Shown here: positions 1-45,701 of the stretch, piece after piece | How the letters are laid out: every line of letters starts with the position of its first letter | Numbering within the stretch: position 1 is the first letter of the stretch | Assembly: GCA_023659935.1 (NCBI GenBank) | Contig: JAGXOK010000004.1 | Coordinates: 1-45,701 of the forward strand | Length of the DNA: 45,701 nucleotides | DNA from: Candidatus Aenigmarchaeota archaeon LH_S6 | Lineage (GTDB): Archaea; Aenigmatarchaeota; Aenigmatarchaeia; QMZS01 | Reading direction: 5' to 3' | Notes under the pieces: generated by a model | What the model was told of the DNA's origin: nothing | What the model saw: only the letters and a program-made list of their open reading frames with translations | Database searches by the model: none | Made by a program: the position numbers and the translations under genes

Positions 1-164
1 TAAAAAAAGACAGAGAGGGAATTACTATTTCCGAGATGGCAGAAAAACTCAAAGTCCACAGACACACCATGACAAAATATATCTACAGAATTGAGGGGGA
101 AAGAAAGATAAAAATTAGGAAAATAGGAAAAGCAAAACTCTGCTATCTAAATTCTAGAAAATAA
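1..164 (+). CDS. Small winged-HTH DNA-binding protein, 5' truncated by the window edge
   Basis: Manual translation from position 3: KKDREGITISEMAEKLKVHRHTMTKYIYRIEGERKIKIRKIGKAKLCYLNSRK*, an HTH plus wing pattern. Not in the ORF track. Confidence 0.7.
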   Translation, partial: KKDREGITISEMAEKLKVHRHTMTKYIYRIEGERKIKIRKIGKAKLCYLNSRK

Positions 165-191
165 AACTTCAGTTTTCCTTTTAAAGAAATG

Positions 192-199
192 TTTATATA
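192..199 (+). promoter_or_regulatory. Putative archaeal TATA box (TTTATATA) for a leaderless transcript starting near ATG 216
   Basis: TTTATATA begins 24 nt before the ATG, with a purine-rich stretch upstream. The AT-rich background makes this weak. Confidence 0.4.
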
Positions 200-215
200 A
201 AAAATAATTTCAATT

Positions 216-875
216 ATGCAAAGAGCAGAAATTATTGCAAAGGGGGAAGTCCAGAAAGTTGGTTATAGAGATGTAGTTCAGGAAATTGCAAGAAAATTTG
301 GAATTGTTGGATATGTTGAAACTTTAGAAGATGGAGATGTTAAAATAGTTGCAGAAGGAAAAGAAGAAATTTTAAGAAAATTTGCTGAGGCAATAAAAAT
401 AAAGAAAGACTTTATTGAGGTTCGAGAAACAAAAGTGAGTTTTAAACCTGCAACCGAAGAATTTAAATTATTTAAAATAAAATATGGTGATATACAAGAA
501 GAACTTGGAGACAGGATGGGTGCAGCAATTTTGTACATTAACAAGACTAATGAGAAAATATATTCAGGAAATTAAAAACTGTCCGAAGATATTAGAAGTG
601 GTAATGAAAAATTGTCAGTTAAACAAGACCAGATGTTAGATAAACAAGACCAGACAATTGGGGTAATAAAAGAAGGTACAGAGGAAATGAGGGAATCCAG
701 GGAGGAAAATAAAACTATCTTAAAGGATTTTCACCAGGAAACAATTCAGAGATTTGATATGGTTGATGTAAAATATGGGAAAATTGCAGAAAACATGGAG
801 AAAATTTTGCAGGAAATGAAAGAGGAAAGAAGAGAATTTAGGGAAACTATTGAAAGATTTATTAAAGCAGTTTAG
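216..875 (+). pseudogene. Acylphosphatase-domain/coiled-coil protein interrupted by an in-frame TAA at 573-575
   Basis: ORFs 216-575 and 612-875 share a frame. AAT TAA AAA CTG TCC GAA here corresponds to AAT GAA AAA CTG TCC GAA in paralog 3351-4193. The N-terminus has the acylphosphatase-like GEVQKVGYR motif. Confidence 0.8.
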
Positions 876-1304
876 AAAAGAAATAATGGTATTTGCTTGT
901 CCCTTTTGGCTTTATACAACATGTGATCCTTGTTTACATGAGCAATTAATGGTTTCAAAGTAGTTGTTTTAACCTGAGAAAACCTTGATTTTTGACTATT
1001 ACAATAGTATTGTACAAATATAAATTTTATAACGGAGAAGAAGGTTGTTAAAATGATAAATAACAAAGTTATAGAAGCTAAATTTGATAGATATAAAAGA
1101 ATTTAAGCTTGAAATCCAAATTTTATAAATTATGGCACAAACATATTCTATAGACACAAAAGGATACACAACAAATGATTATCTAAACAAAAAATTAGGA
1201 GAAGATAAAATATTAGTTACAACTAATCTATCTTTTTAGTGAAGTAAGTGTGCGAAATTAGGCTTCTTGGAGAGAATTGATTATTTTATTCCCTACACCT
1301 TTAT

Positions 1305-1359
1305 ATTTAAAGAATAAAAACAAATTAAGTCAGGGTGAGAGAATAAGATGGAAACAATA
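1305..1359 (+). repeat. 55-bp direct repeat, copy 1 (upstream region, RBS and first codons of ORF 1348)
   Basis: Matches 1981-2035 with one mismatch. Confidence 0.9.
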
Positions 1360-1584
1360 GAAGAAATAAAAGAGAAATTTAAAGATGAGTGGGTTTTGGT
1401 TGAGGTTTTAAGTGAGAATGAGTTGGAAGAACCAGTAAATGTTAAATTAATAGCACACAGTAAGAATAGAGATGATACTTATGCTGCAATGAAGCAAATG
1501 AAAGGAAAATATGTTTATCATTTTTACACAGGAAAAATTCCAGAAAAAGGTTATGCTGTTGCATTTTTAGTGATAAAATGGTAA
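1348..1584 (+). CDS. DUF5678-like small protein, putative antitoxin or partner of the downstream aspartic protease
   Basis: 78 aa with KFKDEWVLVEV...LIAHSKNRDD...YHFYTG; GGTGA RBS; overlaps the protease start. Confidence 0.6.
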   Translation: METIEEIKEKFKDEWVLVEVLSENELEEPVNVKLIAHSKNRDDTYAAMKQMKGKYVYHFYTGKIPEKGYAVAFLVIKW

Positions 1585-1964
1585 AGTGTAATTTTAATCC
1601 AAAAGAACCGATAATTAGTGTAAATCCTAAAATGGAAGGAATAAATGAAATTAAAAAAGTAAAAATGGCTTTGGATACTGGAGCAACTTATGTTTTAATT
1701 CCCTGGGAGATCGCAGAAGCTTTAGGTTATCAACCCGAATTGTCAAAGGAGAGAATAGATATGACAACGGTATCAGGTGTTGAAAAAGTTCCTTTACTAA
1801 TTATAAAATCAATTTCTGTATTTGGGAAAAAAGCAGAAAATGTTAAGGTAGTAGTTCATGATTTGCCAGCAAAAAGTTATGTGGATGGTCTGCTTGGTTT
1901 AAGTTTTTTTAGAAATTTTAGAATTTGTTTGGATTTTAAACAAGGCATTTTAGAAATTGATTAG
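1578..1964 (+). CDS. Retropepsin-like (clan AA) aspartic protease
   Basis: ALDTGAT catalytic motif and C-terminal GLLGLSFF motif; single domain of 128 aa. Confidence 0.85.
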   Translation: MVKCNFNPKEPIISVNPKMEGINEIKKVKMALDTGATYVLIPWEIAEALGYQPELSKERIDMTTVSGVEKVPLLIIKSISVFGKKAENVKVVVHDLPAKSYVDGLLGLSFFRNFRICLDFKQGILEID

Positions 1965-1980
1965 AAACAGCAAGGGCTTA

Positions 1981-2035
1981 ATTTAAAGAATAAAAACAAA
2001 TTAAGTCAAGGTGAGAGAATAAGATGGAAACAATA
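1981..2035 (+). repeat. 55-bp direct repeat, copy 2
   Basis: Matches 1305-1359; its ATG frame does not continue as the same gene. Confidence 0.9.
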
Positions 2036-2040
2036 AAGAA

Positions 2041-2210
2041 GATAACAACATTAGCATCTACAACGAATCTTATAGTTTATCCATACAATATACCTTTTAG
2101 CTAAACCTTCGCTTATCTTGTTTACTAACTCCTCTGCCTTTTCTTCTGTTAATTTAGATTTCTGCAACCCTCTTTCCAGTCTTTCAATTCTTTCTAATTT
2201 TTCTTTAAGT
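2041..2210 (-). pseudogene. Remnant of a VapBC-like antitoxin/PIN toxin pair
   Basis: The minus strand reads LKEKLERIERLERGLQKSKLTEEKAEELVNKISEGLAKRY (antitoxin-like C-terminus), then in another frame IRFVVDANVVI (PIN-domain first strand). Both ends are truncated. Confidence 0.55.
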
Positions 2211-2253
2211 AAACTTTTTATATATAATTGTATACCTAATATTATGAATTAAA

Positions 2254-2832
2254 ATGTTAGAGAAATTATTTACTTCAAAAACGAGAATGAGAATTTTAGA
2301 GTTGTTAATCTTTAATCCAGATAGAGAATTTCATTTAAGAGAGATTTCAAGAGAAGTAAAAATAACGCCAATTTATGTTAAAAAAGAATTGCAAAAGCTA
2401 AAAGAATTAAATCTTGTATTAAAATCAAAAAAAGGAAACCTGAGCATATTCCAGATAAACAGAAACTCATTGATATTTGCTGAACTTAAAAGCATTTTTA
2501 TAAAAACAGAATATTTTGGAGATTTGATAAAAAAATCTTTAAAGAAATTAAAAATTGATTTTGCCTTTATTTTTGGTTCTTTTGCAAAAGGTATTGAAAG
2601 TAGGGAGAGCGATATTGATTTATTTGTTATTGGTGATATCAAAGAGGATGAGTTGATGGACATTATTCAAAAAATAGAAAAACAAACTGGAAGAGAAATT
2701 AATTATATTTTATGGAAAAAATCTTTGTTTATGAAGAGGGCAAAAAAACACCACTTGCTTAATGAAATTGGTAAAAACCCTGTAATAATGCTTGTTGGAG
2801 ATGAAAATGAACTCAGGAAGATCATCGCGTAA
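2254..2832 (+). CDS. Winged-HTH plus minimal nucleotidyltransferase (MNT antitoxin)
   Basis: N-terminal HTH (FHLREISREV...YVKKELQKL) and the Pol-beta NTase motif FGSFAKG...SDIDLFVIG. Confidence 0.85.
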   Translation: MLEKLFTSKTRMRILELLIFNPDREFHLREISREVKITPIYVKKELQKLKELNLVLKSKKGNLSIFQINRNSLIFAELKSIFIKTEYFGDLIKKSLKKLKIDFAFIFGSFAKGIESRESDIDLFVIGDIKEDELMDIIQKIEKQTGREINYILWKKSLFMKRAKKHHLLNEIGKNPVIMLVGDENELRKIIA

Positions 2833-2833
2833 G

Positions 2834-3253
2834 ATGTGGGAAAAAGTTGGGGTAAATAAGAACCTTGTAGAGAACTCATTATCCTTAGCAAAAAGAGATT
2901 TGAAAACTGCGAAAAATGTTTTTGAAGATAAAGATTATGACTGGTGTTTATCCATTGCTTATAATGCAATGTTACAGGCGGGTAGAGCTTTGATGTTTTC
3001 AAAAGGTTATAGGCCAAAAGGGAAATACAAACATGTTGCTGTTGTGGAATTTGTGAAATCCAAATTTGGCAGAGAATTTGCTGATCAAATGTTATTTATC
3101 TTTAACAAAACAAGAAAGAAAAGACATATTGCAGTTTATGAACAGGTTGAGATAGTCAGTGAAGATGAAGCAAAAAATATAATAAGCTGGGCTACCCAAT
3201 TTGTGAAAAGAGTTGAAGAACTCTTAAAAAATAATGATAGTTATGAGAAATAA
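2834..3253 (+). CDS. HEPN domain protein (MNT-HEPN partner)
   Basis: AYNAMLQAGRALM..GYR....H and RKKRHIAVY motifs; begins right after the MNT stop. Start placed at ATG 2834 rather than 2792. Confidence 0.85.
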   Translation: MWEKVGVNKNLVENSLSLAKRDLKTAKNVFEDKDYDWCLSIAYNAMLQAGRALMFSKGYRPKGKYKHVAVVEFVKSKFGREFADQMLFIFNKTRKKRHIAVYEQVEIVSEDEAKNIISWATQFVKRVEELLKNNDSYEK

Positions 3254-3350
3254 GCTTGGGGGAACAGGTATTGATACATAGAGACACAAGGAATGCTGAT
3301 ATTGGAAGCAATGTCCTCATCTATATTTAAAGGATTTTAAAGTTATAATT

Positions 3351-4193
3351 ATGCAAAGAGCAGAAATTGTTGCAGAGGGGGAAGTCCAGAAAGTTGGTTA
3401 TAGGGATGTAGTTCAGAAAATTGCAAGAAAACTTGGAATTGTTGGGTATGCTGAAAATTTAGAAGGTGGAGATGTTAAAATAGTTGCAGAAGGAAAAGAA
3501 GAAATTTTAAGAAAATTTATTGAAAAAATAAAGATAAATAAATTTCCAATTTTTGTTGAGAAAATTGAAACAGAATTTGCAGAAGCAGAGAACGAATTTA
3601 AATATTTTAAGATTAAAAGAGGAGACTGGAGAGAAGAACTTGGAGAAAGAGTTGATATGGCAGGAACCTTACTTTATAGGTCTGTAGAATTAGGAGAGAA
3701 AAATTTGGAGCAGGGGGATAAAATGTTAGAAAAACAAGACCAGATGTCAGCTAAACAAGACCAGATGTTAGATAAACAAGACCAGACAATTGGGGTGATA
3801 AAAGAAGGTAACGAAAAACTGTCCGAAGATATTAGAAGTGGTAATGAAAAACTGTCCGAAGATATTAGAAGTGGTAATGAAAAAATTTGCAACAAACTTG
3901 ATTCAGGAAATGAAAAACTTCTTGAGGGACAAGATAAAATGTTAGAAAAACAGGACCAGACAATTGGGGTAATAAGAGAAGGCACAGAAGAAATGAGAGA
4001 ATCCAGGGAGGAAAATAAAACTATCTTAAAGGATTTTCACCAGGAAACAATTCAGAGATTTGATATGGTTGATGTAAAATATGGGAAAATTGCAGAAAAC
4101 ATGGAGAAAATTTTGCAGGAAATGAAAGAAGAAAGAAGAGAATTTAGGGAAACTATTGAAAAACTCATAAAAACATCTTTAGAAAAGAAATAA
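3351..4193 (+). CDS. Acylphosphatase-domain protein with a repeat-rich coiled-coil C-terminus
   Basis: GEVQKVGYR...GYAENLEGG motifs, followed by QDxMLxK heptads and GNEKLSEDIRS repeats. Confidence 0.8.
   Translation: MQRAEIVAEGEVQKVGYRDVVQKIARKLGIVGYAENLEGGDVKIVAEGKEEILRKFIEKIKINKFPIFVEKIETEFAEAENEFKYFKIKRGDWREELGERVDMAGTLLYRSVELGEKNLEQGDKMLEKQDQMSAKQDQMLDKQDQTIGVIKEGNEKLSEDIRSGNEKLSEDIRSGNEKICNKLDSGNEKLLEGQDKMLEKQDQTIGVIREGTEEMRESREENKTILKDFHQETIQRFDMVDVKYGKIAENMEKILQEMKEERREFRETIEKLIKTSLEKK
3732..3884 (+). repeat. In-frame tandem repeats: 21-bp units (3732-3786) and 33-bp units (3807-3884)
   Basis: AAACAAGACCAGATGTYAGMT about 2.6 copies; GGTAAYGAAAAACTGTCCGAAGATATTAGAAGT about 2.4 copies. 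Confidence 0.9.
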
Positions 4194-4393
4194 TGGTGTT
4201 TGCTTGTCCCTTTTGGCTTTATACAACATGTAAAGATTGCGAATATGGAAAAGAAGTGATGAAAAGAGAAAAAATAAAGAATGAGTCTCAAATAATAAGC
4301 AAATGCAAATATTGGATTAAATATAGAGATGAAACAATAAGAATGATGGAAAAATTAAGTGAGGGAAAGAAATCAGTATCACCCCTACATTAG
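4193..4393 (+). CDS. Small Cys-rich hypothetical protein (possible Zn binding)
   Basis: CPFW...CKDC...CKYW; TAATG coupling to the upstream gene; a 5' stub of it also follows the first paralog at about 886-925. Confidence 0.55.
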   Translation: MVFACPFWLYTTCKDCEYGKEVMKREKIKNESQIISKCKYWIKYRDETIRMMEKLSEGKKSVSPLH

Positions 4394-4686
4394 AAACACA
4401 ATCTTTAGAACTTTGTCCATAGGAATAGACTGGTTTTAACCTATCCAAAAATGGAAAGATTCTTCTTAATTTTAAAAATCTCGGAACTTTGTATTCTTTT
4501 ACTGATAATAGAGAGGCAAGTTGAAAAATACTTATACCCACTTCAGATAAAGGTTTATAATTTACCATAGGATTCTTCTAACTTTCCATCAAAACAGTTT
4601 CTGTTTATCTTTAAAGTGTCTATCGACAGTTCTTCTACCTATATATACCTCGACACTATTGTTATATTTATAGACTCCATAAAGGT

Positions 4687-4848
4687 ATGACAAATATGGA
4701 TATTGAAAAGAAAATTCTTAGAATATTAAGAAAAGACAGAGAGGGAGTTACAATTTCTGAGATTGCAGACAAACTCAAGAAAGCAAGAGTCACGACAAGA
4801 AAAACCATATTTAATATTATGAACAGTTTTCTTTATATAGACTTATAA
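4687..4848 (+). pseudogene. Truncated or degenerate paralog of the wHTH gene at 1-164
   Basis: MTNMDIEKKILRILRKDREGVTISEIADKLKK matches KKDREGITISEMAEKLK, then similarity is lost and the wing is missing. Confidence 0.6.
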
Positions 4849-4858
4849 ATACTTGATT

Positions 4859-7800
4859 ATGGAAAAATATTTTAAGTCTGTTTTCAGTCCAACAAATAAA
4901 TTTAAATTGTTGAGTGTTTCTATTTTGATGATTTTGTTATTTGTTCTTCCTATGATTTTTGCAAAGGATGGAAACTTAGCCCCAGAATATTCTAAAGCAG
5001 GAGTAAATGTGTCCATGCTTTGGTTTAATGTGTCTAATACTAGCAATACAGGCAATACTTTAGACAATGTTACTATTAACCAAACTGGAACAGCTAGTGA
5101 TTCAAATATAACTGCTGTTAGAGTTCTTAATGAAACTAGTGATATTATAAATGAAACTTCTGATCCTGCTTTTCCTATAACCTTAGGTATAAACCTAGCC
5201 ATTACTGAAATGAGGAATTGGTCAATACAATTTGAATTAAACTCTTCTGCAACTAATGGAACAACAATTCAGTCAAATGTAACAGATATTCATAATGAAA
5301 CTAATGTAACTTATTCAGCACTTCCTTATACATCTGATATAACTACTATTGACACAATCCCTCCAACAATAAACTTCACTTCTCCAACAGAACCCAACGG
5401 AACAACAATATCAAGAAACTGGACAGAAGTAAATGTTACAATAGATGAATCGGATCTTGGTACATTCAGATTCAACTGGAACACAACAAATTACACATTC
5501 TATAATGATTCTTTAGTCTTGGGAATGAATCTCAACAATAATTCTGCAATAGGAGAGAATTCAACATTAGCAGTGGATATCTCAAAGTATGGGAATAATG
5601 GAACAATAGAAAAACTAAGTGAGTGGTGGAATGAGAGTTTTAAATACAGAAAGAACCCAACGATTACGAATAACAATGATACAAATCTTACAGCAGGAGA
5701 TCCACTAAACTTCACGATAGATACAGAAAGTCTGACAGATGCTGGAAAGCTACTTGCTAACGGTTCTGATCTTAGAATAACCAATGGAACTACAGAAATA
5801 AACAGGACAAACTCAACTGAATTTAATTCCTCAGATACAATGATTTGGTTCAATGCTCAGGAACAGATAGACGGTGGAACCTCAACCTCAGATTATTATG
5901 TCTATTATGGAAATTCTGAGGCTGGAACTCCAGGAACAGGGGGAATTACTACTGAACAGAGTTATAATCTAACTGTTGATAAAGGAGTAGAAAATGTAAT
6001 CAGGGCACAGTATGTAGATGGCAAGTTCGGTAAGGCTCTCTCTTTTGACGGGACGGATGATTATGTGGAGATTACCAATGATCCTTCGCTTAGTCCCACC
6101 GATATAACCATTTCTGCATGGATCAAACGAAGAAGTGAAGATACAAAAGATTGTATTTTCCATAGAGGTGATTGGGCAAGTGCAGATGGGGATTTAGTAT
6201 TTTTCGGCGTGATGGCATCAACAGATACAGAATCTAACAAGTTACAATTTTCGATTGAAGATCCAGACGGAACAGCAAACAGACTACACTCTAATACAAG
6301 TATCTTGAAAAATGAATGGTATTATGTTGTTGCAACACGAGATTCTTCAAACATGAAAGTATATGTGAATGGGGAACTTGATGCCTCCAGTGGAACTGCC
6401 TCTATGGCAACATCTCAAACCAATCATTTAATTGGAATTCATTACTACGATGGAGCAATTAGTACTGACAAAGCTTTCAACGGCACAATCGACGAAGTCC
6501 GTATCTACAATCAATCTCTTTCATCTGATGAAATAAAAATACACTATAAGTCAGAATTCCAGAAATACAATTCAACCCAATACAGGTTTTATGATAATGT
6601 AACAGATTCAGATGGAACTTATACTTATTATGGATGGGCAAATGACACAGCAGGAAATACCAATAAAACAGAAACAAAGACAATAACCTTAGATACAACA
6701 CCACCAGAAATACAATTTGTAAGTCTTACAACAGAAACAGGAAACCACTCCCAGGATTGGATTTCAGCAAATGTAACTGCTTCAGACTCAGGAGTAGAAT
6801 TGGACACAATAAACCTAACTCTCTGGAACTCAACAGGTCTATACCAAGAAAACACAACCTCAGACACACAAATCTATATAAATTACACAGGTTTACCAGA
6901 TGATACTTACTACCTAAACGCAACAGCAAATGACACTTTAGGAAACATAGGACAAAAAATAAGGACAATTCTATTAGACACAACTCCACCAACAACAAAT
7001 GCAACAGCAGTTAAAGAAGATGGAACAGATTACACCTTCGATACCTGGACAAATTCTTCCTATGTAAATGTAACTTTAAATTGCTCTGATTCTGGATCAG
7101 GCTGTGATATAACACAATACTGTAATGATACAGCCAATAACTGCACTCCAAATTGGTATTATCCTTGGGATTACAGAAAACAAATAAATATTACGGGCCG
7201 TAACTTTACAACAACAGGAACTAATTCAACCCTGCTGGAGGTAGATTCAAACTCTCTGGCTCATTTCATCCAAATCCATGACCTAAATAACCAATCTTCT
7301 GAATACACAAATCTGACAGTCGAATACGAAAACGATACAGCCACAGAAGATGCAACCGTTTATGTCAACACCCACCAACTTGGAACCGTGCCCCTAAGCC
7401 AAGATACCTACACATTCACAAATGTTAGCCAGAGCTGGTTAACAGAGGCAAACCCAGTTAACATAACCTACTCATCAACTGGTTTAATCAACATAACACA
7501 ATCCACATTACTCTATTTTATCACCAATGTCTCAGACTACCAAGTAAATATTTCAGTACCCTATGACTCTGACATGCAAGTTGACTTTGATGATCTAAGA
7601 TTCACCTATCTGAATGACACAACAGAGCAGGAAATCCCTTACTGGATTGGGAAGAACACAGAAATAGTAGAGAACTCAACCCAGTTAGATACAACAAGCT
7701 CAGCTTCTCACTTTGTTTCCCTTGAAGACTGGCTTTCATCTAGAAACGCAACCCTAACAACTACTTATCTAAATGATTCGATGTCTAATACCACAACAGT

Positions 7801-10800
7801 CTATGTTGAGGGAAACAGTCTCGGAACTCTGCCTCTAACAACAGACTCTTACACATTCACAAATGTCTCCCAATCATGGCTAGATTCTTCAACAAACATA
7901 ACCTATTCTACTAATGGAACAGCGAACATAACAAAATCATCCTTGGAATATTACCTAAACAAGAGTAAAACATGGGTAAAAGTTCCATTCATCGAGGCAA
8001 ATTCACAGGAAACTTTATACATGTATTACGGCAACCCTTCTGCCCCTTCTGCCTCAAATGGAACTAAGACTTTTGAGACCTTTGATGATTTTAACAGACC
8101 AGATGGACCAATAGATGGAAATTGGAGTATTTGGGAAGATACATTAGAGGCAAATGTTTCATCAAATCAAGCCAAGATAACTGAAACTTCAGATTTTGGT
8201 CATTTTCAGCCAGTAGTGACTTCCCCAGTTTTGGATGATATCGCCATTCATACTAAATTGTTATACGATGGACCGGCTGGAGATGGACCGGGAGTGGTAT
8301 TTCGTGCTCAAGATTTAGATAATTTGTATGATTTTGAACTAGACATTGATGATGATAGTGTTATAGGAAGAAAAATTGTTAGTGGAAGTAGTACTGGCAT
8401 GGATACTGGTAGTGTTAGCTTGTCATACGGTACTTGGTATGAGTTAAAGAGTACAATACTGGGGGAAACATTCACAGCTTTTCTTGATGGCACTCAAATT
8501 TGTCAATTTAATTCTAGCGACTTTGCTTCAGGGAAGACAGGCATTGGAATTTGGGAAAATGCCGAAACTAATCAATATGCACTTTTCGATGATTACTTTG
8601 TTCACAAATACGCCACACCAGAGCCAACATATACAATCGGCTCAGAAGAAACCTCAAACTTTCAGATTACAACTGAAGGAACCTCTTATATCAGATTCAG
8701 AAGCAAGGACATATTAGGAAATTCAGAAGAAACAAAGAATGAGACAATAAAAATAGATACAACTCCACCAACAATTTCAATAACTTATCCTTCTTCAGAT
8801 TCTGTTGTAAATAATTACATCATAAACGGAACATCAACAGACCTCACCCTAAATTATACCAACATCTCAATAAAACAGGGAGGAACAATAATCAACTCAA
8901 CAACCAACTCTTCTGAAAACTGGTCAGTATCTCTATATGCTCCAGATGGAGTTTATAACATAACTGCAACCGCTTATGATGGGGTAGGTTATTCAAACTC
9001 AACAACAAATACAAATATAACAATAGATACAACCTCTCCTTCCCTAAACTTTACTCCCCCAACAGAGCCAAACGGAACAACAATAAATAGAAGTTGGACA
9101 GAAGCAAACATTACAATTGATGAACCTAACTTAGATACTTTCAAATTCAACTGGAACACAACAAACTATACATTCTATAATGATTCTTTAGTCTTGGGAA
9201 TGAATCTCAACAATAATTCAGCAATAGGAGAAAATTCCACAAAAGCAGTGGATATTTCAAAACAACAAAATGATGGAACAATTAATGGTGCTGTATGGGA
9301 TTCATCAGGCAAATTTGGTCCTGCATTAAGTTTTGATGGAATAGACGATTATATCAATATCAGTTCTCTTTCCACAATAGAAACAGTAGAATACTGGAAA
9401 AAGAACGCCACAGATTCTGAATGGTATCACCTAGCAAACTCCAGTGGGACTTTATATGTTAACGGAGTTACAGGTACAAATCAGACAGTTTATATAACCA
9501 ACTCCTCAGGAAATGTAATAATTGGAAAAGATTCAGCAGGCAATTATTTCAACGGTACCATTGATGAAGTCAGAATTTACAGCAGAACTTTGAGCGCAGA
9601 AGAAATCAAAATGCATTATAAATCTGAATTCCAGAAATATAATTCCTCAGAGTGGAGATTTTATGATAATGTAACAAATCAGGCAGATGGAATTTATACT
9701 TATTACGGCTGGGCAAATGATACTCTGGGACATACAAACCAGACAGAAACAAGGACAATTCTATTAGATACTACAAACCCAGAAATACAATTTGTAAGTC
9801 CTACAACAGAAACAGGAAACCACTCTCAAGATTGGATTTCAGCAAACCTAACAGCAAGTGATCCTAACCTAGATACCCTAACTCTCTCCCTCTACAACTC
9901 AACAGGTCTATACCAAGAAAACACAACTTCAGACACACAAATCTATATAAACTACACAGGTTTACCAGATGATACTTATTACCTAAACGCAACAGTAAAT
10001 GACACAGCAGAAAAAGAAAACAAAACAGAAACAAGGACAATTCTATTAGATACAACAGAACCAAACATGAGCTGGGAATACCCAACTCCTGATAACAACT
10101 CCTACAAAACAGAAAACTACATAGAAATAAATCTTACAATTGATGAACCTCATTTTGATTCTTTCAAGTTCAATTGGCATAATGGAACAAACTGGACAAA
10201 TTCAAGTTTCTATGATTCAAATTTGGTTTTGGGTTTGAATTTTAACAATAATTCTGCAATTGGAGAAAACTCAACAAAGGTGGTGGATATTTCAAAGTAT
10301 GGGAATAATGGGGCAATAGCAAAACCAAGTGATTGGTGGAATGAGAGTTTTAAATATAGAAAGAAATTAACAATTACGAATAACAATGCAACAAATCTGA
10401 CAATTGGAGAACCGATTAACTTCACTTTAGATACTGCGAGTTTGGTTTCAACTGGAAAATTATTGGCGAATGGAGATGATTTGAGGATTGTGTGTAGTGG
10501 AGACGAAGTCAATAGGACCAACACAACTTCTTTCAATTCAACTGCTACAGAAATTTGGTTCAAATCTTGTGTTCAGATAGATGCTGGAGAGGATAGTGGG
10601 GACAACTTTTACATTTACTATGGAAATTCTGAGGCTGGGGCACCAGAAACAGGAGGAATTACCACAGAACAGAATTTCAATTTAAGTCAGAGCATTGGCC
10701 CTGAAAATATAATTAGAGCCCAATGGACAACAGGAAGATTTGGAAAAGGTTTAGAATTTGACGGAATAGACGATTATATCAATATCAGTTCTCTTTCCAC

Positions 10801-13800
10801 AATAGAAACAGTAGAATACTGGAAAAAGAACGCCACAGATTCTGAATGGTACCATATAGCAAACTCCAGCGGAACTCTATATGTCAATGGAGTTACAGGC
10901 GCAAATCAGACAGTTTATATAACCAACTCCTCAGGAAATGTAATAATTGGAAAAGACTCAGCAGGCAATTATTTCAACGGTACCATTGATGAAGTCAGAA
11001 TTTACAGCAGAACTTTGAGCGCAGAGGAAATCAAAATGCATTATAAGTCTGAGTTCCAGAAATATAATTCCTCAGAGTGGAGGTTTTATGATAATCTCTC
11101 GGTTAAGAATCAAACCCATAAATTCAATTTCTGGACCAATGATACTTTTAATTGGAATTCTACTAAACAGAGAACAATCCATATCAACACCATTTCAATT
11201 TCAAATTTGAGTTTTGAAGATTCTGAGACAATACATGAGTTTAATATTTCTGCAAATGCAACCCATGTAAGTGATAGTTTTACTGACTGTTATATTCACT
11301 GTCCCCAATGTTCTCCAACCACAAAACAAAAAACACCAGTAAATAACTCAGGAATTTGGACTTGTGAGGCACTTGTTAATACCAGTGGAGGAGATTTGGA
11401 AGCAGATGTGGGAACAGATCTAACTCTCAATATCTCTTTTGAGGACAACTATGGAATTGAAAGATATTCAGAATCAGAGACTCATCAGCTACCAAATAGA
11501 GCTCCAGGAATAAAAGATGTTGCTTATACAAATAAGAGTGATGCTCATGGTTTTGATATAAATATTACGGTAAGAGACCCTGATAATGTGACAGATGAAT
11601 TATCTAATTGCAAAATCCATTATAATGCTTCTGGTTCAGAAAATAGTTTTGATGGGAGTCTAAGCTCAACCGAGGGAGGAGTTAATGTTTCCTGTATAGC
11701 AGAAATCACCAACAATTCTGCTTATGTTGATGTTGAGGAAAACATAGAGTTTTGGAGTGTAATTGAAGATACCTCAGGAGCAACAGATACCAGTGCACAT
11801 TACAACAACACCATTATAAACCATGAGCCAACAGTTAGTGCGGGTGCAAGTGCAATATCCGGAGAGCATGCGTTTAATCTTACAGCTTCGGTTAGTGATC
11901 CAGATTCAGATTCCTTAACCTGTAAAGCTTATTTAAATGATACTACTTCTGGTTCTTCCTGTGAAGTAGATATGTCAGGTCCAGTTTCTGGAGATTGTTA
12001 TTTGAAGGTGAATACTTCAACTTGCTCAAATTTCAATGTGGAAGATTGGATAGATTCTGTTGTAGAAGTTGCAGATTCCTGGGATAAAACAAATTCTTCT
12101 TCTGTAAGCCAGCAGATTCCAAACAGGGTTCCAGGGATTCCACAAGATTTAGGTCTACCAATAAATGATTCTTTCAATGATTCCACTCATGTTGTGACCC
12201 ATCATCCTTTAATAAACTGGACAAATCCAGCAGATGATGAAAATGATACAATAGAGATAGAGGCTTGGACCAAAGAACTTTCTGGAAGCTATGAATTTGA
12301 TAATAATATAACTGAAAGTGAAACCATGGAGCTTGGATACGGAGTTCAGTTAGAAGATGGTAAAAATTATACTTTTGAATTGAAAGCCTGTGATAACTGG
12401 GATTGTTCTGAATTTAATGAATCCGGGATCAACTTCACTATTAATACAAATCCAACCATAAACTGGGTAAAAACAGAGCCAGAGAATTTAACTGGTGTAG
12501 ATAATATAAATTTGACAGCGAATGTGACTGATAATGAAAATGACTTAATTGAATGGACAAATTTCACTGTTTACTACCACAATCAATCAATAGCAATAAA
12601 TACAACAGAATTGAGTTTGAATGACTCTACCGATTATCATATCTTAGATTTGCAGAATATAAGCTCAAGTGGAGATGCTAATCTCACAATATTTTATGAG
12701 TATCTGAAAGAGGAGAAAGCAGATGACACCTTGCTGAAAATTAATAACACCACAACAGGAACTCATAAAATAGATGTAGGCAATCTTTTAAATCCAGCTG
12801 AATTAAATGTTTCTTTGGATGGCAAAGGAATTGTGAATTTAAGTATAAATAGTGAATTTGTTACCGAAATAAATGCCTCAGAAGGAAACTATTATAATTC
12901 CTCAATAAATTTGACTCCAAATACAATAAATAATTTTACCTATTCCACAAATGAGTCTGAACAAATAAATATTACAGAAACAAGACTCAAATACTTTAGA
13001 GATAATACCACACAAGTCAAGGTAAATGAGAATGGATTGGGAGAACTTGGATTAAATAAAACAAATACAACCTTCACAAATGTTTCCCAGAGTTGGTTAA
13101 CAGAATCCACCAATATTTCCTATACTGGAGGTTTAATAAACATTACAAATTCAAGTTTAACTTACACCCAGATTTTCTATCTAGAAAAGAATGAAAATGG
13201 AACAAAAAATGGTTATATCTGGGAAATCTATAACCTAAGTTTAAAAGAAAACATAACCTATCAATATGAAGTTAAAAGTTTCGATGGATTTGAAAGTTCC
13301 TCAACTTCTGGAAGTTATATTAGAGGAAATGCTGCTCCAACGGTTGTTTCTGGACCAGATTTTTCTGATATCCCAGGAGAACATGCTTTTGAAACCTATG
13401 CTGTGGGAGAAGATTTGGATGGATGGGATACCTTGAATTGTACAATAAATGTTTCAAACAGCAATAGTTTTGTTCTTACTGGAGATATAACAAATATTTC
13501 GAGCAATAAAATCAATTGTAGTATTGAGATAAACACTTCTCACTTTGATGTTGGAACTCTGGTTGACACTTATTTCATATTTGAGGATGATAAAGGTTCT
13601 ACTGCTAGCAGTCCAACCAAGAGTCAAGAAATTCCAAACCGCAAACCAGAAATAACTTCAATAAATGTTAGTGAGGAAAATCCAACCACAATAATAGATT
13701 TGGGAGTTAACTACAGCTATAATGATCCAGAAGGTGATAATATTTCTTCAGAAGTGTATAAGTGGTATAAAAATGGAAATGGAACTGATCAAACCTCAAA

Positions 13801-16800
13801 GACTTTATCCCACCAAAATACAAAGAAAGGAGAAAATTGGAGTGTTTGCTTAAAACTTATAGATGAGTATGATGCGGTCTCTGATGAAAACTGTTCTGCT
13901 CCTGTAACAATTCAGAATTATCCTCCTGATTTAGAAAGTATAACTGTCAAGGAACATTCAGGACATAGAATTTCAGCTTCAACAATCACAACAGATGAGG
14001 ATAACCAAACCGATTTCAAAAATTCCACTGTTTATTATTCTGACCAAACTAACCAGAGCAGTAAAACCGGAGTATTGGAAATAGATTATGGAACTGATTT
14101 AGAAGCAAGTTGTCACCAAAACATTTCTACTTCAGATGAAACCTGGTTAATTCCAAATCAGAAAATAAATATTACCATAGAAGTTTGTGATGGGAATTTA
14201 ACTAATGGATTATCTAATCCAGGAAACTGCTCCAATATAACAACAGAAAATGTTGTAGTTCCAAATGTTGTTCCAACAATTTCTTTAAGCACTCCAATTA
14301 ATAGTACAAACTCAACAAATAAAACCATTGAATTTGATTGGAGCGGTTCTGATAAAGATTCAGATAATCTAACCTATAATTTGACTATTTATAACAGAAC
14401 CGGAGATTTGGTAAATGAAACAAATACAACAAATGAGAGTGATGTAATAAATCTGACCGATGGGGTCTACCATTGGAATGTTTCTGTAACAGATTTGTTT
14501 GATGGAACAGAACTAAATACAACAAATTCAGAGACAAGAAAATTAACAATAGACACAACCCCTCCAGAATTGATAAATTCAAGTTGTAATATTACCACAC
14601 AAAATAGAACAGAAGAAAATGTAACCAACAGAACAATAACTGTAACCCAAGGAGATAACATTACCTGTATTCTGGAATTTAGGGATAACTCTCAGGAATG
14701 GGAAGTAGGTGGATTAAATAATGCAACTTTGAATATAAGCTATGAGAGTAAAGAAAATGAAACAAGAAATTTAAATTTCTCCAAAAACAAAACAGAATTT
14801 AATTTAACAAATTTACATGCAGGTTTCGCTTTCCTAAATTTAACTGTTTTTGACTGGCTTGGAAATAATAACTGGACAAAGATAAACATAACAGTAAATG
14901 ATACAGAAAGCCCAAATATCACTTCAATATCCCACTCTCCAACAAGTTTAGCAGATTTAGACCCAGAGGTAAATATTACCCTTTCAGCAAAGATAACAGA
15001 TAATTTGGAAGTGGAGAAAGTTTTAGTTTACTATAGAAGGAATGATTCTTTAGGTTCAACAAACTGGAGTTCAACAGAGATGAATTTGAGTTCAGGAAAT
15101 AACAGAAATGGAACTTATGAAATAGAATTAGAGAATTGGACCAAAGGAAACTGGAGTTATTATGTTTTAGCCAACGATACTTATAATAACATTTTCAATT
15201 ATTCTTCAGAATACAACCTAACCAAATTGTTGCAGGTATGGGATGATTATACAATCTCAGTGGATATTTCCGGAGTTCCAGATACTGCAATAATCAACCA
15301 GAATTTCACTCTTGGAACAGTTAATTTTGATGATAGTGGGGACTTTAATTATACTTGTGGTTTGCCAAATTCTAGTTCTGTAAAAGTGACACCAACAGGA
15401 AGTATTGGAAACTTTATTCTTAACTCTTCTTCTATTGACTTGGAGCCAGCAGAAACAAAGACAAGAGAAATAAATGCAACAGGAAAGAAATTAGGAATTG
15501 CAAGTGTAGAAATTCCAGTTGATTGCTCTTGCTTGAATTGTACAGAAAATAATTCTGATTATACTACAACAATAAACTTGGAGCCAGAAATAAAAATAAT
15601 AGCACCAGGCCCTTATTTTGAACTTACTGGAACTTCAAAAATAGAAAAAGTAAAAGCTGGAGATTCTACAGATTTGATTGTAGGAATAGAGAATATTGGA
15701 AATGAAACTGGGATTAATACATCTGTTTTCTTTACATCACCCTCAGGTTTTTCGGTAGCACCCACAAAAAGGAGTGTAAGTTCTTTTAGTTATGAGTCTG
15801 GAGAGAATTATAAGACCTACTCTTATACAATTTCGGTTTCAGATAAGGTCCCAACTGGAAATTATCTTCTTTATTTAAATACAAATTGCTCAAACTGTGT
15901 AGATGCTCAAAAATTTGGACTACCAAAAATACCAGTAGAGAATCCAAGTATAGAAGAAGTTTCCAAAACAGTACCTACTGGAGGTGGAGCAGCACCAACA
16001 CCAGCACCTACAGGATTAACAATAGAGCAAAAAAAGAAATTGATGCAAACCGAAGAAACTTTAGAGGTTGTTAGAAAAGAGCAAAAAAACTTCACTCTAA
16101 CAGTAGAAAACATTTTTGATGGTCCAATGGAAGATGTGCATGTAAATGTTTCTGGATATCTCTCTCAATATTTATCTTTAGATTCAGAATATGTAGAGTC
16201 TATACCAATAAATAAAAGTTATGATTTCACAGTTCAGATTACAGCCCCTAAATATTTCACTAGAGGAACATACTATTTAAACTTCACAATTAATGCAACA
16301 ATAAATGAGACAACAATAAAAAATAATATAACAAGAAAGAAACTTACAGACTTAAAAGAGAACCGATTAGTAACCTTAATCATCCATGAGATTTCAAAGG
16401 CTGAGGCAGAGAAAAATTTGAACAAAAGTAAAGAAGTTTTGGAAGAATTTAATAAATCAAACTTTTATTCAAAAGATATAGAAGAATCTATAAAAGAAAT
16501 AGAAGAATCTATAGAAAATAAAAACTATATAAAAACAAAGAATACAATTGAAAAAATTTTGGATAGTAAAGAGAAAGCTTTTTCAAGTAAAGAAGGAATT
16601 AATGAAACACAAAGTTTAATTCAGAAAGCAGAAGAAAGAGAGATAAAAGTTGAAAAAACAAAGAGACTTCTAAATTTGGCAAAGGCTGCTTTTGCAAGAG
16701 GAGATTACACAACATCTCTATCAAGAACACAGGAAGCAAAATTAACTTATGCAGCAGAAACAAAAGGAGAGTTTTCTATAGGTTATTTCATAAAAGAAAA

Positions 16801-17521
16801 CTGGGGTAAATTAGGAATTTTAACAGCAGTCTTAATATTATTGTCTATAGGAATATTCTTTGAACTAAAATTATCTAGGATAAAACTAAAGTTAAGGAAT
16901 TTGAAGAAAGAAGAAGGCATTTTAATAGGATTAATAAAGGAAGCCCAGAAAGAATGCTTTGAACTTAAAAAACTTTCAATGGATGAATACATAGATGAAA
17001 TGAAGCAATATGAAAAGAGATTAAGCACAGTGGTTTCAAGTATGATTTCATATGAAACAAAAAAAGCAAATATATTTAGATTTGGAGGAGTAGAAAAAGC
17101 ACTGAGACTAGAAAGAAACAGACTACTTAAACTAATGTCAGAAATGCAGAAAGCCTATTTAGAGAAAGGTGAGTTAGAGACTAGAATCTATGAAGACAGA
17201 TTGAAAAGTTATGCAAAGAGATTTTCAGAGATACAGGAGAAAATTACAACCTTGGAAGCAGAAAAAGAAATTAGGAGAAAAACAGGGATTAGATCCAAGT
17301 TTAGAAAGTTGGTAGTTGGAATTCTATCCTGGAAACCAAAGTTATGGACTAAGTTGAAAAAAAGAAAAAAACTTGAGAAACAGGGAAAGGAAAAAATTGG
17401 TAGGAAGCGAGGGATTAAGTTAGCAGAAAGATTCAGAAATTTTGAAGGAAAGAGAAAAGAACTGAAAGAAAAGGCAAAAAAATTAAAAAAAAGTATATTT
17501 AGAAGGTGGTTTAAAAAATGA
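4859..17521 (+). CDS. Giant (~4,220 aa) membrane-anchored surface glycoprotein/adhesin with LamG-like, DUF2341-like and Ig-like domains
   Basis: N-terminal signal peptide; three LamG-like motifs (GKFG.AL.FDG.DDY...FNGTIDEVRIY); WW/WY..YRK..IT DUF2341-like starts; DTTPP linkers; dense N-x-S/T sequons; TM helix near 16802-16862; charged cytoplasmic tail. ATG 4859 preferred over TTG 4853. Confidence 0.85.
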   Translation: MEKYFKSVFSPTNKFKLLSVSILMILLFVLPMIFAKDGNLAPEYSKAGVNVSMLWFNVSNTSNTGNTLDNVTINQTGTASDSNITAVRVLNETSDIINETSDPAFPITLGINLAITEMRNWSIQFELNSSATNGTTIQSNVTDIHNETNVTYSALPYTSDITTIDTIPPTINFTSPTEPNGTTISRNWTEVNVTIDESDLGTFRFNWNTTNYTFYNDSLVLGMNLNNNSAIGENSTLAVDISKYGNNGTIEKLSEWWNESFKYRKNPTITNNNDTNLTAGDPLNFTIDTESLTDAGKLLANGSDLRITNGTTEINRTNSTEFNSSDTMIWFNAQEQIDGGTSTSDYYVYYGNSEAGTPGTGGITTEQSYNLTVDKGVENVIRAQYVDGKFGKALSFDGTDDYVEITNDPSLSPTDITISAWIKRRSEDTKDCIFHRGDWASADGDLVFFGVMASTDTESNKLQFSIEDPDGTANRLHSNTSILKNEWYYVVATRDSSNMKVYVNGELDASSGTASMATSQTNHLIGIHYYDGAISTDKAFNGTIDEVRIYNQSLSSDEIKIHYKSEFQKYNSTQYRFYDNVTDSDGTYTYYGWANDTAGNTNKTETKTITLDTTPPEIQFVSLTTETGNHSQDWISANVTASDSGVELDTINLTLWNSTGLYQENTTSDTQIYINYTGLPDDTYYLNATANDTLGNIGQKIRTILLDTTPPTTNATAVKEDGTDYTFDTWTNSSYVNVTLNCSDSGSGCDITQYCNDTANNCTPNWYYPWDYRKQINITGRNFTTTGTNSTLLEVDSNSLAHFIQIHDLNNQSSEYTNLTVEYENDTATEDATVYVNTHQLGTVPLSQDTYTFTNVSQSWLTEANPVNITYSSTGLINITQSTLLYFITNVSDYQVNISVPYDSDMQVDFDDLRFTYLNDTTEQEIPYWIGKNTEIVENSTQLDTTSSASHFVSLEDWLSSRNATLTTTYLNDSMSNTTTVYVEGNSLGTLPLTTDSYTFTNVSQSWLDSSTNITYSTNGTANITKSSLEYYLNKSKTWVKVPFIEANSQETLYMYYGNPSAPSASNGTKTFETFDDFNRPDGPIDGNWSIWEDTLEANVSSNQAKITETSDFGHFQPVVTSPVLDDIAIHTKLLYDGPAGDGPGVVFRAQDLDNLYDFELDIDDDSVIGRKIVSGSSTGMDTGSVSLSYGTWYELKSTILGETFTAFLDGTQICQFNSSDFASGKTGIGIWENAETNQYALFDDYFVHKYATPEPTYTIGSEETSNFQITTEGTSYIRFRSKDILGNSEETKNETIKIDTTPPTISITYPSSDSVVNNYIINGTSTDLTLNYTNISIKQGGTIINSTTNSSENWSVSLYAPDGVYNITATAYDGVGYSNSTTNTNITIDTTSPSLNFTPPTEPNGTTINRSWTEANITIDEPNLDTFKFNWNTTNYTFYNDSLVLGMNLNNNSAIGENSTKAVDISKQQNDGTINGAVWDSSGKFGPALSFDGIDDYINISSLSTIETVEYWKKNATDSEWYHLANSSGTLYVNGVTGTNQTVYITNSSGNVIIGKDSAGNYFNGTIDEVRIYSRTLSAEEIKMHYKSEFQKYNSSEWRFYDNVTNQADGIYTYYGWANDTLGHTNQTETRTILLDTTNPEIQFVSPTTETGNHSQDWISANLTASDPNLDTLTLSLYNSTGLYQENTTSDTQIYINYTGLPDDTYYLNATVNDTAEKENKTETRTILLDTTEPNMSWEYPTPDNNSYKTENYIEINLTIDEPHFDSFKFNWHNGTNWTNSSFYDSNLVLGLNFNNNSAIGENSTKVVDISKYGNNGAIAKPSDWWNESFKYRKKLTITNNNATNLTIGEPINFTLDTASLVSTGKLLANGDDLRIVCSGDEVNRTNTTSFNSTATEIWFKSCVQIDAGEDSGDNFYIYYGNSEAGAPETGGITTEQNFNLSQSIGPENIIRAQWTTGRFGKGLEFDGIDDYINISSLSTIETVEYWKKNATDSEWYHIANSSGTLYVNGVTGANQTVYITNSSGNVIIGKDSAGNYFNGTIDEVRIYSRTLSAEEIKMHYKSEFQKYNSSEWRFYDNLSVKNQTHKFNFWTNDTFNWNSTKQRTIHINTISISNLSFEDSETIHEFNISANATHVSDSFTDCYIHCPQCSPTTKQKTPVNNSGIWTCEALVNTSGGDLEADVGTDLTLNISFEDNYGIERYSESETHQLPNRAPGIKDVAYTNKSDAHGFDINITVRDPDNVTDELSNCKIHYNASGSENSFDGSLSSTEGGVNVSCIAEITNNSAYVDVEENIEFWSVIEDTSGATDTSAHYNNTIINHEPTVSAGASAISGEHAFNLTASVSDPDSDSLTCKAYLNDTTSGSSCEVDMSGPVSGDCYLKVNTSTCSNFNVEDWIDSVVEVADSWDKTNSSSVSQQIPNRVPGIPQDLGLPINDSFNDSTHVVTHHPLINWTNPADDENDTIEIEAWTKELSGSYEFDNNITESETMELGYGVQLEDGKNYTFELKACDNWDCSEFNESGINFTINTNPTINWVKTEPENLTGVDNINLTANVTDNENDLIEWTNFTVYYHNQSIAINTTELSLNDSTDYHILDLQNISSSGDANLTIFYEYLKEEKADDTLLKINNTTTGTHKIDVGNLLNPAELNVSLDGKGIVNLSINSEFVTEINASEGNYYNSSINLTPNTINNFTYSTNESEQINITETRLKYFRDNTTQVKVNENGLGELGLNKTNTTFTNVSQSWLTESTNISYTGGLINITNSSLTYTQIFYLEKNENGTKNGYIWEIYNLSLKENITYQYEVKSFDGFESSSTSGSYIRGNAAPTVVSGPDFSDIPGEHAFETYAVGEDLDGWDTLNCTINVSNSNSFVLTGDITNISSNKINCSIEINTSHFDVGTLVDTYFIFEDDKGSTASSPTKSQEIPNRKPEITSINVSEENPTTIIDLGVNYSYNDPEGDNISSEVYKWYKNGNGTDQTSKTLSHQNTKKGENWSVCLKLIDEYDAVSDENCSAPVTIQNYPPDLESITVKEHSGHRISASTITTDEDNQTDFKNSTVYYSDQTNQSSKTGVLEIDYGTDLEASCHQNISTSDETWLIPNQKINITIEVCDGNLTNGLSNPGNCSNITTENVVVPNVVPTISLSTPINSTNSTNKTIEFDWSGSDKDSDNLTYNLTIYNRTGDLVNETNTTNESDVINLTDGVYHWNVSVTDLFDGTELNTTNSETRKLTIDTTPPELINSSCNITTQNRTEENVTNRTITVTQGDNITCILEFRDNSQEWEVGGLNNATLNISYESKENETRNLNFSKNKTEFNLTNLHAGFAFLNLTVFDWLGNNNWTKINITVNDTESPNITSISHSPTSLADLDPEVNITLSAKITDNLEVEKVLVYYRRNDSLGSTNWSSTEMNLSSGNNRNGTYEIELENWTKGNWSYYVLANDTYNNIFNYSSEYNLTKLLQVWDDYTISVDISGVPDTAIINQNFTLGTVNFDDSGDFNYTCGLPNSSSVKVTPTGSIGNFILNSSSIDLEPAETKTREINATGKKLGIASVEIPVDCSCLNCTENNSDYTTTINLEPEIKIIAPGPYFELTGTSKIEKVKAGDSTDLIVGIENIGNETGINTSVFFTSPSGFSVAPTKRSVSSFSYESGENYKTYSYTISVSDKVPTGNYLLYLNTNCSNCVDAQKFGLPKIPVENPSIEEVSKTVPTGGGAAPTPAPTGLTIEQKKKLMQTEETLEVVRKEQKNFTLTVENIFDGPMEDVHVNVSGYLSQYLSLDSEYVESIPINKSYDFTVQITAPKYFTRGTYYLNFTINATINETTIKNNITRKKLTDLKENRLVTLIIHEISKAEAEKNLNKSKEVLEEFNKSNFYSKDIEESIKEIEESIENKNYIKTKNTIEKILDSKEKAFSSKEGINETQSLIQKAEEREIKVEKTKRLLNLAKAAFARGDYTTSLSRTQEAKLTYAAETKGEFSIGYFIKENWGKLGILTAVLILLSIGIFFELKLSRIKLKLRNLKKEEGILIGLIKEAQKECFELKKLSMDEYIDEMKQYEKRLSTVVSSMISYETKKANIFRFGGVEKALRLERNRLLKLMSEMQKAYLEKGELETRIYEDRLKSYAKRFSEIQEKITTLEAEKEIRRKTGIRSKFRKLVVGILSWKPKLWTKLKKRKKLEKQGKEKIGRKRGIKLAERFRNFEGKRKELKEKAKKLKKSIFRRWFKK
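9332..11095 (+). repeat. Near-identical intragenic duplication of a short LamG module (9332-9670 and 10757-11095)
   Basis: Offset 1425 bp, with mostly synonymous differences. Other duplicated blocks: about 6704-6985 vs 9779-10055, 5372-5605 vs 9047-9285, 5624-6010 vs 10334-10722. Confidence 0.9.
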
Positions 17522-18624
17522 TAAGAAATATTTTTTGTTTGTTTTTAACTTTTCTTTTAATACTAACCCCTGTTTTTGGTTTATCTGATGAAGCAATAGG
17601 GACCAATAACAGTTTGAGTAAGGCAGAATTTAAAATTAAGGAGATGAAAGAAGCAAATTTATCTACAGAGAGGGTTTCTGATATTTATCTCAAGGCAAAA
17701 CAGTTGTATGAGGCACAGGTCGCCCTAGAAAAAGCAGGAGGGAAACCTGATTATTCTCTTGCAAAAGAGAAGATAAAAAAAATAGAAGATTTAAAAGAAA
17801 AAGCCTTTCTTTTAGCAGATGAATTAAAAGCATTAAAGTTGAGAATAAAAGAAAGTGATGTTAATACAACTAAAGCTGAGATTATTTACTCTGAGGCTCT
17901 TAAAGAATTTGAAGATGAGAGGTATGAGAAGGCAAAGAAGTTAATAGAGAAAACTTATACAAAATTATCTGAGTTAGAATCCACTGCAGCAAGAATAGGA
18001 GCTTTTTATGAAGCAGTATCAAAAACCTTTGAGAATTTCATCAGAGAAAATTTTAAGAAAATAATTTCTGTTATTCTTATAATCTCAGTAACTCTTATAA
18101 TCTTACGTAACAGAATAAAAATTTACAGATTAAAAAAGAAATTAAGATTGTTAGAATTAAGAAAAGAGATTCTAAAAAAATTAATTAAAAGAACTCAGAG
18201 TGATTATTTTGAAAAAGGGAGACTTGGAGAGAACAGTTACACAGTAAGAACAGATAAGTTCGGAGAACTTATAAGAGATATTAACAGACAAATTCCTCTA
18301 GTTAAGGCTAATATTGCTAAGGTGGAAAAACCTGAAAGAAGGAGAGAGGAAAAAAAAGAAAATCTGATTAAGAGAGGGATTCGGAAAATGGATGAAAAAA
18401 AGAAAAAACAATCAGAGAGACAGCGAATAAAAGAAAAGGAGAGAGGAAAGAAAACAAAAGAGAAAGTAGAGAAATTGGAAGATAGAGATTTAGAGAAAAT
18501 AACTAAAGATCTTTTAGAAATCCAGAAGAAACAGAAGAAGCCAAGGAATCCTGTAAAAAGAATTTTTTATGAAATAGATGTTTATCGAAGAAGAAAAAGA
18601 TTAAAAAGAAAATTAAAGAGCTAA
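17518..18624 (+). CDS. Signal-peptide, single-TM coiled-coil membrane protein resembling the C-terminus of the giant protein
   Basis: ATGA overlap with the giant gene; signal peptide; helical ectodomain; TM IISVILIISVTLIIL; QSDYFEKGRLGENSY motif. Confidence 0.75.
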   Translation: MIRNIFCLFLTFLLILTPVFGLSDEAIGTNNSLSKAEFKIKEMKEANLSTERVSDIYLKAKQLYEAQVALEKAGGKPDYSLAKEKIKKIEDLKEKAFLLADELKALKLRIKESDVNTTKAEIIYSEALKEFEDERYEKAKKLIEKTYTKLSELESTAARIGAFYEAVSKTFENFIRENFKKIISVILIISVTLIILRNRIKIYRLKKKLRLLELRKEILKKLIKRTQSDYFEKGRLGENSYTVRTDKFGELIRDINRQIPLVKANIAKVEKPERRREEKKENLIKRGIRKMDEKKKKQSERQRIKEKERGKKTKEKVEKLEDRDLEKITKDLLEIQKKQKKPRNPVKRIFYEIDVYRRRKRLKRKLKS

Positions 18625-18634
18625 TTTTTAATGG

Positions 18635-19417
18635 CTATGTAAGTGAGAACCTAGTCTTTATATTTTCACCAATTATTAAGTTAGGATATACAACAATACC
18701 TTTGTTTTCAACAATTTTCATTTCAACAATTTTTCTTTTAATGTTTATTCCCCTCATCTTTAAAACTTCCAGGGCAGAACTTCTTTTCCCATATTTGTCT
18801 AAAATATCATAAAGAACAATAATTCCATCTGCAAGAAAACTTACAGCCTCACCTTTTTCTGAATAAGACGTTCTGAGATGCGTTGGATGAGTAACTTCTC
18901 TGATTAAAAAACTTGTAATATTGCTTCTCTCCAAATACCTGAAAAATTGCTCCATATAAATTCTAAACCTACTTTCTCTTCCACTAAAAGCTGCTGCTAT
19001 TGCTGACAGACTATCTACAATAACGATATCAGGACTAAAATCTTTTGGCATCAAAATAGGGTGTATATCAATTAATAATTCTCTTTTAGCCTCAGAAAGC
19101 ATGGCTTCAACAGATCTTGAAATATCTATTGCTCTGAATCTTTCTAATCTTAGTAATCCTTGTTTTTCAAATTTTTCTGGATTCCAGTTAAATCCATGCA
19201 TATGTTCTTTTAATTTTCTTTCTGGCTCCTCAAAACTCATATACAAAACCTTTTTTCCTCTCAAACAAGCATTATTAGCAATTTGTAAACAAAAAATTGT
19301 TTTACCAGAACCAGGACCTCCTTCAACTAGCACACTTGAACCGATTGGAATTCCTTTTCTAATTAATTTATCAAATCCTTTTATTCCAGATTTGGAAAAT
19401 TTTTCTTTAGTATCCAT
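18635..19417 (-). CDS. KaiC/RAD55-family RecA-superfamily ATPase (single domain)
   Basis: SGIKGFDKLI..GIP, Walker A GGPGSGKT, SFEE, IVDS, LEVLKMRG. Likely start is MDTKEK at 19417. Confidence 0.88.
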   Translation of the reverse strand: MDTKEKFSKSGIKGFDKLIRKGIPIGSSVLVEGGPGSGKTIFCLQIANNACLRGKKVLYMSFEEPERKLKEHMHGFNWNPEKFEKQGLLRLERFRAIDISRSVEAMLSEAKRELLIDIHPILMPKDFSPDIVIVDSLSAIAAAFSGRESRFRIYMEQFFRYLERSNITSFLIREVTHPTHLRTSYSEKGEAVSFLADGIIVLYDILDKYGKRSSALEVLKMRGINIKRKIVEMKIVENKGIVVYPNLIIGENIKTRFSLT

Positions 19418-19567
19418 AATTATATTTATATAATATATAAGAATAAGTTTTACTTTTTTATATTTAATAAATGGCAAAATACAATCTAACAGGTTTTTGA
19501 TTGCTTATAAATAATATGGATTCAGAAACAAAACTTTTAAACACTAACTTATATTTTCCTCTTAATT

Positions 19568-20008
19568 ATGGACGCAGAAATAAAGGCAAAACTTAAGGAA
19601 TTAGAACAAAAAAAATGGATGAAATCTAATCTTATTTTTGAAGTTCTTGGTACAACTCAGGAAATTGTTGAGAAAAGTCTGAGAGAACATATTGAAAAAC
19701 TTGAAAAAATAAAAACAATTTTTTTATACAAAAAGAACTTTAGCAAAATAGAAGAAGTTAAGAAGCCAATGAAAAAAGTAGAAAAGGGTTATTCCCAGAT
19801 TGTAGAAACTGATGTAATGGTTAAAGACTTAAAAACTTTAATAATGATAGCAATTTCTTATGGACCAAGTTCAATTGAAGTTTTGGAACCTAAAAAAATT
19901 GAGATTTCAGCAGGTGAAATACAAGATATTTCTAATATGATATCTGGTATTATTCACAAATTTGCTGCTTCCGGTCTTGGAGGAGTTATTGCAACCCCAA
20001 AAAAATGA
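19568..20008 (+). CDS. Hypothetical protein, coupled to pth2
   Basis: 146-aa ORF with typical composition, YGPSSIEVLEP motif, ATGA overlap with the next gene. Confidence 0.7.
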   Translation: MDAEIKAKLKELEQKKWMKSNLIFEVLGTTQEIVEKSLREHIEKLEKIKTIFLYKKNFSKIEEVKKPMKKVEKGYSQIVETDVMVKDLKTLIMIAISYGPSSIEVLEPKKIEISAGEIQDISNMISGIIHKFAASGLGGVIATPKK

Positions 20009-20343
20009 AACAGGTAATTCTTGTTAGGAAAGATTTAAAATTAGGTAAAGGGAAGATTGGATCTCAGGTTGCCCACGCAAGTTTAGGGGCTTATAGAAGA
20101 ACAGAAAAAAAGAGAAGAGAGGAGTGGGATAAAGAAGGAAGTAAAAAAATTGTTTTGAAAGTTGAAGACGAATCCAAATTAATTAAATTTCAGGAAATTG
20201 CAAGAGAAAAGAAACTCTCAAATTTTCTTGTTATAGATGCTGGGCTGACACAGGTTCCGAGAGCAACAATCACTTCTTTAGGGATTGGTCCAGCAGAGGA
20301 CGAAAAAATTGATGAAATTGTTAAAGATTTAAAACTTCTATAA
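20005..20343 (+). CDS. pth2: Peptidyl-tRNA hydrolase Pth2
   Basis: MKQVILVRKDLKLGKGKIGSQVAHAS...DAGLTQV...LGIGP. Confidence 0.95.
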   Translation: MKQVILVRKDLKLGKGKIGSQVAHASLGAYRRTEKKRREEWDKEGSKKIVLKVEDESKLIKFQEIAREKKLSNFLVIDAGLTQVPRATITSLGIGPAEDEKIDEIVKDLKLL

Positions 20344-20383
20344 TGAAGTTTTTTAAAAAAAGGCTTCAGCCAAAAAAAGAACT

Positions 20384-21106
20384 ATGTTATATTTAATAGG
20401 ACTCGGTCTCTGGGATGAGAAAGATATACCTCTTAAAGGTCTGGAAATAGCAAAAAAATGTGATAAAATTTTTATTGAGAAATATACAAGTTTCTGGAAT
20501 GGTAATCTAAAAAGTTTAGGTATAAAAGTAGAGGAATTAAAGAGGGAAGACCTGGAAGATAATATTAATAAAATTCTAAAAGATGCTAAGAAAAAAGATG
20601 TTGCCTTGTTAGTTCCAGGAGACCCTCTAATCGCAACAACCCACATTTCTATTTTAGTAGAAGCAAAGAAAAAAAATATTAGAACCAAAATAATCCATTC
20701 GAGTTCAATTTTTTCTGCTCTTGGGGAGACTGGACTGCAAATCTACAAATTCGGAAAAATTTCTACAATTCCTTTTTGTTATTCTAAGTCACCCTATAAA
20801 ATTCTGGAAGAAAATTTAAAACAGGAAGCCCATACTTTGTTTTTGCTGGATATAACAAAAGAAAAATTGATGAGTTGTGGTGAAGGGTTAAAAATCCTTC
20901 TTGATTTGGAAAATAAATTCAGGAAAAAACTAATTTCAAAAGAAACAGAAATACTTGTCTTTTGCAAAGTTGGAAGTGAGGAACAAGTTTTAAAATATGA
21001 TAAAATAGGAAAATTGCTTAATTTAAACTGCTCTCCCTGTGTTATTGTTGTCCCAGGAAAATTACACTTTCTTGAGAGAGAATCTTTGACTTCTTTAAAA
21101 ACTTAA
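20384..21106 (+). CDS. dph5: Diphthine synthase
   Basis: MLYLIGLGL, EKYTS, VPGDPLIATTH, TGLQIYKFGK, HTLFLLD, LHFLE. Confidence 0.95.
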   Translation: MLYLIGLGLWDEKDIPLKGLEIAKKCDKIFIEKYTSFWNGNLKSLGIKVEELKREDLEDNINKILKDAKKKDVALLVPGDPLIATTHISILVEAKKKNIRTKIIHSSSIFSALGETGLQIYKFGKISTIPFCYSKSPYKILEENLKQEAHTLFLLDITKEKLMSCGEGLKILLDLENKFRKKLISKETEILVFCKVGSEEQVLKYDKIGKLLNLNCSPCVIVVPGKLHFLERESLTSLKT

Positions 21107-21117
21107 AAATAATTTAT

Positions 21118-21359
21118 GCCCTTGTTGTCTAGTCCGGTCAAGGATACCGCCCTTTCGCAGTCATTCCTTCTTTTAAAAAAGAAGGTCTGACAACCTAAGG
21201 AAACAAATTTATGTATTACACGCAAATAGGGAAATCTGAGGTATGAGAAAGGTTTGAGACTTTAAAGTCTATGAAATGGAGATAGGCGGGGACCTGGGTT
21301 CAAAGGCATCCCTTTCCTTTTAGAAAAAGAAAAGATGTTTGGAAATCCCAGCAGGGGCA
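21118..21359 (+). tRNA. tRNA-Glu(TTC) with two introns: 37/38 (21158-21283, 126 nt) and T-loop ~59/60 (21305-21345, 41 nt)
   Basis: Acceptor GCCCTTG/CAGGGGC; anticodon stem CCGCC/GGCGG; anticodon at 21154-21156; T stem CTGGG/CCCAG. BHB-like central helices CTTT/GGAG and TTCA/TGGA. Confidence 0.88.
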
Positions 21360-21366
21360 ATCTAAT

Positions 21367-21810
21367 ATGAGTAAAGTAAAAATTTATGTACCTAAGGGTA
21401 TAAATGATGTTGGCTATAAAACAAAAGATTCTGTTGGTTATGATATCTGTTCACTTGAAAGGGTTAAAATTCAAGCAAAATCCAGTAGATTGGTAGATAC
21501 AGGAATAATAATCAGAACTGACCAAAAAGATTTTTTCCCTGCGATATTTATCAGAAGTTCTCTCCCAGTTAAGAAAAATCTGATAATGCTAAATTCTGTA
21601 GGAGTTATTGATTTAGATTATTGCGGAGAAAAAGATTCAATAAAACTGAATCTTTATAATATAGGAGAAAAAGAAGTTGTCATTGAAAAAGGAGAGAGAA
21701 TAGGGCAGATTGTTTTTTTGAGATTTGAGAGACCTGAATTAGAGGAAGTTTCTGATATTGAAATATTTGAAAAAAATAGCAGAGGGGGTTTTGGAAGCAC
21801 AGATAAATAA
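21367..21810 (+). CDS. dut: dUTP diphosphatase (trimeric dUTPase)
   Basis: SVGYDI, RSS, GVIDLDY.G, ERIGQ, RGGFGST motifs. Confidence 0.93.
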   Translation: MSKVKIYVPKGINDVGYKTKDSVGYDICSLERVKIQAKSSRLVDTGIIIRTDQKDFFPAIFIRSSLPVKKNLIMLNSVGVIDLDYCGEKDSIKLNLYNIGEKEVVIEKGERIGQIVFLRFERPELEEVSDIEIFEKNSRGGFGSTDK

Positions 21811-22386
21811 CTATTTTCCTTGTCCTCTTTTTGTTCCAATATTTGGCCTGATTTTTTCAGCACCTTTACCTTTCTTCGTTAGACCTCTGGATTTTTTACC
21901 TGCAGAAGTTAAACCCCTTAAAACCCTATTCTTGTTTTTCCTTGAGAGAATCCAGTTAATAGATTTATCATTTTTTATCTGGGGATGGTTTTTGTCAACT
22001 AAAATAACTTCGTACCATTTGCTTTTTCCATCTTCTCCAACCCAGTAAGAGTTAAGGACTTCTAAATTAGGAAATTTTTTTGCAATCCTTTCTTCTGAAA
22101 TAACCTGCTTGCTTTTTTTTGCTGGGATTCTTGTCCCAAGTTTTGAAGGCTTTCTTCCTTTTGTTACCCTCTTTCTTACTCTTGTTCCCTTTTTGATTTT
22201 TACTCTTACAACAACAAAACCCTGTTTTGCTTTATAACCCAAAGTCTTAGCCCTATCTATTCTTGTTGGCTTGTCTATTTTTGTGATAACTCTCTGTTTC
22301 CTGAAATCTATCAATTTCTCTTTGTATAACTTGTTTTCTTTGGGTTTTTTCCACGCTTTCTGAATATACTTGCTGAATACCACCAT
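21811..22386 (-). CDS. rpl15e: 50S ribosomal protein L15e
   Basis: PTRIDRAKTLGYKAKQG, LEVLNSYWVGEDG, RGLTSAGKKSRGL. Confidence 0.97.
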   Translation of the reverse strand: MVVFSKYIQKAWKKPKENKLYKEKLIDFRKQRVITKIDKPTRIDRAKTLGYKAKQGFVVVRVKIKKGTRVRKRVTKGRKPSKLGTRIPAKKSKQVISEERIAKKFPNLEVLNSYWVGEDGKSKWYEVILVDKNHPQIKNDKSINWILSRKNKNRVLRGLTSAGKKSRGLTKKGKGAEKIRPNIGTKRGQGK

Positions 22387-22421
22387 AAAAATACTAAACT
22401 AATTAATATATTAGGTACATT

Positions 22422-22709
22422 ATGAACGCGGTAGTAAAGTTGATAATTGGTTTGCTGGTGGCAATAGCAGGAATAGCATGGTATGTGTATCACAGTGCTT
22501 TTGAAGCAGTGGAATTGGTAGACTCTCTTCTTAGTCTGGAGACAATTCTCGTTGGTTCAATAGGACTTATTTTACTAGTTATAGGAGTGCTTGTAGTCTG
22601 GATTGAAGCAGAAGAAATCAGGGATACAATGAAAGAGAAAAAAGCGAAGGAAAAGGAGAAAAAAGAAGTAAAAAAACCAAAAAAAACAAAGGAAACAAAG
22701 AAAAAATAA
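22422..22709 (+). CDS. Small two-TM membrane protein with a Lys-rich tail
   Basis: Two hydrophobic segments; followed by an oligo-T tract. Confidence 0.7.
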   Translation: MNAVVKLIIGLLVAIAGIAWYVYHSAFEAVELVDSLLSLETILVGSIGLILLVIGVLVVWIEAEEIRDTMKEKKAKEKEKKEVKKPKKTKETKKK

Positions 22710-22748
22710 TTTATTTTTCATTTTTAGATTTTTTAGTTTTTGTTTTAT
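22710..22748 (+). terminator. Putative oligo-T archaeal terminator
   Basis: Several T4-T6 runs directly after the stop codon. Confidence 0.4.
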
Positions 22749-22909
22749 AGAGTAGATTTAGTCCTTAAGAAGTTAGGAATAGGTTTTTCAATCAATATTT
22801 TAATTTATCAGTTTATTTATGGCTCAGAAGAAAATTACTGAAATAAATTTAAAGTTTGAGATTTTTGTTGAGGAAGAATTTAAAAAGAATGATAAACTTG
22901 GGTATAACT

Positions 22910-25351
22910 ATGAGTAACTTTCAAGAAAAGATTAGTTTTATCTGGGATCTGGCAGATTTGCTGAGAGGTGTATATAAAAGAAATGAATATCAAAAAGTAA
23001 TCCTCCCTTTTATGGTTCTTAAACGATTTGACTGTGCTTTAAGGGATTCAAAAAAAGTAATTCTTGAAACTTATAATAGGTACAAAGATCAGTTTGAAAA
23101 TAAGGAACATGTTCTTCAAGATGCGGCAAAGGATAAAAAGGGAAATCCATTAGGGTTTTATAATAATTCGAAATATGATTTTAAAGCTCTGCTTGAAGAC
23201 CCGGAAAATATTGAACAGAATTTAATGCATTATCTTGACTGCTTTAGCAGCAATGTTCAGGATATTTTTGAGAACTTTAAAATTAAAGAGAGTATCAGAG
23301 AATTAGCTAAAGCAGATCTTTTATTTCGGCTAATTAAAAAATTCTCAGAATCAAAAGTTGACCTCCATCCAGATATTGTTTCTAATCACGAAATGGGAAC
23401 TATTTTTGAAGAGTTAATTAGAAAGTTTGCAGAGCAGTCAAATGTGGAAGCAGGAGAGTACTTTACTCCTAGGGATGTTGTTGGATTAATGACCAGGTTA
23501 ATTTTTGTTGAGAATGGCGAGAATCTGGAACAGAGGAATATTATCAAAACCGTGTATGACCCTGCCTGTGGTACAGGTGGCATGCTCACAAGTTGTGAAG
23601 ATTTTATCACGAGTATAAATAAGGAAGTTGATGTTGTTTTATTTGGACAAGAGGTCAATCCAGAGATTTATGCCATTTGTAAGGCAGATATGCTGATGAA
23701 AGGAGAGAACGATAAGAATATCAAGGGTCCTTTCAGCACGCTTTCAAAAGACCAATTCCCTGATAATAAATTTGATTTTATCATTTCTAATCCTCCTTAC
23801 GGTAGAAAATGGGAGCTGGATGCAGATGCAGTAAAAAACGAAGCTGAAAAGGGGTTTGAAGGAAGGTTTGGAGCGGGACTACCGCGGATAAATGACGGGC
23901 AGTTGTTATTCTTGCAGCACATGATTTCCAAGATGAAATTAAAGGAGAAATCAAGAGTTGCTGTGATTACAAACGGCTCACCTTTATTTACGGGGGATGC
24001 CGGACAGGGAGAAAGCGATATAAGAAAGTGGATGATTGAAAACGATTATGTTGAAGCAATAATTGCCTTGCCTGACCAGTTGTTTTTCAATACAGGCATC
24101 TATACATATATTTGGGTATTGACTAATGAAAAACCAACTGAGAGAGTTGGCAAAATACAGTTGATTGATGCTACTTCCTTTTTTAAAAAAATGCGGAAAA
24201 GTTTAGGGAAAAAAAGGAATGAGCTTTCTGCTGACGATATTAAGGAGATTGTTGAGTTGTATGACGATTTTGAAGAAAACAAATATTGTAAAATCTTTGA
24301 TAATGAAGCATTTGGCTATACTAAAGTTATTGTTAAAAGACCTTTGCAGTTGAATTATCAAGTCACAGAAGAAAGGCTGGAAAATCTTTATTCAATTCCT
24401 GTTTTTAGAAAATTGGCTGAGAGTAAGAAAAAGAATCCTGAATTAAAACTGAAAGAAGAAGAGGAAGGTAAGAAGAAACAGGAAGAGATTGTTAGTGCAT
24501 TAAAAAAGATTGGGAATAACTTATACAAGAATTGGAATGAATTTGAGAAAAATGTTAAAGAAGCATTGAAAGAGTTTGATTTATCACCAAATTTTATTAA
24601 AAATATTATTCGTGCTTTGTCTGAGCATGATGATTCTGCGGATTATGTTTTAGATGCCAAAGGCAAAAAACAGCCAGACTCAAATTTAAGAGATTCTGAG
24701 AAGGTTCCATTGAAGCAGGATATTGAAGAATATTTTGATAGAGAGGTTAAGCCTTATTATCCAGACGCATGGATGGACAGAAAAAAGGACAAGATTGGCT
24801 ATGAGATTAATTTCACTCAATATTTTTACGAATACGAGCCACCAAGACCTCTGGAAGAGATTGAAAAAGACATAAAAGAGGTTACTGGTGAGATTCAGGA
24901 GCTTTTGAAAGAGGAGTTTAGGTCTAAAACAAATCTAAAAATATCAACTCTTTATGTTTATACAGATGGAGGAAGTAGGGGTAATCCTGGTCCTTCAGCT
25001 ATAGGTATTGTCTTCTTTGATGAAAATAAAAACCAAATTGCAGAACACAAAGAATGTATTGGAGAGGGCACAAACAATCAAGCAGAATATAGGGCATTAA
25101 TCAAAGCTTTAGAATTAGCAACTGCACATTGTAGGAAAAAAATAACGTGTTTTCTTGATAGTGAACTAGTAGTTAGGCAACTGAGCGGGGCTTATAGAAT
25201 AAAAAATGAAAAATTAAGAGAATTATTTTATGTTATTAAAGACAAAGAAAAGGCATTTGAAGAGGTGGTTTATAATCACACAAAAAGGTCAAATAAATTC
25301 ATACACTATGCCGATAAATTAGTAAATGATGCCTTGGAGGGAAGGGAATAA
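22910..25351 (+). CDS. hsdM: Type I R-M methyltransferase subunit HsdM with a C-terminal RNase HI domain (about 24947-25351)
   Basis: GEYFTPR, YDPACGTGG, NPPY and the HsdM end GYEINF..YFY.Y.PPRPLEEI, then in frame YTDGGSRGNPGP...TNNQAEY...DSELVV.Q...ADKLVN. Likely start is MSNFQ at 22910. Confidence 0.93.
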   Translation: MSNFQEKISFIWDLADLLRGVYKRNEYQKVILPFMVLKRFDCALRDSKKVILETYNRYKDQFENKEHVLQDAAKDKKGNPLGFYNNSKYDFKALLEDPENIEQNLMHYLDCFSSNVQDIFENFKIKESIRELAKADLLFRLIKKFSESKVDLHPDIVSNHEMGTIFEELIRKFAEQSNVEAGEYFTPRDVVGLMTRLIFVENGENLEQRNIIKTVYDPACGTGGMLTSCEDFITSINKEVDVVLFGQEVNPEIYAICKADMLMKGENDKNIKGPFSTLSKDQFPDNKFDFIISNPPYGRKWELDADAVKNEAEKGFEGRFGAGLPRINDGQLLFLQHMISKMKLKEKSRVAVITNGSPLFTGDAGQGESDIRKWMIENDYVEAIIALPDQLFFNTGIYTYIWVLTNEKPTERVGKIQLIDATSFFKKMRKSLGKKRNELSADDIKEIVELYDDFEENKYCKIFDNEAFGYTKVIVKRPLQLNYQVTEERLENLYSIPVFRKLAESKKKNPELKLKEEEEGKKKQEEIVSALKKIGNNLYKNWNEFEKNVKEALKEFDLSPNFIKNIIRALSEHDDSADYVLDAKGKKQPDSNLRDSEKVPLKQDIEEYFDREVKPYYPDAWMDRKKDKIGYEINFTQYFYEYEPPRPLEEIEKDIKEVTGEIQELLKEEFRSKTNLKISTLYVYTDGGSRGNPGPSAIGIVFFDENKNQIAEHKECIGEGTNNQAEYRALIKALELATAHCRKKITCFLDSELVVRQLSGAYRIKNEKLRELFYVIKDKEKAFEEVVYNHTKRSNKFIHYADKLVNDALEGRE

Positions 25352-25355
25352 TAAT

Positions 25356-26561
25356 ATGAAACTCAAACCATATCCAAAATATAAGGATTCGGGAATACAA
25401 TGGATTGGAAAGATTCCAGAGGGGTGGGGAGTGAGAAAGATAAAATTTGTTACTCAAGTTTATAGTGGTACAGATGGAAAAGATGAAGGCAACTTTCCAC
25501 TATATGGTGCAAACGGCATTATTGGAAAATGTAAAAGACCAACTTTTAAGGAAGAAAAGGTTATTATTGGTCGAGTAGGATCTTCAGGTGAAATAAATTA
25601 TGCTGAAGGCCATTATTGTGTTTCAGATAATGCGTTAGTACTTAATAATACAAAGAAAATAATATCAAAACATTTGTTTTATGCATTAAATATTATTGAT
25701 TTTTCTATTGATGTCACTCTTAATGCTCAGCCTTTATTAACCGCAACAAATGTAAAAAATAAATTTTTAGTTTTTCCTCCCTTCTCCGACCAAACCGCCA
25801 TCACAAACTTTTTAGATAAAAAAACTGCTAAAACTAATGTCCTGATTGAAAAAGACAAAAAACTAATCGCACTTCTGAAAGAAAAGCGAACCGCCATGAT
25901 AAATCGTGCTGTAACAAAAGGGCTTGACCCGAATGTAAAATTAAAGGATTCAGGAATAAAATGGATTGGGAAGATTCCGGAGGGGTGGGAAGTGAGAAAG
26001 TTGAAATTTAAGGAGACTGTAATAATGGGTCAATCTCCTGATTCAGAAAGTTATAATTATGATAATATAGGTTTTCCATTTTTACAGGGAAATGCAGATT
26101 TTTCAGAGTTCTACCCACAGCCTTCTACTTGGTGTGATAATGCAAATAAATATACGTTAAAGAATGCCATTCTATTATCTGTAAGGGCCCCAATAGGGGC
26201 TTTAAACATAGCGGATCAAAAATATGGAATTGGTAGGGGATTATGTGCAATTCGTGTGAAAATATCTAACTTGAAATATATTTATTATCAACTTATGACA
26301 TGTATAGACTATTTAAATAGCATAGGAACTGGTTCAACATACACTGCAATTTCAACAGAGGATGTAATGAATCTTCCAATGCGATATCCACCAAAACCAG
26401 AACAAACCGCCATCGCCAATTTTTTAGACAGAGCCACCGCTAAAATAGATAAAACAATAAAACTTATAGAACAAAAAGTCAATCTTTTAGAAGAATATAA
26501 AAAATCCTTAATTCATTATGTTGTTACAGGCAAGGTTGATGTAAGAGGAGTTGAAACATGA
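25356..26561 (+). CDS. hsdS: Type I R-M specificity subunit
   Basis: Two TRDs flanked by the repeated KDSGI.WIGKIPEGW and PP..EQTAI.NFLD blocks; ends VVTGK. Likely start 25356. Confidence 0.93.
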   Translation: MKLKPYPKYKDSGIQWIGKIPEGWGVRKIKFVTQVYSGTDGKDEGNFPLYGANGIIGKCKRPTFKEEKVIIGRVGSSGEINYAEGHYCVSDNALVLNNTKKIISKHLFYALNIIDFSIDVTLNAQPLLTATNVKNKFLVFPPFSDQTAITNFLDKKTAKTNVLIEKDKKLIALLKEKRTAMINRAVTKGLDPNVKLKDSGIKWIGKIPEGWEVRKLKFKETVIMGQSPDSESYNYDNIGFPFLQGNADFSEFYPQPSTWCDNANKYTLKNAILLSVRAPIGALNIADQKYGIGRGLCAIRVKISNLKYIYYQLMTCIDYLNSIGTGSTYTAISTEDVMNLPMRYPPKPEQTAIANFLDRATAKIDKTIKLIEQKVNLLEEYKKSLIHYVVTGKVDVRGVET

Positions 26562-29506
26562 AACATACAGACACTTCAGAAAAATCATTTCAAAATGATA
26601 TTATCAGTCATTTAGTCAGTACTGGTTATCATCAGAGAGGCAACCATAATTACAATAGAGCTTCCTGCATAGACCCTGAATTAACCTTAAAATTTATTCT
26701 GGATACTCAACCAAAAGAATGGAAAAAGTTTCAGAGGGTTTACGGAGAACAAGCAGAGCGAAAATTCTTTTATCGTTTGGTGAATGAAATTGATAAAAAA
26801 GGAACGATTAATGTTTTGAGAAATGGGTTTAAGGATGTTGGCTGCCACTTTGAATTATTCTATCCAAAACCAAATACACATAAAAATCCTGACTTGTTTG
26901 AGAAATTTGATAAAAATATTTTCTCTGTTATTAATGAATTAGAATACGAGCAGAAAGAAGATGGCAAGAGGCTGGATTTGGTTATTTCTATTAATGGACT
27001 GCCAATCATCACAATTGAACTAAAAGATACATTTTCCCAGGGTGTTGAGAGAGCAATAAAACAATACAGGAAAGAAAGAGACCCCAGAGAAAAAATCTTC
27101 CAGAGATGTTTTGTTCATTTTGCCATGAGCGATGAAAAGATATATATGGCAACGAAACTGGAAGGATCAAAAACTAGATTTCTACCTTTTAATAAGGGGC
27201 TTGAAAACCCGGAAGTAAATAAAAACGATTATAAAACCTCATACTTATACAACGATATTCTGCAGATAAACAAACTATCAAAATTGATCTCGAATTTCAT
27301 CTATATGGAAAAAAACGAGGATACAAGAGAAGTAAAACCTATTTTTCCAAGATACCATCAATTGGATTGTGTTAATCTCTTGTTAGCAGATGCAAAACCT
27401 GGTAAGAATTACCTGATTGAACATAGTAACGGAAGCGGGAAAACAAAAACCATTGCGTGGCTTTCACACGGCTTAATAAGTAAATTCAACAGCTTAGACA
27501 ACAGGGTTTATGATATGGTTATTGTTGTTTCTGACAGAAGAGTTATAGACAAGCAGCTTCAGAATCAAGTGCAATCTATTGAAAAAGTAAAGGGGATAGT
27601 AGAAAAAATAGAAAAACACTCTGAACAACTTAGAGAAGCATTGGAGACAGGAAGCAATATTGTTGTTACAACGCTACACAAATTCCCGTATATTTTAAAA
27701 GAGGTTAAAGACCTACCAAAACGGAACTATGCAGTAATAATTGATGAGGCACACTCTTCTCAAACTGGCACAATGGCAAGAGAAATGAAACAAGCTCTCA
27801 GCACGAATAGTCTTGAAGGGGCGGAAGCATTAGACAATGAAGGAATGGATGAAGTTAATGAAGAGATGGATGAAGTTGATGAGGAAATCCTTAAGGAAAT
27901 TGAATCTTACAGAAATCTGAAAAATATAAGTTTCTTCGCATTTACAGCCACTCCTAAAAGAAAAACCCTGGAGATGTTTGGAATGCCCGATGAATATGGG
28001 CATTATTACCCATTTCATAGATATACAATGAAACAAGCAATTGAAGAAGATTTTATTCTCGACGTTCTCAAGAATTATTTGACTTATCCAACCTACTTTA
28101 AATTAGTTAAGAAAATACAGGATGATCCCGAATATGATGAGAAAAAAGCCAAGAGATTACTAAGAAATTTTGTAGAGCAACATCCGGTAGCAATAGCAAG
28201 AAAAACAGACATCATGCTGAATCATTTCATGAGTTCTACAATCCATAAAATTAATGGCAAAGCCAGGGCAATGGTTGTGACAAGATCAAGACTCCATGCC
28301 GTATTATATAAAAAGGCATTTGACAAACTAATTAAGGAAAATAATTATTCAATTAAAAGCTTAGTGGCTTTTACAGGCGTAGTTAAACATGACGAACAGG
28401 AATACACAGAAAATTCTATGAATGATCTACCAGCTAAAAAGACAATTGAAAATGCATTTGAGGAAGACCCATACAAAATTTTAATTGTAGCTAATAAATA
28501 TAAGACTGGTTTTGATCAGCCATTATTACACACGATGTACGTTGACAAAATGTTAAATGGAATTACTGCAGTTCAAACTCTGTGCAGGGTAAATAGAATC
28601 TATCCACCACATAAGAATGATACCTTAATTCTGGATTTTGCAAACAAAACAGAGGTAATTCAAAAGGCGTTCCAGCCATATTATGAAACTACATTCCTTG
28701 AAGAAGCTACAGACCCGCATAAGTTGTATGAATTAGAGGAGAAATTATTGGATTATCAAGTATTTGATAAATCTGATATTGAAACTTTTGTTAAAGCATG
28801 GAAAAAAGGAGAACCACAACCTAAATTGCACAATATCTTAAGTCCTGTTGTAAATGAATTCAGGCAAAAAACTAAGAAAGAGCAGGTTGAATTCAAGAAA
28901 ACTCTGAGAAGGTATCAAAATATCTATTCTTTTCTATCACAACTTATTCCCTTTTCTGATATTAATCTGGAAAAGTTATTTATATTTGACAAATTCTTAA
29001 GCAAAAAACTCCCAACAATAAACAATCCTATTCCATTTAGTGTTTTACAGGATGTGGATATTGATTCATATCAAATTGTAAAGAAAGGTAAAAAAGAAAT
29101 AAAAATTGAATCTGAAGGAGAACTAAAACCCATCTCCGCTGGTGTTGGTGAATATGCTCCTGACATAAATGCAAAAATATCAAAAATCATTAAGGATCTT
29201 AACGATGCATTTGGGACTGATTTTACAGATGATGATAAAGTCTTCTTAGGCAGAGTAAAAGACAACCTTTTAGAGGACAAAGAACTAAAAAACAAGATAG
29301 AACATAACTCGAAGGAAAACGTAAATGTAATATTTCCTAAATATTTAGATAGAGAATTAAGTAAGCTCTTAAACAGCAACATGAATTCTTATAAAAAAAT
29401 AGTTGATAATGAAGAATTAAGGAAGAAAATTGAATCCGCCTTATTTGAGTTAGTATATTCCGAGTTTAATAAATACAAAAAGAAGTCTAATAAAAATTTT
29501 AAATAG
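26558..29506 (+). CDS. hsdR: Type I R-M restriction subunit
   Basis: Nuclease D..INGLP..IELK, Walker A GSGKT, DEAH, FTATP, TGFDQP, AVQTL.RVNR. Confidence 0.95.
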   Translation: MKHTDTSEKSFQNDIISHLVSTGYHQRGNHNYNRASCIDPELTLKFILDTQPKEWKKFQRVYGEQAERKFFYRLVNEIDKKGTINVLRNGFKDVGCHFELFYPKPNTHKNPDLFEKFDKNIFSVINELEYEQKEDGKRLDLVISINGLPIITIELKDTFSQGVERAIKQYRKERDPREKIFQRCFVHFAMSDEKIYMATKLEGSKTRFLPFNKGLENPEVNKNDYKTSYLYNDILQINKLSKLISNFIYMEKNEDTREVKPIFPRYHQLDCVNLLLADAKPGKNYLIEHSNGSGKTKTIAWLSHGLISKFNSLDNRVYDMVIVVSDRRVIDKQLQNQVQSIEKVKGIVEKIEKHSEQLREALETGSNIVVTTLHKFPYILKEVKDLPKRNYAVIIDEAHSSQTGTMAREMKQALSTNSLEGAEALDNEGMDEVNEEMDEVDEEILKEIESYRNLKNISFFAFTATPKRKTLEMFGMPDEYGHYYPFHRYTMKQAIEEDFILDVLKNYLTYPTYFKLVKKIQDDPEYDEKKAKRLLRNFVEQHPVAIARKTDIMLNHFMSSTIHKINGKARAMVVTRSRLHAVLYKKAFDKLIKENNYSIKSLVAFTGVVKHDEQEYTENSMNDLPAKKTIENAFEEDPYKILIVANKYKTGFDQPLLHTMYVDKMLNGITAVQTLCRVNRIYPPHKNDTLILDFANKTEVIQKAFQPYYETTFLEEATDPHKLYELEEKLLDYQVFDKSDIETFVKAWKKGEPQPKLHNILSPVVNEFRQKTKKEQVEFKKTLRRYQNIYSFLSQLIPFSDINLEKLFIFDKFLSKKLPTINNPIPFSVLQDVDIDSYQIVKKGKKEIKIESEGELKPISAGVGEYAPDINAKISKIIKDLNDAFGTDFTDDDKVFLGRVKDNLLEDKELKNKIEHNSKENVNVIFPKYLDRELSKLLNSNMNSYKKIVDNEELRKKIESALFELVYSEFNKYKKKSNKNFK

Positions 29507-29515
29507 TAAAATAAT

Positions 29516-30727
29516 TTAGGAATATTTTATTTTTATGTTATCCCATCCCTTCTCTGCTATTATCACATGGTCTAAAACCTTTATATTTAACAGATCTCCT
29601 ACTTTTGTGATCCTTCTGGTTATCTCAACATCATTATCACTGGGCTCTGGATCTCCGGACGGATGATTATGCATCAATATCACCCCTGCTGCTGAGTTCT
29701 TAATGGCTTCCCTAAAAACATCTCTCGGATGTACTAAAGAATTATCTAAGGTTCCAACAGATATTAAGTCTTTCTTGATTATCTTATTTTTACTATCTAA
29801 TAAAAGAGCATAAAAATATTCCTTTTTCTTATCTTTTAATTCATCAATAAGATAATTATAAACATCTTCTGGTTTTTCTATTGTTACCATTTCTTTTGTT
29901 TTAACGGCTTTATTATACCTATTATTAAACTTAAATAGACCAATAATTTGACAAGCTTTTGCAAAACCAATTCCTTTTATCTCTTGAAGTTCTTTTAATG
30001 ATAAATCTGAAAGTTTATCTAAGCCATACTCCTTTATCAATCTGTTTGACATTTGAGTGGCATTTTCTTTTTGATGGCCTGTTCTTAGTATTAAAGCAAG
30101 TAACTCGTCATTGCTAAGATAATCAGGACCATGTCTTTCTAATTTTTCTCTAGGCCTCTCATCTTGAGAAATATCTTTTATTCTTGTGTTGTTTGATTTA
30201 CTTTCCTCGCAATTTTTTTTGAAGAGCGCTTTTCCCACATCTCTAACCTTCAAATTATATTTTTCAGAAAATTTCCTTATTTCATTTAACATATCCAAGT
30301 AGTAATCTGGGGTTGAAAAGACATCGTTTGGTCTTGTTTCTATTTTAAAAATTTCATCGTATACATGAGTATTAAAAATGCAATATCTTTCCGGATTGTG
30401 AAATGTTAAAATACAACTTGCTAAAGATATTCCTACACCTTTAATTTTACATAATTTTCTTATTTTTTTACTCTCTTCTTCGGTTTCAAATGCTTCACGA
30501 GTAATTTTTTCTATTTCCGAACCATCCATTTGTTCAAGAAAATTAATTGCCTTTTCTCTATTTTTTTCTAAACCTTTATAAAATTTCCATTTTACTACTT
30601 TTATCAAATCTTCTTTTGTTAGAAAATTCTTCTGGCTTATTATAGTCTCTATTTCTTTTTCTAAATCAAAGGATTCATTTTTACTGTTATACTTATCTAA
30701 CCATTCTGATACTTCCTGGATTTGCAT
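29516..30727 (-). CDS. radC: RadC (JAB domain) protein with an additional ~180-aa N-terminal HhH-containing domain
   Basis: RPREKL..G...LS..ELLAL.L.TG, IKGIG.AKA, VHPRDVF, HNHPSGDPEPS..D; the N-terminal part has LCKIKGVGISLASCIL. Confidence 0.88.
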   Translation of the reverse strand: MQIQEVSEWLDKYNSKNESFDLEKEIETIISQKNFLTKEDLIKVVKWKFYKGLEKNREKAINFLEQMDGSEIEKITREAFETEEESKKIRKLCKIKGVGISLASCILTFHNPERYCIFNTHVYDEIFKIETRPNDVFSTPDYYLDMLNEIRKFSEKYNLKVRDVGKALFKKNCEESKSNNTRIKDISQDERPREKLERHGPDYLSNDELLALILRTGHQKENATQMSNRLIKEYGLDKLSDLSLKELQEIKGIGFAKACQIIGLFKFNNRYNKAVKTKEMVTIEKPEDVYNYLIDELKDKKKEYFYALLLDSKNKIIKKDLISVGTLDNSLVHPRDVFREAIKNSAAGVILMHNHPSGDPEPSDNDVEITRRITKVGDLLNIKVLDHVIIAEKGWDNIKIKYS

Positions 30728-30732
30728 ATTAT

Positions 30733-30822
30733 TTATTGTATAACACCATTCAAAGCAGATGCTCCTAATTTTTGAAATCTTTCTCTTAGTCTATTTTCTT
30801 TTGAAATATTTTTAATCTGCAT
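30733..30822 (-). pseudogene. 5' stub of a second, canonical radC
   Basis: Manual translation MQIKNISKENRLRERFQKLGASALNGVIQ* aligns with IKDISQDERPREKLERHGPDYLS in the downstream RadC. Confidence 0.7.
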
Positions 30823-31174
30823 ATAATTAGTTAATCATAGATTATTTATTAAATCTATCCCTAATGTTAGTAAAGGTTTTTCCTATATCTCCTGTATAAT
30901 TAATTTTAAGTTTTGCATTTTAATTTGCTCTAGAACTTCGTGCCTCTCGCAGTAAAATAGGGAAATTAAAGTAGCAAGTAAAGGTATACACAGATATGAA
31001 CTTTCTCTGATTGTTTTTCTTCTAAATGTTTTATCAATAATTGTTTATTATATTCTGAAATTCTTAACAATCTTCTATAACTAAGTTTTCTCTGATTGTT
31101 GTTTTTTATACTCTTTCATATATGCACCTTGTTTTGCTATCTCTCTAAGGAAAGTAACATATACAAAAGACTTC

Positions 31175-31346
31175 CGCCTCAGGAAGGATTTCCGTAGTCA
31201 AAATACAGGAGATAATATCTCTGCGAAGCAGGAACCTCCCTTTCTTTTGACTTTGAGGAATTTTCTTTTAGGAAAGAAAAGTCTTCACTCGAACCTTCGA
31301 CCTCCTGGTTAACAGCCAGATGCTCCACCTACTGAGCTACTGAGGC
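31175..31346 (-). tRNA. tRNA-Asn(GTT) with a 99-nt T-loop intron (about 59/60; 31189-31287)
   Basis: Minus strand: GCCTCAG TA GCTC AGTAGGTG GAGC A TCTGG CT GTT AA CCAGG AGGTC GAAGG TTCGAG [intron] T CCTTC CTGAGGC G; BHB-like helix TTCG/CGGA. Confidence 0.9.
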
Positions 31347-31376
31347 ATAATATTAATAAAAAATTAAATTGTTATA

Positions 31377-31682
31377 ATGTCGTTCTTTGACTTGATGGGC
31401 TTTATTGATATCGTTACAGGAATTCTGCTTTTTTTAAATTACCTAGAAAACCCAATCGCACTTATTTTGATTCTCTTTCTCTTTTTAAGAGGGATTTCTT
31501 CTTTTATCCCGATTCTGCCCACAATTACACCTTTATTCATATTTCTATCCCTCTTGGATTTAATCGTTGTTTTTCTCATTTTATTTTCTTACGGGTTTGG
31601 TAATTTAGTTATAATAATCCTATTTTTTTATTTCTTGATTAAAGGTCTTTATTCTGTTGCTTCTTTTTTTCTATTTAGATAA
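31377..31682 (+). CDS. Small multi-pass membrane protein
   Basis: 101 aa, very hydrophobic, about 4 TM with an internal repeat (D...G/RG..S; D.../KG..S). Confidence 0.7.
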   Translation: MSFFDLMGFIDIVTGILLFLNYLENPIALILILFLFLRGISSFIPILPTITPLFIFLSLLDLIVVFLILFSYGFGNLVIIILFFYFLIKGLYSVASFFLFR

Positions 31683-31684
31683 TT

Positions 31685-31912
31685 ATGTTCAAAAAAAAGA
31701 AATCTGAGTTACCATTACATACTATTCTAAGGCTTTCAAGGGAATTGGGTGCAGAAAGAATTAGCAAAGATACGGCATTATTTATTTCAGAATACTTGAT
31801 TTCAGAATTGGAGAAAATTATTCAAAAAGCAGATAGATTTGCAAGACACGCAGACAGGAAAACAATAATGCTTAATGATGTAAAACTTGCTATTGAAAAA
31901 AATAAGGAGTAG
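31685..31912 (+). CDS. Archaeal histone (HMf family)
   Basis: ELP...I.RL....GAERIS...A...A.HA.RKTI...DV.LA. Confidence 0.92.
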   Translation: MFKKKKSELPLHTILRLSRELGAERISKDTALFISEYLISELEKIIQKADRFARHADRKTIMLNDVKLAIEKNKE

Positions 31913-31918
31913 TTATTT

Positions 31919-32566
31919 ATGGCAGTCTATCAAACAGAGTTTTCAGGGAGTCCAACTTTAGGTCTACTGGGATTAATAACAGAAAGTGTAGGGTATCTTC
32001 CTGCAGAAGTTAAAAAAGCCCAAACCCAAAAAATATCAGAATCTTTAGAGGTTAAAATAAAGAAGATAAGTTTATATAATTCTTCCTTAATTGGATTATT
32101 TTCAGCGGCAAATTTAAAATATATGTTTGTTCCTGAACTTGTTTCAGACTTAGAGATAAAAAATTTAGAAAAAGAAGTTATAAAACTGACAGGAATATTT
32201 ACAACCTTGGGAAATCTGGTTTTGTGCAACGATAAAGGTTGTATTCTCTCTCCTTATCTTGCAGAAAAAAAATATTTCTTTGAAAAGGAACTGAAACTGA
32301 AAACAGAGGCAACAACAATCTCGGATTTACCTTTTCCTGGAGTTCTTGCCACAGTAACAAACAAAGCTGGAATTGTGCATAAAAATTGTAAAGATGCTGA
32401 AATTGAAATTCTTGAAAAAACTCTTGGGATTGAATTCAAAAAACTGGAATTTTATGAGGGTTTCCCTGGAGCTGAAATTTTAGCAAATACAAAAGGAGCA
32501 GTTATTCCAAAAAATTTAAAAGGTAAGGAACTTGCTGAGATTCAGGAAGGCTTGAAGGTTTTTTAG
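31919..32566 (+). CDS. eif6: Translation initiation factor 6 (aIF6)
   Basis: GSPTLG, SSLIGLFSAAN, GNLVLCNDKG, ILANTKGAV...EL..I. Confidence 0.88.
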   Translation: MAVYQTEFSGSPTLGLLGLITESVGYLPAEVKKAQTQKISESLEVKIKKISLYNSSLIGLFSAANLKYMFVPELVSDLEIKNLEKEVIKLTGIFTTLGNLVLCNDKGCILSPYLAEKKYFFEKELKLKTEATTISDLPFPGVLATVTNKAGIVHKNCKDAEIEILEKTLGIEFKKLEFYEGFPGAEILANTKGAVIPKNLKGKELAEIQEGLKVF

Positions 32567-32636
32567 TTTATCTTCTAAATAAATTATGATTATTTAAAGA
32601 AAATAACTTATTTAAAGTTTTAAAATCATTAATTTT

Positions 32637-33509
32637 ATGAAAACCGAACCAAGATATTCGATTGTTGGATATGGACGAATGGGGCATATAGTTGAAGAAG
32701 AATTAAAGAAGAAACATAAAAAAATCAGTGAAATAATTGATCCCAATTATAAAGATTGGAAGCGCAGTTCATTAGAAAATACAGATACTGCAATTGTTTT
32801 TGTAAGTCCAGAAGCGGGGTATGAAACAACTAAAAAGGTTCTTGGAAAAGGTGTAAATGCTGTAGTTGGAACAACAAAGTTTTATCAAAATTCTGACGGA
32901 ACTTTAAATCAAGAAATGCTGGATGAATTGGGAAAAAAAGCAAAAGAAAATGATGTTAAGTTCGTGTATGCACCCAACTTTTCTCCTGGTGTAAACGAAT
33001 ATGTCGCTGAATTAAGAAAAGAAGCACCTTTTTATTCAAAATATGGTTATAATCCTGTTGTTATAGAAACGCATCATACTGGAAAAACAAAAGATGTTTC
33101 TGGAACTGCAGTAGGACTCATAGGACCAGCATTGCTTGAAGCCTATTCCTATAAAGAAGGTTTAGATTTTGATATAGATAAAGCAATTTGGCCTGCGGAA
33201 TATGATGAAAAATTTGATAGTTCTCTATTAGATGCTCCATTTGACCCAAATGTTGAAGGAACTTCAGCAGATGAAGTAAGGGAACAAGTAGCTTCAGCAA
33301 AAAAACAAAATAAAATTCCAATAGTTGCAATAAGGTATGGAGACATACCGGGCAGGCATAGGGTTGATTTTATAGGAAAAACCGATACTACTATTAAAGA
33401 TAGTGTGGTTACAGATAGGAATATATTTGGTGCAGGTGCTGTGAAGATTTCAGAGCAGTTATTTTATTTAAAACAATCGGGGATTTATTGTATAACTGAC
33501 TTGATTTAA
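32637..33509 (+). CDS. dapB: 4-hydroxy-tetrahydrodipicolinate reductase (DapB-like), divergent
   Basis: GYGRMG, VVGTT, APNFS.G, IETHH..K..D.SGTA, R.G...G.H, R..F..GA. Confidence 0.82.
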   Translation: MKTEPRYSIVGYGRMGHIVEEELKKKHKKISEIIDPNYKDWKRSSLENTDTAIVFVSPEAGYETTKKVLGKGVNAVVGTTKFYQNSDGTLNQEMLDELGKKAKENDVKFVYAPNFSPGVNEYVAELRKEAPFYSKYGYNPVVIETHHTGKTKDVSGTAVGLIGPALLEAYSYKEGLDFDIDKAIWPAEYDEKFDSSLLDAPFDPNVEGTSADEVREQVASAKKQNKIPIVAIRYGDIPGRHRVDFIGKTDTTIKDSVVTDRNIFGAGAVKISEQLFYLKQSGIYCITDLI

Positions 33510-33512
33510 TTT

Positions 33513-34189
33513 TTATTTCTCCTTGATAAAAGCCTCCCCATGAGTTAAAGATCCAAGTTTATCATAGACATCATTTTTCTGTCCTGCAGGGATTTCCAAA
33601 TAACAGAAAAAACTTCCATCACTATTCCAGTTTTCCTTTAGGATTTTACCAAGAGATTTGATTTTTCCATAGGCAGCACCAGAATATTTTGCTGGAATTC
33701 TTATTTCCATCTTTAGATTTTCAATTGATAGAGGGATTTCTACTCTAATTTTTTTTATTATCTCCTGGACCTGCTCTTCAACACTTTTATAAAAAGTTAT
33801 ATTAATTCCTATATTTTCCATAGCTCTTAAAATTCTTTCAATTGGATGTGGTGCCTTTGTCTGAGGATTTATTGCTGTCTTTGAAATAATTGCCGCAATC
33901 TGCTTTTTCTTTTTATCCAGTATTTCATCTCTTAGTTCCTTTGGAATTTGTATTTCTCCTTCAATTATAATTTTTTTTGCAACTTCAATCCTGTTCTCAG
34001 TTCCAAAGTTTTTGTTTAAATCCTGAGAGGATACTTTTTCACCCCTCTCTATATCTGAAAATATTTCATCTGAAACAATAACATCTTCTACTATTTTTTT
34101 TCCTTGTTTGAACTCAAGAGCTTCCCTTGGATAAACTAAAATTTCAAATACTTCCCACCTTTTTTAAGCCTTGTAGTTACAGGTTCCAT
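33513..34189 (-). pseudogene. Ribosome maturation factor SBDS/Sdo1 with an apparent 1-nt deletion near codon 11-13 (possibly a sequence error)
   Basis: MEPVTTRLKKGG, then after a frameshift EVFEILVYP...IFSD...FGT...GEIQI...INPQTKAPHP.ERI, continuing into ORF 33513-33821. The span is 677 nt (3n-1). Confidence 0.85.
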
Positions 34190-34249
34190 AATATATTCAA
34201 AGAATATACTTTATTAAATATTAAAATTTAAAAAAACTAAAAAATAAAA

Positions 34250-34897
34250 TTATTTTTTCTTTTTAACAAATGACTTTTCTACATCACCAATGTATTTATC
34301 TGCTTCCTTTGCAATAACATCCTTCAATCCAAGACCCATTGCAATGGCAAATCCAAGACCAACACTTGCTATTATTACCAATAGTATGCTATTTACTAGC
34401 ATTGTGTCTATCCCTATAACCGGCAAAGCCATTGCAATTGCTACATAAATTACAAAGAAGTTTACTACTTTACCAACTAAATCCCTATATTTTCCTTTGC
34501 TTAATCTTATTTGCTCCTCAAAGAAATTACCCAAGATGTAACCAACTACTACGATTATTGCTGCACCAACAGCCTTTGGTATGAAATATACAATTTTATC
34601 CATAAACATTGCCAAGGTTATTATACCCAAATATTGAAATGCTGCTTGTATTGCTACTAAATAAACTATCCATGACCCAGCTATCTCAAATAGATAACTT
34701 AATTTAAATCCACTACTTTTTATGTATTTATCAATCATTACACTCTTGCAGATTTTTTTAATCACCACTCCAACAACTTTTCCTATTATATAACCCAATA
34801 AGAGAATTATCAATGCTCCTATCAGGTTAGGAAGAAAAGCAATTGTACTTTCTCCGAGATTCGTCAACAACATGGGTAGTGCTTCCATTACTGCCAT
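34250..34897 (-). CDS. TM-helix-repeat / MscS-N-like (CmpX-like) membrane protein
   Basis: Repeated FLPNLIGALIILLLGYIIG / FIPKAVGAAIIVVVGYILG; AIAMGLGLKD. Confidence 0.75.
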   Translation of the reverse strand: MAVMEALPMLLTNLGESTIAFLPNLIGALIILLLGYIIGKVVGVVIKKICKSVMIDKYIKSSGFKLSYLFEIAGSWIVYLVAIQAAFQYLGIITLAMFMDKIVYFIPKAVGAAIIVVVGYILGNFFEEQIRLSKGKYRDLVGKVVNFFVIYVAIAMALPVIGIDTMLVNSILLVIIASVGLGFAIAMGLGLKDVIAKEADKYIGDVEKSFVKKKK

Positions 34898-34927
34898 AAT
34901 TAATACATATAGATATATATAAGAAAA

Positions 34928-35110
34928 TTATACCTTAATAGCGTATTTTCCAGATAATTTGAAATTTAACTCTTTTGCAACATCACTTTCTTCAGGATTA
35001 AAAATAATAGCAATTCCTTGCCAATTCTCTGTTAACTCTTTTGTTTTACAAACTGGACATTCCTTTTTCTCTGTCAGCATATGGCAAACCTTACAAGCTT
35101 TCTCAACCAT
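34928..35110 (-). CDS. spt4: Transcription elongation factor Spt4 (RpoE'')
   Basis: KACKVC...CPVC...LTENWQG...PE.S.VA...GKYAIKV. Confidence 0.95.
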   Translation of the reverse strand: MVEKACKVCHMLTEKKECPVCKTKELTENWQGIAIIFNPEESDVAKELNFKLSGKYAIKV

Positions 35111-35125
35111 AATTTAGTAACTAAC

Positions 35126-35704
35126 TTAAATATACCTTCTCCTCTTTAACATCTTTTCAAAAACTTCCAAAATTTTCTCTGTTTCTCTATTTTTATAACC
35201 TGACAAAAAATATTTCCAGCAATTAAATTCTGGGTGAACTGATTTGAAATTTTGAACTAAAGTCAGTAAATCAGAGGCTTTCTGCTCCAAACTTTTTGTT
35301 TCTACTCCGAGACCAAAATCTATAAAGTAGAGTTCTTCATTTTTGACAATAATATTTGAGGTTGTTAGGTCCCCATGAATTATATCAGCCGAATGTATCT
35401 TTGAAATAGCTTCCCCGATTTTCTTGCAGAGTTTTCTATAATTATTTTTGTTGAGATATTCTTTTAATTTTTTTCCTTCAATAAATTCCATCCCTATTGA
35501 AAAATTTTTCACATCAAACAAAATAGGGACTTTTATTCCAAGCCTTTTCACATCTGATAATAATTTTGCTTCTTTCTTTGTCCTCCTTTTCCTCAAAAAA
35601 ACATCTAATTCTTTTTCTCTATATTTTTTGGAAATTCTCTCCTTGAATATTTTATCCCTATCTAAATAAATCTTTGCTTCTGCTCCCAGGGCAATAACTT
35701 TCAT
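35126..35704 (-). CDS. bud32: KEOPS complex kinase/ATPase Bud32
   Basis: GAEA, K.R..K.YR...LD..LR..RT..EA, HGDLTTSN, IDFGL, C-terminal RRRY. Confidence 0.93.
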   Translation of the reverse strand: MKVIALGAEAKIYLDRDKIFKERISKKYREKELDVFLRKRRTKKEAKLLSDVKRLGIKVPILFDVKNFSIGMEFIEGKKLKEYLNKNNYRKLCKKIGEAISKIHSADIIHGDLTTSNIIVKNEELYFIDFGLGVETKSLEQKASDLLTLVQNFKSVHPEFNCWKYFLSGYKNRETEKILEVFEKMLKRRRYI

Positions 35705-35706
35705 AT

Positions 35707-36306
35707 TTATTTCATCTTACTAACAATAAAAAGATGGTCGTGCTCATAAGGCTCCAAATCCAAAACTTCTAAAATTTCAAAATCTTTACTCAATTCTTTG
35801 ATTGCTTCCCTATAAATTTCTTTAACTTCTTTTACCGAATCTATTGCCTTTGCTTTTAGGGTAATTACAATAATTCCCCTCTCTTTCAGAAAAACCTTGT
35901 TTCTTTTCAGGATTTGAACCTGGTCTCTCTGGGCAATGTCTTCATAAATTAAGTCAACATTTCCAATCCACCCATATTTTTCTGGAAATCTTGCATCTTC
36001 AAGTAGGGGAACAACATTTGATTTTTTCTTCACTTTTTCAACTAAATTTGAAATTATTTTAGCAGAAATTTCAACTCCATAAATAAGTCCCTTGTCACCA
36101 ACAATATTTGAGAAGTGAGAAAGTGTTGTCCCGTGGGCAGCACCTAAATATAAAATTTTCTGTCCTTTTTTTACAGGAAAATTCTGTAAACCTAGTAAAA
36201 TCGCTGCTGCAGGTTTTGATTTATAGGGATTCCACTCTTCGAGATTCTTCCCTTTTGTATATAAACCATTTCCTTTTTTATGAACTCCAGGAAATATCTG
36301 CTCCAT
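35707..36306 (-). CDS. flpA: Fibrillarin-like rRNA/tRNA 2'-O-methyltransferase
   Basis: WNPYKSK.AA, LYLGAAHGTTLSH, DARFP, DIAQ, LEPYEHDH. Confidence 0.95.
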   Translation of the reverse strand: MEQIFPGVHKKGNGLYTKGKNLEEWNPYKSKPAAAILLGLQNFPVKKGQKILYLGAAHGTTLSHFSNIVGDKGLIYGVEISAKIISNLVEKVKKKSNVVPLLEDARFPEKYGWIGNVDLIYEDIAQRDQVQILKRNKVFLKERGIIVITLKAKAIDSVKEVKEIYREAIKELSKDFEILEVLDLEPYEHDHLFIVSKMK

Positions 36307-36425
36307 AATTGGAGCAGGAATTAAAGATAATTTCCCTATTTTTTAAAATAACTTTTGCTAAAAAAATTCTTAGAGTATTGCTATTACATTACCAAAATAA
36401 AACTTTAAATACTTATTAGATTGTT

Positions 36426-36608
36426 GTGAAAATAGAAGAAGAAATAAAAGATTGGCTAGAAGAAACAACCCTCTCAAAAAAATCTAAAGAAAAACTTTTA
36501 GAAGAATCTCTAGAAATCTATGGAGAAATAGGAGATCTTCCATACTTAAAAGAAGATAAAGCTAGTATATCACTATTCTTAGAAGGGAAAATACTTAAAA
36601 AGATATGA
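36426..36608 (+). CDS. Small hypothetical protein or gene fragment
   Basis: 60-aa GTG-start ORF with coding-like composition and TTTAAATA upstream. Confidence 0.4.
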   Translation: MKIEEEIKDWLEETTLSKKSKEKLLEESLEIYGEIGDLPYLKEDKASISLFLEGKILKKI

Positions 36609-36623
36609 TAATAAAATAATGAG

Positions 36624-38543
36624 ATGATAAAAATGTCCAATAACAAAAAGTATGTGGAACTGCTCTGGTATGATAAATATGATGACCATAAATTAGGCAA
36701 AAAGAAGCCTATTGAACGTCCTAATCTTCCATTTCAGGTAGTTGAAACGATTAACAAACCTCGAAGGACACAAAAAGGGCTTGGAGAATTTAAAGAATCA
36801 TTGAAACACTGGCCTGAGAATTACCCAAAGGATTGGAAAAATAAGTTAATCTGGGGGGATAACAAACTTGTGATGTCCTCTTTAATTAAGCAGGGATGGG
36901 CTGGGAAGATAAATCTGATTTATATTGACCCGCCTTTTTTCACTGGAGCAGACTTCACAATTAGAACAAAACTTGGGAACGAGCGAATAGAGAAAGAACC
37001 GTCCGTTATTGAGAAGCGGGCTTATAAGGATACCTGGAGTGGTGGAATTGCCTCTTATCTCAAGTATATGTACGAGAGATTGGTTTTGATGAGGGAGTTA
37101 CTGGCTGAGAATGGCTCTATCTATGTTCATTTGGACTGGCATGTGGGACATTATGTTAAGGTAATGATGGATGAGATTTTTGGGCATGAGAATCTCATTA
37201 ATGAAATAATCTGGTTTTTTAGAGGAACTACTAATAGCAGAAAGATGTATGGGGACAAGCATGATACAATTCTTTTATATGCTAAAAATAAGGGAGAGCA
37301 TATCTTCAATCCTGATGATATTCGTATACCTTATGATAATATAAGAGTTTTTAAACAGGATGAGGAGGGAAAATGGTATAAGCAGTGGTCAAAAGAAGTA
37401 AAGCACTATCCAAATCAGGTATTTGTAAATGGAAAATGGAAAATAACTGGCAAATATCGATATGATGTAATAGATGATATTCCTTCTATGGCTACTGCTC
37501 ATGGGGATGAATACTTAGATTTTCCTACACAAAAGAAAGAAGATTTGATAAAAATATTTATCCTCGCCTCCTCAAATCCTGGTGACATCGTTTTTGATGC
37601 TTTCTGTGGCTCTGGCACGACACAAGCGGTTGCAGAGAAACTTGGCAGGAGATGGATCGGTTCCGATTTATCCAAGTTTGCCATTCAGGTTACAAGGAAA
37701 AGATTGCTGGATATACACAATTCAAAGGATTTGCAGAATAATGGCAAGCAATACGAAAAGCCAGCAAGACCCTTTGAGCTCTGGAATATCGGCAATTATG
37801 AAACCATTTATTGGCAGGAGAAAGAAGGCGAATATCTTGCATTTATGCTCAAACTCTATCAAGCACAGCCATTAACTGGCTTTATATACATTCACGGAAC
37901 AAAAGGAGACAGAGCAGTTCATGTTGGCCCTTTAAATGCCCCTGTAACCATGGAAGAAGTGGAGAAAGTTGTTGTAGAATGCAGGGCAAACAACTTCAAC
38001 AAAGCAGATGTTTTAGGCTGGGAGTGGGGTTATGAAGTCAATGAGCTTGGCAAAGCACTGGCAAAAAAGAATGGAGTTGATTTAAAATTGGTTCAGATGC
38101 CATCCGTAAATGAAATAAAATCTTCACTTGTGGGATTTGACTTGCAATTGTTGAAAATTCCTGAACAGGTGGTAGAAAAGGAATTGGCTAAATATGTTAA
38201 ATTCCCAGAAGCGGCTTATTTAGAAATCGAAACAAAAGTCAAAGGCAAAGAATTAGTTTTGAAAATAACAGATTTTCAGCTTCCACCGACAGCCGAACTC
38301 GCAGAGATAGCAAGCAAAGTAAATGATACCAGAGAACTTATAGATTATTGGGCAATAGATTGGGATTACAAAGGCGATACTTTTCATAATCAGTGGCAGA
38401 GTTTTAGAGTAAAGAAAAATCCAAAGGTAGATTATGAAGCCAAACACAGATATGATGATGCTGGAGGATATGAGGTAATGGTAAAGGTTGTGGATGTGTT
38501 CGGGAACGATACAAATAAGATTCTAAAGGTGGGTATAAAATGA
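36624..38543 (+). CDS. mod: Type III R-M DNA methyltransferase (Mod)
   Basis: NKLIWGDN, IYIDPPF, FPTQK, DAFCGSGTT, VKVVDVFGND. Confidence 0.9.
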   Translation: MIKMSNNKKYVELLWYDKYDDHKLGKKKPIERPNLPFQVVETINKPRRTQKGLGEFKESLKHWPENYPKDWKNKLIWGDNKLVMSSLIKQGWAGKINLIYIDPPFFTGADFTIRTKLGNERIEKEPSVIEKRAYKDTWSGGIASYLKYMYERLVLMRELLAENGSIYVHLDWHVGHYVKVMMDEIFGHENLINEIIWFFRGTTNSRKMYGDKHDTILLYAKNKGEHIFNPDDIRIPYDNIRVFKQDEEGKWYKQWSKEVKHYPNQVFVNGKWKITGKYRYDVIDDIPSMATAHGDEYLDFPTQKKEDLIKIFILASSNPGDIVFDAFCGSGTTQAVAEKLGRRWIGSDLSKFAIQVTRKRLLDIHNSKDLQNNGKQYEKPARPFELWNIGNYETIYWQEKEGEYLAFMLKLYQAQPLTGFIYIHGTKGDRAVHVGPLNAPVTMEEVEKVVVECRANNFNKADVLGWEWGYEVNELGKALAKKNGVDLKLVQMPSVNEIKSSLVGFDLQLLKIPEQVVEKELAKYVKFPEAAYLEIETKVKGKELVLKITDFQLPPTAELAEIASKVNDTRELIDYWAIDWDYKGDTFHNQWQSFRVKKNPKVDYEAKHRYDDAGGYEVMVKVVDVFGNDTNKILKVGIK

Positions 38544-41158
38544 AAGAAGTTAAACAAACATATTTTAGAGATATAGTTGAACCGTATGAACTTTTAGAAC
38601 CAGATGGAAGAAGACCGAGCCCAACTTACCTAGCAAATAAATTGAGAAAAGCTGTTGATGAATGGCGGAAGAAAGATTATCCCAAAGTAACTGACACTAC
38701 CAGACGCCTATTACAATATTGGTTTTATGACGATTTTTTGGTAAACGATGAGCCATTTCATTTCTGGTTCTGTCAAAGGGAAGCAATCGAGACACTTATT
38801 TATGTTTATGAGGTAATGAAAAAAAGGAATTTCATAGATATGGCAAGAGATTTTGGAGCAGGGCCGATAAGAGGATATGATCCCTCTTATGATCAATATC
38901 CTCTTTATGCCTTTAAAATGGCTACTGGTTCGGGTAAAACATTTGTTATGGCTTTAACTATAGTTTGGTCATACCTTAACTGGTTAAAGGAGAATAAACA
39001 CGATTACACATCCAAATTCTTAATAATCGCAGGGGAGAAAAATGTAATCTATGAGAGGCTAACAAGAGATTTTAAGGACGGTGAAATATTCAAAAAATGG
39101 AAATTTATACCGCCTGAGTGGAAAGAAGATTTTAACATTAGGGTAATCCTGAAAGAGGATCCTATTCATACTATTCCAGAAGAGGTAATATTCTTAACCA
39201 ATATTCAGCAGTTAGAGGAACGAAAAAAGAAGAAAGAAGAAGTAGAAGAATATGTAGATGATGTTCTGGCGCTTGAAGATGTTAAAAAACATGATATTTA
39301 CCAGGAGAGCAGGATAAAAGAGGTATTAAGTTCCTGCCCCAATATAATGATATTGAAGGATGAAGCACACCATATATACAGTTTTGAGAAAGAAAGGAAG
39401 AGGATACTTCTAAACCTCCATAAAACTCTTGAAAATGATTATGGCAGGGGTTTTAATATGGAGTTGGATTTTTCCGCTACGCCAAAAACAAAGAAAGGAG
39501 CTTTCTTTCCTTGGTGTATTGTGGATTTTTCTCTTAAAGAAGCCATTAAGATGAACATTGTAAAGCGACCATTGAAAGGTAATGTTAAAGGTGCTGAAGA
39601 GATTGCCTCAAAGAAAGCACATGAACGATATAGAGGATGGATTGATGCAGGGATAAGAAGATGGCGAGAGTATAAGAAAGCATTAAAGCAATTGGAGAAG
39701 AGACCTATTTTATTTATCCAATGCCCAAAGAATCCAGAGGCTGATGATGTTTATGACTATGTTAATACAGAGCCAGATCTGAAGGATAGAGTATTATTAA
39801 TTCATACAGATAGCACTGGAAATATAAAGAAAAAAGATTTAGAACCTGCTAGAAGAGCAGCTAAATATATAGATTATCCAGAGAAGATAAAGCAAGATCC
39901 CAAATTAAAAGATAGATTTCCAAAAGGTATTGATGCTATTGTGAGTACAATGATGCTGAACGAAGGTTGGGATATTAACAATGTAAATGTGATAGTGGGG
40001 TTACGGTCATATGGTTCTGAAAGAAAAGTGCTTCCAGAGCAAGTTATTGGCCGTGGTTTAAGGAAAATGTTCCCAGATGAATACGCAAATCCAGATAAAC
40101 ATATTAATGTTCTTGAGGTCATAGGACCGCCTGCTTTGACAGAGATTCTCGATGAGTTAAGAACTCAGGAAGGAATTAAGTTTTGTGAGTTTGATATAGA
40201 TAAGCCTCTTGATCTAACTACAATATTTGTCGATGAGGATAAATTAGACAACGACATTGAGATACCTGTATTGAGCCAGAGAATTATTATCAGGGAATTT
40301 AATTTAGATATTGAAGCAGTTGAGTCACTTCCTCCATTGAACATTGAATTAGAAAACAAAATCTTGGATAAGGAATACATCGGTACGGATATGCTCAAAG
40401 ATATGGAAGTTGTACATAGAAAATGGGATTTGCCTGTTCTTAAAGACCCAAAAGCTGTGATCTCATACTATACAGATAAAATCCTTAAACAACTAAAAAT
40501 CACTGGTGCATTTGCTAGTTTCCATCCTTTGGTAAAAAAATATGTTGAAGAAAAATTGTTCACTCGAAAAATAGATCTCAACGATCCAAAAGACGGCTAT
40601 CGGGCATTGTATCAATTGAGTTCACCAGAGGTTCAACAAAAATTGATTAATTTATTTGTAGAGTCATTTAAGGACATGACATTTACTGAGAGAGAACCAC
40701 AAAAGGAAGATACAATAAAACTATCTGATACCAGCCCATTTGTTTGGTCAAAACTCGTATATCCAGCTAATAGAACTATTTTTAATTATGTTCCATGTGA
40801 TAACGAATATGAGATAGAGTTTTCAAAATTTTTAGAGGGTGCAGATGATGTAAAAGCTTTTAGCAAGCTCGTTCCTAAAATGAAGTTTTATATAGAATAT
40901 AGGGATACAAAAGACAATCTGAAATTGTATTATCCAGACTTCCTAATATTAACCACTAACGAAGAGCATATAATTGTTGAGACAAAAGGAAGAGTAGATG
41001 TTGATGTAGAACACAAAGATAATAGAGCCAAACAATGGTGTAAAGATGTTAATCAATTAACTAAAGATAAATGGTCTTATTTAAGAGTCAATCAAGAAGA
41101 ATTTGAGAAATATAGGTTTAGAAGCGTTAAGGAATTGATTTCAACTTTGAAAAATTAA
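38540..41158 (+). CDS. res: Type III R-M restriction subunit (Res): SF2 helicase plus PD-(D/E)xK nuclease
   Basis: MATGSGKT, DEAHH, SATP, EGWD, QVIGRGLR, YPDF...VETKG. Confidence 0.9.
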   Translation: MKEVKQTYFRDIVEPYELLEPDGRRPSPTYLANKLRKAVDEWRKKDYPKVTDTTRRLLQYWFYDDFLVNDEPFHFWFCQREAIETLIYVYEVMKKRNFIDMARDFGAGPIRGYDPSYDQYPLYAFKMATGSGKTFVMALTIVWSYLNWLKENKHDYTSKFLIIAGEKNVIYERLTRDFKDGEIFKKWKFIPPEWKEDFNIRVILKEDPIHTIPEEVIFLTNIQQLEERKKKKEEVEEYVDDVLALEDVKKHDIYQESRIKEVLSSCPNIMILKDEAHHIYSFEKERKRILLNLHKTLENDYGRGFNMELDFSATPKTKKGAFFPWCIVDFSLKEAIKMNIVKRPLKGNVKGAEEIASKKAHERYRGWIDAGIRRWREYKKALKQLEKRPILFIQCPKNPEADDVYDYVNTEPDLKDRVLLIHTDSTGNIKKKDLEPARRAAKYIDYPEKIKQDPKLKDRFPKGIDAIVSTMMLNEGWDINNVNVIVGLRSYGSERKVLPEQVIGRGLRKMFPDEYANPDKHINVLEVIGPPALTEILDELRTQEGIKFCEFDIDKPLDLTTIFVDEDKLDNDIEIPVLSQRIIIREFNLDIEAVESLPPLNIELENKILDKEYIGTDMLKDMEVVHRKWDLPVLKDPKAVISYYTDKILKQLKITGAFASFHPLVKKYVEEKLFTRKIDLNDPKDGYRALYQLSSPEVQQKLINLFVESFKDMTFTEREPQKEDTIKLSDTSPFVWSKLVYPANRTIFNYVPCDNEYEIEFSKFLEGADDVKAFSKLVPKMKFYIEYRDTKDNLKLYYPDFLILTTNEEHIIVETKGRVDVDVEHKDNRAKQWCKDVNQLTKDKWSYLRVNQEEFEKYRFRSVKELISTLKN

Positions 41159-41248
41159 AAAGAACGGCGGTCTCCGTATGGCCATACACACAGGGAAGAT
41201 ATCCCATATAACAAATCAATCAAATTAATATAAATGAAAAAATACATT

Positions 41249-41359
41249 ATGGAAATTAAAAAACTAAAACTTCCTTTTGGAATCTTTGAGAATAGGGAGT
41301 TAATACAAAAATTGGGTTTTTGGTGGAATCCAGTTGAGTTTAAGTTGAAAAGGGTGTAA
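41249..41359 (+). pseudogene. 5' stub of nop5
   Basis: 41266-41313 matches 43446-43493 at 42/48 nt; KLPFGIFENRELIQK vs KLPFGILESRKLIQK. Confidence 0.75.
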
Positions 41360-41363
41360 TCAT

Positions 41364-42959
41364 ATGTCAGAGTTGGACTTGGAAGAATTTGCCAATGTTG
41401 CGGATAGAATATATAAAAAGGCGTTGGAAGAAGGCCGATTGGCTGAAAATCCATCCAGAAGAGAGTTAAAAGATATGGTCAAAAAACAGCCAGGAGTTGT
41501 CAAGACAATACACAGGAATTTTGTGGCGGAAAGCGACCCAACTTCTAGAGCGGCTAAATTTACAAAAAATAGCAAAGATCACCTTTTTGGAGAGGAAGAG
41601 ACGAAGCTCCTGGAGCAGTGTGAAGATTACCTTAGCAAAGAAAATCTTATCGCCATTGACAGAGTCGTAGGAAATAAAAGTAGTGACACAACTGTGAGAT
41701 TAATTGTACCCCAGAGTTTTGCTCACCTTGCCTATGGAGGGGGTAACCTCTTCCATGTGAGAAGACAGAAAATTGAGGAACCGGATTATCAGATAATCTT
41801 CTTCTTTGATGAGGCTTTTGAAGAGAATAAATCCAAACCCCTCCCAGAGAAAGATATTACAATAAGACTGGCAATTCTGGAAGACGGTAGGGTAATCAAA
41901 ATAGTCAGGAATAGTAATTACATAGGAGAGTACAAAAAAGGAGTTTTTGTTGCTGAGGATTGGAGAGCCAAAGTCAAGAAAGGAGGCTTATTCCTCCATG
42001 GTGGCTGCCGTGAAGACTATCTTCAGTCAGTACATGGTGATTACAGAAAAGTTCGAACTCTGCTGATGGCTCTCTCCGCCAATGGAAAAACAATTCTGAC
42101 CTCCAAGATCCTGGCTAGAAAGCAGGGAGAAAAATCATGGCTCATTCAGGATGATGGTGGTACTCTCTATCCTGATGGTTCATTTTATGGCTTTGAGGCA
42201 GGGGGGACATTCGTAAAAACAGAGGGTGTTAACCCCAGAGACCACATGGAGATCTATTACGGTCTAATGAAACCCGAAACTTTATGTGAAAACGTTTATG
42301 TAACAGAAGAAGGGGATTTTGACCTCTATAATTTTGAGAAGACCTCCAACGGTAGGGCAGTCATCCAGAGAAGAGACTTCATGCATGCCAGCGACCACGT
42401 TGATGTGGACAGAGTAGATAACCTCATCTTGATAACAAGGGGACCAATAATTCCTGCTATATCTAAACTGACTCTGGAACAGGCTGCTGCTCTGATGGTA
42501 GTTGGACAGGCGATGGAATCCTCTGCAGGAGATCCAACTCAAGCAGGTAAGATCAGAAGTGTTTTCTTCTACGACCCATTCGTTGCCGGTGATAGAGCTT
42601 ACCACGCCAACAGATTTTATGAAATATTGAAGGGAATCCCCAATGTCAACTTTTACTTGCTCAACACCGGTGGTATAGGTGAGGGTCATTCCTATCAGGA
42701 TATAAAGCTGAAGCAGACCGTTTCTATTCTGGACTCCTTACTAAGAAGGGGTCTTGAAGAGTGGATAGATTCACCAACTGGTTTTAAGGTACCCAAAGCA
42801 GTTAGATATGTAGATGACGTTTTCTTACACCCGGAGAAGCTCTATTCCAAATCTGAATTTAAAGAGAAAAACGAAGAGATAAAAAGAATTAGACAAGAAG
42901 CCCTCGAAAAAGTTGGTGAAGGCTTGCATCCAGATATTAAGAACGTATTCCAGGACTAA
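41364..42959 (+). CDS. Phosphoenolpyruvate carboxykinase (ATP-type family)
   Basis: YIGEYKK, LHGG, LSANGKT P-loop, QDD, GFE.G.F.KT, NGRA, YLLNTG. Confidence 0.85.
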   Translation: MSELDLEEFANVADRIYKKALEEGRLAENPSRRELKDMVKKQPGVVKTIHRNFVAESDPTSRAAKFTKNSKDHLFGEEETKLLEQCEDYLSKENLIAIDRVVGNKSSDTTVRLIVPQSFAHLAYGGGNLFHVRRQKIEEPDYQIIFFFDEAFEENKSKPLPEKDITIRLAILEDGRVIKIVRNSNYIGEYKKGVFVAEDWRAKVKKGGLFLHGGCREDYLQSVHGDYRKVRTLLMALSANGKTILTSKILARKQGEKSWLIQDDGGTLYPDGSFYGFEAGGTFVKTEGVNPRDHMEIYYGLMKPETLCENVYVTEEGDFDLYNFEKTSNGRAVIQRRDFMHASDHVDVDRVDNLILITRGPIIPAISKLTLEQAAALMVVGQAMESSAGDPTQAGKIRSVFFYDPFVAGDRAYHANRFYEILKGIPNVNFYLLNTGGIGEGHSYQDIKLKQTVSILDSLLRRGLEEWIDSPTGFKVPKAVRYVDDVFLHPEKLYSKSEFKEKNEEIKRIRQEALEKVGEGLHPDIKNVFQD

Positions 42960-43431
42960 CCATAAATTAATCTTTATTTTTGTTATTTTTATCTTAGCTA
43001 AGTTTGTTAAGATGCAATATTCTGATCATCGGAATCACAAAGTGATTTTCAGAAATGTGATTAGATGCAGTCAGATTAATCCAATTAAGTAGATGATCTA
43101 ACAGGCGTGGGGTTCATTTCCTTCAACTTATTCAACAGGAACTTCTCACCTGTTCTTGTTAATCTATATCTAAGGAAAAATATAAGTAAAGAAATACAAC
43201 TATGTCTTAAAATTTAACAGTGGAAGGAATTACCAATTTCCATAAAACAACCAACCATAGCTGAGAGAGAAGAAAATAATTTAGTAATAGGTAGATCTCA
43301 AGAATGACTGATTTTTAAGGAATTGAAAACAACGTTACAAAAAATTTAATTTTAGAAATAGTTCTGAAAGTGACGAGCAAAAAAGTTTTCCCTCTTTTAT
43401 AAACCCCTCTAAAAATCTCCATTATAGAATT

Positions 43432-44187
43432 ATGATTAGAAAAACAAAACTTCCTTTTGGAATTCTTGAAAGCAGGAAGTTAATACAAAAATTCTCAGAG
43501 AACCCTAAAATAGCAGCAAAGCAATTTTTAGAAAGTGAAACTGAGATAGTAATTCTTAAAGAAGATTTAGAAAAATTATTTCCATATAAAAATTTCCAGA
43601 AGTGGATAAGCGAATTTGGAATTGCCCTAACAAAATTGAAATTGAAAAGCGTGGAGAGAAACGAAGAAAAACTTATTTTAGCTTCAAGGACTCTCGATGA
43701 ATTAACTTATAACATAAATGTTCTGAGAAATAGGGAAAAAATTCTGTCAAAATATGGGGTTTATAAACCAACAATTGAAAATACAGAGAAACTAAAAGAT
43801 AAATTGGAAAATGAGGTTAAAGAAGAAGTTAAAAAAATTGCACCAAATTTATCTACCCTTTTGGGTCCTATCCTTGCTGCAAATCTAATTGCCAAAGCAA
43901 GGGGATTAAAAAACCTATCAAAAATGCCTTCCTCAAAAATCCAGATTATAGGGGCAGAAAAATCTTTATTTAAAAATCTTGAAGAAAAGCAGAAAATCCC
44001 AAAGTATGGAATGATTTTCAAATCTGATTTTATTCAGGAGGCAAAAAAAGAAAGTAGAGGTAAAGTTGCCAGACTTCTTTCTGCAAAAATAATGGTTGCC
44101 TCAAGACTAGATTATTTCTCTGATGAAGACAAAAGTGAGGAAATCAGAGAAGAATTAATTAAGGAACTTGAGAAAATTAATAAGTGA
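43432..44187 (+). CDS. nop5: C/D box sRNP protein Nop5 (Nop56/58), compact
   Basis: APNLS.LLGP.LAA.LI..A.GL..L..MPSS.IQ..GAEK.LF, PKYG, RGKVAR.LSAKI..A.R.DYFS. Confidence 0.92.
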   Translation: MIRKTKLPFGILESRKLIQKFSENPKIAAKQFLESETEIVILKEDLEKLFPYKNFQKWISEFGIALTKLKLKSVERNEEKLILASRTLDELTYNINVLRNREKILSKYGVYKPTIENTEKLKDKLENEVKEEVKKIAPNLSTLLGPILAANLIAKARGLKNLSKMPSSKIQIIGAEKSLFKNLEEKQKIPKYGMIFKSDFIQEAKKESRGKVARLLSAKIMVASRLDYFSDEDKSEEIREELIKELEKINK

Positions 44188-44210
44188 TTTGTTTTTGTAA
44201 ATTATAAATT

Positions 44211-45350
44211 ATGCTCCTCCTAACTTCAGATTTTCACTTAGGCTATGGTTATAATACAGAGAGAGAAAAAGACTGTTTTTCTGTTCTAAGTGAAATTTTA
44301 AAAGAGCAAAATGATTTAATCCTTTTTGCTGGAGATTTATTTGATTCAAGAGTTCCAAGACTGGAAGTTCTAGCAGAAGCGATGCATTTTCTCTCAAAAT
44401 TGAAGGATAAGAAAAGTGAAATTAAATTTATTGAGTGCGACAAGGAAGTTAATATGAGATCTCTGCAAGGAGTTCCTTTTATCTCAATTTATGGGAACCA
44501 CGAGAGAAGGGCAAACCTGATAAATCCGATTCAGAGCCTTGAAAACGCTGGTTTGCTGATTAATCTCCACTGCCAGAAAATTGTTTTTGAACTAAAAGGA
44601 GAGAAAATAGCTATTCATGGAATGAGTTATGTTCCAGAGAAATATTCAAAAGATGTTTTGGAGGAATGGGCTCCGAAGCCTGTTCTAAATGCTAAGAATA
44701 TTCTCTTACTACATCAGAATATTGAGCCTTTTGTTTATTCTCCTCTCGAGGATGTTAACTTGAAAATTTCTGATTTGCCAAGCGGTTTTGACATTATTCT
44801 GGATGGTCATATTCACTGGAAAAATGAGGTTCCTTTGAAAAATGGAAAATTACTAATGGCTGGAAGCACAATTCCTACACAGTTGAACAAAAAAGAGTCT
44901 GAAGTTAGAAAAGGTTATTTTACTTTAAACAAAGAATTAAAATATAGGGAGATAGAACAGAGAGATTTTTATTTTAAATCAGTTGAGACAAAAAAAGAGA
45001 TAGAGGAATTCCTTGAGAACCTTCCAGAGAGAAAATTAAAACCAATCATCAAAATAAAAATAAAAAATACAAGCCATTTAGATTTGAATATAATTGAAAG
45101 AAAATACAGGGAAAAAGGAATTCTGATTTTTAAAAAAGAAATAGAGAAAAACTTTGAGAAACAGAAAACAGAGATTTTTAGAAAACAACTGAGTGCTGAA
45201 GAATACGGGCTGAAATTGCTAAAGGAGAAAAGCAAATTTATGGATTCAGAAGAACTTTTAAATTTGACTATTGAAGATAATACAAAAGGTGTTGAGAGAC
45301 TTTTGAGGAAGAATTTTGAAAAATCAGAAAAGGAAAAACAATTTAGTTAA
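44211..45350 (+). CDS. mre11: Mre11/SbcD-family DNA repair nuclease
   Basis: SDFHLG, AGDLFD, GNHE, LLHQ, GHIH metallophosphoesterase motifs. Confidence 0.88.
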   Translation: MLLLTSDFHLGYGYNTEREKDCFSVLSEILKEQNDLILFAGDLFDSRVPRLEVLAEAMHFLSKLKDKKSEIKFIECDKEVNMRSLQGVPFISIYGNHERRANLINPIQSLENAGLLINLHCQKIVFELKGEKIAIHGMSYVPEKYSKDVLEEWAPKPVLNAKNILLLHQNIEPFVYSPLEDVNLKISDLPSGFDIILDGHIHWKNEVPLKNGKLLMAGSTIPTQLNKKESEVRKGYFTLNKELKYREIEQRDFYFKSVETKKEIEEFLENLPERKLKPIIKIKIKNTSHLDLNIIERKYREKGILIFKKEIEKNFEKQKTEIFRKQLSAEEYGLKLLKEKSKFMDSEELLNLTIEDNTKGVERLLRKNFEKSEKEKQFS

Positions 45351-45388
45351 AGTTTATTATTAATTAACAATATGGTTTATATAGTTCT

Positions 45389-45701
45389 TTGATAAATGTT
45401 GGAAGAGACCTTTATGCTTCAGTAATAGGTGGTTTCTCAATTAGAATTGGATTGAAGGAGGATCTAGATGAAAATTGCTTATATGCTGAAGCTGGTATTA
45501 ACTTTAAATATTTGGAAAAGGTGGGAATCAATCCTTACGAAAAATGTGTTGTAGTATATAACAGAAAGGAAATACCTTTTGAAATATCTCCTATAGATGA
45601 AGAGTCTCGTTTATCTAAAAATGGAGAAGTTGTTTTACCAGAACTATGTGACATCCTCCACCACCAAATTGATTTTTGGAAGTGGCTTCCAACGATGAAA
45701 T
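45389..45701 (+). CDS. Hypothetical protein, 3' truncated by the window edge; start uncertain
   Basis: Stop-free frame from about 45368 to the end (LINVGRDLYASVIGGFSIRIG...), with a TTG at 45389. Confidence 0.4.
   Translation, partial: MINVGRDLYASVIGGFSIRIGLKEDLDENCLYAEAGINFKYLEKVGINPYEKCVVVYNRKEIPFEISPIDEESRLSKNGEVVLPELCDILHHQIDFWKWLPTMK

What the first reader, a model, noticed from the sequence alone, without database searches (positions are those of the whole stretch)
22910..29506. Type I R-M system whose HsdM is fused to an apparently intact RNase HI domain
Seen: after the normal HsdM C-terminus (...EIQELLKEEF) the frame runs through a short linker, with no stop or separate ATG, into a ~135-aa RNase HI fold. 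All four acidic catalytic positions are present (TDGGSRGNPG, NNQAEY, DSELV, ADKLVN). HsdS starts 4 nt after its stop, and hsdS and hsdR look intact. Known: Type I enzymes are R2M2S1 complexes acting on dsDNA, and RNase HI cleaves the RNA strand of RNA:DNA hybrids; I do not know this fusion as a characterised system. Inference: each complex would carry two RNase H domains, which might clear R-loops or primers ahead of methylation or translocation, or extend defence to hybrids and reverse-transcribing elements. Alternatively it is a passenger gene fused by chance.
Basis: partly seen in the sequence, partly recalled or inferred. Interest (0 to 1): 0.85.

Follow-up and report, generated by a model that had tools for sequence, protein, structure and literature searches.

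The report
Type I methylase fused to RNase HI
A small archaeal genome carries a restriction-modification system whose DNA methylase subunit has an intact RNase H enzyme fused to its end, a rare fusion that may or may not help the defence system.

Summary
Window 22910-25351 is one 813-aa frame. Residues 1-670 are a full Type I HsdM. A 7-residue linker follows, then a 136-aa RNase HI domain with all four catalytic acids. Intact hsdS and hsdR follow.

The RNase H part is a 435-nt insertion (24917-25351). It sits exactly between the last hsdM codon and the old hsdM stop codon. Common unfused relatives (84-91% identical HsdM, 670-682 aa) lack it. Three further contigs of one study, 2-5% diverged, carry the same continuous junction.

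The two halves differ in origin. The HsdM resembles ones named from bacterial genomes. The RNase H nests among standalone RNase HI genes of the window's own archaeal class.

The system lies in an 8.4-kb island that a same-genus genome lacks. None of 10 same-genus genomes has RNase HI.

No second HsdM-RNase H fusion was found in any search. This RNase H type fuses to many unrelated enzymes, so fusion alone proves little. Even so, its closest relative with readable flanks lies between a methylase and an S-like gene. Another overlaps hsdR, and a bacterial MmeI-like enzyme carries the same domain.

Verdict: a real, recent, rare fusion. A role as an R-M accessory is plausible (about 0.4) but unproven.

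The parts
22910..24919 (+). hsdM-homologous part of the fusion gene (residues 1-670): HsdM_N, N6_Mtase with the DPACGTGG and NPPY motifs, and a long C-terminal helical region
   Evidence: Pfam. PADLOC MTase_I PDLC03029 matches 2-668 of a 661-position profile, E 2.7e-271. It is 84-91% identical to unfused 670-682-aa HsdMs P0068-P0081.
24920..24940 (+). Linker RSKTNLK (7 codons), probably a former spacer in front of a standalone rnhA
   Evidence: In alignment A1 the next codon, ATA at 24941, lines up with the start Met of the standalone relatives L010 and L011. In the AF2 model the HsdM C-terminal helix runs to residue 675 and the first strand starts at 680.
24941..25351 (+). RNase HI domain (residues 678-813) with its own stop TAA at 25349-25351
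   Evidence: Pfam and NCBIfam. phmmer to solved RNase H1 3u3g/4h8k, E 5e-26. AF2 pLDDT 94.4; Foldseek TM 0.83/0.94 to 4e19. It keeps the consensus at 25 of 25 conserved columns.
24917..25351 (+). The 435-nt segment that unfused relatives lack (the insertion)
   Evidence: read laying joints in run X4: 24916>25352 with CTT between, 24918>25353, 24915>25353, 24907>25359 (tables 5 and 5c). Unfused proteins end ...KEEL.
25352..25355 (+). Ancestral hsdM stop codon TAA plus T, kept in front of the hsdS ATG, giving tandem stops TAA TAA
   Evidence: Sequence. Joint 24916>25352 in unfused relatives.
25356..26561 (+). hsdS, 401 aa, with two target-recognition domains
   Evidence: Methylase_S, 2 stretches. 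PADLOC Specificity_I 3e-90. Internal repeats D1 and D2. Both TRDs are replaced in contigs X2 and X3.
26558..29506 (+). hsdR, 982 aa; its start overlaps the hsdS stop by 4 nt
   Evidence: HSDR_N, SWI2_SNF2, ResIII, T1R_D3. TIGR00348 5e-66. PADLOC REase_I. The D...ELK, GSGKT and DEAH motifs were read.
29516..30727 (-). RadC-like JAB protein (403 aa) with an extra 180-aa N-terminal part; the other cargo gene of the island
   Evidence: Pfam RadC 1e-43 and UPF0758_N 4.5e-27. No PADLOC match.
22730..31170 (.). About 8.4 kb, an island that same-genus genome G002 lacks, bounded by a small membrane-protein gene and the 3' end of a tRNA gene
   Evidence: The flanking genes are 1150 nt apart in G002 and 9533 nt apart here.
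31176..31346 (-). tRNA gene with intervening sequence, at the island's right border
   Evidence: Rfam tRNA 31270-31341, 37 bits. Alignment with G002. Coordinates. ARAGORN finds none.

Best explanation
What it is (confidence about 0.9). This is a real and evolutionarily recent gene fusion. A Type I R-M operon of a widespread type, whose unfused HsdM relatives are named from bacterial genomes, lies in an 8.4-kb island of a small archaeal genome. An archaeal RNase HI gene landed between hsdM and hsdS. The hsdM stop and the rnhA start were lost, so RNase HI is now made only as the C-terminal domain of HsdM, behind a very short linker.

How it most likely works (confidence about 0.4, inferred). Both parts are active. 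Each M2S1 or R2M2S1 complex would carry two RNase HI domains tethered at the end of the HsdM C-terminal helix. The domain cuts the RNA strand of RNA:DNA hybrids that the complex meets, such as R-loops and primers on incoming or freshly replicated DNA. The hybrid stretch returns to duplex DNA that the enzyme can read, methylate, translocate on or cut. RNase HI would thus be an accessory of the R-M system.

Shown here: the fusion, the intactness of the domain, the different origins of the two halves, and the island setting. Inferred: RNase H activity, the stoichiometry, and any help to restriction or modification.
For: Reality of the fusion:
- The frame is continuous.
- Contigs from three further runs of one study each cross 22000-25432 in one piece. 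X1 has 192 differing letters over 8001 nt. X2 has 146 and X3 has 157 over 3433 nt.
- In X2 all 12 gap letters lie outside the domain.

Insertion:
- Contigs of unfused relatives join 24916 to 25352.
- Unfused HsdMs end at the matching residue.
- The window keeps tandem TAA TAA.

Intact domain:
- D686, E726, D750 and D802 are present, and 25 of 25 conserved columns are kept.
- AF2 pLDDT is 94.4. The fold matches solved RNase H1 structures, including one bound to an RNA/DNA hybrid.
- dN/dS is about 0.11 against L011.
- The end branch (0.16) is no longer than those of its standalone sisters (0.19, 0.31).

Accessory rather than housekeeping:
- 0 of 10 same-genus genomes have RNase HI.
- RNase HII is present elsewhere in the genome.
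- Same-genus genome G002 lacks the island.

The system is in use: the hsdS TRDs are swapped between strains.

Recurring link to R-M:
- L010 is the closest relative with readable flanks on both sides, 75% identical by tblastn. It has the gene order methylase, 3 nt, rnhA, then a 14-nt overlap with an S-like ORF. Its methylase is only 23% identical to the window's HsdM.
- In G181 rnhA overlaps hsdR by 11 nt and a YgjP-like gene follows.
- P0029 and P0045 are RNase H plus MmeI-like methylase plus Type_ISP_C fusions.
Against: - No second HsdM-RNase H fusion was found. The checks were 80 hits among 1297 candidates, the best 120 of 7703 longer RNase H proteins, the best 150 of 28112 HsdM relatives (0 of 150 hit an RNase H profile), 799 plasmid records, the Atlas clusters, and 371 genomes of the phylum.
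- The same RNase HI type is fused to glyoxalase, Nif3, formyltransferase, MazG, HD, histidine phosphatase, CoaBC and others. Fusion is therefore cheap for this domain.
- Across the phylum, RNase HI (75 of 371 genomes) and HSDR_N (54 of 371) co-occur in 9 genomes. About 11 are expected if the two are independent (my count).
- Apart from G000, only G181 shows adjacency. No listed N6_Mtase or Methylase_S match lies beside an RNase HI, though 84 N6_Mtase matches were not listed.
- L011 and L012, equally close relatives, show no R-M gene on the sides that can be read.
- The RNase H domain matches no PADLOC model.
- No RNA or protein data exist.
- All four fused versions may come from one study.
Confidence: 0.4

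Rival explanations
1. Passenger fusion. An accessory, horizontally mobile RNase HI gene landed in a variable island inside the operon and became fused by loss of a stop and a start codon. It is active as an ordinary RNase HI (primer or R-loop removal for the cell) or is neutral. It has no functional tie to restriction or modification.
For: - This RNase HI type is fused to many unrelated enzymes: 7703 longer proteins at E <= 1e-10, with the partners listed.
- The solved Rv2228c N-terminal RNase H domain (3hst) also belongs to a two-domain protein. NCBIfam's model NF005567 is a bifunctional RNase H/acid phosphatase.
- The fusion is a single lineage.
- There is no genome-level co-occurrence of RNase HI and hsdR.
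- The HsdM half is 91% identical to unfused P0069, so there has been little time for co-adaptation.
Against: - The closest relative with flanks is also inside an M-S pair, and another overlaps hsdR.
- The genus otherwise does without RNase HI (0 of 10), so no housekeeping need is evident.
- An insertion between translationally linked hsdM and hsdS has been kept in four diverged versions while hsdS was reshuffled.
Confidence: 0.35
2. The RNase H domain is no longer used. The fusion is a recent accident on its way to decay, and only HsdM function is under selection.
For: The event is recent and confined to one lineage. Selection after the fusion could not be measured because the X1-X3 sequences are not retrievable (one search gives only counts). 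dS against standalone relatives is saturated.
Against: - 25 of 25 conserved columns and all four acids are kept.
- There are no indels in the domain in X2.
- The end branch is shorter than those of the standalone sisters.
- The fold is predicted with high confidence.
Confidence: 0.1
3. A second-line effector in the manner of PrrC. The RNase H is held in check by the R-M complex and acts on replication or transcription hybrids when the complex is disabled by a viral anti-restriction factor.
For: Precedent: the anticodon nuclease PrrC is embedded in a Type Ic hsdMSR locus and kept latent by it (PMC3710099, passages read). The nearest fused relatives of the domain are RNase H + TPR + HEPN_Swt1 proteins and a reverse transcriptase-RNase H protein (P0003).
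Against: RNase HI is a normal cellular enzyme and is not known as a toxin (my own knowledge). No sensor or regulatory element is seen. The domain is indistinguishable from standalone housekeeping-type RNase HI.
Confidence: 0.08
4. Assembly or sequencing artefact: two separate genes wrongly joined.
For: All sequences are metagenome-assembled. Runs X1-X3 belong to one study and are tiny (about 1 million letters each), so they may themselves be assemblies.
Against: Four versions differing by 2-5% all carry the same junction. There is no possible start codon for a separate RNase H. The insertion is exactly 145 codons and is followed by the old stop.
Confidence: 0.04

Closest known systems
Classical Type I restriction-modification systems (hsdM-hsdS-hsdR; PADLOC MTase_I PDLC03029 family; solved relatives 7vru, 7bst EcoR124, 3lkd)
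   Same: All three subunits are present with the expected domains and motifs, and the gene order is M-S-R with overlapping or near-touching genes. The HsdM is 84-91% identical to ordinary unfused HsdMs.
   Different: HsdM carries a complete RNase HI domain after its normal last residue. None was seen in the 150 best HsdM relatives or in the PADLOC models.
Archaeal-type RNase HI without a basic protrusion: LC11-RNase H1 (3u3g; 4h8k with an RNA/DNA hybrid) and Halobacterium salinarum RNase H1 (4e19)
   Same: Same fold (TM 0.81-0.83 on the query and 0.88-0.95 on the target, rmsd 1.1-1.7 A, 38-41% identity). The same four catalytic acids are present.
   Different: Those are free-standing enzymes of about 130-200 aa. 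Here there is no start codon, and the domain is the tail of a methylase.
Rv2228c of Mycobacterium tuberculosis and the NCBIfam 'bifunctional RNase H/acid phosphatase' family (NF005567; 3hst)
   Same: RNase HI of the same subfamily is fused to another enzyme. This is the best-known example showing that this domain is a frequent fusion partner.
   Different: The partner there is a histidine-phosphatase-type enzyme and the RNase H is N-terminal. Here the partner is a DNA methylase of a defence system and the RNase H is C-terminal.
PrrC / EcoprrI: an RNase embedded in a Type Ic R-M locus
   Same: A ribonuclease is genetically embedded in an hsdMSR operon (PMC3710099, passages read).
   Different: PrrC is a separate HEPN/ABC-ATPase protein that cuts tRNA. 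Here the nuclease is RNase HI, covalently fused to HsdM, with no known trigger.
RNase H + MmeI-like methylase + Type ISP C-terminal domain proteins (P0029, P0045; one is named 'Predicted helicase [Armatimonadetes bacterium GXS]' by its source)
   Same: An independent fusion of the same kind of RNase HI (46-47% identical) to an R-M methylase. The acids are present, as read.
   Different: It is a single-chain Type IIG/IIL-like enzyme, the RNase H is at the N-terminus, and the lineage is bacterial.

Membership tests
Type I R-M system | HsdM with HsdM_N and a gamma-class N6-adenine methylase domain (SAM motif, NPPY) | tested here: met
   Pfam HsdM_N 2e-22 and N6_Mtase 6e-68. PADLOC MTase_I 2.7e-271 over the whole profile. 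DPACGTGG and NPPYG were read.
Type I R-M system | HsdS with two target-recognition domains separated by conserved repeats | tested here: met
   Methylase_S, 2 stretches. Direct repeats D1 (73 nt, 88%) and D2. PADLOC Specificity_I 3e-90.
Type I R-M system | HsdR with an N-terminal PD-(D/E)xK nuclease and an SF2 motor | tested here: met
   HSDR_N 2e-15, SWI2_SNF2 3e-24, T1R_D3 2e-13. TIGR00348 5e-66, which is below NCBI's cut-off. The D..ELK, GSGKT and DEAH motifs were read.
Type I R-M system | ATP-dependent restriction of unmethylated DNA and m6A methylation of a bipartite site | not testable with these tools
   Needs expression, a SMRT methylome and plating assays.
RNase HI (type 1 RNase H) | RNase H fold (five-stranded sheet with helices A, B, D and E) | tested here: met
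   AF2 pLDDT 94.4, pTM 0.87, secondary structure strand-strand-strand-helix-strand-helix-helix-strand-helix. Foldseek best matches are all RNase H1, E 1e-16.
RNase HI (type 1 RNase H) | Four catalytic carboxylates (D-E-D-D) | tested here: met
   D686, E726, D750 and D802 align with the conserved columns. 4h8k is a D-to-N mutant at the third position.
RNase HI (type 1 RNase H) | Cleavage of the RNA strand of RNA/DNA hybrids | not testable with these tools
   Needs an enzyme assay or complementation of an rnhA mutant.
PrrC-like latent RNase of Type I R-M loci | HEPN nuclease with an ABC-type NTPase encoded as a separate gene | tested here: not met
   No HEPN or ATPase domain is in the fusion. 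The analogy is by gene position only.
Known anti-phage defence proteins (PADLOC-DB 2.0) | The RNase H part matches any defence-system model | tested here: not met
   0 families for the window's domain, for L010 RnhA and for G181 RnhA.

The most novel reading that the evidence does not exclude
RNase HI is a recurrent, so far unrecognised accessory of R-M enzymes. It appears fused to HsdM here, encoded between M and S in L010, overlapping hsdR in G181, and fused to a MmeI-like enzyme in bacteria. It would make restriction aware of RNA. By removing or sensing the RNA strand of R-loops and primers, it would let the complex act on transcribed or replicating foreign DNA that would otherwise be shielded as an RNA:DNA hybrid.
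Probability: 0.22. Interest if true: 0.8.

Novelty: new variant of a known kind. Interest (0 to 1): 0.55.

Why it matters
Type I R-M enzymes are thought to deal only with duplex DNA. If a tethered RNase HI changes what they can read, methylate or cut, that would add an RNA:DNA-hybrid step to the oldest known defence system. It would also give RNase HI a role outside replication and repair. The case is easy to test, because an almost identical unfused system (91% identical HsdM) exists as a natural control. If the domain proves to be a passenger, the locus is still a clean and datable example of how a gene fusion arises. The insertion is exactly 145 codons. The old stop codon is still in place. 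The former start codon is probably mutated to ATA. The event happened inside a system that recently crossed between bacteria and archaea.

Tried and rejected
- **Full-length fold of the 813-aa fusion: dropped.** MAFFT put the tails of distant HsdMs onto the RNase H columns (A2). With close HsdMs only, it put the RNase H rows onto the HsdM N-terminus (A3). Only residues 662-813 were folded (A5).
- **Complex prediction: not run.** The two parts are covalently joined. The only open pair (G181 RnhA with its HsdR) would need a truncated HsdR, and a 'no support' answer could not be used.
- **Attachment-site repeats around the island:** none found. No integrase is seen among the island's ORFs.
- **tRNA:** ARAGORN finds none in the window. 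Rfam gives a partial match.
- **Viral contigs:** 133 relatives, the best 43% identical and none close.
- **Plasmids:** 799 records. No place covers both halves at meaningful identity. The 87-89% 'covered' haloarchaeal rows are long RNase HI genes at 25-28% identity.
- **Protein Atlas:** only plain HsdM clusters.
- **tblastn of R-M queries against all 200 loci:** only L010 and L105 matched.
- **L011 and L012:** no R-M gene on the readable sides.
- **Runs X5-X9:** No RNA run holds the stretch, so expression is unknown.
- **X1 and X3:** not all indels were listed (13 rows hidden), so their frames are not verified. The window-like contigs could not be fetched, so dN/dS among strains could not be computed.
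- **Six-base similarity (TTT...AGG) at the end of the methylase gene** in L010 and in the window: judged too short to mean anything.
- **Papers:** searches. Passages were read in PMC3710099, PMC3702460, bioRxiv 10.1101/2023.12.08.570793 and PMC12458937. None describes an HsdM-RNase H fusion. Supplements were closed and may list domain architectures I could not see.
Full report
**1.
The window has one open frame, 22910..25351, on the + strand. Unfused homologues begin with the same MSNFQEK, so the ATG at 22910 is the start.

Pfam finds HsdM_N (9-145), N6_Mtase (159-464) and RNase H (RVT_3 685-807, E 8e-15; RNase_H 681-768) in the one protein. NCBIfam matches RNase HI models over 681-811, with E 2e-30 to 4e-15.

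The HsdM-like sequence ends at F670 (...EIQELLKEEF). Seven residues (RSKTNLK) follow, then the domain. There is no stop and no in-frame ATG, GTG or TTG from which RNase H could be made on its own.

hsdS starts 4 nt after the stop and has two TRDs. hsdR overlaps the end of hsdS by 4 nt and has its nuclease and motor domains.

**2. The RNase H part is an insertion of exactly 145 codons.**
Fourteen unfused HsdMs of 669-682 aa (P0068-P0081) are 78-91% identical to the window's HsdM part. They end ...KEEL or ...KEGL at the position of F670.

Contigs were laid from four runs. In metagenome run X4, contigs of related systems join 24916 to 25352 with CTT between. This gives ...E E L, stop TAA, T, then the hsdS ATG. 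Three similar joints skip 434-451 nt.

The window reads TAA TAA T ATG at 25349-25358. That is the insert's own stop followed by the old hsdM stop.

In alignment A1 the ATA codon at 24941 lines up with the start Met of the standalone relatives L010 and L011. The linker is therefore probably a former spacer and ATA a former ATG. This last point is an inference.

**3. The fusion is not an assembly accident.**
Three more runs (X1-X3: one study, three organism labels) each hold a contig that covers 22000-25432 in one piece.
- X1 has 192 differing letters over 8001 nt.
- X2 has 146 and X3 has 157 over 3433 nt.
- For X2, all 12 gap letters in that piece are listed and lie outside the domain.
- X1's 23,476-nt contig spans the whole island with its flanks.

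In X2 and X3 both hsdS TRDs are replaced, and about 2 kb is inserted between hsdS and hsdR. The fused gene has therefore lasted through strain divergence and TRD shuffling.

Caveats: the three runs belong to one study, they may themselves be assemblies, and the frames of X1 and X3 are not fully verified.

**4. The two halves have different origins.**
Sources name some of the 84-91% identical HsdMs from Thermotoga sp. and Caldisericota genomes.

The RNase H domain forms a clade with two metagenome genes, L010 and L011 (support 99). That clade nests within 34 rows that all come from the window's own archaeal class (support 91 and 85). This is a FastTree tree of 90 rows and 138 columns, so the deeper forks are weak.

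L010, L011 and L012 are 72-75% identical by tblastn. Everything else is 57% identical or less.

**5. The domain looks fully functional.**
- D686, E726, D750 and D802 are in place. The window keeps the consensus residue at all 25 columns conserved in at least 85% of 89 relatives.
- The nearest solved proteins are RNase H1 enzymes: 3u3g/4h8k at E 5e-26, then 3hst and 4e19.
- An AF2 model of residues 662-813 has pLDDT 94.4. It superposes on 4e19, 3u3g, 3hst and 4h8k at rmsd 1.1-1.7 A.
- The model runs the HsdM C-terminal helix to residue 675 and starts strand 1 at residue 680, so the tether is only about four residues long.
- dN is 0.21-0.24 against the standalone relatives with dS saturated, giving a ratio of about 0.11 where it is defined.
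- The window's end branch (0.16) is not longer than those of L010 (0.19) or L011 (0.31).
- None of this isolates the period after the fusion.

**6. Setting.**
The genome (G000) has 728,758 bases in 63 contigs and is 71% complete. Its only type-1 RNase H is this domain. RNase HII is present on another contig, where an intein interrupts it.

In the same-genus genome G002 (94% complete) the two genes that flank the locus are 1150 nt apart, against 9533 nt here. The alignment shows that G002 has the membrane-protein gene and the tRNA but no R-M or RadC genes.

The R-M system therefore sits in an island of about 8.4 kb beside the 3' end of a tRNA gene.

RNase HI was found in 0 of 10 same-genus genomes and in 75 of 371 genomes of the phylum. 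Apart from G000's fusion, every match lies in an open frame of 67-394 aa. Type I genes are common in the genus: HSDR_N in 6 of 10 and N6_Mtase in 6 of 10.

The domain is thus part of the accessory island and is not a housekeeping gene of the lineage.

**7. How rare is the fusion?**
No other HsdM-RNase H protein was found. The searches were:
- 80 hits among 1297 candidates of 447-1423 aa: 66 RNase H proteins and 14 plain HsdMs.
- The best 120 of 7703 longer RNase H proteins.
- The best 150 of 28,112 HsdM relatives, 35 of them 780 aa or longer. An RNase H profile hit 0 of 150, with the positive controls found.
- Plasmids, the Atlas, viral contigs and PADLOC.

These searches are limited by shared words or by showing only the top hits, so distant analogues could have been missed.

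This RNase HI type is a very frequent fusion partner. Partners include glyoxalase, Nif3, formyltransferase, MazG, HD, histidine phosphatase, CoaBC, GNAT, SAP, reverse transcriptase and TPR+HEPN_Swt1. That lowers the weight of the fusion as evidence of functional coupling.

The HsdM C-terminus also accepts other additions. Of 10 long relatives scanned, 4 carry Methylase_S and one carries SMC_N/AAA + SEFIR/TIR + protein kinase.

**8. A recurring link to R-M.**
- **L010.** This is the closest relative with readable flanks on both sides, 75% identical by tblastn. It has an N6_Mtase gene, 3 nt, rnhA (138 aa), and a 14-nt overlap with an ORF whose N-terminus looks like an S subunit. That resemblance is my reading; the 66-aa fragment has no Pfam match. 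Its methylase is only 23% identical to the window's.
- **G181.** In this genome of the same class, rnhA (155 aa) overlaps by 11 nt an hsdR (1081 aa; HSDR_N 6e-28). A YgjP-like peptidase follows. Its hsdM lies on another contig.
- **P0029 and P0045.** These combine an N-terminal RNase H, a MmeI-like methylase and Type_ISP_C.

Against a general link:
- RNase HI and HSDR_N co-occur in 9 genomes of the phylum. About 11 are expected by chance (my count).
- No listed N6_Mtase or Methylase_S match lies near an RNase HI.
- L011 and L012 show no R-M neighbour.

By my rough arithmetic, one adjacency among the 8 other genomes that hold both genes is expected about 0.02-0.1 times by chance. Accessory genes cluster in islands, though, so the true chance is higher.

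**9. Mechanism.**
Shown here: the fusion is real, the RNase HI domain looks competent, the R-M system is complete, and the event is recent.

Inferred from textbook stoichiometry: there would be two RNase H domains per complex, each held at the end of the HsdM C-terminal helix.

My best guess (about 0.4) is an accessory role. The domain would cut the RNA of hybrids such as R-loops and primers that mask recognition sites or block methylation and translocation.

About as likely (0.35) is a passenger that is merely co-expressed. Less likely are decay (0.1), a PrrC-like second-line effector (0.08) and an artefact (0.04). Published ideas of RNA-aware restriction exist for other systems (PMC3702460, passages read), but none exists for Type I enzymes in the papers I searched.

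**10. Limits.**
- There is no expression data.
- The strain variants could not be fetched.
- Only a quick tree was built.
- The full-length protein was not folded.
- Paper supplements were closed.

Noticed in passing
G000 contig C7:11274-14047 (locus L002): The genome's RNase HII gene is interrupted by an intein with LAGLIDADG-type motifs. The ORF is over 670 aa, against about 200 aa for RNase HII.
   Followed up: partly
window 31176-31346 (-): A tRNA gene with a long intervening sequence. It is 40 nt longer than in same-genus G002. ARAGORN misses it and Rfam matches only 31270-31341. It marks the right border of the island.
   Followed up: partly
window 29516-30727 (-): A RadC-like JAB protein with an extra 180-aa N-terminal region that contains a helix-hairpin-helix. 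It is the only other cargo gene of the island and has no PADLOC match.
   Followed up: no
L201 = G181:C19:1-5321: An rnhA-hsdR-YgjP-like peptidase gene string with overlapping genes, next to an AGOG DNA glycosylase gene. The genome's hsdM is on another contig, followed by a 93-aa ORF.
   Followed up: partly
proteins P0029, P0045 (1204-1208 aa): An N-terminal RNase HI fused to a MmeI-like methylase and a Type ISP C-terminal specificity domain. The source names one of them from an Armatimonadetes genome.
   Followed up: partly
protein P0255 (1431 aa): An HsdM of this family fused to an SMC_N/AAA fragment, a SEFIR/TIR domain and a protein kinase domain.
   Followed up: no
proteins P0002, P0091-P0102: The nearest fused relatives of the RNase H domain (52-57% identical) are RNase H + TPR + HEPN_Swt1 'two-headed' proteins of 343-470 aa. 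Sources name some of them from Methanophagales.
   Followed up: no
window 22910-24919 versus P0068-P0081: An HsdM that is 78-91% identical occurs in this archaeon and in genomes that sources name Thermotoga sp. and Caldisericota. This points to a recent transfer between domains.
   Followed up: partly
window 27836-27877: A 21-nt tandem duplication in an acidic stretch of hsdR. One copy is missing in contigs X1 and X2.
   Followed up: no
window 26563-26567 in runs X2, X3: The related contigs carry about 2075 and about 1826 extra letters between hsdS and hsdR. Their content is unknown. Both hsdS TRDs are also replaced.
   Followed up: no
G003, G004, G005: In three same-genus genomes the two genes that flank the island lie at contig ends on different contigs. 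This suggests a variable hot spot at this tRNA.
   Followed up: no
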